Shown: piece by piece, positions 1-64,000 of the stretch | How positions within the stretch are numbered: position 1 is the first letter of the stretch | Layout: each line of letters starts with the position of its first letter | Assembly (NCBI GenBank): GCA_048405595.1 | Contig: DBFJOT010000010.1 | Coordinates: 7,578 to 71,577, forward strand | Origin: Candidatus Onthovivens sp. | GTDB taxonomy: Bacteria; Bacillota_I; Bacilli_A; RFN20; CAG-826 | Length of the DNA stretch: 64,000 nt | Direction of reading: 5' to 3' | Notes under the pieces: generated by a model | Seen by the model: the letters and a program-made list of their open reading frames with translations, nothing else | Databases searched by the model: none | What the model was told of the DNA's origin: nothing | Position numbers and translations under genes: made by a program

Positions 1-1295
1 CCATACCTATGTCTGTCTTCTGGAATATGCGAAATTCCATTTTCATTTCTTTTTCTAACAGACAAATTTTCTAAGTGAATTTTTCCTTCCTTAGCTTCAT
101 CTAAGAACGCTTTTTCAGAACGGACTTTGTAATTTGGTTTGGTTTTCGCAAAGTTTTTCTTATTTTTTCTAAATAAATTAGTGAATAAGTTCATACCTTT
201 ACTGGTGTAATATCCAATAAATTTAGTACCAAATGTTAGTGAATCGGCGAAGTAGTACCAACCTTGTTTAATAATTTTATTGGTTTTAGTAATCCATGTT
301 TCTTTAAGATATGGATTATTTTCACCTTTATCAAAATGAAGAACAGCTTTGCCATTTTGAATTTTTTCAAGACCAGTTAAAGCATAAATTAAATCACTTT
401 GACCATTTCCTTCAATTCCAGCAATACAAACAATTTCACCTTTTCTAACATTGAAAGATACATTATGAACAACTTCTTTTTTCTTATCTGTATTAAAAAC
501 ACTTAAGTCTTTAACTTCTAAAACTGTATCTCCAGGTTTACATTCTTTTTTATCTGCACTTAGTTTAACATCTCTACCAACCATAAGTTTTGAAAGCTCA
601 ACTTCGTTAGTATTTTTTGTTTCGTAAGTCCCAAGACATTTTCCTTTTTGTAAGATTGTGACTCGATCACTTACTTCCATAATTTCATTTAACTTATGTG
701 AAATGAATAAAATCGATTTTCCTTCCTTAACCAATTCTTTCATTGATTTCATTAAGTTTTCAATTTCTTGTGGAGTCAAAACCGCAGTAGGTTCATCAAA
801 AATTAAGATATCATTTTGACGATAAAGCATTTTTAAAATTTCAATCTTTTGTTGAGCACCAACTGGCATATTTTCGACTACATCGTTTAAATTGACATCG
901 AAATGATACTTTTCACATAAATCAACTAATGATTGTTTAACTCTTTTTGGTTGTAAAAAACCGTATTTAGTTGGCTCATGACCTAAAATGATGTTTTGTA
1001 ATCCAGTATAGCATTCAACTAATTTGAAATGTTGGTGTACCATTCCAATGCCATATTTTGTAGCATCATTTGGATTTTTAATTTGAACTTTTTGACCTTT
1101 AACAAAAATTTCACCTTTATCTGGTTCATACATTCCAAATAAAATTGACATTAAAGTTGATTTTCCAGCACCATTTTCTCCTAATAAAGCATGAATTTCA
1201 CCTTTACGAAGAGTTAATGATATATCATCATTAGCTTTAATTCCTGGGAAAGATTTAGTTATGTGATTTAGTTCAATGACGTTTTCGTATTCCAT
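1..1295 (-). CDS. ABC transporter ATP-binding protein, tandem-ATPase type (3' end runs off the window)
   Basis: Absent from the ORF track because the window edge cuts it. Reverse complement from ATG at 1293-1295 reads MEYENVIELNHITKSFPGIKANDDISLTLRKGEIHALLGENGAGKSTLMS (Walker A), then LIFDEPTAVL (Walker B), then a second P-loop GIEGNGQS. It lies directly downstream of the BMP-family binding protein. Confidence 0.85.
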   Translation of the reverse strand, partial: MEYENVIELNHITKSFPGIKANDDISLTLRKGEIHALLGENGAGKSTLMSILFGMYEPDKGEIFVKGQKVQIKNPNDATKYGIGMVHQHFKLVECYTGLQNIILGHEPTKYGFLQPKRVKQSLVDLCEKYHFDVNLNDVVENMPVGAQQKIEILKMLYRQNDILIFDEPTAVLTPQEIENLMKSMKELVKEGKSILFISHKLNEIMEVSDRVTILQKGKCLGTYETKNTNEVELSKLMVGRDVKLSADKKECKPGDTVLEVKDLSVFNTDKKKEVVHNVSFNVRKGEIVCIAGIEGNGQSDLIYALTGLEKIQNGKAVLHFDKGENNPYLKETWITKTNKIIKQGWYYFADSLTFGTKFIGYYTSKGMNLFTNLFRKNKKNFAKTKPNYKVRSEKAFLDEAKEGKIHLENLSVRKRNENGISHIPEDRHRY

Positions 1296-1311
1296 AAACT
1301 ATTTCCTTTTT

Positions 1312-1361
1312 GCAAAAAAGTTAATAGGCATACTTAGTGTATAACCAAGACACCTATTAAC
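1312..1361 (-). terminator. Intra-operon hairpin plus U-run between the binding-protein gene and the ATPase gene
   Basis: 9-bp arms at 1320-1328 (gttaatagg) and 1353-1361 (cctattaac). On the minus strand a T-run follows (A-run 1314-1319 on the plus strand). Confidence 0.5.
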
Positions 1362-1385
1362 TTCATTAAATCATTTTTAATTAAA

Positions 1386-2681
1386 TTAGCCAATGTAATT
1401 GACTGTACAGTATTGTGGATTTACACCAAAATTATTTTCTTTTAAAGTTTCGTTATCCGAGAATGAATTAACTTGAACAGTTCCGTTTTTAACTTTTTCG
1501 TAGAATGTTTCGTATTCTTCAACTGTAAAATTACTGAAATTCCAGCATCCTTCTCCATCAACTTCTGGTGTTGGTAATTTACAGCTATCTGATTTACATC
1601 CAACTGTAACGACATTTTCAGCTAAATCTGTTGACCATTTTTGATCATTTTCACAATATGTTGTTAATAAAACTTCAACAGCATCTTGTAAGTTTTTCAT
1701 AGCTGAAGTTAAAACTGCAGAACCATTAACACTTGAATCAGCGTATTGGTTAACGTCAACACCAATCCATTTTTTGTTTCCGTTTGTTTTTGATGCCTCT
1801 AAAACTGATTGATAAACTGCACCACCACAAGCAAAGATAACATCAGCACTTCCATTTTGATACCATGTTTTAGCAAATGATGTAGCTTCAGTTGTTGGCC
1901 CGAATTCGCCAGCATAATAATATTGAACTGAAACTGGTTCACTTAAATTTAATTCTTGAGCAGCATAAGCAGCGCCTTGAACATATCCTGATCCATATCT
2001 AACAACAGCAGGAACAGCCATACCACCAACAAAACCTAATTTTTTAAATCCTTCTTTTACAGCTGCATATCCAGCAAGGAATCCGGATTGTTCTTCTCTA
2101 TAAATAACAGATGTTACTCTTTCATTATATTCATATGGTGTATTTTCATCATCTTGTTTAACACAATCTAAAGCTAATAAATGAACATTATCAAAAGCAT
2201 GATCATTAATTGCTAATTTGATAGCGCCTTGGAATAAGTAGCCAGGTAAAACAATAACATCTGCTTTAAATTTTGTAGCTGCTTCTTTCATAGCTGCAAA
2301 TCTACCATTTGTATCATAAGCGTCTTCTGCTGGTTGATAATACATTGTATGAATTTTTCCAGTTTTAACTATTTTATTATCGATTTTACCTTTTCCGTTT
2401 TTGACAGCAAATTCATTAACACCTTTCCAAGCTGATTCATTAAATGAGTGATCATCAAGAGTTCCACTATCTGTAACTAAAGCGATTTTTAATGGGTTTG
2501 TTTCAGTAAAATTAGCTAATTTATCTTCTGCAACTTCTTTATCTGTTCCAATGTTAATTTCTTCTAAATATTCTTTTTGAACACTTTCCCAATCACCGTA
2601 ATCGACGACAGTTTCACCGCATGATGTAGCGAGTAATGCGCACATAGTTAATGAAAATAAATTAATAATTTTTTTCTTCAT
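1386..2681 (-). CDS. BMP-family ABC transporter substrate-binding lipoprotein (nucleoside/purine-type)
   Basis: 431-aa ORF. Signal peptide with lipobox LLATSC. BMP/PnrA-like core. Followed by a tandem-ATPase ABC gene. Confidence 0.85.
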   Translation of the reverse strand: MKKKIINLFSLTMCALLATSCGETVVDYGDWESVQKEYLEEINIGTDKEVAEDKLANFTETNPLKIALVTDSGTLDDHSFNESAWKGVNEFAVKNGKGKIDNKIVKTGKIHTMYYQPAEDAYDTNGRFAAMKEAATKFKADVIVLPGYLFQGAIKLAINDHAFDNVHLLALDCVKQDDENTPYEYNERVTSVIYREEQSGFLAGYAAVKEGFKKLGFVGGMAVPAVVRYGSGYVQGAAYAAQELNLSEPVSVQYYYAGEFGPTTEATSFAKTWYQNGSADVIFACGGAVYQSVLEASKTNGNKKWIGVDVNQYADSSVNGSAVLTSAMKNLQDAVEVLLTTYCENDQKWSTDLAENVVTVGCKSDSCKLPTPEVDGEGCWNFSNFTVEEYETFYEKVKNGTVQVNSFSDNETLKENNFGVNPQYCTVNYIG

Positions 2682-3047
2682 ATTATAATGTCCTCCTTAT
2701 ACAAAGAAAAATTGGCATATTATTTCAAATTTTCACTTCCTTGAAAAAGAGGTTAATAACTAATCCTATCTTCAGGTAGCCCCTAAACTTTGGCTTCAGG
2801 CTGGAAGTGGTTCACCTTTTTGAACCGATATACCTGTAAGAACTTCTTACCTCTAAAATATAAAAAAATTGTAAATACTTGTAAATTAAAATATTTAGGA
2901 CATTTTTCTTTCCAAATTAAATTTATTCGATTGCATCGATATTTTTCACAATTTATTAATTTTATAAGTGAAAGTATGAAAGCGTTTTCACTTAATGTTA
3001 AATTAATATCCACATTTTTATTAATTTGTTTAACAAAAATAAGCATC

Positions 3048-3071
3048 AAAAAAAGGTGGCATTACCACCTT
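3048..3071 (-). terminator. Intrinsic terminator of prs
   Basis: Stem AAGGTGG/CCACCTT (3053-3059 / 3065-3071) with a 5-nt loop. On the minus strand a run of 7 U follows (A-run 3048-3054). Confidence 0.7.
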
Positions 3072-3077
3072 CTTATA

Positions 3078-4052
3078 TTAATGGAATCTTGCGTATTGAT
3101 CTTTGATCTTTTCGTGTGATTCGTGTGATTTAATACAATCAGCAATCATTTCAGCTGTTGTAATTACTCTAATCTTTTTGGAGTCTTCGAATTCTTTATG
3201 TTCGATTGTATCTGTAACAAGAACTCTTTCGATATAATCAGCATTCTCAAATTTTTCTAATGCATTGCCGTTAAATAAAGCGTGTGAGCAGCAAATGATA
3301 ACTGATTTTGCACCTCTTTCTTTAAGAACTTTAGCACCAGCTAAAATTGTTCCGCCTGTATCGATAATATCATCAACCATAATACAAACTTTTCCTTCGA
3401 TATCACCAACTACGTTAGTAATTTCAGCAACGTTTGGTTTTGGTCTACGTTTATCGATAACAACAATTGAAGTATTAGGAATGAAATTAGCTAAATCTCT
3501 AGCTCTATGCATAGCACCATGATCTGGAGCAACGATAGCAATTCTATCTGGATCATCTTCATTATGTTTCAATAAATATTTCTTTAAATATTTACCAAAT
3601 AAATATGATGGTGAAAGGTTATCTAAAGGAACACCAAAGAATCCTTGAATTTGTGGAGTGTGTAATTCAACTGTTAATACACGTTTAACTCCTACGTTTG
3701 TAAATAAATCAGCGACTAATTTTGCACTAATTGGTTCGTTGATATGCGCGATTCTATCTTGTCTAGCATAGCCAAAATAAGGCATGATGACAGTAACTTC
3801 GCGGCAGTTTGCTCTTTTTGCCCCATCAATAAATATGAGAGTTTCCATAATTCTATCATTGACAGGTTTACATGTTGATTGAATTATATATACTTTTTTG
3901 CCTCTAACATCTTCTAATGATGTTGCTAAGCATTCCCCATCAGCAAAGTGGTGAATCTCACTCTTCGATCTTTCAATTCCGAGGTGAGCGCAAACTTTGT
4001 TAGTGAGCTCAATATTTGAAGATAATGAGAAAACTAAAATATCTTTTATCAT
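3078..4052 (-). CDS. prs: Ribose-phosphate pyrophosphokinase
   Basis: 324 aa. Typical Prs sequence: HFADGE, YFGYARQDR, and PRPP-binding loop VDDIIDTGGT. Confidence 0.95.
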   Translation of the reverse strand: MIKDILVFSLSSNIELTNKVCAHLGIERSKSEIHHFADGECLATSLEDVRGKKVYIIQSTCKPVNDRIMETLIFIDGAKRANCREVTVIMPYFGYARQDRIAHINEPISAKLVADLFTNVGVKRVLTVELHTPQIQGFFGVPLDNLSPSYLFGKYLKKYLLKHNEDDPDRIAIVAPDHGAMHRARDLANFIPNTSIVVIDKRRPKPNVAEITNVVGDIEGKVCIMVDDIIDTGGTILAGAKVLKERGAKSVIICCSHALFNGNALEKFENADYIERVLVTDTIEHKEFEDSKKIRVITTAEMIADCIKSHESHEKIKDQYARFH

Positions 4053-4159
4053 GAGAATTTATCCTCCTTCTTCAGCATCTCAAATATTACCATTTTAGTT
4101 AAATAAATAAAATAGATTTACGTCACAAAAAAGCGTTTCGTAACTTAAAATTCAAAAAT

Positions 4160-5818
4160 TTATTCAAAATGGATTGAAGTTGAAAAAACCTCGGCCCCAT
4201 CGTTGAATTTTACGCCTTCATTATTTCTTCCATTCACGAAATACTTAGAATATATTTCGTCAATTTTAAATTCATCTCCACTACGAAAAAGCATTTCGTT
4301 AGTTAAAGGTGTTCTTGTTTTTTCACCATTTAATTCATCATTCGTTGAAAAATATAAATTTGTATAATCTTGATCAAGTTCTTCAAAATTTTTTACTAAT
4401 AAAGTTGCTTCATTAAAATAATCAATATTTTTATTTTCTTGTAGTAAATAATGATAGCCTAATTTTTTTATTACTTTAGTTTCAGATAATGGCGCCTCGC
4501 CAGAAGAATTTGTAATAACTTTCATTCCTACTTCAGCTTTTGAGATCGGAACACTCGAATTATAAAATTCAGCATCGACAACTTTATTTTGCATTTCTAA
4601 TTTCAGTAATCTACCGTCAATATGAAATATACGATATCCACTTTCATCTATATCAATTGAAGGAACTCCTTCTTGCTCTGAATCATTAGTCAAATCAAAG
4701 TAATTGAGAGAAGATTCAGAAGCATCAAAATAATCTAATAAAATATATTCTTTAAATGGATTAAAAACATAATTATCTTTGTTTTTGCAATTCAATTCTT
4801 TTTCATCTTCAAGTATAACTACACAACTATTATTTTTAATTAATTCTTCTTCGTTAATTGTAGCATTTCCGTATACAACATAAGGTTTCATCCAACCTAA
4901 ACACATTTTTGAATAAGCATTATGATCAAATAAATTTAAATCCATCATATCAAACCCAGCCATTGGATAATATGAATTACCATAATCATATAAATCAGAT
5001 AATCCAAATAAATGACCAGTCTCATGAATGAAAGTGCGAGCGTTTATTGCTCCATAATATCCATCCATAAAATCATAACTTGCAAAACTATAGATTAAAG
5101 GTGATTGATTTTGTGAGTGATTGGTTGTTAAAGATTTAGAAGCGGTATATGCCCATAAAAGTTTATTCTTGTTTCCAGGATTATTTGTATAATTTGGAAC
5201 ATCATAAATTGCCCAAATAGCATCGATTACACCATCTTTATTTTTATCAAATTTATTTAAATCAATTTTCTTACCATTTATTTTTGCGTTCTTTGTTGCA
5301 TTAGATATTAGCAAATCAACATTTTCTTCTTCAAGCAATGCTTTACTAGAAAAAGTTGTATACCAATCAGCAACTTCAAAATTAAGATTTATCTTGCCAA
5401 AACTTGATTTTTTATAAAATTCTTTAACTGATGTCGGATAAACTTTTTTATTATTACTTCCGTTAAAGGCCGCTTTAATATTGGCTTTTATTTCATCTTC
5501 AAATATAAAATTATTACTATCTTCGAAATGAATAGGTAAAACTAAAACATCAATCGCATCTCCAACTTGACTTGTTAAATAATATGGGTAAGTTTTGTCT
5601 TTAGCTAACTGAGGTAAGGTATTTGTAATTGTTAAATCACTTGGTTTAATCACTTCTCCACTTGTAGGAAGTGTTTTACTAATTGTAACTTTAGCGTTTT
5701 TAGAAGTTTTGTGGTCGACAAAATAACTATTACCACAACTTGATAATGACAAACTTATTAAAGCTATTGAAGCACTATAAACAGTAAGATTAATTTTTTT
5801 ATTTCTATTTTTAAACAT
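4160..5818 (-). CDS. Secreted zinc metalloprotease lipoprotein (M6 / immune-inhibitor-A-like)
   Basis: 552 aa. Lipobox LSLSSC. Zinc motif FIHETGHLFGLSDLYDY (HExxH followed by D-L-Y-D, as in the M6 family). Confidence 0.7.
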   Translation of the reverse strand: MFKNRNKKINLTVYSASIALISLSLSSCGNSYFVDHKTSKNAKVTISKTLPTSGEVIKPSDLTITNTLPQLAKDKTYPYYLTSQVGDAIDVLVLPIHFEDSNNFIFEDEIKANIKAAFNGSNNKKVYPTSVKEFYKKSSFGKINLNFEVADWYTTFSSKALLEEENVDLLISNATKNAKINGKKIDLNKFDKNKDGVIDAIWAIYDVPNYTNNPGNKNKLLWAYTASKSLTTNHSQNQSPLIYSFASYDFMDGYYGAINARTFIHETGHLFGLSDLYDYGNSYYPMAGFDMMDLNLFDHNAYSKMCLGWMKPYVVYGNATINEEELIKNNSCVVILEDEKELNCKNKDNYVFNPFKEYILLDYFDASESSLNYFDLTNDSEQEGVPSIDIDESGYRIFHIDGRLLKLEMQNKVVDAEFYNSSVPISKAEVGMKVITNSSGEAPLSETKVIKKLGYHYLLQENKNIDYFNEATLLVKNFEELDQDYTNLYFSTNDELNGEKTRTPLTNEMLFRSGDEFKIDEIYSKYFVNGRNNEGVKFNDGAEVFSTSIHFE

Positions 5819-5820
5819 AC

Positions 5821-6747
5821 CTATTCGTTAAAGAAATTTAAAACGTCTTTATAAACTTTAATGTTATCTTTTTCGTTTAAGATTTCATGACGCATATTTT
5901 TATAAACAATTACTCTAGAATTTAATCCATTCTTTAAATAAAGTTCATTCAACTTAACTAAGCCCTTACCATTACTAGAAACAGCGTCACTATCTCCACC
6001 AATAATTAAAATAGGCAAGGTTTTCTCAATGCCTTTGATATTTGATGTTTTTTGGATAGAAGATAAACCCTTCATAAACTCTTTATAGAATCCATTAGTT
6101 GGTCTATATCCACTGAATTCATCTTTATCGTATATTTCAACATTCTCTTCATTAAAAGAAATCCAAGCATTATTTGACTTCGCTCCTTTAACGGTTTTTT
6201 CATATGCACCTATTGATAAAGTATGGATGAATCCAGCACTTTTATGGAAATTATTTTTATGTATAAATAATTTCGTAAACAATGAACCAGCTTTAACAAG
6301 TGGGTTTCTTCCATTTGTTCCACATAAGACAACTTTATCAATTGAGCTACTATATTTTTCAATATAACCTTGAGTTACAAAAGATCCCATCGAGTGAGCA
6401 AATAAATAAATTGGTTTATCTTTATATTGCTTTTTTAATACTCCAACATATTGAAGCATTGTATCTTGCATCTTGAAAAAATAATCTTCGACAACGTGAC
6501 CTAATTCGCCGTTTTTTCCTAAACCTTGTCCATAGTGATCTAAACAATAAACAGCTATTCCGTTCTGATTTAAGAATGTAGCAAAATCATCATAACGAGC
6601 ACTATTTTCTGCCATCCCAGTAACTAACAATAAAATTTTCTTTGGATTTTCAATTTCCCACGAATTTCCAAAAAGTGTATCACCAAATTTATTTTTAAAA
6701 CTAATTTCTTTCATTGCTTTATCTCCGTTATTAATTAATTTTATCAT
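5821..6747 (-). CDS. Alpha/beta hydrolase (lysophospholipase / monoacylglycerol-lipase-like)
   Basis: 308 aa. Nucleophile elbow AHSMGS. C-terminal His region MRHEIL. Confidence 0.75.
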   Translation of the reverse strand: MIKLINNGDKAMKEISFKNKFGDTLFGNSWEIENPKKILLLVTGMAENSARYDDFATFLNQNGIAVYCLDHYGQGLGKNGELGHVVEDYFFKMQDTMLQYVGVLKKQYKDKPIYLFAHSMGSFVTQGYIEKYSSSIDKVVLCGTNGRNPLVKAGSLFTKLFIHKNNFHKSAGFIHTLSIGAYEKTVKGAKSNNAWISFNEENVEIYDKDEFSGYRPTNGFYKEFMKGLSSIQKTSNIKGIEKTLPILIIGGDSDAVSSNGKGLVKLNELYLKNGLNSRVIVYKNMRHEILNEKDNIKVYKDVLNFFNE

Positions 6748-6880
6748 ATCTTGAAATTTATTTTAAATAGTATGAATATGTCATTTATGTACAAATGTTC
6801 ATTATTCCATATAAAAAGTCGCGTTAGTAAAACTCGAATATCTATATATTTTTTAATTTATAAACATTAAAATATACTTC

Positions 6881-8131
6881 ATGGAAAAATGGGTAATGGT
6901 AATTGATTTGAAAGCGTTTTATGCTTCTTTTGAATGCATCGAAAGAGGCCTTAATCCTTTCACCACTCCATTAGCTGTTACAGATTTAGAGAGAAAAGAT
7001 GCTACAATTGTTTTAAGTGTTTCACCATTTTTAAAAGCTTTAGGCGTTCCAAGTAGATGTAGAAGGCGTGAACTACCTAAAAATATACCAGGAATGATTT
7101 ACGCTAAGCCTCAAATGGAAAAATATGTTAAATGTAGCGCTAAGATTGTTTCTATATTTTTAGATTATGTAGCTTTAGATGACATCCATATTTACTCAAT
7201 AGATGAATCATTTTTAAACATAGGACCATATTTAAAATTATATAAATGTTCACCATATGAACTAGGAAAGCGAATTCTTAATTCAATTAAAGAGCAAACT
7301 GGATTAACCGCTACTTGTGGGATTGGACAAAACATGTTTTTAGCAAAAATGGCAGACGATAAAGAGGCAAAAAACAATAAAGATTTTATTGCTATTTGGA
7401 CATATGATGATGTGCCAAAGAAATTATGGCCAATAAAACCATTAAATGAAATTTGGGGAATCTCATCAGGGTATACAAAGCGATTAAATACTCTTGGTTT
7501 ATATAGCGTATATGATGTCGCTCATTATAATAAAGATATTTTAGTTAAAAAATTTGGGATAATGGGCGAAGAACTTTATAATCACTGCAACGGAATTGAT
7601 AACAGCGATATTAGAGAAAAATATATTCCTGTAAATAAAAATCTCTCATTAGGACAAGTTTTAATGAGAGATTACTCTAAGGAAGAAGCTATATTGATTA
7701 TCAAAGAAATGAACGAAGATCTTTGTGTTAGACTTCGCCAAGCAAAAATGAAGGTTGGCACTGTTTATCTAATGGTTAGATATTCTTTCACATGTAACGA
7801 ACCACCATTTGCTCATCAACTAAAGATGACTATACCAACGGATTTAAATAGTGAATTATTAAATGGCTTGCTTTACTTGTATCATTCTTATGTTAAGGAC
7901 AAACCGATTAGACAAATTGGTATTTCTTTCGGAAGTTTAGAGCCAAATAAAATAACACAGTTAAGTATTTTCCAAGACATTGATAGCGTAATGAAGGAGA
8001 AAAATCTTTACACAGCAATGGATGAAATTCAGAAAAAATACGGCAAAAATAAAGTTTTAAAAGGCGATTCACTTAAAAAAGAATCAACAATTAAAGAAAG
8101 ACATAACCAAATTGGCGGTCATAGAAAATAA
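6881..8131 (+). CDS. Y-family (UmuC/DinB-like) translesion DNA polymerase
   Basis: 416 aa. N-terminus VIDLKAFYASFE and SIDESFL, which are the catalytic acidic motifs of Y-family polymerases. Confidence 0.85.
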   Translation: MEKWVMVIDLKAFYASFECIERGLNPFTTPLAVTDLERKDATIVLSVSPFLKALGVPSRCRRRELPKNIPGMIYAKPQMEKYVKCSAKIVSIFLDYVALDDIHIYSIDESFLNIGPYLKLYKCSPYELGKRILNSIKEQTGLTATCGIGQNMFLAKMADDKEAKNNKDFIAIWTYDDVPKKLWPIKPLNEIWGISSGYTKRLNTLGLYSVYDVAHYNKDILVKKFGIMGEELYNHCNGIDNSDIREKYIPVNKNLSLGQVLMRDYSKEEAILIIKEMNEDLCVRLRQAKMKVGTVYLMVRYSFTCNEPPFAHQLKMTIPTDLNSELLNGLLYLYHSYVKDKPIRQIGISFGSLEPNKITQLSIFQDIDSVMKEKNLYTAMDEIQKKYGKNKVLKGDSLKKESTIKERHNQIGGHRK

Positions 8132-8138
8132 TTTTAAA

Positions 8139-8790
8139 TTATTTATTCTTTATTAAATTAGTTAAATCAGCAATTTCTCTTTCTAAGTTTTCATAGAACT
8201 TAGAAATATGAAGTCCATCTACTATAGCATGATTGCATAAAGTAGAAATTGGAATTTTTACTTTTCCATTTTCTTCAAAATATTTTCCCCATGTAATTCT
8301 AGGATTGCTATCTGCAGGAATTAGTATTGGATTAATTGAAGGCTGAATAAGAAATCCAAGGAACACACGAAATAAAAAATCCTTGTAGTTTATCTTCTCT
8401 ACTTTCTTTAATTGTATTTCTCTTTTTTGCCTCTTCTTGAGCTTTTAATGAATGAGGTAAATATTCAAAATAAGGTAAATTTGGATCTAGCTTACAATAA
8501 CAATATGTCTCATCTTCTAACGCTAATGTGTGAGTCGAAAAACATTGATCAAATTCGATAATTTTATCACCGATTATTCTTTGTCTAAATTCTTTAACTC
8601 CATTTGCCGCTCTAGTTACGCAATAACATAACGATAAAAAGAAAGGACATTTATTTTTTTTAAGTACTTTCAAAAAATCAGTAATATCAATATTAACTGT
8701 TACACCAACATGCGGAATGGCTAACTTATTAAAATAATCAAAATGACTTTTTCTTTTGTAAGTACTCATATCTATATATTTATAACTCAT
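8139..8790 (-). pseudogene. cat: Type-A chloramphenicol acetyltransferase family gene split by a frameshift
   Basis: Two adjacent ORFs (8332-8817 and 8139-8366) together cover one CAT-like protein. The first ends FFISCVPWISYSAFN. The second carries the catalytic-His region NHAIVDGLH. The reading frame changes around 8332-8366. The likely start is ATG 8788-8790, preceded by GAAGGAG. Confidence 0.75.
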
Positions 8791-8873
8791 ACATTCTCCT
8801 TCATAAGTTAAATTCATAAAAGAAAAGTCATTAAGTATGAACTTAATAATCGTTCTACTTAATGACTTGTATT

Positions 8874-11690
8874 TTAGTTAGCTTTTTTAAATTTCTTTTG
8901 TAAGAAATGGAATAAAACTACAGCTTCGTGAATAATGAGTGGTAAGACTGAGAAGCCTAATGTAATTCCCCATTCACTTGCTGTTAAGTTAGCTGTTGAG
9001 AAGATTTCTTGAACAACTGGTGTTTCGATAACGAATAATTGTAATACGATACCAGCAACAAAAGCTACTAACATCATCCAGTTCTTATTTTTGAATACTG
9101 TAACGAATGATTTATTTACATTGCTCATACCAATCATGTGGAATAATTCACCAAATGCTAATGTAGTGAATGCCATTGTTTGAGCTTGATGTAAGAGTTC
9201 ATCATTTCCGTCATATAATGCTTTGATTTCACTGTATGAAACTGCTCCATTGAGCCATGCGCAGCTAAAATAAGCAATTAAAACAGCAAGAGATAAAGCA
9301 GCGCCATAGATTAAAGTAGTTTTCATTCCGCCTTTAGCGAATAGACTTTCTTTTGGATCACGTGGTGATTCTAACATATTATTAGGATCTTTAGGGTCCA
9401 TACCTAACGCAATTGCAGGTAAAGAGTCAGTAATTAAGTTAACCCATAATAAGTGAATTGCGATAAATGGAGCTGGTAAACCGATTAAAACAATGACGAA
9501 CATTGTTAAAACTTCAGCGATATTACTTGAAATTAAGAAGATGACTGTTTTCTTAATGTTAGCGTAGATTCCTCTACCTTCTTCAACTGCTTTTTCAATT
9601 GATGCAAAGTTATCATCTGTAAGAACCATATCAGCTGCACCCTTAGCAACATCAGTTCCAGTGATACCCATAGCAATACCAATATCAGCAGCTTTAAGTG
9701 AAGGAGCATCATTAACACCATCACCTGTCATAGCGCAAATATTACCATTAGCTTCAAATGCTTTAACAATTTGAACTTTATTTTCTGGTGAAACTCTAGC
9801 GAAGACTCTAGCAGTTTTACATGTTTCTTTGAGTTCTTCTTCGCTCATATTATCAACGTCACTTCCAAGTTTACATTGATCAATTGTTTGAGCGATTCCA
9901 AGATCTTTAGCAATTGCAAATGCTGTATCTTTGTGGTCACCTGTAATCATTACAGTTGTGATACCAGCAGTTTTGAATTTTTCAACAGCAGGTCTTGCTT
10001 CTGGTCTAGCTGGGTCGATCATAGCGACAATACCGACGAAGACTAAATCTTCTTCTTCGACTTTATCTTTATTATTATAAGCAAGAGCTAAAACTCTAAG
10101 AGCTTTTGATGAATAATAGCTGTTTGCTTTATAAATTTCATCGATATCAGCTTGTGTAATTGGTTGTTCTTTACCATTAACTAAAATCTTAGTTGTATGT
10201 TTTAAGATTTGGTCAAGAGCACCTTTTGTATAATTTACAACACCTGTTTCAGTCTTGTGTTGTGTAGACATCATTTTTCTGACACTATCAAATGGTAATT
10301 CATCAATACGAGGAGTTGCCTTTTCAAGGTCTTTTTTATGCATTTCGAAATTGTTAGCTAAAACAACTAAAGCAATTTCAGTTGGGTCTCCGAATAAACC
10401 TTCATCGACTGTAGCGTTTGAACAAAGCGACATACCTTTAGCAAGTAATCTAAGTTGTTCATTTGTTGATTCAGGAACGAATTCACTTCCTTGAATGTAT
10501 GTACCGTTAGTATAAGCTTCTAAAACGGTCATTTTATTTTGAGTTAAAGTACCAGTTTTATCACTACAGACAACACTAACAGCGCCTAAAGTTTCAACAC
10601 TTGGTAATTTTCTAACAACAGTGTTAGCTTTAACCATTCTTTGGACACCAATTGCTAAAACAATTGTAACAACTGCTGGTAAACCTTCTGGAATAGCAGC
10701 AACCGCAAGAGCAATTGAACTTAATAAAGCATCAATCCATGAACTTGCTTCAGCTTGTGTACCGTTTACAAAGATCCAGATAATGTCAACGAGTAAAACT
10801 GCGATAACAATACCTAAAGTTAATAAACCTAATGATTTTGATAATTTAGCAAGAACTTTTTGTAATGGTGTTTCTTGATCTTCTTCATTATCTAAAGCGG
10901 TAGCGATTTTACCAATTTCAGTATTCATACCTGTATTGATAACAATACCTGTACCTCTACCATAAGTAACAGGTGTTGACATGTAAGCTAAGTTGACTCT
11001 ATCACCGATAGCAACTGTTGAATCAAATAATTCTTCTGAATCTTTTTCAACTGGAACACTTTCACCAGTTAAACTTGATTCGTTTGCTTTTAAGTTAACT
11101 GCTTCAATTAATCTTAAATCAGCTCCAATTGTGTCACCTTCTTCTAAGACGACAACATCACCTATGACTAATTCAGATGATTTAACTTTGAATCTTTTAC
11201 CATCTCTAATAACTGTTGATTCAGGTGATGATAAATTTTTAAGTGCTTCTAATGATGTTTGAGCTTTGATTTCTTGAACGGTTCCGATGACTGCGTTCAA
11301 AACGATAACTGCGAGAATGATAACAACATCTGGCCAATCTCCAACATCTAAGAACCAGTTATGAACGGGTGTTCCGTCAATCATTCCACCATTATTAATC
11401 GCGCCAACCGTTTCAATAATTGAAATAACAATTGTGACAATAATAGCAGCAAATAAAACAAAGATCATTGGATTGTTCATTTGCTCGAAGAAAATTCTAA
11501 TAGCTGATTTTTTCTTCTTTTCTTGAAGCTTATTAGGTCCATATTTTTCTAATCTGGCTTTAGCTTCTTGTTCTGTTAAACCTTTTTCGATGTCAGTTTC
11601 AAAATGTTTAACAGTTTCCTCTTTACTTAAAGTTTCGAAAGAAATTTTCTCACTTTGAGTTGAAGGACTTACTGTTTCTTTTTCTGCCAT
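8874..11690 (-). CDS. P-type cation-transporting ATPase (P2, Ca2+/Mn2+ type)
   Basis: 938 aa. Motifs DKTGTLT, PEGLP and TGDGVNDAPSLK, with 10-TM architecture. A Mn2+ riboswitch lies in its leader. Confidence 0.9.
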   Translation of the reverse strand: MAEKETVSPSTQSEKISFETLSKEETVKHFETDIEKGLTEQEAKARLEKYGPNKLQEKKKKSAIRIFFEQMNNPMIFVLFAAIIVTIVISIIETVGAINNGGMIDGTPVHNWFLDVGDWPDVVIILAVIVLNAVIGTVQEIKAQTSLEALKNLSSPESTVIRDGKRFKVKSSELVIGDVVVLEEGDTIGADLRLIEAVNLKANESSLTGESVPVEKDSEELFDSTVAIGDRVNLAYMSTPVTYGRGTGIVINTGMNTEIGKIATALDNEEDQETPLQKVLAKLSKSLGLLTLGIVIAVLLVDIIWIFVNGTQAEASSWIDALLSSIALAVAAIPEGLPAVVTIVLAIGVQRMVKANTVVRKLPSVETLGAVSVVCSDKTGTLTQNKMTVLEAYTNGTYIQGSEFVPESTNEQLRLLAKGMSLCSNATVDEGLFGDPTEIALVVLANNFEMHKKDLEKATPRIDELPFDSVRKMMSTQHKTETGVVNYTKGALDQILKHTTKILVNGKEQPITQADIDEIYKANSYYSSKALRVLALAYNNKDKVEEEDLVFVGIVAMIDPARPEARPAVEKFKTAGITTVMITGDHKDTAFAIAKDLGIAQTIDQCKLGSDVDNMSEEELKETCKTARVFARVSPENKVQIVKAFEANGNICAMTGDGVNDAPSLKAADIGIAMGITGTDVAKGAADMVLTDDNFASIEKAVEEGRGIYANIKKTVIFLISSNIAEVLTMFVIVLIGLPAPFIAIHLLWVNLITDSLPAIALGMDPKDPNNMLESPRDPKESLFAKGGMKTTLIYGAALSLAVLIAYFSCAWLNGAVSYSEIKALYDGNDELLHQAQTMAFTTLAFGELFHMIGMSNVNKSFVTVFKNKNWMMLVAFVAGIVLQLFVIETPVVQEIFSTANLTASEWGITLGFSVLPLIIHEAVVLFHFLQKKFKKAN

Positions 11691-11703
11691 AACAATACTC
11701 CTT

Positions 11704-11792
11704 TTAATTATGGTCTCGCTAATTTACTCGTTTAGAGACGGGAATTGTTTCCGTGATGACGTTTCTCTATACCTCGCTACTCCCCAATGCAT
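11704..11792 (-). promoter_or_regulatory. yybP-ykoY (Mn2+) riboswitch
   Basis: Minus strand reads AUUGGGGAGUAGCGAGG...(paired AGAGA/UCUCU and ACGG/CCGU helices)...AAAUUAGCGAGACCAUAAUU. The two hallmark conserved loops GGGGAGUAGC and UUAGC(A/G)AGACC are both present. The SD AAAGGAG and the ATG of the ATPase follow immediately. Confidence 0.85.
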
Positions 11793-12049
11793 ATTATTTT
11801 AGGTAATTTCACTTCTAAAGTAAATAAAGACTAAATATGTATTCATATTTATATGAACGTTTTTACCTTTTCTTAACTATTTTCTACCTAAGATATTAAA
11901 GCAATAAATAAAGGCAAGATTTCCTAAATAAACTATTTGAATATAATTTTAAAATGAACAAGACAAAAAACATTTAAAATTAACTTAAAAATCGCGTTTT
12001 TGCATGTTTTTTAATACACATTTTTGATTTTCTACGATAATATTACATT

Positions 12050-13612
12050 ATGAAACCTATAATTTTATTGTCATTAATAGCAAGTACATTTTCACAAAAT
12101 ATAAACTACCATAATCAAGCAAATAACAGTATTGATACTACTGGAACTATTTATCATGACTTAAATAAAAAAGAAGCTGATAAATATTATGAAAATATCG
12201 AAGAAGGATCAAAAGGTGATGTTCTTTTATCAAGTCTTCAATCAACTCTTAAAAAAGGACAAAAGAAATTAAATTATAATTCCGGAGATTCCACAAGCAC
12301 TGACTGGCATGGATATTATTTATATGAAAGAAACTACGATTTATCTCCATTAGAAGAATCTGAACTTAACGGAAAATACAAGACTTCAGGAATTTGGATT
12401 AATTCACTTTACTCTACTTCACCTATTTATATTGAAACTAGAATCAATAAAGGTGATTATAAATATTATGATGAAAAAGGCGAAGTCAAAGAAGGTACTT
12501 TTGGCTCTAAAGGCGGTCAATTTGATAGAGAGCATGTTTTCCCGAAAAGTTTTGGTTTTAATTATCAAGATGACTCTGGTGGATATAAGAAATTAACTGC
12601 TGGATGCGATGCTCATAACTTAAATATCGGTGAACACGCTGGTAACTCAAGTGGCCACAACAACTTGCCTTATGGCAATGTAGTTATAAAAGATAAAACC
12701 ACTGAAATTAGAAGTACTTTAAATGATGAGATTGTTGGATATAGAGGCAACAATAAAGATGGTTTAGAAGTTTTCGAGCCGTTAGATAAAGATAAAGGCA
12801 ATATCGCTCGAACAATATTCTATATGGCAGCTAGATATCACGAATATGAAGAATTATCTTCGACTGATAAAACACCTGCTTTAGCTTTAGGCGATAAAAT
12901 CGAGCCAGTTTCCACAAAGTCACCAGAAGAAACTAAAGAAAATCCTGGAATTTATGGTCAATTATCCGACTTGCTTGAATGGAATATTTTAGATCCAGTT
13001 GATAAATATGAAATTCATCGTAATAACTTAATCTATAATGCAGTTCAATTTAATAGAAATCCATTCGTAGATTATCCTTCATGGGCTGAAGCTTGTTTTA
13101 ATCCTAATAATTCTGAAGGTATTAAGTTCGATGATTTCCAAAGTGTTGATAACGTAATTGACCCAAATGTGCCTTCAGCTAAATATAAATTAACTTTAAC
13201 AACAAATAATAAATTCAAAAAAACTTATGATTGTTTCACTAAGTTCGATCCAACTGGATATGAAGTTGAACTTTTAAAAGATGGTGAAAAAATTGCTTCC
13301 CCTAATTTCTCTTTATATGCTGGCGACCAAATTTTAACTGATTCTTATATGATTTTAGGAATCGGAGATATTGAAATTCAAGCTGTAGTTGAAATCGATA
13401 ATAAAACAATTTATTCATCTAACACAGTTACAATTACAATGGAATTATCAAAAACTCAGATTATTATCATTGCGGTTGTTGGGGTCGTTTTACTTCTATT
13501 AATCATTTGGTTTATAACTCGGGCTAAGAAAAAGAAAAATAGAAAGAAAGTAAAATATTTAGAAAATAAAGTAGAAAAAATTTATAAGAAATCTAACAAG
13601 AAAAAGAAATAA
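12050..13612 (+). CDS. Extracellular endonuclease I-family nuclease with C-terminal membrane anchor
   Basis: 520 aa. N-terminal signal sequence. Endonuclease-I-type motifs FDREHVFPKS, KGNIARTIFYMAARY and NRNPFVDYPSWAE. C-terminal TM segment IIIIAVVGVVLLLLIIWFI plus a Lys-rich tail. Confidence 0.8.
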   Translation: MKPIILLSLIASTFSQNINYHNQANNSIDTTGTIYHDLNKKEADKYYENIEEGSKGDVLLSSLQSTLKKGQKKLNYNSGDSTSTDWHGYYLYERNYDLSPLEESELNGKYKTSGIWINSLYSTSPIYIETRINKGDYKYYDEKGEVKEGTFGSKGGQFDREHVFPKSFGFNYQDDSGGYKKLTAGCDAHNLNIGEHAGNSSGHNNLPYGNVVIKDKTTEIRSTLNDEIVGYRGNNKDGLEVFEPLDKDKGNIARTIFYMAARYHEYEELSSTDKTPALALGDKIEPVSTKSPEETKENPGIYGQLSDLLEWNILDPVDKYEIHRNNLIYNAVQFNRNPFVDYPSWAEACFNPNNSEGIKFDDFQSVDNVIDPNVPSAKYKLTLTTNNKFKKTYDCFTKFDPTGYEVELLKDGEKIASPNFSLYAGDQILTDSYMILGIGDIEIQAVVEIDNKTIYSSNTVTITMELSKTQIIIIAVVGVVLLLLIIWFITRAKKKKNRKKVKYLENKVEKIYKKSNKKKK

Positions 13613-13623
13613 GTTTTCATTAA

Positions 13624-13655
13624 AGAGTCGATAGCATCGGCTCTTTTCTTATTTT
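13624..13655 (+). terminator. Intrinsic terminator of the nuclease gene
   Basis: 9-bp stem 13624-13632 / 13636-13644 (AGAGTCGAT / ATCGGCTCT, one G-U pair) with a 3-nt loop, followed by a T-rich tract. Confidence 0.75.
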
Positions 13656-13679
13656 TTATTACTTTTTATCGTTTTTTAA

Positions 13680-14023
13680 GCATGACAAAAAGATTGTTTT
13701 TAGTACTTTTTAAATTATTACTATTTATAGGTGTAGATTTCCCGTCCATTGGACTAGTGAGCCCCTAGAGAAATTCATATTAAAATTCTTTCGGGGCCCG
13801 GCCAAGAAGACGGGCAGGTTCTACATGAAAGTTTCTTAAGCTTCCAACCTGAAGAAAAGGAAATTAATTTAGCTGTACTACTACAAATAGTGTAATGAGA
13901 ATATCAATGTTAACACGAGAAGCTTCTCGATTTCCTCATACAAGTACTTGATTTCACTATTGCCTCGTACTCGCAAAATTCCTTTCTCACTAACACAAAA
14001 GGAGGAAAAGAAATTTTTTTCAA
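13680..14023. repeat. Copy A of a structured intergenic element (unknown ncRNA or MITE-like repeat); homologous to 37173-37556
   Basis: Ends with GCATGACAAAAAG (13680-13692) and TCACTAACACAAAAGG (13987-14002) + 15 nt + TTTCAA (14018-14023), in the inverse orientation to copy B. Internal GC-rich helix CCCGTC (13741-13746) / GACGGG (13809-13814). Helix CAGGTT (13815-13820) / AACCTG (13846-13851). Several perfect short palindromes (CGAGAAGCTTCTCG, CAAGTACTTG). All frames are full of stops. Confidence 0.55.
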
Positions 14024-14043
14024 AATTTCTTTCTTTTTTTATA

Positions 14044-14080
14044 TAAAAAATCCACAACCCATTTTTAAGGTGTTGTGGAT
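14044..14080 (-). terminator. Intrinsic terminator of the GT2 gene
   Basis: Stem ATCCACAAC (14050-14058) / GTTGTGGAT (14072-14080). On the minus strand a T-run follows (A-run 14045-14050). Confidence 0.65.
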
Positions 14081-14097
14081 GAAAATTTAAATGAATT

Positions 14098-15111
14098 TTA
14101 ATTAAAAGGAACAACTTTATGAGAAATCCAAAGCGAGAATCTCATTAACAATTTACCAAAATATCCATCTGCCATAACAAATCCGGCAAATGAACCATAC
14201 TTCAACTTACGATAAAGCTTTTTGTTAAGAGCTTTTGTCTCTTTTTTGAGTTCTCTATAAGTCTTGATGCTTTCTGGAGTGTCAGTTAATCTTGTATAAA
14301 CATAAGCGATAGCGTTAACAATGATTAAATGGTGAATTAATGTATTATATAAACCTTTATTATCTTTATATTTAAATATATCATATTTATGATTCATTAA
14401 ATGTGCGATGTAATAATGGTCATGGAATCTTTTAATACATTGTTCGCGGCTAACTGATTGACCTTCTCTACCAATAAAATACATATAGAATGTAGTTGGC
14501 AAGTAATAAATTGTCTTAACAAATGGTAAAGCACAGTAGATAAAATAGTTATCTTCATAGAAAACGTGATGTGGTAAATCAATTTTAGCTTCTAAAAGAA
14601 CTTCTCTACGATACATAGTTGAGTGTAAAGTTAAATTTTCCCATAAAGCAAAGTGTTTTACGTTGTCCCAACCAGTAATTTCATTAACTTTTAAAACACG
14701 ATTAAATTTAATGATTTTTTGTACTTTATTAACTTTATAATAAGCATAATCAGTTACAAACATATCGATTTTATCGCCATATTTTTCAATTTTTGATAAA
14801 AGTAACTTATATCCTTCTTGATCAACCCAATCATCACTATCGACAACTTTGAAGAATTTACCTGTTGCTAATGATAAAGCTTTATTAATTCCAGCTCCGT
14901 GACCGCCATTTTCTTGATGCACAGCAATTACGCTTTCAGGATATTTATTAGCATACTCATCAGCTATTTGAGGAGTTGTATCTTTACTTCCGTCATCAAT
15001 AATAATAATTTCAACTCTATCTTTTTGCGTTAACAAAGATTCAAGACACTTTCTCATGTCTTTTTCAGAGTTATAACATGGTACACAAAATGAAATTAAT
15101 TTTTCGTTCAT
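14098..15111 (-). CDS. Family 2 glycosyltransferase
   Basis: 337 aa. N-terminus SFCVPCYNSEKDM...IIIDDGSKD...VVDSDDW, which are GT-A fold DxD features. Confidence 0.85.
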   Translation of the reverse strand: MNEKLISFCVPCYNSEKDMRKCLESLLTQKDRVEIIIIDDGSKDTTPQIADEYANKYPESVIAVHQENGGHGAGINKALSLATGKFFKVVDSDDWVDQEGYKLLLSKIEKYGDKIDMFVTDYAYYKVNKVQKIIKFNRVLKVNEITGWDNVKHFALWENLTLHSTMYRREVLLEAKIDLPHHVFYEDNYFIYCALPFVKTIYYLPTTFYMYFIGREGQSVSREQCIKRFHDHYYIAHLMNHKYDIFKYKDNKGLYNTLIHHLIIVNAIAYVYTRLTDTPESIKTYRELKKETKALNKKLYRKLKYGSFAGFVMADGYFGKLLMRFSLWISHKVVPFN

Positions 15112-15141
15112 ATTTTTTCCTTCTAAAGAGGATACAAAGAA

Positions 15142-17598
15142 CTATTTTTTCTTTGACTCTTTGTATCTATTTTCTTTACTTACTTTTGGTTTTTTCTTAC
15201 CTTCTTTAAAGAATTTTCCTAACCCCTTATGGAAATGTCCGTTGAACATCAAGATTAAACCGTCAAGTTGACCCATTGAAATTGCTCCACCAGTCATTCT
15301 TGATAATGCTCTCATTGGTTGATTTAATACACCCATAACGAGAGTGTTTGCGGTTGTTTTTTGTCCGATTCCTCTAAGGAATTTAATTCCGAATTTAATT
15401 CCCCAGCATGTTAATCTTCCTGTCCAACCTTTTGCGTGTTTTAATTCACTTATTGTTACATTGTAATCAACAAGAATTTTATTTTTCTTAATAAATTTAA
15501 TGTGATTTTCTGGTAATGGTCTTCCAATAAGTGTCTTAAATTCTTCATCACTAATAGATGTGATTTCACCAGTATAATAGTTTTTCAATAATTTTTCATC
15601 GTAAATGTCGTTAAGTTCAACTCCATCGACGTCAATTGAGCCTTTTAATCTGATATCTTGTGAGCTTGCGCCAACATAAACATCATATGTGCCTTTTTCA
15701 ATTTGGAATTTTCCTTCATTTACATTGAAGAATCTAAATGAATATTCATCAAATTTAAGTGTGATTTCTTTTGTTTCACCTGGAAGAAGTTCGACTTTAG
15801 TGAATCCTTTTAATTCTTTCTTAGCTCTAAATACTTTTGATTTTTCTAAACCAATATATAATTGAGCAATTTCTTTACCAGGAACTTTTCCTGTATTAGT
15901 AATTTTGAAAGTGACCCCATCTTTACTAATTTTTAAATCGCTATATTCGAAAGTTGTATATGATAAACCAAATCCAAATGGATATTTAACTGGTTTATTA
16001 ACTTTTTCAAAGTAACGATATCCAACAAAAATACCATCTTTATAGAATGAATTCCATTCTTTTGCTGGGAAGTAATTCTTTGTAGGAGTATCTTCATAAC
16101 TAATTGGATAAGTTTCGCTAAGTTTACCACTTGGATTATGACGTCCAGTTAAAACATCTAACATAGCTCCACTTCCTGCTTGTCCGAATAATGAACCATA
16201 AACAAGAGCATCACAATTAACATCAAATCTTAAATCAACAACACTGCCTTCACTTAAGACAACAACAATTTTCTTTCCTAAAGTTTTTAATTCTTTAAGT
16301 AATGAAATTTGATTTTCGTTGATATTGATATCTTTTCTTTCAAGGCCTTCAGCTTCACTGATTTCATCTAATCCCATAAAATATACGATTACATCAGCAT
16401 TTTTAGCAAGTTTGATTGCTTTATTTGCAAGTGATTTCGATTTTTTACCACCACGCTTATAACCTTGTTCGTATCCGATATAATTTAATTTATAATCTTT
16501 AATAAGTTGAAGTGTGTTATCAATTTTTGTTGGATTAACAATACTACTTCCAGCACCTTGATAACGTGGATTTTCAGCAAATTCACCAATGAAAGCAACT
16601 TTTTCTACTTCATTTAAAGGTAAAACGTTATTTTCATTCTTAAGAAGAACGATTGATTCAAGAGCTGCTTCTTTAGCAATTTTATGATGTGCTTCAACAT
16701 CAAATTTATAACCTTTAGCTTTTTCTAAAGCAGGTTTTGTTCTTTCACTTAATGTTAAAATTCTATCAACAGCTTGGTCTAAAACGCTTTCATCTAATTT
16801 ACCAGCTTTGACAGCATTAATAATATCAAGATCAGTTTCACCATTATTTCCTGGCATTTCGATTTCGTTTCCAGCAATTAAGCCATCAACTCTATCATTA
16901 TTTCCGCCCCAGTCAGTGACAACACAGCCATCAAAACCGAATTCATCACGGAGAACATCTGTTAATAAATATTTATTTTCATTTGCATAAACATCGTTTA
17001 CTAAGTTATATGCAGACATAACAGCATAAGGATGTGCTTCTTTAACAATAATTTCAAAACCTGTAGTGTAAATTTCTCTAAGAGTTCTTAAATCCATAAC
17101 ACTATTTGAAGCAAGTCTTCTTTCTTCTTGGTTATTACAAGCATAATGTTTAATACAACTACCAATTCCATTTGATTGGATACCTTTAACATAACTTGCA
17201 CCAAGTTTACCTGCTAAATATGGATCTTCACTGTAGTATTCGAAGTTTCTACCACATCTTGGGTTTCTTTTAATATTTAATCCAGGTCCTAATACGAGGT
17301 TTACGTTCATTGAGACAGCTTCTTCACCTAATGCATGTCCAACTTTTTGAGCTAACTCAACATCAAATGAGTTTGCTAAAGTTGCACTTGTAGGAAAGCA
17401 AGTTGCAGGAATGGATTTGTTGAGGCCTAAATGATCTGCTTCAGCCATTTGTTTTCTCATTCCATGAGGACCGTCACTAAAGAACATGCTATCAATTCCT
17501 AAATGAGGAATGTTCATTGTTTCCCAGAAGTTCTTACCACTAGTTAAGGAAGCTTTCTCTTCTAGTGTCATCTTTTTTATTAATTCTTCGTGTTTCAT
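15142..17598 (-). CDS. GH3 beta-glucosidase (BglX-like) with a basic C-terminal extension
   Basis: 818 aa. GH3 motifs GPHGMRKQ, KHYACNNQE and VVTDWG. Paralogue of 17732-20191. Confidence 0.9.
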   Translation of the reverse strand: MKHEELIKKMTLEEKASLTSGKNFWETMNIPHLGIDSMFFSDGPHGMRKQMAEADHLGLNKSIPATCFPTSATLANSFDVELAQKVGHALGEEAVSMNVNLVLGPGLNIKRNPRCGRNFEYYSEDPYLAGKLGASYVKGIQSNGIGSCIKHYACNNQEERRLASNSVMDLRTLREIYTTGFEIIVKEAHPYAVMSAYNLVNDVYANENKYLLTDVLRDEFGFDGCVVTDWGGNNDRVDGLIAGNEIEMPGNNGETDLDIINAVKAGKLDESVLDQAVDRILTLSERTKPALEKAKGYKFDVEAHHKIAKEAALESIVLLKNENNVLPLNEVEKVAFIGEFAENPRYQGAGSSIVNPTKIDNTLQLIKDYKLNYIGYEQGYKRGGKKSKSLANKAIKLAKNADVIVYFMGLDEISEAEGLERKDININENQISLLKELKTLGKKIVVVLSEGSVVDLRFDVNCDALVYGSLFGQAGSGAMLDVLTGRHNPSGKLSETYPISYEDTPTKNYFPAKEWNSFYKDGIFVGYRYFEKVNKPVKYPFGFGLSYTTFEYSDLKISKDGVTFKITNTGKVPGKEIAQLYIGLEKSKVFRAKKELKGFTKVELLPGETKEITLKFDEYSFRFFNVNEGKFQIEKGTYDVYVGASSQDIRLKGSIDVDGVELNDIYDEKLLKNYYTGEITSISDEEFKTLIGRPLPENHIKFIKKNKILVDYNVTISELKHAKGWTGRLTCWGIKFGIKFLRGIGQKTTANTLVMGVLNQPMRALSRMTGGAISMGQLDGLILMFNGHFHKGLGKFFKEGKKKPKVSKENRYKESKKK

Positions 17599-17640
17599 AA
17601 TTTCTCCCAGCGTGAAAGCGCTTACATCATTTCCTATTTT

Positions 17641-17675
17641 AAAAGAAAAATCAAGTCGAATTCTATCAACTTGAT
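17641..17675 (-). terminator. Intrinsic terminator separating the two GH3 genes
   Basis: Stem ATCAAGT (17650-17656) / ACTTGAT (17669-17675). On the minus strand UUUUCUUUU follows. Confidence 0.6.
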
Positions 17676-17731
17676 ATTATTTTTATAATTTTTAGAAACT
17701 ATAGTTTAAAATTATATAAAATTTTACAGTT

Positions 17732-20191
17732 TTAAAAGCGGTCAGACTTTTTCGGCACGCTTTTGTCAGGTTTGTGTTTAAAAAATCTTCTAATTCCTTT
17801 AAATGGATGACCGTTAGCAGCATAGATCAAATCATCCAATTGAGTAGAGTTAATAATGCCATTTGACATCAAGAATAATGATCTAATTGGCTGATTCAAA
17901 ACACCACTATAAATATTATTTGCTTTTACCGCTTTTCCTTTTTTATAAAGCTTATTAACTTTTTTGATCATAAGTTTTACAGCAAAAGAAATAAGTTTAG
18001 ACTTACAGCGACTTAAATCCATTATGAGCGTGTTATAATCGCAAACAATTATGTTCTTATGATTATTATAAACTTTTTTATGCTTATTTATAACAGTATA
18101 AGTTAGAGAATCATAAAAACTTTCATCGCTTAAAATTTTAAACGAGCCATCTTTATAGCATTCTAAATATTTATATTCGTGATTTTTAGAGATTTCATCA
18201 CCGATAAGATCAATTTCTTGTTGATAAATATCTTGTTGAGCGTTTTTAGCAATATGAATTATATATTTTCCATCCTCATTAACGAAAACATCTTTTTCTT
18301 CATCGTAAGTTATAAATGTCCATTCATCAAAAGGGATTACAATAACTTTACTTTCACCAGGAGCTAATTCGTATTTTTTAAATGCTTTCAATTCTCGTGA
18401 TGGTCTTAAATAAGTTGAATTTACTTTTTCAATAAATATTTCAACAACATCTTTACTTGTAATTAAAGATGTATTTGTACTTCTAAAAGAAACACCGTTT
18501 TTATCAACTTTAAAGTCATCATAACTAAAAGTTGCGTAACTTAATCCATACCCAAAAGGATAAAGAACTTTTTTCTTAAATGTTTGGAAATATCTATATC
18601 CTATATATATAGATTCTTTATAAGGGGTATCATTTGTTAAAAAATCTTCTTTAGCGAAAATATTACTATTAGGATAATCGATGTAATCTTTAGCCCAAGT
18701 TTCACTTAATCTTCCACTAGGTGCATTTATTCCAGTTAATGTATTTAAAATTGCACGACTTCCTTCCATTCCGAGTAATGGAGCATAAATTAAACCAACA
18801 AAATCATCTAAAACTTCTTTAAGATGGACAACATTCCCACTTACAAGAACACCGATTAAATCAATATCATATTTTGCAACTTCATGAATAAATTCAATTT
18901 GATTTTTTGGTAAATCAATATTTTTTCTATCGACACCTTCATTTTCATTTATATCATCTAGCCCGAAGAATACAATTGCGTATTTTGGCTTAATTAATTT
19001 AATGTAATTGAGAGTTTCTTTTAAATAATCATGATCTTCTTTAGCGTTTTGATTTACTGTAAATCCATGTAATACTTTTGCGATATTAATACTATATTCT
19101 TTATATATATCATAAACTTGTTTACGGTATTGAGGATTCACCATTCCACTTCCGCCACCTTGAATTCTATTTTTAAAAGCATAAGGTCCAATAATTAAAC
19201 CTTTGTCATCAGCAGAAAGAGGTAAAATATTTCTATTATTTTTTAATAAAACAATACATTCTTCAGCAGCCTTTAAAGAAATTTGAAGGTGGTCTAAATT
19301 ACCGTTATTATTCATTAAAGCCTTATTTGTCTTTAAATCTACGTCTTGAATTCTTTTAAATGAATCCATGATTTGGTTTTTTGATATTTTTTTATCTAAA
19401 TAAGCATCAATAATCTTTTGATCATTGTATCCATTCGATGTAGGCATCTCTAAATCATTAGTTGCTTTAAAAGCTTTTACCCTATCATCGATTGCTCCCC
19501 AATCCGACATTACTAAACCTTTAAATTCATATTCGTTTCTTAATTTATCAATAAGTAAATATCGAGATTCATTAACGTGGAACCCGTTAAATAAATTATA
19601 AGAAGTCATAACACAAGAAGGATTAGCTTCTTTTATGGCCATTTTAAAAGGGAATAAATAAATATCATTCAATGCTTTTGTATCAACGATAACATTAGAA
19701 TTGAATCGATTTGTTTCTTGGTTATTCAAACAAAAATGTTTTAAACAACTTGCAACACCATTTGATTCAATACCTTTAGCGATATTTCCAGCTAATTTTC
19801 CAGTTAAATAAGGGTCTTCACTAAAATATTCAAAGTTCCTTCCGCATAAAGGACTACGTTTTATATTCATTGAAGGACCTAAAACAATATTAACTTTATA
19901 ATATAAAGCTTCTTCACCAATCGCTTTACCTATTTGATAAGCTAACTTTGTATTGAACGAGCAACCTAAAGCTGTTCCACTAGGAAAGACTGTTGCTGGA
20001 TGTCCTTTTTGAAGTCCGAGTTTATTAGCGCTAGTTACTTGTTTACGGATTCCATGACCTCCATCACTTAAATACATACCACTTAATTCAAGATCAAAAG
20101 ATGGGATTGTTTCCCAATAATTTTTTCCACTAAAAGTAGCACATACAAGTTCTATATCTTTATCTAAGTCGATTTTGTGCTTTTCCATCAT
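17732..20191 (-). CDS. GH3 beta-glucosidase paralogue
   Basis: 819 aa. Motifs GGHGIRKQ, KHFCLNNQE and VMSDWG. It has the same C-terminal extension as 15142-17598. Confidence 0.9.
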   Translation of the reverse strand: MMEKHKIDLDKDIELVCATFSGKNYWETIPSFDLELSGMYLSDGGHGIRKQVTSANKLGLQKGHPATVFPSGTALGCSFNTKLAYQIGKAIGEEALYYKVNIVLGPSMNIKRSPLCGRNFEYFSEDPYLTGKLAGNIAKGIESNGVASCLKHFCLNNQETNRFNSNVIVDTKALNDIYLFPFKMAIKEANPSCVMTSYNLFNGFHVNESRYLLIDKLRNEYEFKGLVMSDWGAIDDRVKAFKATNDLEMPTSNGYNDQKIIDAYLDKKISKNQIMDSFKRIQDVDLKTNKALMNNNGNLDHLQISLKAAEECIVLLKNNRNILPLSADDKGLIIGPYAFKNRIQGGGSGMVNPQYRKQVYDIYKEYSINIAKVLHGFTVNQNAKEDHDYLKETLNYIKLIKPKYAIVFFGLDDINENEGVDRKNIDLPKNQIEFIHEVAKYDIDLIGVLVSGNVVHLKEVLDDFVGLIYAPLLGMEGSRAILNTLTGINAPSGRLSETWAKDYIDYPNSNIFAKEDFLTNDTPYKESIYIGYRYFQTFKKKVLYPFGYGLSYATFSYDDFKVDKNGVSFRSTNTSLITSKDVVEIFIEKVNSTYLRPSRELKAFKKYELAPGESKVIVIPFDEWTFITYDEEKDVFVNEDGKYIIHIAKNAQQDIYQQEIDLIGDEISKNHEYKYLECYKDGSFKILSDESFYDSLTYTVINKHKKVYNNHKNIIVCDYNTLIMDLSRCKSKLISFAVKLMIKKVNKLYKKGKAVKANNIYSGVLNQPIRSLFLMSNGIINSTQLDDLIYAANGHPFKGIRRFFKHKPDKSVPKKSDRF

Positions 20192-20339
20192 TAATTTTTC
20201 CTACAATATTAATATTCTAAGTCAAAACAAATTATAAAAAAAGGCAATTTAAGGCAAATTTAATACCTTCTACGCCAAAATATCATGTTTTTAATCAATA
20301 AAAATTGTATGAAATTTAAAAATGTTATAAAATTAAACT

Positions 20340-21077
20340 ATGAGTTCAGCGAATGTAAAAGTAATTGACAGTTACGAAAACGAATATGTTGATGATTTAA
20401 TTTTATCAACACACAGCGGGGAGACTCGCTTCTTAAACTTTATTAAGGAAGGACGCTATGAAGAAATCGAAAAAGATTTCCAAAGCACTAACCTTGATAT
20501 TATTGTCGGAAAAATGTCTAACGACACAATAAGACAACTTCGTTATATGGCGGTTAGTGGTGTTACATTATTTTCTAGAGTCGCGATTGCTGGAGGTATG
20601 TATCAAAAAGAATCATTAAACTTAAGCGACCAATTCATTCAAACCATTGACCAATACCAAAACCCAGACGACATTGTTAAAGCAGTATTTGATGTAATGA
20701 TTAAATATGCTAAAGCCGTTCACGATTCAAAACTCAATAGTGCTACTACTCCTATTGTTTTTAGAGCAGCAAACTTCGTCCACAACAATTTGGATCAAAA
20801 AATCACAAGTGCCATGGTTGCAAAGCAAGTTAATTGCAGCGAACAATACTTAGGAAAACTTTTCAACAAAGAACTAGGTTGTTCAATTTCACAATTTATC
20901 CTTAAAGAAAAAATTGATCGTTCAATTGCCTTAATTAACGAAGGAAAATTAACAATGAACGAAATTTCATATCAACTTTGCTTCTGTTCACAATCTCACT
21001 TCATTCAAAGCTTTAAGAAAGTCACTGGAACGACACCAGCTAAATATTCTTATAAAGTTAGAACAGTAGTTAAATAA
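20340..21077 (+). CDS. AraC-family transcriptional regulator
   Basis: 245 aa. C-terminal double HTH (ISQFILKEKIDRS...SQSHFIQSFKKVTGTTPAKY). Divergent from the GH3 gene. Confidence 0.85.
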   Translation: MSSANVKVIDSYENEYVDDLILSTHSGETRFLNFIKEGRYEEIEKDFQSTNLDIIVGKMSNDTIRQLRYMAVSGVTLFSRVAIAGGMYQKESLNLSDQFIQTIDQYQNPDDIVKAVFDVMIKYAKAVHDSKLNSATTPIVFRAANFVHNNLDQKITSAMVAKQVNCSEQYLGKLFNKELGCSISQFILKEKIDRSIALINEGKLTMNEISYQLCFCSQSHFIQSFKKVTGTTPAKYSYKVRTVVK

Positions 21078-21082
21078 AAAAG

Positions 21083-21107
21083 TCTCACTCATTGGTGAGA
21101 TTTTTTT
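21083..21107 (+). terminator. Bidirectional terminator (AraC gene / nnr)
   Basis: Stem TCTCAC (21083-21088) / GTGAGA (21095-21100) followed by T7. A-rich on the other side. Confidence 0.7.
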
Positions 21108-22617
21108 ATTGTCTTTTCGTTAATTCATTAATTATTTTTATTAAATACGATGAAAGATCTCTAGCAAGTAATGAATATTCGTTAATTTCTTCAACTGCTA
21201 ACTCACTACTTTTGCCTAAAATATAAGCTCCACAAGCTACTCTTTCAACTAATCGGTCTTTTTTTGTTATCAAAGACAAAGTGATTCCACTTAAAACATC
21301 ACCACTTCCGCCTTTTGCAAGTCCAGCGTTGCCATTTTTATTAATAAAAACTTCGTTTCCATCGGTGATAACACTAACATCATTTTTTAAGTTAATTACG
21401 ACATCATATTGTTTAGCAAAATTTTTAGCATGCCCTATATAATCTTTTTTAATTTCTGAAATTTCTAAACCACTTAATCTAGAAAATTCTTTGATATGAG
21501 GAGTTAAAATCACTTCACATTTATGGTTAGATAAAGCATCAATACCAAATCTACTTAATGAATTAAGACCATCGGCATCAATAAGCAAATTGCCAGTATA
21601 GTTTTCTAGTAGATACAAAATAATTTTATAAACTTCAAATGATGTTCCTATTCCCATACCAATAGCTATAGCATCATAATGGAGTATTTTTTTAATCTCT
21701 TCCTCAACAAAAATTACTTGTCCATCATTATCACTTAATGTTGAATAAATGTTTTCATTATTTCTTAAAGCATAAAGTGGATATAAACTTTTTGGTACTA
21801 CAACCATCGTATAGCCAACTCCACCTCTTAAACTAACTAAAGCATTTAACGATAAATTGATTGCTCCAGGAGTAAATTTAGAGCCACCAATTAAAGCGAC
21901 TTTACCATAGGTTCCTTTATTACTATCACGATTTCTTCTACTGAAAATCCACTGAAAATCTACTAATTCATTACTTTTAGCAAAAAACGATGGGTTTTTG
22001 CCACGAATTTGTATGTCCACTACTTTTAATTCATCATAAGCACTAATGCCTTCATTAAAATAATGACCATACTTAAAATTGTTTATAGCAATCGTTAAAT
22101 TAGATTTTATGTAAGCGCCTAAAGAGAAACCTGTTGTCGCATCGATGCCACTATTTACATCTATACTAACTTTAAAAGCATCGATTGAATTAATCGAATT
22201 AATTAAATCTACATATTCATCTTTTAAAGTTTTAGATAATCCGACACCAAGTAAAGCATCTATAATAACTAATTTTTTAGAAGGTAAATCGTCTAAAGAA
22301 TTAATGTATTCTCCTTCATATAAATTTTTATTAATTAATGTTTCTTTCTTATAATGATTTCCAAAAGGCAATACTTTAACATTATATCCTTCATTTAAAA
22401 GTAAGCGTGAGACAACATATCCATCGCCTCCGTTACCACCACTTCCAGCAGCAACAATAATTAAATTATCTTTATTAATATATTTTTTAATAATATCAAA
22501 ACAAGCTTTTCCAGCTCTTTCCATAAGTTCTAAAGAAGGTGTGCCTAAAGAAATTGTATAAGCATCACTTTCTTGCATTTCTTTACTTGATAAAATATAT
22601 TCCATACTATAAATCAA
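21106..22617 (-). CDS. nnr: Bifunctional NAD(P)H-hydrate repair enzyme (epimerase/dehydratase)
   Basis: 503 aa. N-terminal YjeF_N domain (GSGGNGGDGYV) plus a C-terminal carbohydrate-kinase domain (GGSGDVLSG). Confidence 0.85.
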   Translation of the reverse strand: MIYSMEYILSSKEMQESDAYTISLGTPSLELMERAGKACFDIIKKYINKDNLIIVAAGSGGNGGDGYVVSRLLLNEGYNVKVLPFGNHYKKETLINKNLYEGEYINSLDDLPSKKLVIIDALLGVGLSKTLKDEYVDLINSINSIDAFKVSIDVNSGIDATTGFSLGAYIKSNLTIAINNFKYGHYFNEGISAYDELKVVDIQIRGKNPSFFAKSNELVDFQWIFSRRNRDSNKGTYGKVALIGGSKFTPGAINLSLNALVSLRGGVGYTMVVVPKSLYPLYALRNNENIYSTLSDNDGQVIFVEEEIKKILHYDAIAIGMGIGTSFEVYKIILYLLENYTGNLLIDADGLNSLSRFGIDALSNHKCEVILTPHIKEFSRLSGLEISEIKKDYIGHAKNFAKQYDVVINLKNDVSVITDGNEVFINKNGNAGLAKGGSGDVLSGITLSLITKKDRLVERVACGAYILGKSSELAVEEINEYSLLARDLSSYLIKIINELTKRQ

Positions 22618-23371
22618 TATCTAATTCGATAGGACAATGGTCGCTACCATATATTTCATTATGAATAATTGAGTCTTTTACTTTATCTTTAATTCGATCA
22701 CTTACAACAAAATAATCAATTCTCCATCCGGCATTATTTTTTCTAGCATTAAAACGATAACTCCACCAAGAGTATTTAACAGTTTCAGGATATAAATATC
22801 TAAAAGTATCGATGTAGCCTTCATTTAATAAATTAGTAAATGCAGTTCTTTCTTCAATTGTGTAGCCTGCATTATGCTCATTTGTTTTAGGATTCTTAAG
22901 ATCGATTGGATTATGAGCAACATTTAAATCGCCAGCATAGACAATTGGTTTTTTCTTTTCAAGTTCTTTAAAATATAAAATTAAGTCTTTTTCGTATTGC
23001 ATTCTAAAGTCAAGTCGCTTTAATCCATCTCCACTATTAGGAACATAACTCGCAACATAATAAAAATTATCAAACTCTAAAGTGATAACTCTTCCTTCTT
23101 CATCATATTTATTATCTAATAAACCATAATGGACGCTTAAAGGCTTATTTTTAGTAAAAACAGCTACACCACTGTAACCTTTTCTTACATCTGAGTTAGT
23201 ATAATATAGTTCATATCCTTCAGGAATAAATGGAAATTCAAATGCTAAATCAGTAGTAAGTTTAGTCTCGTTTAAAGAAAAAATATCAGCATCTAATCGA
23301 GAAAAATCTTCTTTAAAATCTTTATTTAAAATAGCTCTTAAGCCATTAACATTAAATGATACAATTTTCAT
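22607..23371 (-). CDS. xth: Exodeoxyribonuclease III (AP endonuclease)
   Basis: ExoIII/EEP-family sequence (SFNVNGLRA, LNETK, GDLNVAH, SDHCP). I place the start at ATG 23369-23371 (MKIVSF), which is preceded by GGAG. The ORF-track start at 23383 is a TTG. Confidence 0.9.
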   Translation of the reverse strand: MKIVSFNVNGLRAILNKDFKEDFSRLDADIFSLNETKLTTDLAFEFPFIPEGYELYYTNSDVRKGYSGVAVFTKNKPLSVHYGLLDNKYDEEGRVITLEFDNFYYVASYVPNSGDGLKRLDFRMQYEKDLILYFKELEKKKPIVYAGDLNVAHNPIDLKNPKTNEHNAGYTIEERTAFTNLLNEGYIDTFRYLYPETVKYSWWSYRFNARKNNAGWRIDYFVVSDRIKDKVKDSIIHNEIYGSDHCPIELDIDL

Positions 23372-23787
23372 GGTTATCTCCAATCTATTATCTATTTTAA
23401 TATATCTAATATTTCTATTATACCTAATATTTACTTATAGTTATTAATACTTATATTTTTTACTTAATTCTTGTTATTACCTTATATTAGTAATTTTATA
23501 ATTAATACTTAACGCTTTAGATGCATTCTAGTAAAAATTGGTTACTTTATATTTTTACCAATATTTATATATTTATTATTGTGAAAAGTTTCTATAACAA
23601 TAATAAAATAGTATCGATGACATCAATAAAATATCGTGAAAGTTTTTATTAATGTAATTAATAATTATTTAATTAAACAACTTGTTTATATACTAGAGAT
23701 AGTATGATATAATATTATCAAGTCAAGGAGTTAAAAATATGTTTAATGCTTTGGCTGGGTTGCTCTTAGAAATCAAAAAAATTGTAT

Positions 23788-23871
23788 ATGGAAACATTAG
23801 GATTAATTTTTTTAATCTTGGTAATGATATTGTTGTTGGTGGTTATTCTTAGAGATAAAAAAAGAGACTAG
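23788..23871 (+). CDS. Small hydrophobic peptide (27 aa), type I toxin-like
   Basis: METLGLIFLILVMILLLVVILRDKKRD. This is a single TM helix plus a charged tail. The paralogue in module 2 conserves ME.L.L....ILV. The 3' end is overlapped by a convergent promoter/terminator unit. Confidence 0.45.
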   Translation: METLGLIFLILVMILLLVVILRDKKRD

Positions 23872-23892
23872 CTAGAGCTAGTCCAACAAACC
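23857..23892 (-). ncRNA. Candidate short antisense RNA (antitoxin-like) opposite the 3' end of the peptide ORF
   Basis: Minus-strand promoter: TTGAAA (23927-23922), 17-nt spacer, TATATT (23904-23899). Then hairpin GACTAGCT/AGCTAGTC (23866-23883) followed by U7 on the minus strand. The same promoter architecture recurs in module 2. Confidence 0.35.
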
Positions 23893-23963
23893 AACTACAA
23901 TATACCATCTACATTTTAAGATTTCAAGGGGCAACCCTTTTTTTGTTAAACGGAGATCAAACT

Positions 23964-24140
23964 ATGCCAAGAACAAAAGCAGATAATAGAGCCACAATGA
24001 AATATAATAAGAAAGCATATAGACGCTTTACGTTCTATCTTAGAAATGATGACGACAAAGAAATTATTACTCTTTTAGAAAACAAAGAATCGATAGGCGC
24101 TTATATTAAATCATTGCTTTTAAACGACTTAAAAAATTAG
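23964..24140 (+). CDS. Ribbon-helix-helix (Arc/CopG-like) small DNA-binding protein
   Basis: 58 aa from ATG 23964, with GGAGA 7 nt upstream: MPRTKADNRATMKYNKKAYRRFTFYLRNDDDKEIITLLENKESIGAYIKSLLLNDLKN. The pattern is a basic N-terminal strand followed by two helices. Confidence 0.6.
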   Translation: MPRTKADNRATMKYNKKAYRRFTFYLRNDDDKEIITLLENKESIGAYIKSLLLNDLKN

Positions 24141-24269
24141 TTTTAAGAATATTTAAATTGATTGTTGCAACTCGGTTAACTTATATTCAACTATAATCAG
24201 TCAAAGGAAATAAACCAATGACAAAATTATTAACCGGGTCGTTCTTAGAAATCAAAATCAATTTAATAA

Positions 24270-24350
24270 ATGGAGTATTTAGTACTACTAATTATTATAT
24301 TAGTGACGGTTGAAAAGATTTTCGATAAAGACGAAAACAAAAAGGGCTAG
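24270..24350 (+). CDS. Small hydrophobic peptide paralogue (26 aa)
   Basis: MEYLVLLIIILVTVEKIFDKDENKKG. Same position in module 2. Convergent minus-strand promoter: TTGAAT (24404-24399), 17-nt spacer, TATATT (24381-24376). Confidence 0.35.
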   Translation: MEYLVLLIIILVTVEKIFDKDENKKG

Positions 24351-24439
24351 TACAACCAGCACAAATAAACACACTAATATATTAAATTAAACTATGTAAT
24401 TCAAGAAGCAACCCTTCTAATAAAAAAGGATATAAGAAT

Positions 24440-24664
24440 ATATCAACATCAGAAGCACAAAAGCGAGCAAGTTCAAAATACGATAAGAAAACTTACAAAA
24501 TGTATGCGGTAAAGTTGCGAATTATCGAAGATGCGGACTTAATAGAATTGCTAGAAAAAGACACATTCAAAAAAAATTTCAATAAAAGCATACAGAAAAT
24601 AAAAAAGTCCCAATGTATTACCTCAAATGACTTTGCATGGTCTTCATCATTCGTTCACAACTAG
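24440..24664 (+). pseudogene. Second RHH gene copy with ATA at the start-codon position and a 3' end fused into integrase debris
   Basis: ISTSEAQKRASSKYDKKTYKMYAVKLRIIEDADLIELLEK aligns with MPRTKADNRATMKYNKKAYRRFTFYLRNDDDKEIITLLEN. The RBS AAGGA is retained, but the aligned start codon is ATA. Confidence 0.4.
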
Positions 24665-24797
24665 AACGTTTGATAACGATTATAACGTCAAAGAAGTCTA
24701 TCAACATCTAGGTATTTTAAACACGAACACAACAATGAGATTTTATATCCTTTGCACGCAAAATAAAAAAGATAACTCCCACGATGATTTACTCTAG
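24603..24797 (+). pseudogene. Tyrosine recombinase (phage integrase) C-terminal fragment
   Basis: Open frame of only about 64 codons: ..LPQMTLHGLHHSFTTRTFDNDYNVKEVYQHLGILNTNTTMRFYILC.. This matches the HxLRH...LGH...Y catalytic tail, but with R-to-H and H-to-I substitutions and no N-terminal part. Confidence 0.6.
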
Positions 24798-24953
24798 AAC
24801 ATAGTGTAAAAACTTTGTGGGAATTACCTGGAATTAGTGTCTATTTGTGTGAGTTGTGAGGTGTTAGAAAATACGATAAAATGCGTATTTTTGCCAATTA
24901 GTGTTTAATATAAACTCTTTTAATATATAACGAATATTATTAAATAAATGTTC

Positions 24954-24978
24954 AAAAAAAGATTGCCACAAGGCAATC
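24954..24978 (-). terminator. Intrinsic terminator of the zinc-ribbon gene
   Basis: Stem GATTGCC/GGCAATC (24961-24967 / 24972-24978) with a 4-nt loop. U7 on the minus strand (A-run 24954-24960). Confidence 0.75.
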
Positions 24979-24987
24979 TTAGACGCT

Positions 24988-25428
24988 CTATCTATAAAAT
25001 AAGAATAAAGCTAAAACTATTAATAAGAATAAAATTGAAATCAGAGAAATTGCAAATCCAGCAAAAGCAAACGGTCCACCTTTTTTAACATTATGCTTAG
25101 TGTGTTTTAATCCAACGATTGAAGTAATCAATCCAGCGATACTAAAAGCAAATCCAAATGCAGCAAAAATCTCTATTCTAACAAATACAAATGAGTCAAA
25201 TAAAACTGCAAATAAAGAGATTATAAAAGATAGCCAAGAAGCCATTGAGGTTCTATTGGTCTTTGTCTTTTTAACTTTATTCTTTTTTATCTCTTTAATA
25301 TCGAGCATTGTTGTAAAAGAAGTTGTTTCTTTACGTTGATCTGCTCCACAATAAGGACAAAATGAATGTCTATCTGGTATTTCTCTTCCGCATTTTCTAC
25401 AAAACATACAGTGACAAAATTTTACCAT
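24988..25428 (-). CDS. Zinc-ribbon membrane protein
   Basis: N-terminal CRKCGREIPDRHSFCPYCG zinc ribbon followed by 3-4 TM helices. The start is uncertain: ATG 25428, ATG 25407, or the TTG 25464 used by the ORF track. Confidence 0.6.
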   Translation of the reverse strand: MVKFCHCMFCRKCGREIPDRHSFCPYCGADQRKETTSFTTMLDIKEIKKNKVKKTKTNRTSMASWLSFIISLFAVLFDSFVFVRIEIFAAFGFAFSIAGLITSIVGLKHTKHNVKKGGPFAFAGFAISLISILFLLIVLALFLFYR

Positions 25429-25528
25429 ATATTGCAAACAGTACAAAAGAAATACTATTTGCAATATTCTTTTATTGAATGATTTATTAATTTGTTCATT
25501 TATAACGCAGAAAGTAATGTAAATAAAT

Positions 25529-25554
25529 GCAAAAACCCAGCCGAAGCTGGGTTT
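25529..25554 (-). terminator. Intrinsic terminator of the PFOR gene
   Basis: Stem AAACCCAGC/GCTGGGTTT (25533-25541 / 25546-25554) with a CGAA loop. Confidence 0.65.
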
Positions 25555-25575
25555 AAGTAATTATTTTGTTAAAGA

Positions 25576-28500
25576 TTAAAGACCGAATTTTTTAATTCTT
25601 TCCCATCTTTGTCTAGAACATTCTTCGTTTTTCTTGAAGAGTTCTTCGTATTCACTTGGGTTGATCTTTGGTAATTGTGAATATCTTGTTTCCTTCATAA
25701 TGAAGTCTCTGATCTTTGTGAAGTCAGGTTCTTTGCAATCGAGGATTAATCCTGGTTTGCCTTCAGCGACTAAACGTGGATCATATCTAAATGTTGTGAA
25801 GTAACCACATTCAACAGCTTCTTTTTCAACTTGAATTGAGTTGACCATTCCACCTTTAATACCTTGGTTAACACATGGAGCGTAACAGATAATTAATGAT
25901 GGTCCGTTATAGCTTTCAGCTTCTTTGAATGCTTTAATTGCAGCCATTGGGTTTGCACCTAATGCAACTTGAGCAACGTAAACATTACCATAAGCCATAG
26001 CCATTAAAGCAAGGTTCTTCTTACTTGTCTTCTTACCACTTGCTGTGAATTGAGCAATTTGTCCAGTTTGTGATGATTTTGAAGCTTGACCACCTGTATT
26101 TGAGTAAACTTCAGTATCTAAACACATGACGTTGATATCATCTTCACTAGCTAAGACGTGATCGAGTCCGCCGTATCCGATATCATATGCCCATCCGTCT
26201 CCACCAACGATCCAGACACTCTTATCGAGTAAATCGTTTTCGTAGAAGAGTACTTCTTTGACAGCTTCATCTTTACTAGCTTTAACTTGTTCAACAAGAG
26301 TTGGGATGATCTTTCTTGCTTCATCTTTATTCTTGATGTTTGTTAAGTAGTTTTTGATTGTTTCTTTTAATGTTTCTTCAACTGTTTCACTTTCTAAAGC
26401 AGCTGTGAAGATTCTTGAAATATTAGCAAGTTTATAGTCTGTTGCTAATCTCATACCATAACCATTTTCAGCGTTGTCTTCGAATAATGAGTTAGCCCAT
26501 GCTGGTCCGTTCTTATCTTTATCGTTGACAAATGGTGATAATGGAGTTGAACCACAATAGATTGATGAACAACCTGTTGCGTTACTGATTAATAAATCTT
26601 TACCGAATAATCTTGAGAGTAAGTTGTAATATGGAGTTTCACCACATCCAGCACATGCTCCACTGACTTCCATATATGGCATTAAGAATGCAGCACCCTT
26701 AACTGTTGTAACTGGGAATTTGTCAGCTTTATATTCTGTATGTTTATATAAGTAAGTTGCGTCTTGTTCTTTATTGAATTGTGATTTAGCTTCAACAAGT
26801 TTTAATGCGAAATTCTTGTTTCCAAGTCTTTCAGCTGTCTTGTTAGCTAAACATTCTTTAACACATAATCCACAGCCAACACAGTTCTTTGGTGAAACTT
26901 GGATAATGTATTTGAGACCTTTAACTTGTGGTCCTTTTGCGTCTGTGACTTTATCTTCTAAATGTCCTTTAGCGACTTCTTCTTCAGTTAATAAGAATGG
27001 TCTGATTGTTGTATGTGGACAGACAAATGCACATGTATTACATTGGATACAGAAATCTTTATTCCATTCTGGGACTCTATCAGCAATACCTCTTTGTTCA
27101 CTATAAGTAACGTCAGCTCTCATAGTTCCATCGAGTAATTCATATTCTGTGAATTTACTAACTGGTAAATCATAACCATCAAGTGTATTGATTAAATCAA
27201 CATATGAATCGAAGTAATCATCACCGATTGTTGTTCTTTCTCTGTTATATGGTAATTTTGCCCATTCAGGATTAACTTTAATTTCTCTTAATCCTTGTGT
27301 ACCACTATCGATAGCTTTGTAGTTGAGTTCAACAACATCGTTACCTTTTCTACCATATGTCTTTAAAGCAAATTTCTTCATCCAAGTATTTGCTTCATCG
27401 TATGGCATAATTTGTGGATTTAAGTAGAAGAATGCACTTTGTAAAATTGTATTTGTATGTCTTCCCATACCGATTTCAAGAGCAATCTTGTTAGCATCGA
27501 TAACGAAGAACTTTGCATTCTTTGTAGCTAATTGATATTTAACTCTGTTTGGAAGTGATTCAATTAACTTTTCATCGCTCATATCAGTATTAAGTAAGAA
27601 TGTACCATTCTTGCTTAAGTTCTTTAACATATCAAATCTAAATAAATATGTATCTAATGAACATGAAATGAATGATGCGTGTTCAACATAATAAGTTGAG
27701 TGAATTGGTTCTTTACCGAATCTTAAGTGTGATCTTGTGACACCACCTGATTTACGGCTATCATATGCGAAATAAGCTTGAGCATATTGTCCAGTTGCAT
27801 CACCGATAATCTTAATTGATGATTTATTAGCACCAACTGTACCATCACTACCTAATCCGTAGAATAAGCATGAAGTATATGTGTGAGCGATTTCGTAATT
27901 TTCATCGACTGGGATTGATAAGAATGTGACATCATCGTTAATTCCGACTGAGAAATTGTGATGTTCTTTTCCGCTTAACATCCAATCGAAGACTGATTTG
28001 ATGTGTTTTGGTTGAGTATCTTTTGATGATAAACCATATCTACCACCGATGACTTTAATACCGGTAACGCCTTCGAGGTTAAGTGCTGAGCAGACATCTT
28101 CATATAATGCTTCACCAACACTACCTAATTCTTTAGTTCTATCTAAAACAGCGATTTCTTTGACTGTCTTTGGTAAAACAGAAATTAAATGTTTTGCTGA
28201 GAAAGGTCTATAGAGGTGGACTCTAATCATACCAACCTTTTCACCTTTGTTCATTAAGTCTGTAACAACTTCATAAGCTGTTTCATTGACACTACCCATT
28301 GCGATAATGACTTTAGTAGCATCTGGAGCTCCATAGTAAACAAATGGTGCGTATGTTCTACCTGTCATTTCGCTAACTTTAGCAAAATATTTTTCTGCGA
28401 CTGGTAAAACATTGTCGAAATGTTTATTTTGAGCTTCTCTACCTTGGAAGTAGATATCGTCATTTTCTGCTCCGCCTTTAGCGACAGCGTGTCCGTGTGG

Positions 28501-29136
28501 ATTTAAAGCTCTTGCTTTGAATTTAGTAACTTTATCCCATGGTACTACTTTCTTCCATTCTTCATCAGCGATGAATTCAACGTTTTGAATTTCGTGTGAA
28601 GTTCTGAAACCATCGAAGAAGTGACATACTGGATATTCAGCATCGATTGCAACTAAGTGTGCGACTGAAGCTAAATCAGCGACTTCTTGGACTGAATCAC
28701 TACAAATCATAGCGATTCCTGATTGTCTAATTGCGTAAACATCTTGGTGGTCACCGAAAATTGATAATGATCTTGTTGCTAAACTTCTTGCTGAAACGTG
28801 CATAACAGCTGGAAGTAATTCACCACACCATTTATAGATGTTAGGAATCATTAAGAGTAAACCTTGTGAAGCTGTATATGTTGTTGCTAAAGCACCAGCA
28901 TTAATAGCACCATGTAAAGCACCACTAGCACCTGCTTCTGATTGCATTTCACAAACTTTAACAGTGCTGTTGAAGAAATTCTTCTTTCCTTGTGAGGCGT
29001 AAATGTCAACGTAGTTTGCCATTGGTGATGATGGAGTAATAGGGAAAATTGCTGCGACTTCTGTAAAGTTGTAGCTCATTAAAGCTGCAGCTGTATTACC
29101 ATCAACACTAAGCATAGTTTTTTTAATTTCTGCCAT
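25576..29136 (-). CDS. nifJ: Pyruvate:ferredoxin (flavodoxin) oxidoreductase
   Basis: 1186 aa single-chain PFOR. Two 4Fe-4S ferredoxin motifs (CIQCNTCAFVCP, CVGCGLCVKEC). TPP-binding region GGDGWAYDIG. Confidence 0.95.
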   Translation of the reverse strand: MAEIKKTMLSVDGNTAAALMSYNFTEVAAIFPITPSSPMANYVDIYASQGKKNFFNSTVKVCEMQSEAGASGALHGAINAGALATTYTASQGLLLMIPNIYKWCGELLPAVMHVSARSLATRSLSIFGDHQDVYAIRQSGIAMICSDSVQEVADLASVAHLVAIDAEYPVCHFFDGFRTSHEIQNVEFIADEEWKKVVPWDKVTKFKARALNPHGHAVAKGGAENDDIYFQGREAQNKHFDNVLPVAEKYFAKVSEMTGRTYAPFVYYGAPDATKVIIAMGSVNETAYEVVTDLMNKGEKVGMIRVHLYRPFSAKHLISVLPKTVKEIAVLDRTKELGSVGEALYEDVCSALNLEGVTGIKVIGGRYGLSSKDTQPKHIKSVFDWMLSGKEHHNFSVGINDDVTFLSIPVDENYEIAHTYTSCLFYGLGSDGTVGANKSSIKIIGDATGQYAQAYFAYDSRKSGGVTRSHLRFGKEPIHSTYYVEHASFISCSLDTYLFRFDMLKNLSKNGTFLLNTDMSDEKLIESLPNRVKYQLATKNAKFFVIDANKIALEIGMGRHTNTILQSAFFYLNPQIMPYDEANTWMKKFALKTYGRKGNDVVELNYKAIDSGTQGLREIKVNPEWAKLPYNRERTTIGDDYFDSYVDLINTLDGYDLPVSKFTEYELLDGTMRADVTYSEQRGIADRVPEWNKDFCIQCNTCAFVCPHTTIRPFLLTEEEVAKGHLEDKVTDAKGPQVKGLKYIIQVSPKNCVGCGLCVKECLANKTAERLGNKNFALKLVEAKSQFNKEQDATYLYKHTEYKADKFPVTTVKGAAFLMPYMEVSGACAGCGETPYYNLLSRLFGKDLLISNATGCSSIYCGSTPLSPFVNDKDKNGPAWANSLFEDNAENGYGMRLATDYKLANISRIFTAALESETVEETLKETIKNYLTNIKNKDEARKIIPTLVEQVKASKDEAVKEVLFYENDLLDKSVWIVGGDGWAYDIGYGGLDHVLASEDDINVMCLDTEVYSNTGGQASKSSQTGQIAQFTASGKKTSKKNLALMAMAYGNVYVAQVALGANPMAAIKAFKEAESYNGPSLIICYAPCVNQGIKGGMVNSIQVEKEAVECGYFTTFRYDPRLVAEGKPGLILDCKEPDFTKIRDFIMKETRYSQLPKINPSEYEELFKKNEECSRQRWERIKKFGL

Positions 29137-29349
29137 ATTAAAAAATTATCTCCTTTGTTAATACGAGTTTATTATACTACTTCAATTTTTGATTTTAAAT
29201 AAATTTAAATATTTTATGTATAACATAAATCAAACTTATAATTAGCAAAAATTTACGACATTTTGGCCAAAAAATCTAACAAAATAAGGTTTATATTTCT
29301 ATTATATTTATCTTTAATATGATATAATTTGAAATACGAGGTTATATAA

Positions 29350-30165
29350 ATGCATAACTTATCTAATTTATTAGTGTCTTCCTTAAATGGTTTACACACC
29401 GATAGTATTTTTACTATCGATAAAATGATAATTGATTTTTTCAACTCGATGTTTGATGGGAATGGAATCGGAAATTTACTACTGATTATTTTGTCCTATT
29501 TAATTTGTATCATCTTAGTTGGAATAGTCGGTTACCAAAGAGAAGCTCAAGGACATAATGCAGGCTTTCGTACACATTTATTAGTTGGTATTGGAAGTTG
29601 CACTATTATGATAGTTTCAATGTATTCAATAGGCTATTCAGCAGATAAATATGAAACTATGAGACTTGCTGCAAGTGTTCCAACCGGTATCGGTTTCCTT
29701 GGTGCAGGCGTCATTATTAAAAATAAGACCTCAATTAAAGGTCTTACCACTGCTTCAACATTATGGGTTTCTATGGCGATTGGTTTGGCTTGTGGAAGTG
29801 GAAACTTCGTCATCGCTCTTATTGGATCATGTGCTGTTTATTTGACTTTATTTGTATTCTATAGATTTGAAATTCATGCCGGCAAAAAAGCTAGTAAATT
29901 AATAGTCTATTTAGACCGAGATAGTCAAATAACATATAAGCAAATTATCGATGTAATCGATGTTTTCCAATATACAGTAAAAGAAACTTATATGAGACAT
30001 CAAAAGATAAATAATCAAGATGCTTTAGCAATTTATATTGAATTCAATAACTGTTACCTTGATATTCTTCAATTAATGAAACGCGATATCGAATTAACAT
30101 TTCACCCTATCCGAGTAGATATCGAAATTTATGCAAAGGATAGAGTAAAAAAATTACCAGAATAA
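29350..30165 (+). CDS. mgtC: MgtC/SapB-family membrane protein
   Basis: 271 aa. MgtC core GIVGYQREAQGHNAGFRTHLLVGIGS. GAGG lies 8 nt upstream of the ATG. Confidence 0.8.
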   Translation: MHNLSNLLVSSLNGLHTDSIFTIDKMIIDFFNSMFDGNGIGNLLLIILSYLICIILVGIVGYQREAQGHNAGFRTHLLVGIGSCTIMIVSMYSIGYSADKYETMRLAASVPTGIGFLGAGVIIKNKTSIKGLTTASTLWVSMAIGLACGSGNFVIALIGSCAVYLTLFVFYRFEIHAGKKASKLIVYLDRDSQITYKQIIDVIDVFQYTVKETYMRHQKINNQDALAIYIEFNNCYLDILQLMKRDIELTFHPIRVDIEIYAKDRVKKLPE

Positions 30166-30178
30166 CCTGGTAATTTTT

Positions 30179-30403
30179 TTATTCAGCAAGAACTGTAATC
30201 TTGTCGTTTAATAACGTGGTAACTAAGTCAATTACCCAGAAAAGAGGTCCTACAAAAATACAAAGAAGACCAACTATTAATGTTGTTGTATTTTTTGTTT
30301 CTGTATATTTGAAGACTCTGTAAAAACAAGAAATAGGCCAGCCTAAGAATAATTGGAGAATTACTCTAGCCAACATAGGTAATGAATCGTATGTTTTTGT
30401 CAT
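30179..30403 (-). CDS. Small two-TM membrane protein, unknown function
   Basis: 74 aa with two hydrophobic helices. AAAGGAGA lies upstream of the ATG. Confidence 0.55.
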   Translation of the reverse strand: MTKTYDSLPMLARVILQLFLGWPISCFYRVFKYTETKNTTTLIVGLLCIFVGPLFWVIDLVTTLLNDKITVLAE

Positions 30404-30528
30404 CCTAAAATTCTCCTTTCGCTATACTTTAATACTAGCACAATAAAATTTTTTATATAGTTTTTTGATATTTATTTCCTCTTTTTTTAAAGTAAAAATG
30501 GTGTTTAATTTATGACATCATTTTAGTT

Positions 30529-30575
30529 AAATTGTCTTTAAAGTCTCGATGCAGCCGATACTTTAAAGACAATTT
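30529..30575. repeat. Perfect 16-bp inverted repeat with a 15-nt spacer
   Basis: AAATTGTCTTTAAAGT (30529-30544) and ACTTTAAAGACAATTT (30560-30575). On the plus strand GAATTTTT follows. Confidence 0.8.
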
Positions 30576-30739
30576 GAATTTTTATTGTATAATTGAATCT
30601 TATTTATATTTCTAAATAATCAAATGAAGTAAGTTGAATAGTAAATTTATATAATTTTAAATTATAGGTAAAATAAAAAGCCAATTTTTTATTGTGATAA
30701 CTATACAATATATATTGGCTCTTTTAATTTAATAGAAAT

Positions 30740-30815
30740 TGGCTATCCTGGTTGGACTCGGACCAACAAATACATGTTTCAGAGACATGTGACTTTACCA
30801 TTTGTCTACAGGATA
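30740..30815 (-). tRNA. tRNA-Gln (anticodon CUG), CCA encoded
   Basis: UAUCCUG-UA-GACA-AAUGGUAA-AGUC-A-CAUGU-CUCUGAA-ACAUG-UAUUU-GUUGG-UCCGAGU-CCAAC-CAGGAUA-G-CCA. U1:A72 and G73 are typical of tRNA-Gln. The T-loop has C at position 55. Confidence 0.75.
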
Positions 30816-30839
30816 AAGTTGCTTTATGCAACTTATATT

Positions 30840-31853
30840 TTATTTCTTTCTTTTAAGTTCTGCAATTTGGAAATTATAACCATCCAAACAAGCATCTTCG
30901 ATATTATATTGGCACTTAAAGCCTAATTCATTGAATGCTTTAGCTGTTGAAGCGTAGTTTTCAGGTACATCTCCATCACGTCTAGGTTTAATTTCGAAAG
31001 GAATTTTTACCCCTGTTGCTTTTTCGTAAGCCTTAATAACTTCTAAAACAGAAGTTCCTTTTCCAGTTCCAAGATTATAAACAACTAAACCACATTTTGT
31101 TTCTAATTTCTTTAAAGCAAGATAATGACCATAAGCTAAATCTACAACATGGATATAGTCTCTAATGCATGTTCCATCAGGTGTATTGTAGTCATCACCA
31201 AAGACGTTTAGTTTAGGTAAAACTCCAGCTGCTACTTTATTAATAAATGGCAATAAGTTATTTGGTAATCCGTTTGGATCTTCTCCAAGTAATCCTGATT
31301 TATGAGCACCGATTGGATTGAAATATCTCAATAAAGCGATGTTATATTCTGGGTGAACAAAAGCCATGTCGTTTAAAATTCTTTCGATCATTACTTTAGT
31401 TTGACCATATGGGGATGTTGCATTTTTAACTGGTGAATCTTCAGTTAAAGGTACTTCATCTGGTAAACCATATACAGTTGCGCTTGATGAGAAAACTAAG
31501 TTATTTACTTTAAATTCATCCATGCACTTTAAAAGCGCAAAGGTAGAATCTAGATTATTTTCATAATACATGAGTGGTTTTTGGACGCTTTCACCAACTG
31601 CTTTATATCCAGCAAAATGGATAATAGCGTCAACTTTTTCTTTAGCGAAAACTTTTCTTAATTCTTCTAAATTTTGAACATCTAATTGATAGAAGTTAAC
31701 ATCTTTTTTTGTGATTTCTTTAATTCTATCTAATACTTCAATTTTAGAATTGTAGAGATTGTCAACGATAACAACTTCAAATCCATTTTCAAGTAATGTA
31801 ACGCAAGTATGTGAACCAATAAATCCTAATCCGCCAGTAACTAAAACTTTCAT
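30840..31853 (-). CDS. galE: UDP-glucose 4-epimerase
   Basis: 337 aa. GGLGFIGSH Rossmann motif, the YGQTK catalytic motif, and end-to-end GalE similarity. Confidence 0.95.
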   Translation of the reverse strand: MKVLVTGGLGFIGSHTCVTLLENGFEVVIVDNLYNSKIEVLDRIKEITKKDVNFYQLDVQNLEELRKVFAKEKVDAIIHFAGYKAVGESVQKPLMYYENNLDSTFALLKCMDEFKVNNLVFSSSATVYGLPDEVPLTEDSPVKNATSPYGQTKVMIERILNDMAFVHPEYNIALLRYFNPIGAHKSGLLGEDPNGLPNNLLPFINKVAAGVLPKLNVFGDDYNTPDGTCIRDYIHVVDLAYGHYLALKKLETKCGLVVYNLGTGKGTSVLEVIKAYEKATGVKIPFEIKPRRDGDVPENYASTAKAFNELGFKCQYNIEDACLDGYNFQIAELKRKK

Positions 31854-31867
31854 TTTGTTCCCTCCAT

Positions 31868-32548
31868 TTATCTTGTTTTTAACTGTTCAGCTTCCTTCTT
31901 GATCTTGATATTTTCAATTTTTGAATCAATATCTTGACCTTTTTGAGCTGTAGTTGGCAATAATTCTTTGACGATTCCACTAGTCAACGCATCAGCAATT
32001 AATTTATTAATTTCGCTATCGATATATAGTTTTAAAGCTAAATTTGCAATGTTTTTATTGAAATCGTTGTCTTTTTCTTCCTCTTCTTTATCTGAAGATT
32101 CATATTTATCAATATAAAGATCAAGTTTTTTTAATACATTTTGTAAAATCTTTTCCATTTGGTTGTCATGGATTTTTTGAAAAAGAGTATATAAATCTTT
32201 TTTATCTGTCTTTAATAATTTATTATCGACTTCGATTAAAGCGGCTAAATTTCTTAAGCTAGCACTTGTTTTTAATAATGAGATAAAAATTAAATACCCA
32301 ATGTGGTTTACATCATATTTTTTATCCTTTGGAGGTATTAAAATTTTTGCTTTTACATAATTATTAACTCTATGAGGTGAAATAATGCCATCTAAATTAT
32401 CTTTAAAAAGAGGAGAAAGTGTATCACTAACATATGTTGTTACTTGCTCCATATATAAAGGAATTTTTGGTAATTCATTATAATCAGGTAAAGAATACTC
32501 TTGTAATGTTTTTATATATTCAATAATCTCATCAAAATTCTTTTTCAT
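31868..32548 (-). CDS. DUF1836-like protein with an acidic coiled-coil tail
   Basis: 226 aa. LYMEQVTTYV...HRVNNYVKAKILIPPKDKKY..HIGYLIFISLLK resembles the DUF1836 signature. Family assignment is from memory only. Confidence 0.5.
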   Translation of the reverse strand: MKKNFDEIIEYIKTLQEYSLPDYNELPKIPLYMEQVTTYVSDTLSPLFKDNLDGIISPHRVNNYVKAKILIPPKDKKYDVNHIGYLIFISLLKTSASLRNLAALIEVDNKLLKTDKKDLYTLFQKIHDNQMEKILQNVLKKLDLYIDKYESSDKEEEEKDNDFNKNIANLALKLYIDSEINKLIADALTSGIVKELLPTTAQKGQDIDSKIENIKIKKEAEQLKTR

Positions 32549-32633
32549 ACCTATAATTTACTACTTTTTATAAATTAAGTAAATTAATATAAAATAAAAA
32601 GAATCGATACAATCAACTTTAAAATTAAAGTAA

Positions 32634-34433
32634 TTATTTCAATTCTTGATATATATTGTCGAAATCTTTATCTATAAGTAAGCTTGTTAGTATCTCATCC
32701 TCTTCAGGTAGTCCTTGCATAATGGACATATCTTGAATGAATTTATAATCAACTAAACCACCTTTTGACACTCCGCATCCATCTTTTGAAATTAAATTGG
32801 ATGAAATTGTAACCATTAAGTTTTCATAAACTTTTGGAACAATTAGTGATGAGAAGAATTTTTTATTCTTCGACTTCAAATGAATAACATCATTTTTCTT
32901 AATTTTATCTTTTAAATATAAAGAAATTGTATTTTGATTAACTTCAGGAATTAAAGCAGGTAAGTTCTTATTTTGAGCAATAACTAGTACACCTTCGTTA
33001 GTATTAATTTTTGCTTCTTCTTGAGTTATTTGTGAAGTACCTTCTTCTCCTCCAAAAATGCTCACAAATGAATGATCAATATCAATATCACCTTCACTAA
33101 TCAACCCAAATACATCAGTGTTAACAATCATTTTTGCTTCATTTTTGAAGACAATATTTCCATTTTCTCCAAAACTTTCAACGCCTGAATTATTTGAATC
33201 AACAAAGGTTGAAGCGCCATCAAAGTTAATAATTTCACCTTTTAGACCGACATAAGATTCAAAAATTTTAATTGGGAAATCATCTTTTTCATTTTCGTTT
33301 ATAAAGTTTAAAGTACCTTCAGTTACAACACCTTGATTACTTGATTTGATAAAGTAATGACTATTTGTTGAAGTTAAATTTCCTAAAGCTGAAATTGAAT
33401 CATCATCTGTATCTAAATTAAAACGAGAATTAACAAAATTCGCTTCTCCATGAGTCAAAACGCCTTTTGTAGAATAATTTAATTTATATAAAACTTTGGC
33501 GTTATCGTAATGTGCAGGATCAACACGATAAAAATCTTTATCATCTTTTACATAATAAATATCGTTAAAATCTAGTTTTTCAGTTTCAAGATTTACTTTT
33601 TGATAATTACCAACTGTATAAATATAAAAGTTTGAATTTAATGCAGTAAAATCACGAGATTCGATTGCATCCATCGACCCGGTATAAATAAATAAAGAAT
33701 CATTAATATTTAAATTTCCTGTAGTAACAATACCTCCGCCTACAGAAAATCTAATTTCGATTTTTGCATTATCAATAAATGTATTTCCTTCAACTTCAAA
33801 CGTAGAACCAGTGGAAAGTTGAACAATAATTCTTGTGTCTTTAATATTTAAATCACTTGAAGTATAAATACACTTTCCATAATTTATTAAATCTTCATTT
33901 TTTCCATATGAGTTAAGGAACAAGAACCCTTTTCCGTCAATGTTTACATCACAAGAAGCATAAATAGCAGCTTTATTATCATTAGTTTGGCTATCGCAAA
34001 CATAATTTTTAGTTTTTGAATTAACGTGAATATTTAATACTTTAGCTTTTTTTACTTTAATTGGAGTTCCTCCGATTGAAGTAATATTTAAATTATCAAA
34101 AACTAGATTAACAACACCATCAGCATCAATCTCAATAGAACAATTTGTTGATTTGCCTGTTAAACGATAAGTTCCACCATTTTTAATAGTTACTTTTTTA
34201 TCTTTTATATTATCGAAATCGATAATTTCATCTGCGGAGTTATTAATTTCTAATGCTTGATTTTCAAATTCGTTTTCAAAATTAGGAGCGACAGGTCTTT
34301 CAAATTTAAATTTTGCATTATGAAAATTACTACCGGTTTTAAAACGATAGCAATCAAGATTTTTAATTGCGCTGCCGCAACCTGTTAGCATAACTCCTAT
34401 ACAAAGTGATGAAAGTAAACTACTTCTTTTCAT
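32634..34433 (-). CDS. Surface lipoprotein with repetitive beta-helix-like segments (possible carbohydrate-binding, DUF4353-like)
   Basis: 599 aa. Lipobox MLTGC. Recurring segments of the form I/V-x-I-x-G-x-N alternating with N/D/G-rich turns. Confidence 0.6.
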   Translation of the reverse strand: MKRSSLLSSLCIGVMLTGCGSAIKNLDCYRFKTGSNFHNAKFKFERPVAPNFENEFENQALEINNSADEIIDFDNIKDKKVTIKNGGTYRLTGKSTNCSIEIDADGVVNLVFDNLNITSIGGTPIKVKKAKVLNIHVNSKTKNYVCDSQTNDNKAAIYASCDVNIDGKGFLFLNSYGKNEDLINYGKCIYTSSDLNIKDTRIIVQLSTGSTFEVEGNTFIDNAKIEIRFSVGGGIVTTGNLNINDSLFIYTGSMDAIESRDFTALNSNFYIYTVGNYQKVNLETEKLDFNDIYYVKDDKDFYRVDPAHYDNAKVLYKLNYSTKGVLTHGEANFVNSRFNLDTDDDSISALGNLTSTNSHYFIKSSNQGVVTEGTLNFINENEKDDFPIKIFESYVGLKGEIINFDGASTFVDSNNSGVESFGENGNIVFKNEAKMIVNTDVFGLISEGDIDIDHSFVSIFGGEEGTSQITQEEAKINTNEGVLVIAQNKNLPALIPEVNQNTISLYLKDKIKKNDVIHLKSKNKKFFSSLIVPKVYENLMVTISSNLISKDGCGVSKGGLVDYKFIQDMSIMQGLPEEDEILTSLLIDKDFDNIYQELK

Positions 34434-34619
34434 ATCTATATTTTATTTGATTTGTTCTAAATGGTAACTTAAAGAAAACTTAGAAATTATGTTTTGCTCA
34501 AGTTCGTTTAATATAATACAAAAAATACCGATTAAATCGATACTTTAATGTATTCGAACACATTCATTATTAAGTTTAAATTTAATTATGTTAGTTGAAA
34601 ACGTTATTTAAACAAAAAA

Positions 34620-35054
34620 TTATCTATTTCTTTGATTTAAATATTCTTTTATTCCACTAATAAACATCACACTTGATACAAAAATAACAATTAATTCTAA
34701 GATAATTCCTGTAATCATCATGAAAGCTAAACTGTTATTAAAATCAATAAATTTACTTGTAGCAAAATAATAAATTAAACAAATTTCCCCAGTAAGAAAT
34801 ATTATAAGGACACTTAATGAAGGTAAAATTCTTGGAGGTAACTCTTTTTCAGTGTGTTCTTGATCATACTTATATAAAAAATATCCACCTAAACCAAAAA
34901 ATAATAAAGAACCAATAGATGAACCAATTGCGATGTTAGCATATAAATTATTTTCTCCAAAGAAAGCATATAAAATAATTGACGAACTTAATAACAATAA
35001 GCCAATCGCCATAAAGGTAGTTGAAGTAATAAAATATTTCTTGCTAGCAGTCAT
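34620..35054 (-). CDS. Four-TM membrane protein, unknown function
   Basis: 144-aa hydrophobic ORF. No motif recognised. Confidence 0.55.
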   Translation of the reverse strand: MTASKKYFITSTTFMAIGLLLLSSSIILYAFFGENNLYANIAIGSSIGSLLFFGLGGYFLYKYDQEHTEKELPPRILPSLSVLIIFLTGEICLIYYFATSKFIDFNNSLAFMMITGIILELIVIFVSSVMFISGIKEYLNQRNR

Positions 35055-35106
35055 ACTTCTTTAATTATAACTTAAAAATATTTTTTAGTTACTTTAACGA
35101 TAACAA

Positions 35107-36519
35107 TTATTCGATATGCTCATTTCTAGTATTTATTTTGTTAATTTCATCTTCTCTTCTTTTTAAAACTTTTGGAAATGTTATAAAAATTACTGTTCCA
35201 GTAATTACTCCAGCTACTAAATCCGCAATTCCTTCAGACATATAAACTCCTTGATACCCAAGGAAATTAGAAAGCAAGAAACATAACGGAATTAAAATAA
35301 TAACTTTCCTTAAAACAGCTAAAGAAACAGCACATTTGCCTTGTCCTAATGCGACATTTATATTTTGCAATGTCATTTGGATTGTAAACATGATGGTTCC
35401 CATTAAAAATAGTGGACCATATATTTTAACTAACTTCATTACTTCTTCATTTGCGTTAAATATATAAGCATAAATTTCTGGAAAAATCATTGATACAAGA
35501 TAAAAAATCGAACCAAATGTAAAGCCAATAATGAAAGTATATTTTATTGCTTTTTTTATTCTATAAGAGTCACCTTTTCCATAGTTATAGCTTACAAAAG
35601 GTGCGATACCAAATCCTAAACCATTTAATGGCAATGATACGAGTTGAAGTGCACTTAGCATAATCGTTAAAGCAGCAACATAATTACTACTACTATCACC
35701 AGTTGTATTTTTTAAACAAACGTTAAATACAATTTGAATTGCGCTTTCAGTCGCTGTCATAATAAAAGGAGATAGGCCTAAAAATAAAAAAGCACCAATG
35801 ATTTTGAAATCAGGTTTCATATCTTTAAGTTTGAATTTAAAATTTGACCCCTTCATTGAAAAGAAACAAATTACCCAAATAAATGAAATTAATTGTGAAA
35901 TGATAGTAGCTAAAGCAGCACCTTTAACACCTAAATTCATATTAAATATAAAAATAGGATCTAAAATTATGTTGATAATTGCTCCGATTGCTGTTGTGCA
36001 CATTGCAATAAAAGCATGTCCTGTAGCACTAATAAAAGGATTTAAGCCTTGAACTAAGATTACAAAAATAGTTCCTAGAGCATAAATCTTTAAATAATCA
36101 GTTGCATAAATTAATGCGTCGTCAGGACAACCAAAAAGTAAAACTATATCTTTCGCAAAAAAGAAAAGAACGATAGTTAAAATTAATCCAATTAAAAATA
36201 GTAAAATCGAGGCATTATTAAAAATACGATTAGCTTTTTTATCATCTTTTTCACCTAAAGCCATCGACGCTTTAGGACTTGCACCTAATCCGATTAAATT
36301 CGAAAAGGCTTGAACAATAATAGTAATAGGAAGAACTATACCTAATGCTGCAAGTGCTTCTGTTTTAATACTTTCTAGATTAGAAACATACATTCTATCA
36401 ACTAAATTGTATAAAAAAGTAATAAGTTGAGCGATTACAGCTGGGATTGTAAGTTTAAAAACTAGTGGTAAAATTTTTCCACTAGCAAATTTTTTTGTTG
36501 TGTCCTTCATTTTAATCAT
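35107..36519 (-). CDS. MATE-family efflux transporter
   Basis: 470 aa with 12 TM segments. N-terminus LPLVFKLTIPAVIAQLITFLYNLVDRMYV is typical of MATE/NorM. Confidence 0.85.
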   Translation of the reverse strand: MIKMKDTTKKFASGKILPLVFKLTIPAVIAQLITFLYNLVDRMYVSNLESIKTEALAALGIVLPITIIVQAFSNLIGLGASPKASMALGEKDDKKANRIFNNASILLFLIGLILTIVLFFFAKDIVLLFGCPDDALIYATDYLKIYALGTIFVILVQGLNPFISATGHAFIAMCTTAIGAIINIILDPIFIFNMNLGVKGAALATIISQLISFIWVICFFSMKGSNFKFKLKDMKPDFKIIGAFLFLGLSPFIMTATESAIQIVFNVCLKNTTGDSSSNYVAALTIMLSALQLVSLPLNGLGFGIAPFVSYNYGKGDSYRIKKAIKYTFIIGFTFGSIFYLVSMIFPEIYAYIFNANEEVMKLVKIYGPLFLMGTIMFTIQMTLQNINVALGQGKCAVSLAVLRKVIILIPLCFLLSNFLGYQGVYMSEGIADLVAGVITGTVIFITFPKVLKRREDEINKINTRNEHIE

Positions 36520-36590
36520 ATCTTGTAAATTATATACAAGATAAATTAGTAATAATAGATTTATCTATTTTTATTATTTACTTATGAAAA

Positions 36591-37118
36591 TCAAAGTTTC
36601 AATAAATCAAAATAATAACAATTTAACGTTACAGTTTTATTTTTAAACTTTAAAAATGACTCTTCGTTTCTAACAAATATTCCACCATTTTTAATAATCA
36701 CTTTATTGCTTCCTATATTGTCAACGTTAGCACGAATTGTCATTTTGTCGTATCCAATTTCTTTTAAATAATGTAAAAAAGTGTTCAAAGCCTCACTCAT
36801 TATCCCTTGATTCCAATATTTTCTTGATAAAACATAACCTATTTCTAACTCATCTCCACGAACAAGATCAATGCAACCAATAACTTCATCATTGCCTTTG
36901 ATGGTAATGCCAAATCTTGTAATATTTGGCTCTAATTCTTCATCCTCTTTTATCCAACCCGTTAATAAACTTTTTGTAAATTCTATATTCTCATGAACAT
37001 TCCACGTTAAATATTTCGTGACTTCTTCATCGGTTGCGTAATTAGAAAATATAGCTTCAGCATCACTAAGTTTTAATCTTCTTAATATCAGTCTATTTGT
37101 TTCAATTATTTCAGGCAT
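36591..37118 (-). CDS. GNAT N-acetyltransferase (RimJ/RimL-like)
   Basis: 175 aa. TNRLILRRLKLSDAEAIF start and WNQGIMSEAL acetyl-CoA motif. Extended -10 TGATATAAT at 37145-37153 (minus strand). Confidence 0.8.
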   Translation of the reverse strand: MPEIIETNRLILRRLKLSDAEAIFSNYATDEEVTKYLTWNVHENIEFTKSLLTGWIKEDEELEPNITRFGITIKGNDEVIGCIDLVRGDELEIGYVLSRKYWNQGIMSEALNTFLHYLKEIGYDKMTIRANVDNIGSNKVIIKNGGIFVRNEESFLKFKNKTVTLNCYYFDLLKL

Positions 37119-37172
37119 ATTTTACCTCTCCACTATACAAATTTATTATATCAAAAAAATATTTTAGAAAAT

Positions 37173-37556
37173 TTGAAAAAATTTTAAATCACACCTTTTG
37201 TGTTAAGTGAAGAACACTAGTTCTAGTCATGTTAAGTTGGATATAAAATTGCAATTGCGAGAGCACTAGTAGTAACTGATGCGCATTGATTAATTAAAGT
37301 GAATCTAGCTCTATAAAACTTCTTATTCGTAAAGACTTAAACATGATTAGAAAATAATTTTTCCAGGAATTAATTGAGTTAGCCGTAATCATTAATCTCC
37401 TGCCCACCCTATGGCTTGACTTTCCCTACATCGAATCTCCATTAATTAAAAGTGGTTGAATTGTGATTAGGGATTGTTTATGCGCCCTCTAGGGTGGGAA
37501 ACCTATGCTTAAATTAAGCGAAAAAATATTTTCCGCTTTTACTCTTTTTGTCATGC
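37173..37556. repeat. Copy B of the structured intergenic element (unknown ncRNA or MITE-like repeat)
   Basis: TTGAAA (37173-37178), 17-nt spacer, TTTTGTGTTAAGTGA (37196-37210) at one end. CTTTTTGTCATGC (37544-37556) at the other end. Helix CCCACCCTA (37403-37411) / TAGGGTGGG (37490-37498). Helix CAGGAATTAAT (37364-37374) / ATTAATcTCCTG (37391-37402). Plus-strand hairpin AAGCG/CGCTT (37516-37538) followed by a T-tract. Not coding in any frame. Confidence 0.55.
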
Positions 37557-37612
37557 CTTATAAATTTAATAGCTATGGCCATGTTTATATAAATATGAAT
37601 TAAACTACCTAT

Positions 37613-37649
37613 TTTTAAAAATGGCCCGTAGAAGTATATCTACGTGGCC
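37613..37649 (-). terminator. Intrinsic terminator of the chorismate mutase operon
   Basis: Stem 37623-37632 / 37639-37649 (GGCCCGTAGA / TCTACGtGGCC, one bulge). On the minus strand AUUUUUAAAA follows. Confidence 0.7.
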
Positions 37650-37660
37650 TCTAGAGCATT

Positions 37661-37945
37661 TTAGTGTTTTTTAGACTCGCTAATGAGCTTATTTTGCATA
37701 TCTTTACTCGCTTTTAGAAAGCCTAACAATACATCTTCATAATATTTTTTGTACTCTTCGTTTTTGACTTTAGAAAGATTTTTTTCTAGCATTTTAGACT
37801 CTCTTGAAGCATCTAAAACAGGATAATCATTTTCCAATTTAAAGGATGTAACTTCTTTTACAACATCCATTCTTTCTTCAAATAGTTCAATAATTTTTGA
37901 ATCAATCTCATCGATTCTTTCTCTGCATTCTTCAAGTTTATTCAT
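37661..37945 (-). CDS. Stand-alone AroQ-class chorismate mutase
   Basis: 94 aa. LEECRERIDEIDSKIIELFEERMDVVKEV..K......PVLDASRE is the CM_2 (AroQ) helix pattern. Confidence 0.85.
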   Translation of the reverse strand: MNKLEECRERIDEIDSKIIELFEERMDVVKEVTSFKLENDYPVLDASRESKMLEKNLSKVKNEEYKKYYEDVLLGFLKASKDMQNKLISESKKH

Positions 37946-37957
37946 TTTTGATCCTTT

Positions 37958-39412
37958 TTATAAAATTATATTGCCTAAAGGATATCCAATAAGTAAAGTA
38001 ACGACTATTGAGATAATCATCAATAATCCGCCATAAATCAAAACATCCTTTGTGTTACAAGTTTCTCCACCAGCGATAATAGCAATATGAGGCATTGATG
38101 GAGGTGTTGCAAAAGCGAAACTTGCCATCATTCCAATTAAGCATATTACTGTTTCAACATTTAATGTTGAATTTATCGCTGCCAAAATCGAAGAAGCAAC
38201 TGTAGCGACTAAAGTTGCAGTTACCATATTAGAAGAAAGATTTGTTTGAATGGCAGCCCAACATACAAAGATAATAAGTAAAGCTATTTGAGGCAAATTA
38301 GCTAATGATGTACTTAAACTATTTTGTAGAAATGTTTTTAATCCGATTGCATCATTAGTTAACGCAGCACCTAAAGCTAATGTTCCTGCACACATTACTA
38401 AAGACGTCCAAGGAATTCCATTTTTAAAAGCATCGTCAATTTTTATTAAAGGCTCATTATCGACTCGAATAATGCATAAAGCAATCGTTCCAAGTAATGG
38501 AGGCATTGCTGTACCATATTTATTAATCGCATTATAGAAATCTTCACTTGCACCTTTAAATATTGAAGGTAATATCCATAATAGAATTACAACAATAAAA
38601 ATAGAAATTGTAATGATGTCACACTTATTAATTTCAGCAAGATCTTTTTTTAATGAACTAACATCAACATTTACCAATTGCTTAACATCAGGTCTAAGTA
38701 TAAATTTAAACATAAGCATCATTAAAATAAAGATAATAAGACCTACTGGAATTGCAATTGACATATATAAAATAGGTGAAACGCTAATATTAGCAGCATT
38801 CATTGCAAGTAAAGGAAAAACGTGAGCAATCGGAGTCATTCCACTGCTAATTGAAACAGTAAAACCAAGACCCATCATAAGTGTTTTTGCAACTTTATCT
38901 TCTTTATTTATGTTAGCTAAATCTAAAATCTCATTTAAAATTGGTAGCATGACAACAAATAAAACCGATGGAGAAATAAATAATCCTAGTAACAAAACAG
39001 CAGTTAAAAATAGAAAAACAAACCAATTTCCACTTCTTTTTGCTAACTTAGAATCCACAAACGATAAAGCTACCCTTTTAATTAAAGTTGTTTTTGATAA
39101 AGCGTATGTGCAAACAAAAGTAAAAAGCAAGAATACAAAAGTTGAATTTCCAAAACTACTAGTGAACGCTTTATTAAAACCAAATTTTTCTAAGAAACCT
39201 AGAGAAAAAATGCATACTAAACTAGGCCAATCAATGCCAATAGTTAGCCATAAAATAATCGTTCCTAAAAATATGAAGATTACTCCCCATCCATCGCTAG
39301 TCAATTCACCAACTGGAGGTATAAATCTCCCAACGAAGCATAAAGTTAAACAAAGCGGAATGATGATCCATCTAAATATTTTGTTATCTTTTAATTTCAT
39401 TTTATTGCTCAA
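37958..39412 (-). CDS. Anion permease (SLC13/DASS or ArsB/NhaD-superfamily)
   Basis: 484 aa polytopic membrane protein with two-fold repeat organisation. Overlaps the upstream U32 gene by 11 nt. Confidence 0.6.
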   Translation of the reverse strand: MSNKMKLKDNKIFRWIIIPLCLTLCFVGRFIPPVGELTSDGWGVIFIFLGTIILWLTIGIDWPSLVCIFSLGFLEKFGFNKAFTSSFGNSTFVFLLFTFVCTYALSKTTLIKRVALSFVDSKLAKRSGNWFVFLFLTAVLLLGLFISPSVLFVVMLPILNEILDLANINKEDKVAKTLMMGLGFTVSISSGMTPIAHVFPLLAMNAANISVSPILYMSIAIPVGLIIFILMMLMFKFILRPDVKQLVNVDVSSLKKDLAEINKCDIITISIFIVVILLWILPSIFKGASEDFYNAINKYGTAMPPLLGTIALCIIRVDNEPLIKIDDAFKNGIPWTSLVMCAGTLALGAALTNDAIGLKTFLQNSLSTSLANLPQIALLIIFVCWAAIQTNLSSNMVTATLVATVASSILAAINSTLNVETVICLIGMMASFAFATPPSMPHIAIIAGGETCNTKDVLIYGGLLMIISIVVTLLIGYPLGNIIL

Positions 39413-40622
39413 TTTTTCTTCTTAAAATATCATACTTTTTAATCGGTAAGTCAGTTTTAATGTAGAGTCTTTGTTTAACTTTTCTTACTTCATCAAGTGG
39501 ATTTAAAACTTCATCAGTAATTTCATCTATAACTAATGTTTTATTAAATGCTTCTCCATTAGAAAGCACCTCTGCTTTATCCCCTTTAAAAAATCTATTT
39601 CTAAGTTCAACTAAAACTTTTCCATCTTTTGCGTCTTCAAGCGCCATCGCAATAAATTCATGTGTTTGCAATAATTTCGATGAGTCAATATTTGTTTTAT
39701 CATTAGCACCGAAATAAAATCCAGTTGTAAAAGCACGATTTGATGTTTTTCTAAGTTCTTCTATTAAGTTAAAATCAACATTTTCATTATTTAAATACGC
39801 ATCCATTGCTCTTCTATACGCATTAACAACTGTTGCAACGTAGTATGTTGATTTCATTCTGCCCTCAATCTTAAAACTTCTAATACCAGCTTCAGCGAGT
39901 TCTTTGATGTGTTCGATCAAACACATATCTTTACTATTCAAAATGTAGGTTCCTCTTTCATCCTCTTCAACAGGATAATATTCGCCATTTTCATTTTGAC
40001 TATCTTTATTATATAAAGCATAATTCCATCTACATGGTTGTGCACAAGCGCCTTTATTAGAGTCTCTGCCTACAAAATAGTTTGATAATAAACATCTGCC
40101 ACTATAAGAAATGCACATTGCTCCATGACAAAAACATTCAATATCAACATCTTCACCAACAGCTTCTTTAATATCTTTAATTTCTTTAATAGATAATTCT
40201 CTTGCTAGAACTAAACGTTTAGCACCAAGTTTCACCCGCATTTTTGCAGAATAAACGTTAGTGATATTGGCTTGTGTAGAAACATGTAATTCAAGATTTG
40301 TATGTTCTTTTACTAAACTTGCGATTCCTAAATCGCTAACAATAACAGCATCAACTCCATTCTCATCTAAAAATTTCAAATAGTCGACCATTCCATTAAA
40401 GTCACTATTATGAGCAAGTATATTAACAGTTACGTATACCTTTACATTTCTATCATGACAATATTTAACGGCTTCGATAATTGATTGTTCATCAAACTTG
40501 TTAGCGAAAGCTCTTAATCCAAATCTTGTACCGCCAAAATAAACAGCATCACATCCAAAATGTACTGCTGCAATTAAACGTTCTTTGTCTCCAACTGGAG
40601 CTAATAATTCTAACTTTTTCAT
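39402..40622 (-). CDS. Peptidase U32-family protein (RlhA/TrhP-type RNA hydroxylation factor family)
   Basis: MKKLELLAPVG..AVYFGG..FGLRA start and the Cys cluster CHGAMCISYSGRCLLS...GACAQPCR typical of U32. I place the start at ATG 40620-40622. The ORF track extends to a GTG at 40640. Confidence 0.85.
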   Translation of the reverse strand: MKKLELLAPVGDKERLIAAVHFGCDAVYFGGTRFGLRAFANKFDEQSIIEAVKYCHDRNVKVYVTVNILAHNSDFNGMVDYLKFLDENGVDAVIVSDLGIASLVKEHTNLELHVSTQANITNVYSAKMRVKLGAKRLVLARELSIKEIKDIKEAVGEDVDIECFCHGAMCISYSGRCLLSNYFVGRDSNKGACAQPCRWNYALYNKDSQNENGEYYPVEEDERGTYILNSKDMCLIEHIKELAEAGIRSFKIEGRMKSTYYVATVVNAYRRAMDAYLNNENVDFNLIEELRKTSNRAFTTGFYFGANDKTNIDSSKLLQTHEFIAMALEDAKDGKVLVELRNRFFKGDKAEVLSNGEAFNKTLVIDEITDEVLNPLDEVRKVKQRLYIKTDLPIKKYDILRRKIEQ

Positions 40623-40776
40623 ATGTATAATAATAAACACTTTAAACTCACTTTTAAAGTAATACTGAATCTATTAAAAATATCGTTGTTTTTTTCTTGT
40701 TGAACCAATAAAATCAAGGTTACTCTAAAAGAGTAATTTTATTTAATTCATGATAATATATTAAAGGAATTTAACT

Positions 40777-43023
40777 ATGAACGAAATTTTATCACCTGCT
40801 GGAACAATTGAATCTTTTTATGCCGCGATTGCTAATGGATGCGATGCAATTTATTTAGGATTAGATAAATTCAACGCTAGAGCATATGCAAACAATTTTA
40901 CCGTTGAATCTTTAAAAGATTTAGTTTCATTTGCTCACCTTAGAAGTGTAAAAATTTACGTCACTATGAACACTATCGCCTACGATTATGAATTAGATGA
41001 AATTTATAAAACCATCGATGAACTCGCAAAAATTCATATTGACGCTTTAATAATACAAGATTTAGCAATTTTAAATTATGTAACAAATAATTACGAATCT
41101 TTAGAGGCTCACGCTTCTACACAAATGGGCATCGATGATTTAGATGGGGCAACTTTATTAAAAGAATTAGGCGTTAAAAGAATCGTTTTCGCTAGAGAAA
41201 CACCAGTTTCAACAATGAAAGAAGTAAAAGAAAAACTTAATATCGAAATCGAGGCCTTTATACATGGCGCTTTATGTGTAGCTTATAGCGGGAATTGCTT
41301 AATGAGTTCAATGATTGGTGAACGTAGCGGAAATAGAGGTCGTTGCGCTGGTTGTTGTAGACAGCCATATTCATTAATTAATTTAGACGATAACAAAGTT
41401 GTGAAAACTGGATACCTTCTTTCAATGAAAGATTTAAATGTATCTTCAAAAATCGATGATTTATCTTTCGTCGATTCTTTAAAAATTGAAGGCAGAATGA
41501 AAGAACCAAATTATGTAGCTAGTGTTACAAATTACTATAGAAAATTAGTCGATAAAGAAAACCCTAATAAGGATATCTTAAAAAAAGTTTTCAATAGAAC
41601 TTACACTGAAGGTTTTATGAATGGCGAGACCAGTTCCACTATAACTAACATTGAAAGACCTAATAATTATGGTTTCCCAATTGGAAAAGTAGTAAAAATT
41701 AATAACAACAAAATTTGGATTAGACTTACTGATACATTAAATAAAGGTGATCAACTTAGAATCGAATCTCCTAATATTTTTGATGAGATTAGCATTCCTG
41801 TTACAAAAATATTTAATGCAAATTTTAAAGAAGTCGTGTGCGAAAGCAAAATTGCTATTGTTCAACTAAACAAAAAAGTAAATTTAGGAGCTACAGTTTA
41901 TAAAACAAAAGATATTAAATTTGTAAACGAAGCAAACGATTCTTTAAAAAATTCTGAATACAAAAAGTTACCACTTGACCTGGAATTCGTTGCAAAAATA
42001 GGAAAAAATCCTCTTTTGATAGCGATTTATGAAGGAATTCAAGTTCAAGTTTCAAATGATTTTGTTGTTCAAAATGCTTTAAATAGAGCTATCACCAGTG
42101 AAAATATTGAAACACAATTATCTAAACTTAACGACACGCCTTATAAAGCGTCTTCTTTAAAATTAGATATTGATCAAAATATTTTTATCTCTTTAAAAGT
42201 CTTAAACGAATTAAGAAGAGACGCTATTGAAAAAATCAATTTAATTAGATTAGATAGGCCTTTAATTTATCACACACCTAAAAAAATTATTCCTATTAAG
42301 CACGAACAACATGAGCCAATAATCACGGCTCAAGTTTCTAACGATGAACAATTTAATGTGGTCAAAGAGTTAGGTATAAAACACATTTATTATAAAAATA
42401 TAGTTAGAAGAAATAACGAAACTTATATAGAGCCAACTGATGAAATATTATTTGGTGGACTTGGTGCAATTAACCATTACAAAAATACTGCTGTAAAATT
42501 AATTTCAGACTATTCTTTAAATGTTTCGAATCATATCTCAGCAGGTATTTTATCATCTTTAGGAGTTGATCGAGTTACATTGTCTCAAGAAATCAATAAA
42601 GAAAATATTAATAAGTTAGTTTCAAATTATATCGATGAATTCGATACTTTCCCTAATTTAGAATTGATAGTATATGGTCGAGCAACCGCGATGCATTCTA
42701 AATATTGCCCATTAAAAAGACTTGATATGTGTGGTGAATGTAAAAAACATAGCTACGCTTTAAAAGATAAATTTGCTACATTCCCATTATTTTTTAATAA
42801 CGACTGTACTATTCAAATTTTAAATAGTAAGACTTTAAATATTATGGATGACTTATCTAATTTAAATGGCGTTAACTATTATAGATTAGTTTTCACAACT
42901 GAAAGCCCATCTGAAGTTAAAGAAATTACCACTTCTTTTATAAATAAACTAGAGGGGAAAAATATCAAACTTTTTGATCCAAATAAAAATACGAGAGGAC
43001 ACTTTATAAAGAATCCTCTCTAA
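40777..43023 (+). CDS. Long peptidase U32-family protein (748 aa)
   Basis: EILSPAGT..AIYLGL..FNARA, IHGALCVAYSGNCLMS...GRCAGCCRQPY, then a roughly 350-aa C-terminal extension containing a second CxxC pair (CPLKRLDMCGECKKH). Confidence 0.85.
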   Translation: MNEILSPAGTIESFYAAIANGCDAIYLGLDKFNARAYANNFTVESLKDLVSFAHLRSVKIYVTMNTIAYDYELDEIYKTIDELAKIHIDALIIQDLAILNYVTNNYESLEAHASTQMGIDDLDGATLLKELGVKRIVFARETPVSTMKEVKEKLNIEIEAFIHGALCVAYSGNCLMSSMIGERSGNRGRCAGCCRQPYSLINLDDNKVVKTGYLLSMKDLNVSSKIDDLSFVDSLKIEGRMKEPNYVASVTNYYRKLVDKENPNKDILKKVFNRTYTEGFMNGETSSTITNIERPNNYGFPIGKVVKINNNKIWIRLTDTLNKGDQLRIESPNIFDEISIPVTKIFNANFKEVVCESKIAIVQLNKKVNLGATVYKTKDIKFVNEANDSLKNSEYKKLPLDLEFVAKIGKNPLLIAIYEGIQVQVSNDFVVQNALNRAITSENIETQLSKLNDTPYKASSLKLDIDQNIFISLKVLNELRRDAIEKINLIRLDRPLIYHTPKKIIPIKHEQHEPIITAQVSNDEQFNVVKELGIKHIYYKNIVRRNNETYIEPTDEILFGGLGAINHYKNTAVKLISDYSLNVSNHISAGILSSLGVDRVTLSQEINKENINKLVSNYIDEFDTFPNLELIVYGRATAMHSKYCPLKRLDMCGECKKHSYALKDKFATFPLFFNNDCTIQILNSKTLNIMDDLSNLNGVNYYRLVFTTESPSEVKEITTSFINKLEGKNIKLFDPNKNTRGHFIKNPL

Positions 43024-43310
43024 ATATTTTTGGCTATCAATATTTTAAAAATAATTATTACGAATTTCTTCGGTTTCTTCTTTATTACTTAAAAACTATA
43101 TGGAATATTCATTATAATTCATTACTACATTACATTATTCCCAGAAAGATAAGATTAATAATCTTCGATGTTTTAAAGAAATTCTTATTAGATTTTTCTC
43201 AAAACATATGGGTATCATTTATTTAGTAGGGTTTTATTTTTCTAGTAGAACCAAATTTCTAAAATCCGTCGGTTCGAACAAATTTTTATCTACTAACAAA
43301 ACGCAAAAAT

Positions 43311-43333
43311 TAAAAAAGCCCGATTTCTCGAGC
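43311..43333 (-). terminator. Intrinsic terminator downstream of tRNA-Trp
   Basis: Minus strand reads GCUCGA-GAAA-UCGGGC (43318-43333) followed by U6. Confidence 0.7.
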
Positions 43334-43386
43334 AAATATCGTTCATCTTGAGACTCTTGCTTTGTTTCAAAATGTTAGTTATAAGA

Positions 43387-43460
43387 TGGCGGGGGTTAAA
43401 GGAATCGAACCCTTATCAACGGTTTTGGAGACCGCTGTTCTACCATTGAACCAAACCCCC
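43387..43460 (-). tRNA. tRNA-Trp (anticodon CCA), CCA encoded
   Basis: GGGGGUUUGGUUCAAUGGUAGAACAGCGGUCUCCAAAACCGUUGAUAAGGGUUCGAUUCCUUUAACCCCCGCCA. Cloverleaf with anticodon loop CUCCAAA. Confidence 0.9.
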
Positions 43461-43493
43461 ATATTTCTATAGGCTTTTTAGCAAGCCTATAGA

Positions 43494-43916
43494 TTATAAA
43501 CTTTTTAATACCTTATTTACAAGCCCCATATCACATTTACCAGCATAATTTTGCTTAAAATGCTTCATAACACTTGGAATTGACTTATCTTCAAGTGAAG
43601 AAATGACTTCTTTAATCTCTTCTTCACTCATCATCTTAGGTAAATAAGATGCGATTGCTTTGATTTGATAATCGATTTTAGCAACTGACTCAGGTCTATT
43701 TGCTTGGACGTATCCAGCTTTTTCTTCTTCTAACTCTTTAGTTGTTTTATTAATAATTTGAATTAAATCTAAATCAGTTAATTCTTTTCCTTTAGCTTTA
43801 GCTTCATATCCTAAAACCATATATTTATTAATAATGACACTAAGAACTGCTCTTTTATCTTGATCTTTTTCTTTTAAAGCAATCATGTTTTCTTTTTTGA
43901 TTGTATCAATTAACAT
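43494..43916 (-). CDS. yqeY: GatB/YqeY-domain protein
   Basis: 140 aa. MLIDTIKKENMIALKEKDQDKRAVLSVI... is full-length YqeY-like. Confidence 0.85.
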   Translation of the reverse strand: MLIDTIKKENMIALKEKDQDKRAVLSVIINKYMVLGYEAKAKGKELTDLDLIQIINKTTKELEEEKAGYVQANRPESVAKIDYQIKAIASYLPKMMSEEEIKEVISSLEDKSIPSVMKHFKQNYAGKCDMGLVNKVLKSL

Positions 43917-43928
43917 AATTTACTCCGT

Positions 43929-44171
43929 TTATTTAATGAAACGTCCTTTATTCTTTCCTTTAGAGGCGTGCACAAGTAAAGTTCCATCTTGGTTTTTAAC
44001 AAGTGTGGAACAATATTCCATAGCTTCTTCTTTAGTAGCGAAAGTTTTTATAACTTTTGCTCCTTCTTTAAGAATTACTTCCCAACGACCATCTTCAGGT
44101 CTTTTCTTAAGATGATAAACTTTTTTCTTAGGTGTAGTTTTTTCTACAACCTTTTCATCCTTTGTTGCCAT
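43929..44171 (-). CDS. DUF2188-like small protein
   Basis: 80 aa. VYHLKKRPEDGRWEVILKEGAKVIKTFATKEEAMEYC is the DUF2188 pattern (assignment from memory). Confidence 0.6.
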   Translation of the reverse strand: MATKDEKVVEKTTPKKKVYHLKKRPEDGRWEVILKEGAKVIKTFATKEEAMEYCSTLVKNQDGTLLVHASKGKNKGRFIK

Positions 44172-44200
44172 AGCTTAATACCTCCCCTATAAGTTATAAA

Positions 44201-44905
44201 TTAAAGAATAACGTTATGGTAAACAGCTTGGACGTCTTCACAATCATCAAGCATATCTAACAATTCTTTGAATTTTGTTAAATCTTCGCCTTCGATTGTA
44301 ATTTCATCGTTTGCTTTCATTGTAACTTCAGCAGCTTCAAATTCAGCAATTCCGTTTTCAGCTAATACTTGTTTAGCTTTTTCAAAAGCTGATGGATCAA
44401 CTAAAACTTCAGCGATTCCATCTTCTAATGTGATTTCTCTAACATCAACATCACCGAAAACTAAAATTTCTTCAAGGCTACTTTCATCACCATCATATTT
44501 AAAATCTAAAATTCCGACTTGTTCAAAATTATAGCTGACATCACCTAAGTGGCCACCTTTTTTAGTAACAAGTGTTCTGACATTAACTAAAGCTCTATTT
44601 GAGTTATCGCTTAATGTATCAATAATTAAATAGCTTCCAGCAGGTCCATAAGCTTCATATCTTCCTTCGATGTAGTTAGTAGCATCGCCACCTTGTGCTT
44701 TTTTAATTGCTCTATCAATAACATCTTTTGGACATGACTTTCTATATTTATCAATTGCAGCTCTTAAAGCAAGATTTGAGTTTGGATCTGGGATACCTCT
44801 TTTTGCGGCCATGTAAATTTCTTTTGAGGCACGCATATAAATTGCACTTTTCTTTGCAGCAGTTGCAGCCATAGATGCAGCTCTGACTTCAAAATGTCTA
44901 CCCAT
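44201..44905 (-). CDS. yebC: YebC/PmpR-family transcriptional regulator
   Basis: 234 aa, starting MGRHFEVRAASMAATAAKKSAIYMRASKEIYMAAK. Confidence 0.9.
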   Translation of the reverse strand: MGRHFEVRAASMAATAAKKSAIYMRASKEIYMAAKRGIPDPNSNLALRAAIDKYRKSCPKDVIDRAIKKAQGGDATNYIEGRYEAYGPAGSYLIIDTLSDNSNRALVNVRTLVTKKGGHLGDVSYNFEQVGILDFKYDGDESSLEEILVFGDVDVREITLEDGIAEVLVDPSAFEKAKQVLAENGIAEFEAAEVTMKANDEITIEGEDLTKFKELLDMLDDCEDVQAVYHNVIL

Positions 44906-44974
44906 ATAAAAAAATCTCCTTTGACAAAAAGTATTTTACTACTTTAGTAGTACTTTTTTCAATCTAGAAGACTT

Positions 44975-45706
44975 CTAATATATAACTTCTTTTAAATATA
45001 AAGCTTTTGACGGAGCTTGATAGCTGACTATATCTCGTTTAGTCGAAGATAAATGTTTCGAAATGAACGATTCATCAATTTTACCTTTACCGACTTCAAT
45101 AAGAGTTCCAACTATTTTTCTTATTTCATATCTCATGAATCCATCGCCATAGAAATAAATATATACTCGATCTTTTTTATTTTCGAAATTAATTGAAAAA
45201 ATTTCGCGAACAAAATTTTGATCATCATCTTTTTTAGATGTAAAATCCATAAAGTTATGTTTTCCAATAAATAAGCGAGAAGCTTCTTTAATTTTTTCAA
45301 TATCTAAATCACTAAGATAAAGTTCCAAATCTTTAAAAAACGGAACATATTCTTTTAGATTTAAAACATATTGGTAGATTTTACCTTTCGCCGAAAAGCG
45401 AGAATGAAAAGTCTCATCAACCTTTTCTATACTTTTAAAATATATATTTGAATCAATTAATTTATTTAGTGAATATCTAAATTTTTCTAATAATTCAATA
45501 TCTTTAGTTGCATCAAAATGTGCAACTTGATTGATAGCATGAACACCTTTATCAGTTCTGCCGCTTGCATATAAATTTATCTTCTCATTCAAAATTAAAG
45601 ACAAAGTTTTTTCAATTTCGCCTTGTATAGTTCTTGTATCAATTTGCTTTGCATAACCATTAAATGATGTTCCACAATATGAAAAAATAAGTTTATATCT
45701 ATTCAT
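44975..45706 (-). CDS. truA: tRNA pseudouridine(38-40) synthase
   Basis: MNRYKLIFSYCGTSFNGYAKQ...ASGRTDKGVHA. The start ATG 45704-45706 overlaps the ecfT stop (TAATG). Confidence 0.9.
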   Translation of the reverse strand: MNRYKLIFSYCGTSFNGYAKQIDTRTIQGEIEKTLSLILNEKINLYASGRTDKGVHAINQVAHFDATKDIELLEKFRYSLNKLIDSNIYFKSIEKVDETFHSRFSAKGKIYQYVLNLKEYVPFFKDLELYLSDLDIEKIKEASRLFIGKHNFMDFTSKKDDDQNFVREIFSINFENKKDRVYIYFYGDGFMRYEIRKIVGTLIEVGKGKIDESFISKHLSSTKRDIVSYQAPSKALYLKEVIY

Positions 45707-46593
45707 TAGAATGCACCAATGCCAAACCAAGCATTTAAGAAGTTGTCAAGTCCGTTTACATTTTGGGTAAAGTAGCACATTGTTCCAAACGCACCAACAA
45801 CAATTAAAGTTAAAATAATTCCACTATAATCTCTAAAATGGAATTTTAAAGCTCGATAACTAGTTCTTTTAGCGTATGGATCATACCCTCTAGCATTCAT
45901 CGCTAAAGCTAATTCATCACTTCTTGAGAAACAACTACTCAACAATGGGACAATTAATGTTGTAACACTTTTTAATTTTTTTCCTATAAAACCACGTTCG
46001 TAATCAACACCCCTACTTTTTTGAGCTTTCATAATACGATTTGCTTCATCTAGTAAAGTCGGAATAAATCTTAGAGCAAGTGATAAAGTCATTGAGATAA
46101 CTTGTGTTGGGAATTTTATTAATCGTAATGGAGTAAGATACCATTCAAGTGCGTAAGTTAAATCCATTGGTGAAGTTGTGGAAGTTAAAATCAAAGTCAA
46201 AGCAACCATCATTACAAGTCTTAAGAAAACGTGTAATGTTTGAAATAATCCTTCCCGATAAATTGCATATCCATTTGGAAAAGTTACAATTGGATGAAGA
46301 GATGAGAGATCACCTGTTTGAGGAATAAAAACGAAGATAATCAACAAGAATATCATCATAAACCGCATTCCTTTTAGGCTCTTTAAAAAATCTAAAAAAT
46401 TGCATTTACTTAAAATCATTAAAACACCGATTATAAAGCAAAGAATTCCAAGAATAATAAATCTATTAGCATAATTTCCATATGGTAAAAAACAAATTAC
46501 CATCAATCCAATTAAACCAAAAATTTTAATTCTAGGATCTAAACGATGAATAATTGTGTTATATGGAGTAAGTTTACCAAATACATTTGTCAT
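45706..46593 (-). CDS. ecfT: ECF transporter transmembrane (T) component
   Basis: 295 aa. CbiQ/EcfT family with the ARG-type coupling motifs (AMNARGYD). Follows two EcfA genes. Confidence 0.9.
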   Translation of the reverse strand: MTNVFGKLTPYNTIIHRLDPRIKIFGLIGLMVICFLPYGNYANRFIILGILCFIIGVLMILSKCNFLDFLKSLKGMRFMMIFLLIIFVFIPQTGDLSSLHPIVTFPNGYAIYREGLFQTLHVFLRLVMMVALTLILTSTTSPMDLTYALEWYLTPLRLIKFPTQVISMTLSLALRFIPTLLDEANRIMKAQKSRGVDYERGFIGKKLKSVTTLIVPLLSSCFSRSDELALAMNARGYDPYAKRTSYRALKFHFRDYSGIILTLIVVGAFGTMCYFTQNVNGLDNFLNAWFGIGAF

Positions 46594-46594
46594 A

Positions 46595-47482
46595 TTATTT
46601 CGTAATCGCCTCCACTAAAGTATCAATAGAAGCGACTTCACTTAAATCTTTTTTAAAACCTTTCTTAATAAGTAATTTCTTTAACTTATAAAGAGTAGGA
46701 ATTTCTAAAGAGTACTCTTCTATATTTTCACTGTTAAAAAGTTCCGATGGTGTCGTTACTTTTACTAATTTCGCATCATTCAAAACAATAACTTTATGAG
46801 CGTAATTCATAACAACATCCATGTCATGAGTTACAACAATTATCGTTTTTCCAGTTTCATGAACCTTTTTGACCATTTCCATGATGTCTTTTTTTCCAAC
46901 TGGATCAAGACCAGCTGTAGGTTCATCTAGAACCAAAATATCAGGATTACTAGAAAGAATTCCAGCAATTGCAACTCTTCTTTTTTCGCCACCTGACAAC
47001 TCAAATGGTGATTTTTGATAATACGATTCATCGATTCCTACCGAGGTTAACGCTTCGATAGCAACTTTCTTAGCTTCTTCATCACTTAATTTGAAATTCT
47101 TAGGTCCAAACATTACATCTTTTAAAACAGTTTCACTAAATAATTGATATTCAGGAAATTGGAAAACTAGTCCTACAGTTTTTCTTAACTTATATTGTTT
47201 TTTATTATCTTTTTGCTCTTCTTCACTTAACGTTTTGATTTTATCTTTAAAAAGTTTTTTATCCGCAGTGACATAAAAATAATCGACCTTTGTATATCCA
47301 CTTGTTGGTTTAATGAGCGCATTAAAAGTTTGAACAAGAGTAGATTTTCCACTTCCTGTTTTTCCAACGATTGCTATGAATTCTCCTTTGTCAATTTCAA
47401 GATTAACATTAGATAAAGCATCGTAGTGATTAGGGTCTTTTTTGTTATAGACATATGAGATATTTTCACATTTTATTTGCAT
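46595..47482 (-). CDS. ecfA2: ECF transporter ATPase A2
   Basis: 295 aa. GKTGSGKST, LSGGEKRRVAIAG, LVLDEPTAGLD. Confidence 0.9.
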   Translation of the reverse strand: MQIKCENISYVYNKKDPNHYDALSNVNLEIDKGEFIAIVGKTGSGKSTLVQTFNALIKPTSGYTKVDYFYVTADKKLFKDKIKTLSEEEQKDNKKQYKLRKTVGLVFQFPEYQLFSETVLKDVMFGPKNFKLSDEEAKKVAIEALTSVGIDESYYQKSPFELSGGEKRRVAIAGILSSNPDILVLDEPTAGLDPVGKKDIMEMVKKVHETGKTIIVVTHDMDVVMNYAHKVIVLNDAKLVKVTTPSELFNSENIEEYSLEIPTLYKLKKLLIKKGFKKDLSEVASIDTLVEAITK

Positions 47483-48291
47483 AAATAATCACTAAATTCC
47501 TCTATAGTTTTGATTTCGCTAGGGATTTGCAAGCTTTTTTCCGCTAATTTCTTCTTAATTTTCATTAAAAACGGAATGTCAAGTCCAATTGAATAAATTT
47601 CTTGTTCGTTTTTAAAAACATCTTCTGGCTTGCCTTCTTTAAAAATTTCGCCTTTATTTAATATAATTACGCGGTCGCTAATATAAGCTTCTTCAATGTC
47701 GTGAGTGATTGAAATAAAGGTTAATGAAGGGTCTTCTTTTCTCATTTCAGCAACGAGTTCTTTAATATTTTCGACTCCTTCTGGATCTAACATAGCTGTA
47801 GCTTCATCAAAAATGATAATCTTTAATCCAAGTGCCAAAATTCCAGCGATTGCAACGCGTTGTTTTTGCCCACCACTTAATTCTTCAGGTGATATGTTTA
47901 AGAATTTTTCCATTCCAACTTTTTTAGCAAATTCTCTAACGGTTTTTTGCATTTCTTCGCGTGGAATATTTCTATTTTCTAATCCAAAAGCAATATCATC
48001 TTCTACAGTAGAGCCAATAAATTGGTTGTCTGGATTTTGGAAAACTATTCCTATTAAATTTCTTAGACTAGGATAATTCTTTTCATTTACTTCAATTCCG
48101 TTAATTAATATTTCACCACTATCAGCAGGTAAAAGGTAACAAAGAAGTTTGCTTAATGTTGATTTGCCACTTCCATTATGTCCAATTAACGAGACATATT
48201 CCCCTTCTTCCACACTAAAAGAGATGTCCTTTAAAGTCTGAACATCTTTTTCATATGAGAAATTTAATTTTTTTACTTCTACTGCTTTCAT
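47473..48291 (-). CDS. ecfA1: ECF transporter ATPase A1
   Basis: 272 aa. GHNGSGKST, LSGGQKQRVAIAG, IIFDEATAMLD. Confidence 0.9.
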   Translation of the reverse strand: MKAVEVKKLNFSYEKDVQTLKDISFSVEEGEYVSLIGHNGSGKSTLSKLLCYLLPADSGEILINGIEVNEKNYPSLRNLIGIVFQNPDNQFIGSTVEDDIAFGLENRNIPREEMQKTVREFAKKVGMEKFLNISPEELSGGQKQRVAIAGILALGLKIIIFDEATAMLDPEGVENIKELVAEMRKEDPSLTFISITHDIEEAYISDRVIILNKGEIFKEGKPEDVFKNEQEIYSIGLDIPFLMKIKKKLAEKSLQIPSEIKTIEEFSDYLCK

Positions 48292-48758
48292 TACTTAAAT
48301 TCTACTTCCGTATATCTACCTTCGTATTTTTTAACTTCTACTCCAGCTAACGCAAATAATTTTTTACTTGCTCTTGTGCTTACTGAATCTCCGTATTTAT
48401 CGCTTAAATAAACAATTCGTTTTATACCAGTTTGAATGATCGCTTTTGCACATTCGTTACATGGGAAAAGTGTTACGTAAACTGTGCATCCTTTTAATGA
48501 GCTACCGTTACGGATATTTAATATAGCATTAAATTCAGCGTGACATACATAAAGATACTTATTATTTATGTCTTCACCTTTTTCCCGAGTTAATTGACTT
48601 TCATCAACACATCTTGGCATACCATTATATCCAATAGATACAACTTTATTGTCTTCATCAACAATACAAGCTCCAACTTGTGTAGATGGGTCTTTGCTTC
48701 TTTTTGCACTTAATAAAGCAATTCCCATAAAGTATTCTTCCCAGTTAATAACACCCAT
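48291..48758 (-). CDS. comEB: dCMP deaminase (ComEB family)
   Basis: 155 aa. Zinc motifs CHAEFNAI and PCNECAKAI. Confidence 0.9.
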   Translation of the reverse strand: MGVINWEEYFMGIALLSAKRSKDPSTQVGACIVDEDNKVVSIGYNGMPRCVDESQLTREKGEDINNKYLYVCHAEFNAILNIRNGSSLKGCTVYVTLFPCNECAKAIIQTGIKRIVYLSDKYGDSVSTRASKKLFALAGVEVKKYEGRYTEVEFK

Positions 48759-48925
48759 AATCTTTCTCCATAAACTCTCTAAATAATACTACAAATATCC
48801 CCTATTGATAATAAATAAATTTTTTGTTAAAAAATGCCAAATTTAATTTTTTTAAAGATATGTGAATTTTTAGTTAAAACAAACCTTAAACAAAGTGACT
48901 TTTTGTGCAAATTTAAGCTGAATTT

Positions 48926-48934
48926 TGCTATAAT
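48926..48934 (+). promoter_or_regulatory. Extended -10 promoter (TGCTATAAT) placing the TSS at or next to the ATG of the CBS gene
   Basis: TGCTATAAT occupies 48926-48934. Only 6 nt separate it from ATG 48941, and there is no SD sequence. This implies a leaderless mRNA. Confidence 0.4.
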
Positions 48935-48940
48935 TTATTT

Positions 48941-49354
48941 ATGAATGTTTTATTTTTCTTAACACCAAAAAGTCAAATTAAATATGTTGATACATCAATG
49001 TCAATTAGACAAGTTTTAGAAGTAATTGAGCATTATCGTTTCACTACAATTCCATTATTAAGTAAAGAAGGAAAATTCGTTGGAACAATCACTGAAGGTG
49101 ATTTACTTTTTTACATTAAAGATCATCCATTTAAAAATATTGCTCAATTTAATAACATCAACATCTTAGAAGTTAAACGTCATAGAGATTATTTACCTAT
49201 TAAAAGCGATTATGAAATGAGTGATTTAATCATTACAGCCGTAAACGAAAACTTCGTTCCTGTTTTAGATGACTTAGGTTTTTTCATCGGAATCGTCACA
49301 AGAAAATCTATTATTAACTACTTATACCTTGAAAACAAAAAACAATCTCAATAA
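48941..49354 (+). CDS. CBS-domain pair protein
   Basis: 137 aa with two CBS repeats (TIPLLSKEGKFVGTITEGDLL and FVPVLDDLGFFIGIVTRKSII). Confidence 0.8.
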   Translation: MNVLFFLTPKSQIKYVDTSMSIRQVLEVIEHYRFTTIPLLSKEGKFVGTITEGDLLFYIKDHPFKNIAQFNNINILEVKRHRDYLPIKSDYEMSDLIITAVNENFVPVLDDLGFFIGIVTRKSIINYLYLENKKQSQ

Positions 49355-49378
49355 TTGACTTCCTTAATTTAAATCATT

Positions 49379-49425
49379 CCTTTCAAATTAATGTATTTAC
49401 ATTCATAAATTTGAAAGGTTTTTTC
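49379..49425 (+). terminator. Intrinsic terminator of the CBS gene
   Basis: 11-bp stem CCTTTCAAATT (49379-49389) / AATTTGAAAGG (49408-49418) followed by T6. Confidence 0.75.
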
Positions 49426-49431
49426 TTATTA

Positions 49432-49459
49432 CAAAAAAGCGCCTCTACTTGAAGCGCTT
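49432..49459 (-). terminator. Intrinsic terminator of pepT
   Basis: Stem AAGCGC/GCGCTT (49437-49442 / 49454-49459). U6 on the minus strand. Confidence 0.6.
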
Positions 49460-49463
49460 AATT

Positions 49464-50657
49464 TTATTTAAATAATTCTTTTAAGATTTCTACCATTTTT
49501 AACATTTGAGTTACACTAACAAACTCAAATCTTCCATGAGGATTAAAATCTCCAACACCTAAATTAGGACATGGTAAACCTTTATATGTAATAGTTGCTC
49601 CATCAGTGCCACCTCTGATTGGTTCATAATGGATTTTTGTTAATTTATTAAGATAAGCTTTATTAATCATTGTGATTGCAGTCATATCTTTAATAAAATA
49701 ATCTCTCATATTTCTATATTCATCTTTTATTAATACATCAACTTTAGCTTTTGGATATCGATTCATAATGACTTTTCTAGCATTAAGAAGCATATCTTTT
49801 TTCTCTTCTAATAAATTAAGCTCGTGGTCTCTTAAAATATAGAAAAGTTCGGTTTTCTCAACATCACCTTTTATTTCATCAAGGTGAATAAATCCTTGAT
49901 AGCCAGAAGTTTTTGATGGAATCATATCTTTTGGTAATAAAGCATTGAATTCCATAGCTAAAAGAACACTATTAATCATTAAGTCTTTAGCTGAACCTGG
50001 ATGTACTCCAACTCCTTCAATCGTTACTTCTGCGCTAGCAGCATTGAAATTTTCAAAACTAGCTTCATAAATTGAGCCACCATCTAAAGTGTAAGCAACA
50101 TCAGCTTTCATTTTACTTGGTTCAAAATGTAATGCACCTTGACCGATTTCTTCATCTGGAGTAAAAGCGATTGCTAAATTAAAATTGAATTCGTCTTTAT
50201 GTAAAACATAATATTTTGCAAATTCAAAAATAATTGCGATACCAGCTTTGTCATCTCCACCTAAAAGATGTTCGCCATCTGTAACTAATAAATCTTCTCC
50301 GATGACTGTTTTTAAAACAGGGAAATCTTCTTCACCCATTGAATATTTATCATTGAGTTTAATTATTGAGCCATCATATTTTTCAATTAATCTAGTGTTT
50401 GTAATTTGTCCACTAATTGTAGGAGCAGTATCCATATGAGCAATTAAACCAATTGTTTTTTCTTTTCCGTTTGGAACTTTTCCATAAATAATTCCAAATT
50501 CATCTTGATAAGAATCGCTTACACCGATTTCTTGAAGATCTTGAAGTAAAATTTTTCCAAATTCTAATTGTGAATTAGTGCTTGGATAAGTAGTACTTGT
50601 TGGATCACTCATCGTGTCATAAGAAATATATTTTTTAAATCTTTCTAATAAAGTCAT
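49464..50657 (-). CDS. pepT: Peptidase T (tripeptide aminopeptidase, M20B)
   Basis: 397 aa. LLERFKKYISYDT, AHMDTAP, GGDDKAGIA, TPDEEIG. Confidence 0.9.
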   Translation of the reverse strand: MTLLERFKKYISYDTMSDPTSTTYPSTNSQLEFGKILLQDLQEIGVSDSYQDEFGIIYGKVPNGKEKTIGLIAHMDTAPTISGQITNTRLIEKYDGSIIKLNDKYSMGEEDFPVLKTVIGEDLLVTDGEHLLGGDDKAGIAIIFEFAKYYVLHKDEFNFNLAIAFTPDEEIGQGALHFEPSKMKADVAYTLDGGSIYEASFENFNAASAEVTIEGVGVHPGSAKDLMINSVLLAMEFNALLPKDMIPSKTSGYQGFIHLDEIKGDVEKTELFYILRDHELNLLEEKKDMLLNARKVIMNRYPKAKVDVLIKDEYRNMRDYFIKDMTAITMINKAYLNKLTKIHYEPIRGGTDGATITYKGLPCPNLGVGDFNPHGRFEFVSVTQMLKMVEILKELFK

Positions 50658-50665
50658 AAATTACC

Positions 50666-51226
50666 TCACTTCTTTAAAGCAAAAAATTGCAAACTAATCG
50701 CTTCTATATCAAGAACCCATTTAACATCTTCTTTTGATGTAAAAGTTAAATCAAAGTAGTCTGTTGAATCATTAAAATTTACATTTTCTAATGTAGAAAA
50801 CATATCAGTTGAATAAGGTAAAGTTTTTAAAACATCTTCATTCTTGTTTTTAAGTACTAATGATGGATAATTCATATCATTTTGTTCACTTGATTCAACA
50901 ATTTTAATCTTATAAGCGAAACTAATTTTATAATCGTTTGATTTAAAAGATGGATTATCTTCGATTAAAGCATCCAAATTAAAACGATATCCAAATGTTA
51001 ACTTAGTGAAAATCCCTTCGCTTTCTAAATTATAAAGATAGTCTAATTTGTCATTTTCAATTTTATCTTTATTTAAATAAATATCATAATCATGTTTAAC
51101 TAAACGATAATCTTTTGTGGTGAAATATATACCGCAAAATGTAGCAATACCAGCTAAAATCGATATGACGCCGACACTAATTACTGCAATTAGTCCAATT
51201 TTCTTCTTTTGTTCTTCGTTTTTCAT
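50666..51226 (-). CDS. N-terminally anchored membrane protein, unknown function
   Basis: 186 aa. A single TM helix after a basic N-terminus. No motif recognised. Confidence 0.55.
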   Translation of the reverse strand: MKNEEQKKKIGLIAVISVGVISILAGIATFCGIYFTTKDYRLVKHDYDIYLNKDKIENDKLDYLYNLESEGIFTKLTFGYRFNLDALIEDNPSFKSNDYKISFAYKIKIVESSEQNDMNYPSLVLKNKNEDVLKTLPYSTDMFSTLENVNFNDSTDYFDLTFTSKEDVKWVLDIEAISLQFFALKK

Positions 51227-51354
51227 ACATTGATTATAATATAAAGAAAATTCTAGATAAATATATATGTAAATAATTTATTTTTACTTAAGGTGAGCCA
51301 AAATTTTAACGCAACTTGATATCAATTTATGACAAAGTTGCTACAATTAATTAT

Positions 51355-52104
51355 ATGAATAAAGAAATCATCGTCGATACTCATACTCACATAGGTTATT
51401 GGCCAAATTTAAAAACTACAGAAAATAACTTAGTAGCATCATGCCAAGATTTTAATATATCGTTTGCTTTAGTTAGTTTCGATGGTTCGGAATTCCTTCA
51501 CGAAAGAGGAAGACTTATAAATCAGATTGAAGCAAGTAAAAAATGTCTAAAATTCATTAATGATAACGAACATTTTGGGATGTTAATTTGGATTAGACCT
51601 CATCTAGAAAAAAATTATCAAGATGTCGACAATTTTATCGCGAAACATCGTGACAAAATTTATGGATTGAAATTCCATCCTTTTTTATCAAGAATGAGAA
51701 TTAATGATCAAAGACTTTATCCGTATTTTGATATAGCTAAAAAATACAATTTACCAATTTTAGTTCACACAGCTAGTGATCAATATTCAAATATTAAATA
51801 TTTAGTTCGAGCAGCTAAAAGCTTTAAGGAACTAAATTTTGTTGCTGCTCATTTAGAGCTTCAAACTGATAATTTAGAAGCATTAAAAGCTTTGAAAGAT
51901 AATGAAAATATATATGGTGACACTGCTTGGGTAAATATGAATTCTTTAATCGAAGCAAAAAATTTAGGTGTATTAAATAAAATTATGTTCGGCTCTGATA
52001 ATCCAATTGACGGCTATGAAACGTTAAATAATCCACTTTATCAATCCTACTTCAATAACGAAATTGAGCTAACAAAAAAAAGAGCTACAAAACTTAATGT
52101 ATAA
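51355..52104 (+). CDS. Amidohydrolase-2 / TIM-barrel metal-dependent hydrolase
   Basis: MNKEIIVDTHTHIGYW, HPF, VHTA, FGSDNP are metal-ligand motifs. The start is uncertain: the ORF-track TTG at 51316 lacks a well-placed RBS. Confidence 0.7.
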   Translation: MNKEIIVDTHTHIGYWPNLKTTENNLVASCQDFNISFALVSFDGSEFLHERGRLINQIEASKKCLKFINDNEHFGMLIWIRPHLEKNYQDVDNFIAKHRDKIYGLKFHPFLSRMRINDQRLYPYFDIAKKYNLPILVHTASDQYSNIKYLVRAAKSFKELNFVAAHLELQTDNLEALKALKDNENIYGDTAWVNMNSLIEAKNLGVLNKIMFGSDNPIDGYETLNNPLYQSYFNNEIELTKKRATKLNV

Positions 52105-52138
52105 AACAGCCATTAAAGTTTATAAGCTCGACAAGAAA

Positions 52139-52354
52139 TTATTTAGATAATCCATTTAATACGAATATCACAATTACACAACCAATGATTAAAAGTAACA
52201 AAAAGAAAATGAAATAAAGTAACTTTGAATGTTTCTCATCTTTTATTGGAGCAACTTCTTTTTCTTCGTTTTCTTCATTTAAAACTTCACTCAGGAGTTC
52301 GTCTTTTTTGGTATTTGTTTCTTCGTTTAAGTTTTTATTTTCTTCGTTATTCAT
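52139..52354 (-). CDS. Small acidic protein with a C-terminal TM anchor
   Basis: 71 aa. Glu/Asn-rich N-terminal half followed by LLYFIFFLLLLIIGCVIVIFVL. Overlaps the upstream gene by 8 nt. Confidence 0.5.
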   Translation of the reverse strand: MNNEENKNLNEETNTKKDELLSEVLNEENEEKEVAPIKDEKHSKLLYFIFFLLLLIIGCVIVIFVLNGLSK

Positions 52355-53225
52355 GTTGAACTTCCTTTACTTTTTCACCTTCAAAAGCTAATTTATCCGT
52401 ATTTTGCATAGTTTTATGTTTTAAAATCCTATTCATTAAGTTATTTTTATTGAGTAAAGCACCTTCAGCATTAAAGCGCAATGATAAATCTAAAGCCATT
52501 AAAATAATTACAATATGGCCGAAACTGGTTAAGAAACCTGTAAGCATTCTAACCGTTAAAATAATCATAAAGTCATATCCAAGAAGGAGAGTTTGAATGG
52601 CTGATCCAACTGGAATTTTAAATAAGAAATAAGTCACGTAAACGCTAGTAGCGATGATATAAGAATTGTAATATTTATTAAATTTACGATTCTTAAATCT
52701 ATTTTTTATATAAATCGTACCTACAATAAATATAATCGATAAAGCTAAGAAAGTTGAAGATAATCCCCATTTAATCCAAGGATAAAGTTCATACGCTTTT
52801 TTCCCTGACTCGCTATAAATAACATCGTTTGTTGCCATAAATGTTATTACAAAAATGTTTAAGGCGAGAAGAATGATAGTTAAAATAATTGGAAATTTAT
52901 TTTCTAACTTTGTAAATCTTATAACTTTATATGCTAGATAAGGAATAAGACCAGTTAATGAAGCTGCAATAGTATATAAAGGATTAAATTCTCCTCCAAG
53001 AGGATATAAAACAGCTCCTAAAACATCTACTGCTGTACCAACAATTAATCCATAAATCGGGCCAAGATAAAAACTAGAAAACATGACAACAGATGGGGCA
53101 AAACTAATTTTTAAAAATGGTAAACCAAATAAATGACTGATCGATAAAAATCTTGATAATATAATTCCTAAAGCAATAAAAAGAGCACTATAAGAAATTT
53201 TGTAAAGAGTATTCATTTTTTTCAT
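52347..53225 (-). CDS. ECF transporter S-component-like membrane protein (folate-family-like) with extra C-terminal TM helices
   Basis: 292 aa. The N-terminal ~170 aa resemble S components (ISYSALFIALGIILSRF...PIYGLIVGTAVDVLG). About 120 further residues add more TM helices. Confidence 0.6.
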   Translation of the reverse strand: MKKMNTLYKISYSALFIALGIILSRFLSISHLFGLPFLKISFAPSVVMFSSFYLGPIYGLIVGTAVDVLGAVLYPLGGEFNPLYTIAASLTGLIPYLAYKVIRFTKLENKFPIILTIILLALNIFVITFMATNDVIYSESGKKAYELYPWIKWGLSSTFLALSIIFIVGTIYIKNRFKNRKFNKYYNSYIIATSVYVTYFLFKIPVGSAIQTLLLGYDFMIILTVRMLTGFLTSFGHIVIILMALDLSLRFNAEGALLNKNNLMNRILKHKTMQNTDKLAFEGEKVKEVQHE

Positions 53226-53227
53226 GA

Positions 53228-53686
53228 TTAATCTCTTTTCATAGCTTTAGCCATGTCTCGTTTATCGTCACGAGCTTTTATAGTTTCGCGTTTATCATAA
53301 AGTTTTTTACCTTTGCCTAAAGCAATTTCTAATTTAGCGCTTCCTTTTTTTAAATAAAGTTTAGTTGGGACAACTGTATATCCATCTTTGATTGTTTTTT
53401 GTTCAAATTTTAAAATTTCGTTTTTATGAAGTAATAACTTCCTAGTTCTTAAAGGGTCATGATTAAAAATATTACCTTTTTCATATTCACTAATATTCAT
53501 ATTAATAATAAAAGCTTCTCCGTTTTTAAAGGTAATATATGAGTCATTTAACGAAACTTTATGAGCTTTAATTGATTTAATCTCAGTTCCTGTTAAAGAA
53601 AGACCCGCTTCTAAAAAATCGCTTAAGAAATAATTAAACGATGCTTTTTTGTTTTGAACGACGATTTTAATACCTGAATTTTCCAT
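53228..53686 (-). CDS. smpB: SsrA-binding protein
   Basis: 152 aa. NKKASFNYFL..EAGL.L.GTEIKS...LLLHK.E....K..KDGYT.VP..LY is the canonical SmpB pattern. Confidence 0.95.
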   Translation of the reverse strand: MENSGIKIVVQNKKASFNYFLSDFLEAGLSLTGTEIKSIKAHKVSLNDSYITFKNGEAFIINMNISEYEKGNIFNHDPLRTRKLLLHKNEILKFEQKTIKDGYTVVPTKLYLKKGSAKLEIALGKGKKLYDKRETIKARDDKRDMAKAMKRD

Positions 53687-53854
53687 CGGTAAAATTATAA
53701 TCTATTTTTCGTAATTTATCATTACTAAAACATTATTATTCATAATATTTGCTCTTTGTTTTTTCGGCCTTAAGCAAAAAAGATAGCCTGATATTTTTTG
53801 TATTTTTTCAGACTATCTTTTTTAATATTTTAAAAATTTATTCGATTAAATCGA

Positions 53855-56152
53855 TTATTTAACGACGTCGTTTTTGTTATCATGCTTTGACGCCAAAAAT
53901 AAAGTTAACGAATTTAAGCAAACAGTTATGCTGCTTAAAGCCATCAATAAAGAAGCATACATTGGTGAAAGCATTACACCAAACATAGATAAACTTCCAG
54001 CCGCTAAAGGAATAAATATAACGTTATAAATAAACGCCCATAACAAATTAAAACTAATATTTGTTCTAATACGTTTTGATACGCTAACAATGTCTAAGAT
54101 ATCATCTAAGTTTGAATTCATTAATATGAAGTCACTACTCGCTAAAGCAACATCACTTCCTTTTGCTAATCCTATACCAACATCACTTTCAGTAAGCGCT
54201 AAAGAATCATTAACCCCATCCCCTACCATCATGACAGTATGTCCTTCACTCTTTAGCTTTTTAATAATGTTTCCTTTATCTAAAGGTTTGACTTCGCTTA
54301 TTACTTCTTCAATACCGACTTCTTTAGCAATATTATTTGCGATAATTTCATTGTCGCCTGTTAATAAAATAATTCTATTGAATGTCTTTTTTATCTCTTT
54401 AATAAATTCTTTTGCGTTTGTCTTTAATTCATCTTTTAAATAAAATAAAGCAAGTATTTCTTCTTTAGTGAACGCAAATATTTTCAATAAACCATCGCTA
54501 GAATCGATACTATTTAAGATTTTTTCTTTTTTGTTGTCTTCACAATATTCTTCTAACAAACTAGCATTTCCGATAAATATAGTTTGATCTTTATATATTC
54601 CTTTAACACCTTTGCCAGGAATATTTTTAATCATTGAGAAAGTTTTATCCAGTGAAATCACTTCATTTAACGAAACAACAATTCCTTCACTTAATGGATG
54701 AGTTGAAAATTGTTCAATAGTTTTAATACGAGTTAGCGTTTGAAGATCACTTGTAAAAATTTCTTTATTGACAACTGTCAATTTTCCATTAGTGATTGTA
54801 TTAGTTTTGTCTAATACAACGGTATCAACCTTTTTAATTGATTCAATTGCTTCACTTTTATTGACTAAAATTCCTCTTTTTGCAAAAACACTACTTCCTA
54901 CTAATAGACTAATTGGAGTTGCTAAACCTAGTGCACAAGGACAAGAAACAACTAAAACACTTACACCAAAAGTAAATGCTTCATCAAAGATACTAGTAAA
55001 GTGATTTGGAAATACCATTGCTCCAAGTGATAAATCAACTATTAACCAAATCAAGAAAGTCAATAAAGCTATTGCAATGACAATTGGCACGAAGACTTTA
55101 GCGACCTTGTCAACTTTTCTAGTTAAATTAGTATCCATATTACTCGCTTCCATAACTAAAGAAATAATACGGTTTAATACATTTTCTTTTTTAGTTTTAT
55201 CAATTAAAACTGTAATTGATCCATCTTTATTAATTGATCCACCAATTACTTCATCACCTTCATCTTTAAAAACAGGCAAAGACTCTCCAGTTAACAAGCT
55301 TTCATCTACACTTGTAGTTCCTGAAATAATAATCCCATCTAAAGGAATAGTTTCTCCTTCTTTAATAATAACTTTATCGCCACTTTTTAAATTTTTTGTT
55401 TCGATTTTTTTAACCTTATCATCAACTAGTACATTAGCGTATTGAGGCCTTAATTTTAAAAGTTCATTGATTGTCGATTTCGCTTTTCTTTTTGATAAAT
55501 TTTCAATGAATTTGCCGATTGAAACGATTACTAAAATCATCGCTGCGCTATCTAAATAGTTATGAAACATAATTTTACCTTCTTCATGTTCGAAAACAAA
55601 ATATGAATCCGGCGAAATAATCAATTTTACTATCAAATATATTGAATAAACTAGCGAGAAAAACGAGCCTAGGAAAATTAAGTTATCCATATTAGGACTT
55701 AACTTAACCAAACTCTTAAATCCATTAATATAATAAGAACTAAAAATACCGATAATAATTAAAGTTAATCCAAGTTCAATTAAAGGCAAGATATAATTAG
55801 GTTCTTTAAAAGTTGGAATAATTAAATCTGGATACATGTGAGACATTGATAAAAACATCAAAAGCGCTAAAAGTACGCTTCCAATCAATAGTTTGACGAC
55901 ATCGTATTTTTCTTTTTTAGACGAATTCACTTCAATTATTTCATCTTGAATAACTTCTAAGCGATATCCAACTTCTTTACAAGCTTCGATTATCATTTGA
56001 TCATTTACTAGCTTTTCGTTATATCTAACTTTAATAACATTAGTTACCAAGTTTGCATTAACATCCATAATGCCGTTTATTTTTTTAAGTCTTGTCTCGA
56101 TATTACCTTTACAAGCAGCACAATGCATATTAGAAGAAAATATTTGTTCCAT
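53855..56152 (-). CDS. copA: Copper-translocating P1B-type ATPase
   Basis: 765 aa. N-terminal HMA domain MHCAACKGNIE, SCPCALGLATP, DKTNTIT, GDGVNDS. Confidence 0.9.
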   Translation of the reverse strand: MEQIFSSNMHCAACKGNIETRLKKINGIMDVNANLVTNVIKVRYNEKLVNDQMIIEACKEVGYRLEVIQDEIIEVNSSKKEKYDVVKLLIGSVLLALLMFLSMSHMYPDLIIPTFKEPNYILPLIELGLTLIIIGIFSSYYINGFKSLVKLSPNMDNLIFLGSFFSLVYSIYLIVKLIISPDSYFVFEHEEGKIMFHNYLDSAAMILVIVSIGKFIENLSKRKAKSTINELLKLRPQYANVLVDDKVKKIETKNLKSGDKVIIKEGETIPLDGIIISGTTSVDESLLTGESLPVFKDEGDEVIGGSINKDGSITVLIDKTKKENVLNRIISLVMEASNMDTNLTRKVDKVAKVFVPIVIAIALLTFLIWLIVDLSLGAMVFPNHFTSIFDEAFTFGVSVLVVSCPCALGLATPISLLVGSSVFAKRGILVNKSEAIESIKKVDTVVLDKTNTITNGKLTVVNKEIFTSDLQTLTRIKTIEQFSTHPLSEGIVVSLNEVISLDKTFSMIKNIPGKGVKGIYKDQTIFIGNASLLEEYCEDNKKEKILNSIDSSDGLLKIFAFTKEEILALFYLKDELKTNAKEFIKEIKKTFNRIILLTGDNEIIANNIAKEVGIEEVISEVKPLDKGNIIKKLKSEGHTVMMVGDGVNDSLALTESDVGIGLAKGSDVALASSDFILMNSNLDDILDIVSVSKRIRTNISFNLLWAFIYNVIFIPLAAGSLSMFGVMLSPMYASLLMALSSITVCLNSLTLFLASKHDNKNDVVK

Positions 56153-56154
56153 AA

Positions 56155-56454
56155 TTAATTAAACCTCTTAAATAAATCAATAATTTCTTCAATTGCATTA
56201 TCAGAATCCTCACTTTGAATCGCATCTTTAATACAATGTTTTAAGTGATATTCTAATAAAATACTTGATAGGCTTTTAATAGACGAATCAATTGCACTTA
56301 ATTGAATTAGGACGTCTTTACAATAACGATCATCTTCAATCATTTTCTTAACGCCTTCCAACGATCCCATAATTCTATTTATTCGAGTAAAAAGATTCTT
56401 TTTGTCTTCTTCGCTACGTATAGTTTTTTTGCAATCACAATTAATTTTTTCCAT
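56155..56454 (-). CDS. csoR: CsoR-family copper-sensing repressor
   Basis: 99 aa. RINRIMGSLEGVKKMIEDDRYCKDVLIQLSAIDSSIKSL...HLKHC contains the C-H-C ligand pattern. Confidence 0.9.
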   Translation of the reverse strand: MEKINCDCKKTIRSEEDKKNLFTRINRIMGSLEGVKKMIEDDRYCKDVLIQLSAIDSSIKSLSSILLEYHLKHCIKDAIQSEDSDNAIEEIIDLFKRFN

Positions 56455-56478
56455 AGGTAACTCCTTTCAATATTAGTT

Positions 56479-56493
56479 TACCCCCATAGGGTA
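56479..56493. promoter_or_regulatory. CsoR operator
   Basis: TACCCCCATAGGGTA is a GC-tract inverted repeat (TACCC-N5-GGGTA) of the CsoR-operator type. It lies between the -35 and -10 (TAATAT) positions of the minus-strand csoR-copA promoter. Confidence 0.7.
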
Positions 56494-56593
56494 TATACAG
56501 GAAACATTTTGCTTAGTTTTTATTACTATTTATTGTTTCTTTTAGCGAGTTAATAATATTGAAATTTATACAAGTGTTTATTAGAATTCTCTT

Positions 56594-57031
56594 ATGAAAC
56601 TTTACGAATTAGTCGATAAATATCATCGAGATACAAATTTAACATGTGCTGAAGCTATGTTTAAAGCATGTAATGAATATTACAATCTTAATTTAAACGA
56701 AGAAAACAGAGCCTTATTCTCCTTAATGGGAATCGGAATGCAAACTGAAATGTCTAGTTGTGGTGCCTTTACTGTTGCTGTAGGAATAATTGGTTTATTT
56801 ACAACTAAAGAAAACCAAATCAATGAAGAAAATGAAGATGGCATAAAAATGGTTACTAAATTAAGTCAATATGTATTAGATACATTCGACTCTTTACAAT
56901 GCTGCTATTTAAATCAACTCGAAATAGATGGTTACGAAAACCCATGTCACTACATTGTAGTTTCCATAGCTAAAAAATTAGAAGAACTTATTGATAATTA
57001 TCTTCATAATAATTCTTCAATCTCAGCTTAA
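56594..57031 (+). CDS. C_GCAxxG_C_C-family putative redox protein
   Basis: 145 aa. LTCAEAMFKAC, SSCGAFTVAVGIIG, LQCCY. Confidence 0.7.
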   Translation: MKLYELVDKYHRDTNLTCAEAMFKACNEYYNLNLNEENRALFSLMGIGMQTEMSSCGAFTVAVGIIGLFTTKENQINEENEDGIKMVTKLSQYVLDTFDSLQCCYLNQLEIDGYENPCHYIVVSIAKKLEELIDNYLHNNSSISA

Positions 57032-57088
57032 TAATTATAGTCGTTATAATATCGATTATATCAAGATTATTCTTATTTTTAATATTTT

Positions 57089-57116
57089 AAAAGTCCAGAA
57101 ATTAACTGGACTTTTT
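57089..57116. terminator. Bidirectional terminator between convergent genes
   Basis: Stem AAAAGTCCAG (57089-57098) / CTGGACTTTT (57106-57115) with a 7-nt loop. T/A runs on both sides. Confidence 0.7.
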
Positions 57117-57124
57117 ATTGTAGT

Positions 57125-57673
57125 TTATTGCTCTCTACTTCTTATTTTACACATATGGTAGACATCAATCATTCTATCAATTGCGTTTGAATTAGTTAAA
57201 TCAAGTGGTGTATTTAATCTTTGTTCAATCATTTCTTGAGAAACACCAGCTGGAATTTTATCAGTTTTAAATGCTGCATTTAATCCCATTTTCATCATTT
57301 TTTGTTTTAAAGGAGACATTTTAGAAATATCTAATCCTCCAGGTAATAAATAAAGTCTTACATGATAAAACTCTAAACCATTAGCTGTGATAACATTTTC
57401 TTTTTTCTCTTGATCAATTGGTTGAATTCCGGTACAAAAAACAAATATATTTTTGTCACCAAAAAGTTTGTGATGTTTTAAAAACTTATCTAAACCTTCA
57501 ATGACGTTATTTTTCAATGGTCCACCATAAAAAATATAATCTGCTTTTTTAATTTGATCTTTTTTTAATTTACCAATTTCAACTACTTCACAAGGTAAAA
57601 CACGTCTTTCAATCATATCTACGTATTTTTTTGTAAAACCTGTGTTTGATTTATAAACAATTAAATTACTCAT
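57125..57673 (-). CDS. Flavodoxin-domain protein (HemG-like)
   Basis: 182 aa. MSNLIVYKSNTGFTKKY is a flavodoxin-like phosphate-binding start. Confidence 0.7.
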   Translation of the reverse strand: MSNLIVYKSNTGFTKKYVDMIERRVLPCEVVEIGKLKKDQIKKADYIFYGGPLKNNVIEGLDKFLKHHKLFGDKNIFVFCTGIQPIDQEKKENVITANGLEFYHVRLYLLPGGLDISKMSPLKQKMMKMGLNAAFKTDKIPAGVSQEMIEQRLNTPLDLTNSNAIDRMIDVYHMCKIRSREQ

Positions 57674-57758
57674 AACTATAATATTATATACTTTAAATTC
57701 TTTTAATGTATCCTCAAATTCATTTTGTAATCGCTAAATTCATGATAAAATCTACCAT

Positions 57759-58844
57759 ATGAAAATTAATACGAAAGAAAGTCTCGTTTCAAAATTTATC
57801 GAAACAAAAAATTTAAATATTTTAATCGCAAATATCTACAATTCTTATTTTAATGAATGTCGTCAAAATGTCGATGAATTCATCGTTTCTCGTCATTCGG
57901 ACAAAAACAATGCAATTTATTACGCATGGTTAGAAGCGCTCGAAATCGACCCTGATGATTTTGAATTTCTTCAACTTAGTAAACAATATCATTTAGACGA
58001 AATTAAAGAATTGAATATTGATGAATTTAATAAGAATCCTTTTTTAACAAATATTATGGCTTCTATTCATAGTTCATCTAAATGGAATGTACAACTTAAA
58101 GAATATTCTCCTTACGAATGTTTTTTATATGACTCACTAGAAATAAAAGAAACTTCATTTTATAAAGAGATCACTAAGTTAGGTTATTTTAAGAAACCAT
58201 TTACTTATATCGAAGCAACTAATAAAAACAATGATATTATCGATATTAATCCACTCGAAATTAATGTCGTCGCTAAAGAGTTAGTTTCATTAAAAGGCAA
58301 TATTTTATCATATGGACTTGGTTTAGGGTATTTTACATATATAGCAAGTTTAAAAGGAGATATAACTAGCGTTACTACTCTCGAAGAAGATGAGTCTTTA
58401 ATTGAATTATTTAATGAAAATGTTTCTTCTTTTATTCCTAATACCAAAATTACAATAATTAAAGATAATCTATTTAATCACTTAAATGATTCAAGCAATA
58501 AATACGATTTTGCTTATATAAATCTTTCAAACGATATAAATAAAGCACTAAAAGAATACATTGCAATTAAAAAAATAGAGAATTCTCATAAAGATATTAC
58601 ATTTTTCTATCATAATGAAAATGAGATTCTAGCTTTATTAAGACGTTATTTGATTATTTTATTTGAAGAAAATTTAGAAGGATTTACTAAAAAGGACTAT
58701 GTAAAAGGAAAAACCTTTGAAGATAAATTAATTAACTCTTTATTCGCTTCAATAGAAAACGAAACTTTCACCACAAGAAGTTCAATTGACAAAGTATTAA
58801 GTAACGAATCTTTGAAAAAGATTGTTAAAAAATTAAGCATTTAA
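57759..58844 (+). CDS. Hypothetical protein with a possible class-I methyltransferase / spermidine-synthase-like fold
   Basis: 361 aa. ILSYGLGLGYFTYIAS resembles motif I (GxGxG), followed by the acidic strand end TTLEEDE. Weak call. Confidence 0.4.
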   Translation: MKINTKESLVSKFIETKNLNILIANIYNSYFNECRQNVDEFIVSRHSDKNNAIYYAWLEALEIDPDDFEFLQLSKQYHLDEIKELNIDEFNKNPFLTNIMASIHSSSKWNVQLKEYSPYECFLYDSLEIKETSFYKEITKLGYFKKPFTYIEATNKNNDIIDINPLEINVVAKELVSLKGNILSYGLGLGYFTYIASLKGDITSVTTLEEDESLIELFNENVSSFIPNTKITIIKDNLFNHLNDSSNKYDFAYINLSNDINKALKEYIAIKKIENSHKDITFFYHNENEILALLRRYLIILFEENLEGFTKKDYVKGKTFEDKLINSLFASIENETFTTRSSIDKVLSNESLKKIVKKLSI

Positions 58845-58864
58845 TCTTGTAAAATAGATTTTAA

Positions 58865-58895
58865 AAAGACTAGCTGCGCTAGTCTTTTTGTTTTG
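58865..58895 (+). terminator. Intrinsic terminator
   Basis: 10-bp stem AAAGACTAGC (58865-58874) / GCTAGTCTTT (58878-58887) with a 3-nt loop, followed by a T-tract. Confidence 0.75.
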
Positions 58896-58976
58896 ATAAA
58901 TGCACTTACTATATTTGTATATTAAATAATTTTTGCTAAATATAATGTCTTTAAAATATCGATGCAATCAAGATTT

Positions 58977-59456
58977 TTACTTATTTAAAGCGAAATCGTA
59001 GTCTTCATAAACCAATCTAAACGTAATCCATTCGTCTAATGGTTTTGCGCCAATTGATTTATAAAATCTGATGCTTGGTTCGTTCCAATTAAGACATGTC
59101 CATTCAAGTCTAGGGCAATTTTCTTCTTTAGCTACTTTAACAACTTCTTTAAATAAAATTGTGCCTAATCCTTGATGACGATATTCTTCATCTACATAAA
59201 AGTCTTCTAAATGAATACCACATTTACCAGTAAATGTTGAAAAATTATAAAAGTATAAAGCAAAGCCAATTTCTTTGTTATCTTTTATAAGGAAAATAAC
59301 ATTACCAATTTTTCTTTCAAAAATTGCAAATTCAATATCACTAACAGTTGTTTTAACTGTATCTAGCATCTTTTCATATGTAGCAATCTTTTTAATGAAG
59401 TCTAAAATTAAACTTGAATCTTCTTTGTTCGCTCTTCTTAAACTAATCCCTTCCAT
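58977..59456 (-). CDS. GNAT acetyltransferase (diamine/spermidine N-acetyltransferase-like)
   Basis: 159 aa. LRRANKEDSSLILDFIKKIATYEK and RHQGLGTILF. Confidence 0.75.
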   Translation of the reverse strand: MEGISLRRANKEDSSLILDFIKKIATYEKMLDTVKTTVSDIEFAIFERKIGNVIFLIKDNKEIGFALYFYNFSTFTGKCGIHLEDFYVDEEYRHQGLGTILFKEVVKVAKEENCPRLEWTCLNWNEPSIRFYKSIGAKPLDEWITFRLVYEDYDFALNK

Positions 59457-59510
59457 TGATATTCCTTTCTAAATAAACTTAAGGCCATGATTTAATCATG
59501 GCCCATTTAA

Positions 59511-59996
59511 TTATCTTAAATTTCCGATTTCTTTATCGAATAAATATGTAGTTGTATCTTTTGTTGCTAAATCATATTTTTCGATTAATTCTAATGCTTT
59601 AGCTTCTTCTTCTGTTTGTTCATCAACAAACCAATTTAAGAATCTAACAGTGCGAATATCGCCAACCTTTAAAGCTTCTGAATAAATCTTATTAATTGAA
59701 GCTGAAATAAATTTTTCATGTTCATAAGCGGCAACTAATGGATCTCTTACGTTCTTAAAAGTAGCTTTTGGTGAATCGATAGCTAATAATGTAACTTCTT
59801 CACCTTGTTCATAAAGGTATGAATTTAATTTTGTTGCGTGTTCTAATTCTTCTTGAGCTTGTTTATCGAACCATTTTGTAAATCCGACCAAACCTTTTGC
59901 TCTATAGAAATTAGCAATTGCATAATATAAATAACTTGAATAAATTTCTTTATTAATTTGAGAATTAATTAAATCTCTAACAGTTTTATTTAACAT
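59511..59996 (-). CDS. ftn: Non-haem ferritin
   Basis: MLNKTVRDLINSQINKEIYSSYLYYAIANFY...EELEHA. Start at ATG 59994-59996, preceded by GGAGG. Confidence 0.9.
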   Translation of the reverse strand: MLNKTVRDLINSQINKEIYSSYLYYAIANFYRAKGLVGFTKWFDKQAQEELEHATKLNSYLYEQGEEVTLLAIDSPKATFKNVRDPLVAAYEHEKFISASINKIYSEALKVGDIRTVRFLNWFVDEQTEEEAKALELIEKYDLATKDTTTYLFDKEIGNLR

Positions 59997-60182
59997 TTTT
60001 GTCCTCCGTTTACTTTTCATTATTATAACATAGTAACTATATTTAAAATTTTAAAACGCATTTATATTTATTCATATTTAAGGATCACAATTTTATTTTT
60101 TTCAAAAAAGAGCAAAAAAAATCGCCCTCAATAGGCGTAATCTATATAAACACTTTATTTTCATAAAGTGATATTCTTGAAA

Positions 60183-60259
60183 TGGTCGGGGCGACAGGAT
60201 TTGAACCTGCGACCTTCTGCTCCCAAAGCAGACGCGATACCAAGCTACGCTACGCCCCG
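60183..60259 (-). tRNA. tRNA-Pro (anticodon UGG), CCA encoded
   Basis: CGGGGCGUAGCGUAGCUUGGUAUCGCGUCUGCUUUGGGAGCAGAAGGUCGCAGGUUCAAAUCCUGUCGCCCCGACCA. Confidence 0.9.
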
Positions 60260-60302
60260 AAATCGACTAATAGTATATCACAATATTTTGATAAGCGCAA
60301 TA

Positions 60303-60377
60303 TGGAGCTTCCTAGCGGATTCGAACCACTGATCATTGAGTTGCAGTCAATTGCCTTACCAACTTGGCTAAGGAAGC
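60303..60377 (-). tRNA. tRNA-Cys (anticodon GCA), CCA encoded
   Basis: GCUUCCUUAGCCAAGUUGGUAAGGCAAUUGACUGCAACUCAAUGAUCAGUGGUUCGAAUCCGCUAGGAAGCUCCA. The U73 discriminator is typical of tRNA-Cys. Confidence 0.9.
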
Positions 60378-60525
60378 ATTCAACTTAGCGCCTAAATAGT
60401 ATATCTAATTATATGCCTGTAATGCAAGCACTTTTTTCACATAAAGCATAAATTCTTGCTTTTCACAATATTTTTATGCCAATTTCTTAGCAATAAAAAT
60501 ATTTTTATTTTTTTAAAATGAAATT

Positions 60526-60571
60526 TTGAAATTTTAGCCTCCTCCAACTTTTGTGTTAGTGAAGGAGGCTA
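60526..60571. repeat. Partial copy C: only the TTGAAA-N17-TTTTGTGTTAGTGAAGG end-module of the 13.7-kb / 37.3-kb element
   Basis: TTGAAA (60526-60531), 17-nt spacer, TTTTGTGTTAGTGAAGG (60549-60565). Here the motif is embedded in a 9-bp hairpin TAGCCTCCT (60535-60543) / AGGAGGCTA (60563-60571). Confidence 0.5.
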
Positions 60572-60622
60572 AATTAAGGGTAAGGTAAGATTTATGCCTA
60601 AAGCCCATTGTTCTTTGAAATA

Positions 60623-61195
60623 TTAGCCAAGTAAATCTTTATAAGCTGTATCAAGATAATTTAAGGCTAAATCAATAATTTCGCCTAACACTTTTACAGT
60701 ACGATGATAATCATTAGGTAATTCTAATGAGTGTGGCAAATCTTCATAGATTGTGAGAAAAGGATAAATAAACTGTTTCTTAATCAATGAAGTTATATCG
60801 ATATATTGGTCTTGTTTACTCGTCACAACAAAATCAGTTTGCTTAATAAAAGGTAATGTTTCATTAATTGGAGTTAAACAAATGAACCTAGCTCTAACTA
60901 AAGAAAAATGTTCTCTAACTTTAGAAGCCACTACAGTTCCTACGCTTTTTCCTATCAAAATAATCTCGCCATATTTTGACCAATCGATATCGCTTAATCT
61001 TTCATAAGCGATATCGACACTAGATTTTATTTTTTCTTGAAAATCTTCGATTACATCGATATTTCGAGGTAAATCATATTTTAAATAAATTGAATCACCA
61101 TCGATATATTTATCTAAGAAATAAAGCAAACTTCTATCGCAAGAATATTTAATTCCAGGAAAGAATATTTTTAATGTGTTCGAATTTCCAATCAT
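60623..61195 (-). CDS. Small alpha/beta-hydrolase-fold protein, last gene of the pot operon
   Basis: 190 aa. Nucleophile elbow GKSVG. C-terminal DLPHSLE (Asp/His). Lies 2 nt downstream of potD. Confidence 0.55.
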   Translation of the reverse strand: MIGNSNTLKIFFPGIKYSCDRSLLYFLDKYIDGDSIYLKYDLPRNIDVIEDFQEKIKSSVDIAYERLSDIDWSKYGEIILIGKSVGTVVASKVREHFSLVRARFICLTPINETLPFIKQTDFVVTSKQDQYIDITSLIKKQFIYPFLTIYEDLPHSLELPNDYHRTVKVLGEIIDLALNYLDTAYKDLLG

Positions 61196-61197
61196 AA

Positions 61198-63018
61198 TTA
61201 AGAATTTTCGATTTCCTTTCTTAATTCTTTTCTCTTTTTGACTCTATACTTTTTAATAAATTTATAGCAACCTAAGTAAGAGAAAACTGCAACTAAGAAA
61301 ATTACTAAAGTTACAACGACCCAAGTTGGTAATGGGTTAACTTTAACATTTTCCCGCATTGTAACAATTTTGTTATTTTGTTCTTCGAAGTCTCTCATTA
61401 CATAAAGCGATTCTTTGTCGCTTGTTTGAGGTAATTGAGCAACTAAACTTCTACCTTCATATGATGAGAGATCAACATTTACATAAATATCGATTTTTCC
61501 ATCACCATCTTCATCTTTAAATGTAAAAGTTTTTACATCATCACCATCAGCTTCAGCTTCTTCTGGAGATTCATAACTTAAATTATCATAAGCGACAACT
61601 TCAAGTTCAGTTAATGGTTCATCATTTTCATCTAAGAAATCAAAATAGTAACTAATATCATATTTTGTTACTTCGCCTTCGTATTCAGCAGCATCTTCAT
61701 CTGTTAAGCCATATGAATACAAGAAGTAATTTAAAGCGTCATGTGAATCACTTGTTGAACCAATAAATGTTGTGTAGCCATTATATGACATATTTGCAAC
61801 AGCGTTTAATGGATCATTTAAGAAGTCTAAGAATTCTAATGTGTATTTATATTGATCGCTATTATAGTAAGATTCTTCTCTTTCTGGTAAGCACCAACCG
61901 TCAAACCAAACGTTTGCACCAATTTTTGGAATGTTGTAATAAAGCTCAACTTGTTGTTCTTCTGGCCATGGTTCGCTCCAATCATCATCAGCATAATATC
62001 CTCTGCCAATTGAGTTAACTGCGTCTCCACTCCAAGCAATGTTTACACCGATTTTTTGTGTGACAATGTCATCTTTACCACTATCAACTTCGAAACCGAA
62101 TATATTTTGTTTTAGTTCGATTAATTTTTCTTGTACTAATTTTATGGTGTCATCATCGCATAAATTAAATTGTTCATTTCTTTTATGATAATCATTAATA
62201 TATGATGAAGATTCAGGATCGAAATAATCTTTAAAGACTTCAAAGATACCAATTGCATAAGTATCTCTCATACTATCTTTAATAGATTGAGTTTTATTGA
62301 ATTCTTTTGACCATAATTTTGAGTATCCATCAAATGATCTAAAGTCTTCAATAATAATTTCTTTTAACTCTTCATCTGATAAACTTTTATATTCTTCGAT
62401 TGCTCTAAATAAAGAACCATTTCTTTCAACAATCAAATTTGGGTTATATAAAATACCAAGAGTTCCCCACATGTAACCTACTGCGTATTCAGCTAATGTT
62501 TTTGATTCATCATAAATTTGATTGCCTTGAGCATCTTCTTTTCCTGTAGGAATTTTAACCGTGATATTATTTAATTTTCCTTCGTTTTCTTCACCTTGAG
62601 AATAATAATCTACTAAAAATGGTGAAACATAGTTTTTATAGTTATCGAGTTGGCCACTTTCAAAGCCATCTTCAAACGAATGAAGCATGCCTTCACGAGC
62701 TAATCTTTGAAGCATGTAGTCGCTACAGCAAATCATATCATAGGATTGTTTACCTGTTTTTAAGGTATTGTACATGGTTTCATTAGTGTCATAAGTTTCA
62801 TATACAACTTTAACTTTTTTTCCATCTCTTTCTTGGATTGCTTCTTCGAAAGTGCCAAATAAGCTATCATCGATATAATCTTCAGCATTTAAAACATAAA
62901 TATATGTTGTTGAATCCTCACTAGTTGCTTGTGCACATGAGAATAATGTAGGTGAAAGTAATGAAGCAAAGGTGAAAGATAAAGCGAGTCTTTTGCCAAA
63001 AATAATTTTTTTCTTCAT
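61198..63018 (-). CDS. potD: Spermidine/putrescine ABC transporter substrate-binding lipoprotein, enlarged, with an extra C-terminal TM anchor
   Basis: 606 aa. Lipobox TLFSC. PotD-like core (YIYVLNAEDYI..., IAWSGDA). Acidic insert EDAAEYEGE...DENDEPLTELE. C-terminal TM WVVVTLVIFLVAVFSYLGCY plus a basic tail. Confidence 0.8.
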   Translation of the reverse strand: MKKKIIFGKRLALSFTFASLLSPTLFSCAQATSEDSTTYIYVLNAEDYIDDSLFGTFEEAIQERDGKKVKVVYETYDTNETMYNTLKTGKQSYDMICCSDYMLQRLAREGMLHSFEDGFESGQLDNYKNYVSPFLVDYYSQGEENEGKLNNITVKIPTGKEDAQGNQIYDESKTLAEYAVGYMWGTLGILYNPNLIVERNGSLFRAIEEYKSLSDEELKEIIIEDFRSFDGYSKLWSKEFNKTQSIKDSMRDTYAIGIFEVFKDYFDPESSSYINDYHKRNEQFNLCDDDTIKLVQEKLIELKQNIFGFEVDSGKDDIVTQKIGVNIAWSGDAVNSIGRGYYADDDWSEPWPEEQQVELYYNIPKIGANVWFDGWCLPEREESYYNSDQYKYTLEFLDFLNDPLNAVANMSYNGYTTFIGSTSDSHDALNYFLYSYGLTDEDAAEYEGEVTKYDISYYFDFLDENDEPLTELEVVAYDNLSYESPEEAEADGDDVKTFTFKDEDGDGKIDIYVNVDLSSYEGRSLVAQLPQTSDKESLYVMRDFEEQNNKIVTMRENVKVNPLPTWVVVTLVIFLVAVFSYLGCYKFIKKYRVKKRKELRKEIENS

Positions 63019-63022
63019 TTCA

Positions 63023-63880
63023 TTAAGCCCTTTCTCTCATCTTTTTACGTCTTACTGCTTTAGCGCTAACGTTATTATTTCTTTTAAAAGAAATTAAAAT
63101 AACAACAAGTAAAACAATTAAGAAAATAATAGTAGTTAATGGTCTCATTTCAGGTGGAATAGGTCCTTTTTTAATCTTTGCTTGAACTAATGTAGAAATA
63201 GTTTCGATATTTCCAGCACCTGAAAGTAAGCCGCTTCCTCTAGTGAAAGCTGTAACGATAAAATCATCTAAAGATAAAGTTATTGATAACATAAAACCAC
63301 TAAATACGCCTGGTAAAATTTCAGGTAAAACAGATTTTGTTAAAGCTTGTCTTGGTGAACATCCTAAATCTAAAGCTGCTTCATATAATGATGGATCCAT
63401 TTGTTGTAATTTTGGTTTTACGTTTAAATAAACAAATGGTGCAGCAAGAATGATGTGACCAATTAATAATGTCCAGAAACTGAATAAATTAGCTCCACCA
63501 AATATTTTATTTCCAATGAAAACAAACATAACAACAAGAGATAAAGCCATGACAATTTCGGCATTAACAACCGGAATTTGATTTATGTTTTCAAGAACAA
63601 TTCTACTTCTTTTTTTGGAATAAAATGCACCAACTGCACCTAAAGTTCCAAGAAAAGTTGCGCAAATCGCACTTATAAGAGCAATAATAAGTGTATTTCC
63701 TACTGCAATCATTATTTCTTCACTCTGAAATAATTTTGCATAAAGGTCAAAAGAGAATCCGTTCCATTCTCCAATATAGGTAGCGTTTGTAAAAGAGAAA
63801 ACGATTAATACAAGAATTGGAACATACATTAATAATAAAATTAAATAGATATAAGAATATCCAAGAATTTTCTTTACCAT
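63023..63880 (-). CDS. potC: Spermidine/putrescine ABC transporter permease
   Basis: 285 aa with six TM helices. EAA-loop region YEAALDLGCSPRQALTKSVLPEILPG. Confidence 0.9.
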   Translation of the reverse strand: MVKKILGYSYIYLILLLMYVPILVLIVFSFTNATYIGEWNGFSFDLYAKLFQSEEIMIAVGNTLIIALISAICATFLGTLGAVGAFYSKKRSRIVLENINQIPVVNAEIVMALSLVVMFVFIGNKIFGGANLFSFWTLLIGHIILAAPFVYLNVKPKLQQMDPSLYEAALDLGCSPRQALTKSVLPEILPGVFSGFMLSITLSLDDFIVTAFTRGSGLLSGAGNIETISTLVQAKIKKGPIPPEMRPLTTIIFLIVLLVVILISFKRNNNVSAKAVRRKKMRERA

Positions 63881-64000
63881 GCTGCAGCATCCTTTCCTTC
63901 ATCTTTTTCAGTGAAATTTCTAGTGACAAGCATTGATAAGCCGATAATTAAAAGCATGATGATTGCCATAAAGCTAGATGAATTCCATTGGTTATTGGCA
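63874..64000 (-). CDS. potB: Spermidine/putrescine ABC transporter permease, C-terminal end only (5' part outside the window)
   Basis: Reverse complement reads ..IMLLIIGLSMLVTRNFTEKDEGKDAAAW-stop. The stop TAA at 63874-63876 overlaps the potC start region. Confidence 0.7.
   Translation of the reverse strand, partial: ANNQWNSSSFMAIIMLLIIGLSMLVTRNFTEKDEGKDAAAW

What the first reader, a model, noticed from the sequence alone, without database searches (positions are those of the whole stretch)
13680..14023. Copy A of a previously unrecognised ~350-380-nt structured intergenic element with covarying helices
This non-coding gap, bracketed by the terminators of both flanking genes, is homologous to 37173-37556 in inverted orientation.

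Shared blocks, in the same order in both copies:
(i) One end carries TTGAAA-N17-TTTTGTGTTA(A)GTGA. The spacing is exactly 17 nt in all three occurrences, including 60526-60565, although the spacer sequences are unrelated.
(ii) A multi-hairpin middle region.
(iii) A helix CAGGTT/AACCTG in copy A, replaced in copy B by CAGGAATTAAT/ATTAATcTCCTG.
(iv) An adjoining GC-rich helix CCCGTC/GACGGG in copy A, replaced in copy B by CCCACCCTA/TAGGGTGGG. It is followed in both copies by GGGAAA(T/C)CTA.
(v) A terminal block CTTTTTGTCATGC.

Two helices keep their pairing through different sequences. That is what a conserved RNA fold looks like, and the GC-rich stems stand out in an AT-rich genome.

I cannot match it to RNase P, tmRNA, SRP, 6S, T-box, any riboswitch, or to large-RNA classes such as OLE, GOLLD, ROOL, raiA or HEARO as far as I remember their features. 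The alternatives are a novel ornate ncRNA family or a MITE-like structured repeat.
Basis: seen in the sequence. Interest (0 to 1): 0.72.

Follow-up and report, generated by a model that had tools for sequence, protein, structure and literature searches.

The report
Multi-copy structured small RNA gene family
The gap at 13680-14023 holds a diverged copy of an unannotated ~260-320-nt structured non-coding RNA gene that occurs at least five times in an uncultured AT-rich gut bacterium. Each copy sits behind the same unusual promoter-like motif, and its function is unknown.

Summary
The motif TTGAAA-N17-TTTTGTGTTA occurs exactly three times in the window, and the listed blocks are at the stated coordinates.

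Copy A (minus strand) and copy B (plus strand) belong to one RNA family. A covariance model built only from B-type sequences finds A full-length on the predicted strand (E ~0.002). Three more B-type loci lie in one gut-metagenome sample that also carries this species. Orthologues at the same locus in two related species give compensatory base changes in four helices. One-sided changes are C-to-U opposite G, which fixes the coding strand.

Block (i) is a bipartite promoter-like motif, conserved at 11 loci, and the RNA's first helix begins 6-8 nt after it. Block (v) lies in the U-rich stretch where other copies have the U-tract of their terminators. The same motif also precedes unrelated small hairpin RNAs.

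I found no match in Rfam, phages, plasmids or the literature. There are no terminal inverted repeats and no conserved ORF. The family appears restricted to a narrow clade of Bacilli distantly related to Candidatus Onthovivens. Copy A sits in a strain-variable hotspot.

Function is unknown. My best guess is a trans-acting regulatory or protein-binding RNA.

The parts
14018..14029 (-). Copy A: upstream promoter-like block GAAATTTTGAAA, containing the -35-like hexamer TTGAAA (14023-14018)
   Evidence: Exact in all three window copies. The hexamer is conserved at 11 distinct loci, always with a 17-nt spacer. Sequence upstream of it is not conserved.
13995..14000 (-). Copy A: -10-like hexamer TTTTGT, within the conserved block CTTTTGTGT. 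It is not a sigma-70 consensus.
   Evidence: CTTTTGTGT is also conserved in the other-species orthologue L059, which was found by synteny and not by the pattern. No canonical promoter is found in this gap.
13977..13988 (-). Copy A: inferred 5' end of the RNA and 5' strand of P1 (GAGAAAGGAAUU). It pairs with 13865-13854.
   Evidence: Coordinates and minimum-free-energy fold of the trimmed RNA. The equivalent P1 in B (GAAGAA/UUUUUC) and in L059 is supported. P1 starts 6-8 nt after the TTTTGT hexamer in A, B and L059 (read).
13940..13974 (-). Copy A: helix P3 (GCGAGUAC/GUACUUGU) enclosing AGUGAAAUC. It shares the landmarks UUGCGAG and AGUGAA(A)UC with B.
   Evidence: Fold. B has AGAGC/GCUCU at 37260-37264 and 37308-37312. 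The pairs AGUAC/GUACU in A versus AGAGC/GCUCU in B differ at two positions on both sides (read from sequence).
13854..13865 (-). Copy A: 3' strand of P1 (AAUUUCCUUUUC), immediately 5' of H1
13815..13851 (-). Copy A: hairpin H1 (CAGGUU...AACCUG)
   Evidence: Aligned to H1 of the B-type model by the covariance model.
13741..13814 (-). Copy A: GC-rich domain H2 (CCCGUC...GACGGG) with the inner helix GGGCCCC/GGGGCUC
   Evidence: The closing helix covaries across family members. A strain SNP at 13798 turns a G.U pair of the inner helix into A-U (read against the fold).
13731..13740 (-). Copy A: conserved single-stranded tail AAAUCUACAC (AAACCUAUGC in B)
13680..13692 (-). Copy A: block CTTTTTGTCATGC, a U-rich stretch at the position of the terminator U-tract in other copies. 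A has no convincing terminator hairpin of its own.
   Evidence: The true 3' end of A is undetermined. The next hairpin is the endonuclease gene's terminator at 13622-13646.
37173..37201 (+). Copy B: promoter-like motif (TTGAAA 37173-37178, 17-nt spacer, TTTTGT 37196-37201)
37207..37508 (+). Copy B: RNA body. P1 is 37209-37214 with 37358-37363. Long-range P2 is 37223-37233 with 37340-37350. H1 is 37364-37402. H2 is 37403-37498. The tail is 37499-37508.
   Evidence: It is 91-93% identical to three other loci and is conserved at the same locus in two other species.
37516..37556 (+). Copy B: weak terminator hairpin (AAGCGAAAA...UUUUCCGCUU) followed by the U-rich block CTTTTTGTCATGC
   Evidence: The other B-type copies carry different, stronger hairpins followed by a U-run at the same place.
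60526..60617 (+). Third occurrence of the promoter-like motif (60526-60562), followed by a different, short (~55-nt) hairpin transcript ending in a U-rich run
   Evidence: It is 99.3% conserved in L044. It shows no similarity to the A/B body.

Best explanation
Copy A is a diverged paralogue of a lineage-restricted, multi-copy family of independently transcribed structured non-coding RNAs.

Each unit is a self-contained module with three parts:
1. A bipartite promoter-like motif, gAAAnTTTGAAAAAA, a semi-conserved spacer, then CTTTTGTGT. The TTGAAA and TTTTGT hexamers are exactly 17 nt apart. The downstream hexamer is unlike a sigma-70 -10 element, so an alternative sigma factor or an activator is implied.
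2. An RNA of about 260-305 nt that starts 6-8 nt after TTTTGT. Its purine-rich 5' end pairs with a U/C-rich run (P1) and closes a 5' domain. Two coaxially abutting hairpin domains follow, H1 and the GC-rich H2, joined by the invariant junction CCUG|CCC. A single-stranded AAAYCUA tail comes last.
3. An intrinsic terminator. This is strong in some copies, weak in B and degenerate in A.

What is shown: homology of A and B, a conserved fold with covariation, the coding strand, multi-copy status, and conservation at one locus across species.

What is inferred: transcription itself, the start site, and function. I infer that the RNAs act in trans as regulatory or protein-binding RNAs, and that they are co-expressed with other small hairpin RNAs that carry the same promoter-like motif.
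For: Homology of A and B:
- A covariance model made only from B-type sequences finds A full-length on the minus strand (19.9 bits, E 0.002; next hit E 2).
- The same model finds nothing in 682 kb of pattern-matched control DNA.

Fold:
- In a MAFFT alignment that was not fitted to any structure (four B-type copies plus orthologue L059), 97 pairs are predicted and 5 carry changes on both sides. These lie in the long-range helix P2 and in H2.
- In the model-fitted alignment of 7 sequences, 94% of cells are paired. Ten pairs have double changes against 3.5 +/- 1.4 in shuffles (0 of 500 reach 10) and 1-5 in slid controls.
- The H2 closing helix reads CCCACCC/GGGUGGG in B, CCCGUCC/GGGCGGG in L059, CCCGCUC/GGGCGGG in L054 and CCCGUC/GACGGG in A.

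Strand:
- All one-sided changes among paralogues are C-to-U opposite G.
- The five strain SNPs inside B are either unpaired or C-to-U opposite G (one search read).
- Folding z-scores favour the sense strand: -2.5 versus -1.5 for A and -3.5 versus -2.2 for B.

Independent units:
- The four B-type bodies are 91-93% identical, but their promoter spacers and terminator hairpins are unrelated in sequence.

Promoter-like motif:
- The two blocks are conserved at 11 loci while the spacer varies in the window copies. Conservation begins at the -35-like block, and P1 begins 6-8 nt after the -10-like block.

Vertical inheritance:
- The same chorismate mutase / element / acetyltransferase arrangement occurs in two other species-level lineages.

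Not a known family:
- There is no Rfam hit at gathering or E<=10 thresholds.
- BLAST against phages and plasmids finds nothing.
- A full-text search for core sequences finds nothing relevant.
Against: - There is no expression data, so transcription, the start site and the 3' ends are inferred.
- TTTTGT lacks the A at -11 that sigma-70 needs, and no cognate factor is identified.
- Copy A has no convincing terminator of its own.
- Copy A is absent from some strains of the same species and from related species at this locus. It is therefore dispensable and could be a decaying copy.
- The covariation rests on few, closely related sequences (three species-level lineages plus paralogues). One of the two alignments was fitted to the model.
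- The 5' domains of A and B differ, so full-length homology is not shown.
- The three extra B-type loci are assigned to this species only by sample, coverage and GC content.
- Nothing indicates what the RNA binds or regulates.
Confidence: 0.65

Rival explanations
1. It is a selfish, MITE-like or otherwise mobile structured repeat. The promoter-RNA-terminator module spreads between intergenic sites, and its structure serves mobility or is incidental rather than serving the cell.
For: - There are at least five copies at unrelated loci.
- Copy A sits in a hotspot that holds four different contents: the A element, a 2.5-kb two-ORF cassette, 1.47 kb of other DNA, or nothing (25-nt gap).
- Contigs of related species break inside the element, as at repeats.
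- Motif-only units with no A/B body exist (60526 in the window; L043).
Against: - There are no terminal inverted repeats and no flanking direct repeats beyond low-complexity A/T runs.
- The ends of the copies (spacer and terminator) are the least conserved parts, the opposite of a transposon.
- The B locus is inherited vertically across three lineages with compensatory changes.
- No transposase or recombinase gene is called adjacent to the copies whose neighbours were examined.
- G.U asymmetry indicates selection at the RNA level on one strand.
Confidence: 0.15
2. It is a structured mRNA for a small toxic or membrane peptide, as in a type I toxin-antitoxin locus. Copy A has a 31-codon TTG-initiated ORF (MRVRGNSEIKYLYEEIEKLLVLTLIFSLHYL). 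Its Shine-Dalgarno-like GAAAGGA would be sequestered by P1.
For: - The ORF lies in the frame reported (the 77-aa entry).
- The purine-rich, Shine-Dalgarno-like 5' end is paired in P1.
- Multi-copy status and long-range 5'-3' pairing are typical of type I toxin mRNAs (own knowledge).
- Some other motif-led units contain short hydrophobic ORFs (L032, L049; read).
Against: - The ORF is not conserved. B-type copies and L059 have only ORFs of 10 codons or fewer in the sense strand.
- The 32-codon antisense ORF of B loses its start codon in L059 and is frameshifted in the paralogues (read).
- The peptide's hydrophobic stretch is only 13 residues.
- The most conserved 70 nt of the B-type RNA are non-coding.
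- No antisense RNA promoter is evident.
Confidence: 0.06
3. It is an orphan cis-regulatory leader (riboswitch- or T-box-like) that has lost its downstream gene or acts on it. H2 would be the aptamer, and the tail plus terminator would be the expression platform.
For: - The length and the presence of a terminator directly after a GC-rich domain resemble a leader.
- UAGGGUGGGAAACC in B resembles the T-box sequence (own recollection).
- In B and the B-type copies, the tail or adjacent sequence can form a small hairpin that competes with the terminator stem.
- One copy (L034) is followed, about 230 nt later, by a permease gene in the same direction.
Against: - No Rfam riboswitch or T-box hit appears even at E<=10.
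- GGGUGGG is paired with CCCACCC and covaries to GGGCGGG or GACGGG, so it is not a conserved T-box motif.
- Most copies face convergent genes or gene ends (A, B, L048, L059), so there is nothing downstream to regulate.
Confidence: 0.05
4. It is a decayed remnant of a protein gene or IS end, or a chance resemblance between two AT-rich gaps.
For: - Short ORFs starting ATGACAAAAAG (MTKR...) occur on the opposite strand of both A and B.
- Sequence similarity between A and B is patchy.
Against: - The MTKR ORFs are 28 and 21 codons, unrelated after codon 4, and absent from the other copies.
- The covariance-model hit, the covariation and the conserved promoter-like motif argue against chance.
- There is no similarity to phage or plasmid DNA.
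Confidence: 0.03

Closest known systems
Multi-copy sibling sRNA families under one dedicated promoter (Streptococcus csRNAs under CiaR, Listeria LhrC1-5 under LisR, Vibrio Qrr1-5 under sigma-54/LuxO). This comparison rests on my own knowledge.
   Same: Several paralogous, independently transcribed RNA genes are scattered in intergenic regions. Each has the same special promoter signature and its own terminator. The promoter signature defines a small RNA-only regulon.
   Different: Those sRNAs are 50-150 nt, with one to three hairpins and a known seed. Here the body is 260-305 nt with three domains. The promoter-like motif matches none of the known regulators' sites. No seed or target is known.
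Large structured bacterial ncRNAs of unknown or recently found function (raiA, OLE, ROOL, GOLLD, HEARO/omega RNA)
   Same: The RNA is longer than typical sRNAs, has GC-rich helices in an AT-rich Bacillota genome and a multi-domain fold with covariation, and encodes no conserved protein.
   Different: No Rfam model matches. It is shorter than OLE, ROOL and GOLLD. Its phylogenetic range is very narrow. It is multi-copy. No associated protein gene is present (no IscB or TnpB). No pseudoknots or invariant tertiary nucleotides have been demonstrated.
Structured intergenic repeats (pneumococcal BOX/RUP, Neisseria Correia elements, REP/ERIC). This comparison rests on my own knowledge.
   Same: It is multi-copy, intergenic and able to fold. 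Copies occur between convergent genes. Correia elements also carry promoter elements.
   Different: Those repeats have conserved ends or terminal inverted repeats, are 35-250 nt long and occur in tens to hundreds of near-identical copies. Here the ends vary while the interior is conserved and covaries. Terminal inverted repeats are absent.
Type I toxin mRNAs (hok, aapA, fst, bsrG)
   Same: They are multi-copy, about 250-400 nt, have long-range pairing that buries a Shine-Dalgarno-like 5' segment, and have their own promoter and terminator.
   Different: There is no conserved small ORF across family members and no evident antisense RNA gene.

Membership tests
Any Rfam 15 family (including OLE, ROOL, GOLLD, raiA, HEARO, T-box, 6S, RNase P, tmRNA, SRP and riboswitches) | Score at or above the family's gathering threshold against its covariance model | tested here: not met
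   Whole window: only four tRNAs. Copies A and B at E<=10: only sub-threshold noise, best 23.9 bits against a gathering score of 80. 70 kb of related loci: no hits. ARAGORN found no tmRNA.
T-box leader | A conserved T-box sequence in an antiterminator bulge, Stem I with a specifier loop, and a downstream amino-acid-related gene | tested here: not met
   GGGUGGG is the 3' strand of H2 and covaries. No RF00230 hit appears at E<=10. Copies A, B and L048 face convergent genes.
MITE / structured intergenic repeat | Terminal inverted repeats and target-site duplications, with the ends being the best-conserved part | tested here: not met
   Only low-complexity A/T imperfect repeats flank A, and none flank B. 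Among the four B-type copies the interior is ~92% identical, while the spacer and 3' end are unalignable.
MITE / structured intergenic repeat | Presence or absence polymorphism at insertion sites | tested here: met
   The A locus holds the A element, other cassettes, or nothing in different strains and species. The B locus is stable in all 10 contigs of this species that were examined and in the two related lineages.
Invertible promoter (inverton) | A promoter flanked by inverted repeats of about 15-30 bp, found in both orientations in populations | tested here: not met
   There are no flanking inverted repeats. All strain contigs show one orientation.
Type I toxin-antitoxin mRNA | A conserved small hydrophobic ORF with a ribosome-binding site, plus an overlapping antisense RNA | tested here: not met
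   The 31-codon ORF occurs in A only. No ORF is conserved in the B-type copies or L059 on either strand (read by eye).
Independently transcribed bacterial sRNA gene | Own promoter and own intrinsic terminator in an intergenic region | tested here: inconclusive
   A conserved bipartite promoter-like motif is present, but it is non-canonical. A hairpin followed by a U-run is clear in L034, L042, L048 and L054, weak in B and L059, and absent in A. The strict terminator scan flags none of the three copies scanned (L042, L048, L059), and no expression data exist.
Conserved structured RNA | Compensatory base changes that maintain helices across homologues | tested here: met
   Five compensatory pairs appear in the unfitted alignment. 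Ten pairs with double changes appear against 3.5 in shuffles (0 of 500) and 1-5 in slid controls in the fitted alignment.
omega RNA / HEARO-type guide RNA | An adjacent IscB or TnpB gene or IS200/IS605 end | tested here: not met
   The neighbours are a glycosyltransferase, an endonuclease I family protein, a chorismate mutase and a GNAT acetyltransferase. There is no HEARO hit.

The most novel reading that the evidence does not exclude
The motif-led units could be a new kind of RNA-only genetic module. Each would be a self-contained promoter-RNA-terminator cassette. The cassettes would be read by a dedicated, non-sigma-70 transcription factor and would be gained and lost at intergenic hotspots. 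The ~300-nt A/B-type RNA would be a new large functional RNA, for example the scaffold of an unknown ribonucleoprotein or a catalytic RNA, rather than an ordinary base-pairing sRNA.
Probability: 0.12. Interest if true: 0.8.

Novelty: new member of a known kind. Interest (0 to 1): 0.55.

Why it matters
Structured bacterial RNAs of about 300 nt with real covariation and no Rfam family are uncommon. Most known examples later proved to have unusual biochemistry.

This candidate comes from an uncultured, AT-rich lineage of gut Bacilli for which I found no described RNA biology in the searches run here. It offers two testable handles. The first is a multi-domain RNA kept in several copies. The second is a sharply defined, non-canonical promoter-like motif that so far precedes only non-coding transcripts, which suggests a dedicated RNA-only regulon and an unidentified sigma factor or activator.

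Its narrow phylogenetic range and unknown function limit its immediate impact.

Tried and rejected
1. Rfam at gathering and permissive thresholds, on the window and 70 kb of related loci: nothing but tRNAs.
2. The single genome-contig scan, with a 21-base pattern: one chance hit in a Chitinophagales MAG. The pattern required GTGTTA. The sister species has GTGTAT, so the pattern was too strict for relatives, and this species matched nowhere in that collection.
3. Viral contig scans and BLAST against phages and plasmids: only chance matches. These were confirmed negative with the covariance model.
4. Full-text and supplement searches for motif and core sequences: nothing relevant.
5. Small ORFs on both strands (MTKR..., the 31-codon TTG ORF, the 32-codon antisense ORF of B): not conserved.
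6. Terminal inverted repeats, target-site duplications or inverton repeats: none.
7. Canonical sigma-70 promoter in copy A: none. I also compared the motif by eye with ECF, sigma-54, sigma-H, sigma-D, sporulation-sigma, Bacteroidetes, LytTR, CodY, Rex and CcpA consensus sequences recalled from memory. None fits.
8. More distant relatives (67-73% protein identity of flanking genes; L061-L063, L175, L176): no motif and no model hit in about 100 kb.
9. A second covariance model for the 5' domain was not built. MAFFT misaligned P1, and the 5' domains of A and B differ in architecture.
10. Pfam on the alternative cassette proteins at the A locus: uninformative.

Full report
**Checking the observation.** The sequence at 13680-14023 is as described.
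- On the minus strand it reads TTGAAA (14023-14018), 17 nt, then TTTTGTGTTAGTGA (14000-13987).
- The helices follow: CAGGUU/AACCUG (13851-13846 with 13820-13815) and CCCGUC/GACGGG (13814-13809 with 13746-13741).
- Then come AAAUCUA and CUUUUUGUCAUGC (13692-13680).
- Copy B has the same blocks in the same order on the plus strand at 37173-37556.
- The two-part motif occurs exactly three times in the window. Allowing up to 2 mismatches gives 4 matches against 0.67 expected, and no shuffle reaches 4.
- Plain sequence similarity between A and B is limited to the 5' ~70 nt (76%, E 3e-7) and the 3' 22 nt. nhmmer does not connect the two copies.

**Source organism.** The window comes from a 30% GC bacterium seen in many human-gut metagenome assemblies.
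- A chorismate mutase homologue at 65% identity is named Candidatus Onthovivens, an uncultured genus of Bacilli.
- The best model for one transporter protein is a Mycoplasma model, scoring far below its cutoff.
- The species matched nowhere in the genome collection I could scan.

**More family members.** A metagenome scan for the motif returned 22 loci.
- Eight AT-rich loci come from one sample, ERZ1036460. One of them (L044) is 99.3% identical to the window over 6.9 kb, so the sample holds this species.
- Three of the eight (L034, L042, L048) carry a body 91-93% identical to copy B, from CTTTTGTG to GGGAAACCTATGC. Their promoter spacers and terminator hairpins are unrelated.
- Four others (L032, L039, L043, L049) have the same motif followed by quite different sequences: short or long hairpins, or a different 310-nt structured RNA.
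- The third window occurrence at 60526 is of this kind. L044 is its orthologue.
- Assigning the extra loci to one genome rests on sample, coverage and GC content only.

**Orthologues of the B locus.** Homologues of the flanking genes led to related species.
- In a sister species (83% chorismate mutase identity; L059, L060, L052, L057, L058) the same element sits between the same two genes. Its motif is TTGAAA-N17-TTTTGTGT, and its body differs from B at many positions.
- A third lineage (L054-L056) gives the 3' half of the element.
- Contigs of these relatives often end inside the element, as expected at a repeat.
- More distant relatives (67-70% identity; L061-L063) lack the intergenic gap, the motif and any model hit.

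**Structure.** The alignment of four B-type copies plus L059 was not fitted to any structure. RNAalifold predicts 97 pairs on it.
- Five pairs have changes on both sides. Four are in the long-range helix P2 (for example C-G to U-A and A-U to G-C) and one is in H2 (A-U to G-C).
- Among the four paralogues alone there is one compensatory pair, seven C-to-U changes opposite G, and one break.
- The five strain-level SNPs inside B are unpaired or C-to-U opposite G (one search read).
- These G.U-preserving changes would be A.C mismatches on the other strand, so the functional strand is the one that starts at the motif. Folding z-scores agree.

**Is A really related to B?** I built a covariance model of the 3' domain (P1 3' strand, H1, H2, tail) from B-type sequences only.
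- In the window it finds B (188 bits) and then A. The A hit is full-length on the minus strand at 13862-13731, with 19.9 bits and E 0.002. The next hit has E 2.
- It finds nothing in 682 kb of viral contigs chosen because they contain CCTGCCC...GGGAAAYCYA.
- On the resulting 7-sequence alignment, 94% of cells pair. Ten pairs have double changes against 3.5 +/- 1.4 in shuffles (0 of 500) and 1-5 in slid controls. This alignment leans towards the model.
- The H2 closing helix reads CCCACCC/GGGUGGG (B), CCCGUCC/GGGCGGG (L059), CCCGCUC/GGGCGGG (L054) and CCCGUC/GACGGG (A).
- In the 5' half, A and B share UUGCGAG, a helix (AGUAC/GUACU in A, AGAGC/GCUCU in B) and AGUGAA(A)UC. They also share a P1 helix between the purine-rich 5' end and a U/C-rich run just before H1.
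- B has a long P2 that A lacks, and A has an extra hairpin. Full-length homology is therefore only partly shown.

**What the end blocks are.**
- The 5' block behaves as a promoter. Its two parts, gAAAnTTTGAAAAAA and CTTTTGTGT, are conserved at 11 loci with a fixed 17-nt hexamer spacing. The spacer varies among the window copies, sequence upstream is unconserved, and P1 starts 6-8 nt after TTTTGT in A, B and L059.
- TTTTGT is not a sigma-70 -10 element. The scan finds no canonical promoter in A, while the neighbouring tRNA-Cys gene has an ordinary one (read). An alternative sigma factor or an activator is implied but not identified.
- The 3' block lies where other copies carry the U-tract of a terminator. 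L034, L042, L048 and L054 have strong, mutually unrelated hairpins followed by U-runs. B and L059 have weak ones. A has none of its own. The strict terminator scan flags none of the three copies scanned.

**The A locus is variable.** Contigs with an identical glycosyltransferase protein carry one of two alleles. One is the A element, with 0-1 SNP among seven contigs. The other is a 2.5-kb segment with two ORFs of unknown function.
- In two species with 73% identical glycosyltransferase, the same convergent gene pair encloses either 1.47 kb of other DNA (L175) or only 25 nt (L176).
- Copy A is therefore an accessory insertion at a hotspot.
- One SNP in A (13798) changes a G.U pair of the inner H2 helix to A-U (read against the fold).

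**Alternatives considered.**
- A MITE-like repeat fits the copy number and the hotspot. It does not fit the absence of terminal repeats, the variable ends with a conserved interior, the vertical inheritance with covariation, or the strand-specific G.U pattern.
- A type I toxin mRNA is suggested by a 31-codon ORF in A whose Shine-Dalgarno-like segment is buried in P1. No ORF is conserved across members on either strand.
- A riboswitch or T-box leader is excluded by the lack of any Rfam hit, the covariation of the T-box-like GGGUGGG, and the lack of downstream genes.
- A decayed gene or a chance resemblance is excluded by the model hit and the covariation.

**Verdict.** Copy A is a real, diverged member of a previously undescribed, narrow-range, multi-copy family of structured non-coding RNA genes. 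Each copy sits behind a shared non-canonical promoter-like motif.
- Function is unknown. My committed guess is a trans-acting regulatory or protein-binding RNA that is co-expressed with other motif-led small RNAs.
- Confidence is about 0.65 that it is a transcribed functional RNA gene. Confidence is much lower for any specific function.

Noticed in passing
window 13613-14097; L002 4015-6514; L175 11015-12483; L176 11018-11042: The gap between the convergent glycosyltransferase and endonuclease-I genes is a hypervariable hotspot. It holds the A element, a 2.5-kb cassette with a lipoprotein-like 339-aa ORF and a 180-aa membrane ORF, 1.47 kb of other content, or only a shared terminator, depending on strain or species.
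   Followed up: partly
window 60526-60617 (orthologue L044 5990-5900, minus strand): The same promoter-like motif precedes a different, ~55-nt hairpin transcript that starts with GAAGGAGG. It lies about 150 nt from the tRNA-Cys/tRNA-Pro genes and converges on the ORF at 60623-61195.
   Followed up: partly
L039 141-460(+); L049 1495-1250(-); L032 13549-13730(+); L043 1766-1802(+): Other units led by the motif in the same metagenome sample: a distinct 310-nt structured RNA (folding z-score -3.7), a ~110-nt near-perfect long hairpin, a ~165-nt hairpin RNA, and a motif-only copy squeezed between two convergent genes. So far the motif precedes only non-coding sequence.
   Followed up: partly
L002 4160-4240: The alternative cassette at the A locus begins with a degenerate copy of the motif (TTGTTGTGTTAGCGAA, with no TTGAAA 17 nt upstream). 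Downstream words (CTAAAGGTAA...GGTAAG) resemble the unit at window 60549-60590.
   Followed up: no
window 23384-24987: A 1.6-kb stretch without long ORFs is absent from the syntenic region of related species (L175 and L176 have gaps of about 50-90 nt there). It holds a 65-aa ORF with a weak, sub-threshold CopG/ribbon-helix-helix match (E 0.0015) and short ORF fragments that to my eye resemble the C-terminus of a tyrosine recombinase. It is probably a decayed mobile element.
   Followed up: partly
L019 2326-3000 (GCA_029782595.1): This NCBI metagenome-derived contig carries a 133-nt longer B region. The cause is two internal tandem duplications, one inside H2 and one at the acetyltransferase gene start. 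These are probably assembly artefacts at a repeat.
   Followed up: no
L052 1, L053 1, L054-L057 3' ends: Contigs of related species repeatedly end inside or next to the B-type element. This is consistent with the element being multi-copy in those genomes too.
   Followed up: no
window 13881-13975 (minus strand): Copy A contains a 31-codon TTG-initiated ORF with a hydrophobic C-terminus. Its Shine-Dalgarno-like sequence lies in P1. The ORF is not conserved in other family members.
   Followed up: partly

Follow-up and report, generated by a model that had tools for sequence, protein, structure and literature searches.

Few bacterial RNAs longer than 300 nt with a conserved structure are known, and most of these have proved to be ribozymes, protein-binding scaffolds or large assemblies. 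Sets of paralogous small RNAs of 100-130 nt that share a promoter or operator and have known regulators include Qrr1-5 (sigma-54/LuxO), RsmX/Y/Z (GacA box) and LhrC1-5. At ~190 nt, the 6S RNA forms one rod interrupted by a central bubble, and Bacillus has two paralogues, 6S-1 and 6S-2. Among the orphan noncoding RNAs, the raiA motif has a length of ~200 nt, and ROOL, OLE and GOLLD have lengths of 580-800 nt (Rfam; PMC10861870, PMC12286853).

The element described here is located at 37173-37556 (+) of the window, which is the whole 64-kb stretch of DNA that was analysed, and its predicted RNA is ~345 nt long. This occurrence is called copy B, and a paralogue at 13672-14023 (-), in reverse complement orientation, is called copy A. 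As with Qrr1-5, RsmX/Y/Z and LhrC1-5, a strict common upstream module and a short, conserved motif in single-stranded form are combined with otherwise diverged sequence, but the RNA is ~3x longer and the module fits no consensus known to us. The presence of two diverged stand-alone paralogues in Bacilli recalls 6S-1 and 6S-2, whereas the predicted multi-domain junction fold and the lack of a match to the Rfam 6S models set the element apart from them. It shares with MITE-like Firmicutes repeats such as RUP and BOX the form of a short, ORF-free, hairpin-capable intergenic element with conserved ends, but differs in having no terminal inverted repeats or target duplications (by inspection), a low copy number, a diverged interior and orthologous loci that are kept. 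The element also resembles the raiA motif, ROOL, OLE, GOLLD and HEARO, orphan RNAs that came from comparative genomics (Rfam; PMC10861870, PMC12286853) and are likewise long and intergenic with several helices, have conserved nucleotides at junctions while the helices vary, and occur in low-GC Gram-positive gut or rumen lineages. Unlike these, the element is known from a few related uncultured species, and one genome contains it as two diverged paralogues. Its length falls between that of raiA and those of ROOL, OLE and GOLLD, and searches with the covariance models of all these RNAs gave no match, even at E <= 5-10.

The preferred reading, given a probability of roughly 0.58 from sequence comparison and structure modelling, is that copy B is a stand-alone plus-strand gene for a structured noncoding RNA of ~345 nt that matches no described RNA family. 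The element is probably a new and narrowly distributed structured noncoding RNA. If so, an RNA of more than 300 nt from an uncultured gut lineage with two old paralogues would be a worthwhile structural and functional target; if the element is a decaying repeat, the finding would be ordinary. The rival explanations (a decaying repeat, a minus-strand UTR, a pure DNA regulatory region and a micro-protein) each fit fewer of the observations.

Two copies and their surroundings

Copy B is found in a gap of 542 bp (37119-37660), given as 520 bp in the sequence-only reading, between the gene for a GNAT acetyltransferase (36591-37118, minus strand) and the chorismate mutase gene (37661-37945, minus strand). 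The gap had been described as free of ORFs, and the largest ORF in it has at most 37 aa. Every gene neighbouring copy B is on the minus strand. The right-hand boundary is the intrinsic terminator hairpin of the chorismate mutase gene at ~37623-37649 (-). Outside the element on the left, the extended -10 of the GNAT gene, TGATATAAT, was located by direct sequence reading at 37145-37153 (-). This extended -10 is perfect and 20 nt from the 5' module of the element, which places the two units back to back, and they could affect each other. On re-reading, the earlier coordinates of TTGAAA, TTTTGT, TGATATAAT, the 3' hairpin, CTTTTTGTCATGC and the chorismate mutase terminator were all correct.

The G+C content of the window is 29.6%, and its proteins have their best similarity to uncultured 'Bacilli bacterium' MAGs. 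In a Pfam search, 18 flanking or larger ORFs of the window proved to be ordinary chromosomal metabolic or transport genes or had no family match, and no transposase, integrase, reverse transcriptase or Cas/TnpB-type gene was found among them.

The element body is present in exactly two copies in the 64-kb window (nhmmer). An endonuclease I gene and a glycosyltransferase gene converge on copy A from either side; no protein-gene promoter is therefore needed there, which counts for an RNA gene. The claim that the element at 13672-14023 recurs at 37173-37556 was borne out by nhmmer and MAFFT, in which exact blocks follow each other in the same order with diverged sequence between them. The block order common to the two copies is AAATTTGAAAAAA-N-TTT-N8-CCTTTTGTGTTA, CCTGCCC, GGGAAAYCTA and TCTTTTTGTCATGC. 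Copy B had also been called a full copy. This is true of the 5' module, the CCTG-CCC junction, GGGAAAYCTA and the 3' block, but a 5' domain at ~37211-37352 has no clear counterpart in copy A. As judged from the alignments, only the 3' domain and the end blocks are truly common to copies A and B.

The 3' block, CTTTTTGTCATGC, is located at 37544-37556 (+) and is identical in copy A (13680-13692). Its description as conserved holds for the two paralogues of this genome but not for their orthologues, which have TTTTTTAG(Y)AT(AT)GC in its place. Contigs L051 (copy A type) and L023 (copy B type), which are from one sample and represent a sister species, have 3' block variants that resemble each other. 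This sharing across both paralogues genome by genome suggests concerted evolution or a co-evolving partner.

The 5' module and its three loci

The 5' module of copy B is located at 37173-37205 (+) and was delimited by exact matches and spacing. It consists of TTGAAA (37173-37178), a variable spacer of 17 nt and then TTTTGTGTTA, so that TTGAAA and TTTTGT (37196-37201) are 17 nt apart. The spacing of TTGAAA-N17-TTTTGTGT is identical in all five sequences that contain it (copy A, copy B, a third locus in the window, and the orthologous contigs L054 and L056). The last base of the spacer is always C, and the rest is free to vary. Three exact module matches are present in the window, compared with 0.03 expected by chance, and the module is found there only ahead of noncoding loci. 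A pair of constant half-sites, held at one distance by a spacer of free sequence, points to a DNA site that is read by a protein, and the module looks like a separate promoter-like module or operator with -35/-10 geometry.

A SigA promoter has a -35 like TTGACA, a spacer of 16-18 bp and a -10 of the form TAnnnT with an A at -11. The TTGAAA and the 17-bp spacer of the module fit this, but the -10 position is TTTTGT in 5/5 sequences, with no A at -11. This hexamer had already been described as not sigma-70-like. The module was not reported in a scan of the window for the sigma-70 consensus. To our knowledge, TTTTGT fits no known sigma-factor consensus. The consensuses of CodY, Rex, TnrA, LytTR, ComK, ECF sigma factors, sigma-54 and TcdR-type factors were compared with the module by eye, and none fits. 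The Bacteroidetes -33/-7 promoter came closest, with two TTTG motifs 25 nt apart, but the Shine-Dalgarno sites of the host and its proteins, which are like those of Bacilli MAGs, speak against it. An RNA hairpin with UUUUGUGU in its loop was also considered; it is strong only in copy A and the third locus and at the level of shuffled sequence in copy B, L054 and L056, and was dropped as a general feature.

The module without a usable sigma-70 -10, and its presence ahead of an unrelated short locus, argue for an alternative sigma factor or another regulator. The module would serve as the promoter or operator for this factor, and a single regulon would include both copies and the third locus. 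Transcription of copy B would start just past TTGAAA-N17-TTTTGTGT, at ~37207-37210 (+), where a conserved purine-rich GTGA follows TTTTGT at a distance of 6-9 nt. The module may matter in itself, as a handle for finding its factor and the remaining regulon.

The third copy of the module is located at 60526-60556 (+), where TTGAAA-N17-TTTTGTGTTAGTGA is followed by an unrelated short hairpin-forming sequence. In the stretch at 60526-60620 (+), which lacks the body found in copies A and B, the module precedes a strong hairpin, AGCCTCCTCC...GAAGGAGGCT, and ~50 nt separate the hairpin from the stop codon of the minus-strand gene 60623-61195. From its sequence, this locus could be a short RNA gene or the terminator of gene 60623-61195 read in reverse. 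The string TTGTTCTTTGAAAT at ~60608-60621 resembles the boxA of Gram-positive rRNA operons, probably by chance.

A wider reading would make copies A and B the founders of a new class of RNAs of 300-350 nt in uncultured gut Bacilli, with the third locus as an unrelated short RNA, an undescribed promoter type TTGAAA-N17-TTTTGTGT, a regulon of RNAs only and GGGAAAYCUAYRCC as the working site. This is put forward as a tentative possibility.

The module is also what gives weight to a reading in which the element is a DNA-level regulatory region only, with protein-binding sites in the module and end blocks that act on the neighbouring genes or on chromosome structure and with no functional RNA. The best-conserved feature of the element is a bipartite motif of DNA type with a free spacer, and the 3' block resembles the second half-site of the module. 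There would, however, be nothing to regulate around copy A, which lies between convergent gene ends, and the ~300 bp of the interior are conserved between orthologues with compensatory pair changes. This reading is considered improbable.

Predicted fold, strand and 3' end

The stand-alone RNA gene preferred here would have a 5' domain that varies between lineages and, after it, a conserved 3' domain, in which two hairpins, P_x and P_y, and a closing helix are predicted to form a junction. Both copies gave more stable folds than shuffled sequence. The fold z-score of copy B was -2.94 on the plus strand versus -2.26 on the minus strand, and that of copy A was -3.57 on the sense strand of the element versus -2.20 on the opposite strand.

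In the minimum-free-energy fold, the copy B-specific 5' domain (37211-37352, +) is made up of a small hairpin at 37211-37224 and a long-range helix, AGUCAUGUU (37225-37233) with AACAUGAUU (37340-37348), around three small hairpins. In L054, a partial orthologue, its 5' arm is retained. The 5' domain of copy A and of its distant orthologue L056 is closed by the strand starting right after the module, with GUGAGAA/UUCUCAU in the former and AUGAAAGG/CCUUUCAU in the latter, which amounts to two double-sided changes. UGUAGA and UCUACA can pair in copy A and L051, as a pseudoknot or an outer helix, and copy B lacks an equivalent.

The closing helix of the 3' domain, A/U-rich with 13 bp, pairs 37350-37363 with 37520-37533 (+) in the minimum-free-energy fold and is an alternative to the terminator hairpin; the analogous helix of copy A is CUAUUUGUAG/CUAUAAAUAG. 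P_x is located at 37364-37402 (+), CAGGAAUUAAU...AUUAAUCUCCUG, with arms at 37364-37381 and 37386-37402, and it abuts P_y without a linker at the conserved CCUG-CCC. P_y is a long hairpin at 37403-37498 (+) with the outer helix CCCACCCUA/UAGGGUGGG (37403-37411/37490-37498). Copy A has CCCGUC/GACGGG at the matching place, giving the changes GC to AU and UA to CG, and L051 has 11 continuous base pairs there (read by eye). In a covariance-model alignment with copy A and L051, the pair changes in P_x are AU to GC, UA to UG to AU, GC to UA, and AU to UA. The junction and tail motif, GGGAAACCUAUGC, follows at 37496-37512 (+) with the consensus GGGRAAYCUAYRCC and is present in copy A, copy B, L051, L023 and L025. 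CCUG-CCC...GGGAAAYCUAYRCC is the only internal sequence kept in both paralogues and the orthologues and is the likely functional site, either as a protein docking site or as a pairing seed. No mRNA targets complementary to the tail motif were found within the window.

A covariance model trained on copy A and L051 only, the alignment of which is biased towards pairing, found copy B at 37351-37519 (+) with 19.3 bits and E = 0.015 and aligned P_x and outer P_y. Copies A and B differ in this alignment by changes on both sides of a pair, with pairing kept, in three positions of P_x and two of P_y. The covariation with copy A that had been claimed for the helices 37364-37374/37391-37402 and 37403-37411/37490-37498 is thus seen as five both-sided changes, and both helices are in the minimum-free-energy fold. 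Between copy A and L051, RNAalifold gave 5 pairs changed on both sides. When the fold of copy A was imposed on the L051 alignment, 85.7% of the cells paired, with 4 both-sided changes and many one-sided changes to G.U, and the P_y and long-range helices held best. In the shuffle control for this comparison, 27/500 shuffles equalled it, with only 2-3 informative sequences, and the support for pairing between copy A and L051 is suggestive and no more. With two full copies and a few, mostly partial orthologues, the covariation cannot be statistically significant. The four within-species SNPs in copy B are all structure-neutral on the plus strand, where 37252 C>T replaces a C-G pair by U.G, 37429 falls in a bulge, and 37482 and 37489 are in internal loops.

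On the minus strand, the conserved helices would contain A.C mismatches in place of their G.U pairs, which favours the plus strand. A plus-strand reading had been suggested from the layout of the locus, and copy B is probably read in this direction as judged from the folding energies, the G.U pairs, the neutral SNPs and a covarying hairpin at the 3' end. This terminator-like hairpin is formed by AAGCG (37516-37520) and CGCTT (37534-37538) and is followed by a U-rich tract up to 37551 (+). In copy B, it is followed by UUUUACUCUUUUU and is weak (-4.8 kcal/mol), under the threshold of the terminator scanner. L023 (AAGUGUU/AGCACUU) and L025 (CAGAUGGU/ACCAUUUCUG) have a hairpin of changed sequence at the same place, again with a U-rich stretch after it, and in this the hairpin behaves as a terminator would. 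The hairpin and T-rich run pointed out in the sequence-only reading are in this sense terminator-like and covary in the copy B orthologues. The transcript would end at the hairpin and U tract at ~37551 or else at the terminator of the convergent chorismate mutase gene. Copy A itself lacks a clear terminator.

A functional transcript from the minus strand was weighed on the same data. It would be the 3' UTR or read-through of the chorismate mutase gene or a small RNA, and the reversed module would be a terminator that insulates the GNAT gene. All neighbouring genes are on the minus strand, the reversed module reads as a hairpin followed by TTTTTTCAAA, and a weak promoter-like ATGACA-N18-AATATT is located at 37554-37525 (-), but this site is kept neither in copy A nor in the orthologues. 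At the third locus, the reversed module is the sole terminator candidate for gene 60623-61195, and the minus strand folds better (z = -4.61). A terminator, however, would not require two invariant blocks with constant spacing. The third locus has kept TTGAAA but not the U-run; copy B, L054 and L056 have a weak reverse hairpin or none; and the G.U pairs and folding energies favour the plus strand. A minus-strand origin of the function is regarded as quite unlikely.

Relatives, distribution and known RNA classes

Copy B was found in 16 contigs of the same species at 99.5-100% identity, with a polymorphism density in the element (9.7 per kb) similar to that in the flanking genes (5.7-9.2 per kb). 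In one of the contigs of this species, L008 (NCBI JARCCX010008535.1), the element contains a tandem duplication of 90 bp that corresponds to 37376-37465 of the window. It takes in the 3' half of P_x and P_y up to its middle, and could be a true length variant or an error of assembly.

Related species were reached via the flanking genes, whose orthologues have 73-88% protein identity. Among the copy B orthologues, L023/L024 and L025 contain the 3' end, and L054/L055 contain the 5' end. The 3' 290 nt of copy A are present in L051, and a complete gap of 468 bp is present in L056, where the identity of the endonuclease is only 73%. The element in L056 was missed by nhmmer and the covariance model, though the module, locus, length and a similar order of hairpins are kept. 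In relatives at 70-76% identity, the copy B locus has another gene order and the element is absent. Copy A and L051 are ~70% identical with long invariant blocks while the adjacent noncoding flank is unalignable, and from this difference the element is concluded to be under purifying selection and vertically inherited.

The contigs of the close relatives (L023, L024, L025, L029 and L051-L055) all end inside the element or at its edge, at both loci and with several assemblers, and the species of the window assembles straight through it. These breaks could stem from extra repeat copies, from segments that vary between strains or from AT-rich hairpins being poorly covered. They are among the points in favour of a decayed mobile or repeated element, MITE-like or a cis-mobilisable remnant, with the related direct repeats CTTTTGTG/CTTTTTGTC at its ends and with hairpins that are functionless leftovers. 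The end blocks of copies A and B are identical with a diverged interior, both ends are alike, a solitary module is present at 60526, and one assembly has the internal 90-bp duplication. When the ends were inspected by eye, however, no convincing terminal inverted repeats or target-site duplications were seen, and the ends are look-alikes only as an A-run and a T-run. The element is present as two diverged copies in 64 kb, with no further body copy in the ~115 kb of relatives' loci scanned, and both loci are vertically inherited across species in which the flanking proteins are only 73-88% identical. The helices show compensatory substitutions, the polymorphisms are structure-neutral, no transposase or integrase is nearby, and distant blastn searches against phage and plasmid collections gave no match for the element. 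A decayed mobile element is considered unlikely.

Wider pattern searches gave chance matches. A scan of 596 Gb of genomes with GGGAAAYCTA...CTTTTTGTCATG gave 4 matches, all by chance, and a scan of JGI metagenome contigs with the 5' module pattern gave 19 loci, all by chance and without the element body. Viral contigs scanned with three patterns gave chance matches or coding sequence only, and the motif strings were not found in 200 supplementary files of PMC8040213. The 3' block is a poor search pattern because it is not conserved in orthologues. Either the family is narrow, confined to a few related uncultured species, or the search blocks chosen were too variable.

The window was searched with Rfam 15 (4227 models) at gathering thresholds, and only four tRNAs passed. 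When both copies, the third locus and the L056 gap were searched with Rfam at high sensitivity, the best scores were 12-29 bits, compared with thresholds of 45-229 bits. ARAGORN found 4 tRNAs elsewhere in the window and no tmRNA or tRNA-like structure at either copy. RNase P, SRP, 6S, tmRNA, T-box and riboswitches were rejected, as the look-alikes GAGGAAAUC, CAGGUUGGAAGC and GGGUGG are not conserved between the copies and no Rfam match was obtained. A retron, CRISPR or TnpB/IscB guide RNA was rejected as well, with no such gene among the 18 ORFs run against Pfam.

A protein-coding gene or pseudogene was rejected, as no reading frame is kept and the lengths of the indels between orthologues are not divisible by three. 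Neither copy has a stop-free segment with a Pfam match, and tblastn with the proteins that occupy the position in more distant relatives found no trace in the element. One or more very small proteins, such as a type I toxin, could be encoded by a minus-strand MTKR ORF at the 3' block or by short plus-strand ORFs behind the purine-rich leader. ATGACAAAAAG (MTKR) and TTTCCC (FP) are common to copies A and B, one codon apart in register, and the peptides of copy A and L023 are hydrophobic. The start codon or frame of the MTKR ORF is lost in L051, L025 and L056, however, the plus-strand ORFs are not conserved, the peptides are unrelated between the conserved blocks, and the conserved nucleotide blocks are in different frames in copy A and L051. 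A spurious ORF of 77 aa in copy A had no relatives among 1.84 billion protein representatives. A small protein is considered highly improbable. The description of copy B as an independent unit is supported. No degraded gene, phage or plasmid sequence or small-protein gene was evident.

Elsewhere in the window, 1.6 kb at 23383-24988 without long ORFs contains two tandem look-alike cassettes. Each has a short hydrophobic ORF (starts at ~23740 and ~24219, with the common string CTTAGAAATCAAAA) followed by a basic ORF of ~55-60 aa (starts at ~23965 and ~24440), and by their sequence, these could be a toxin/antitoxin-like or bacteriocin-like pair.
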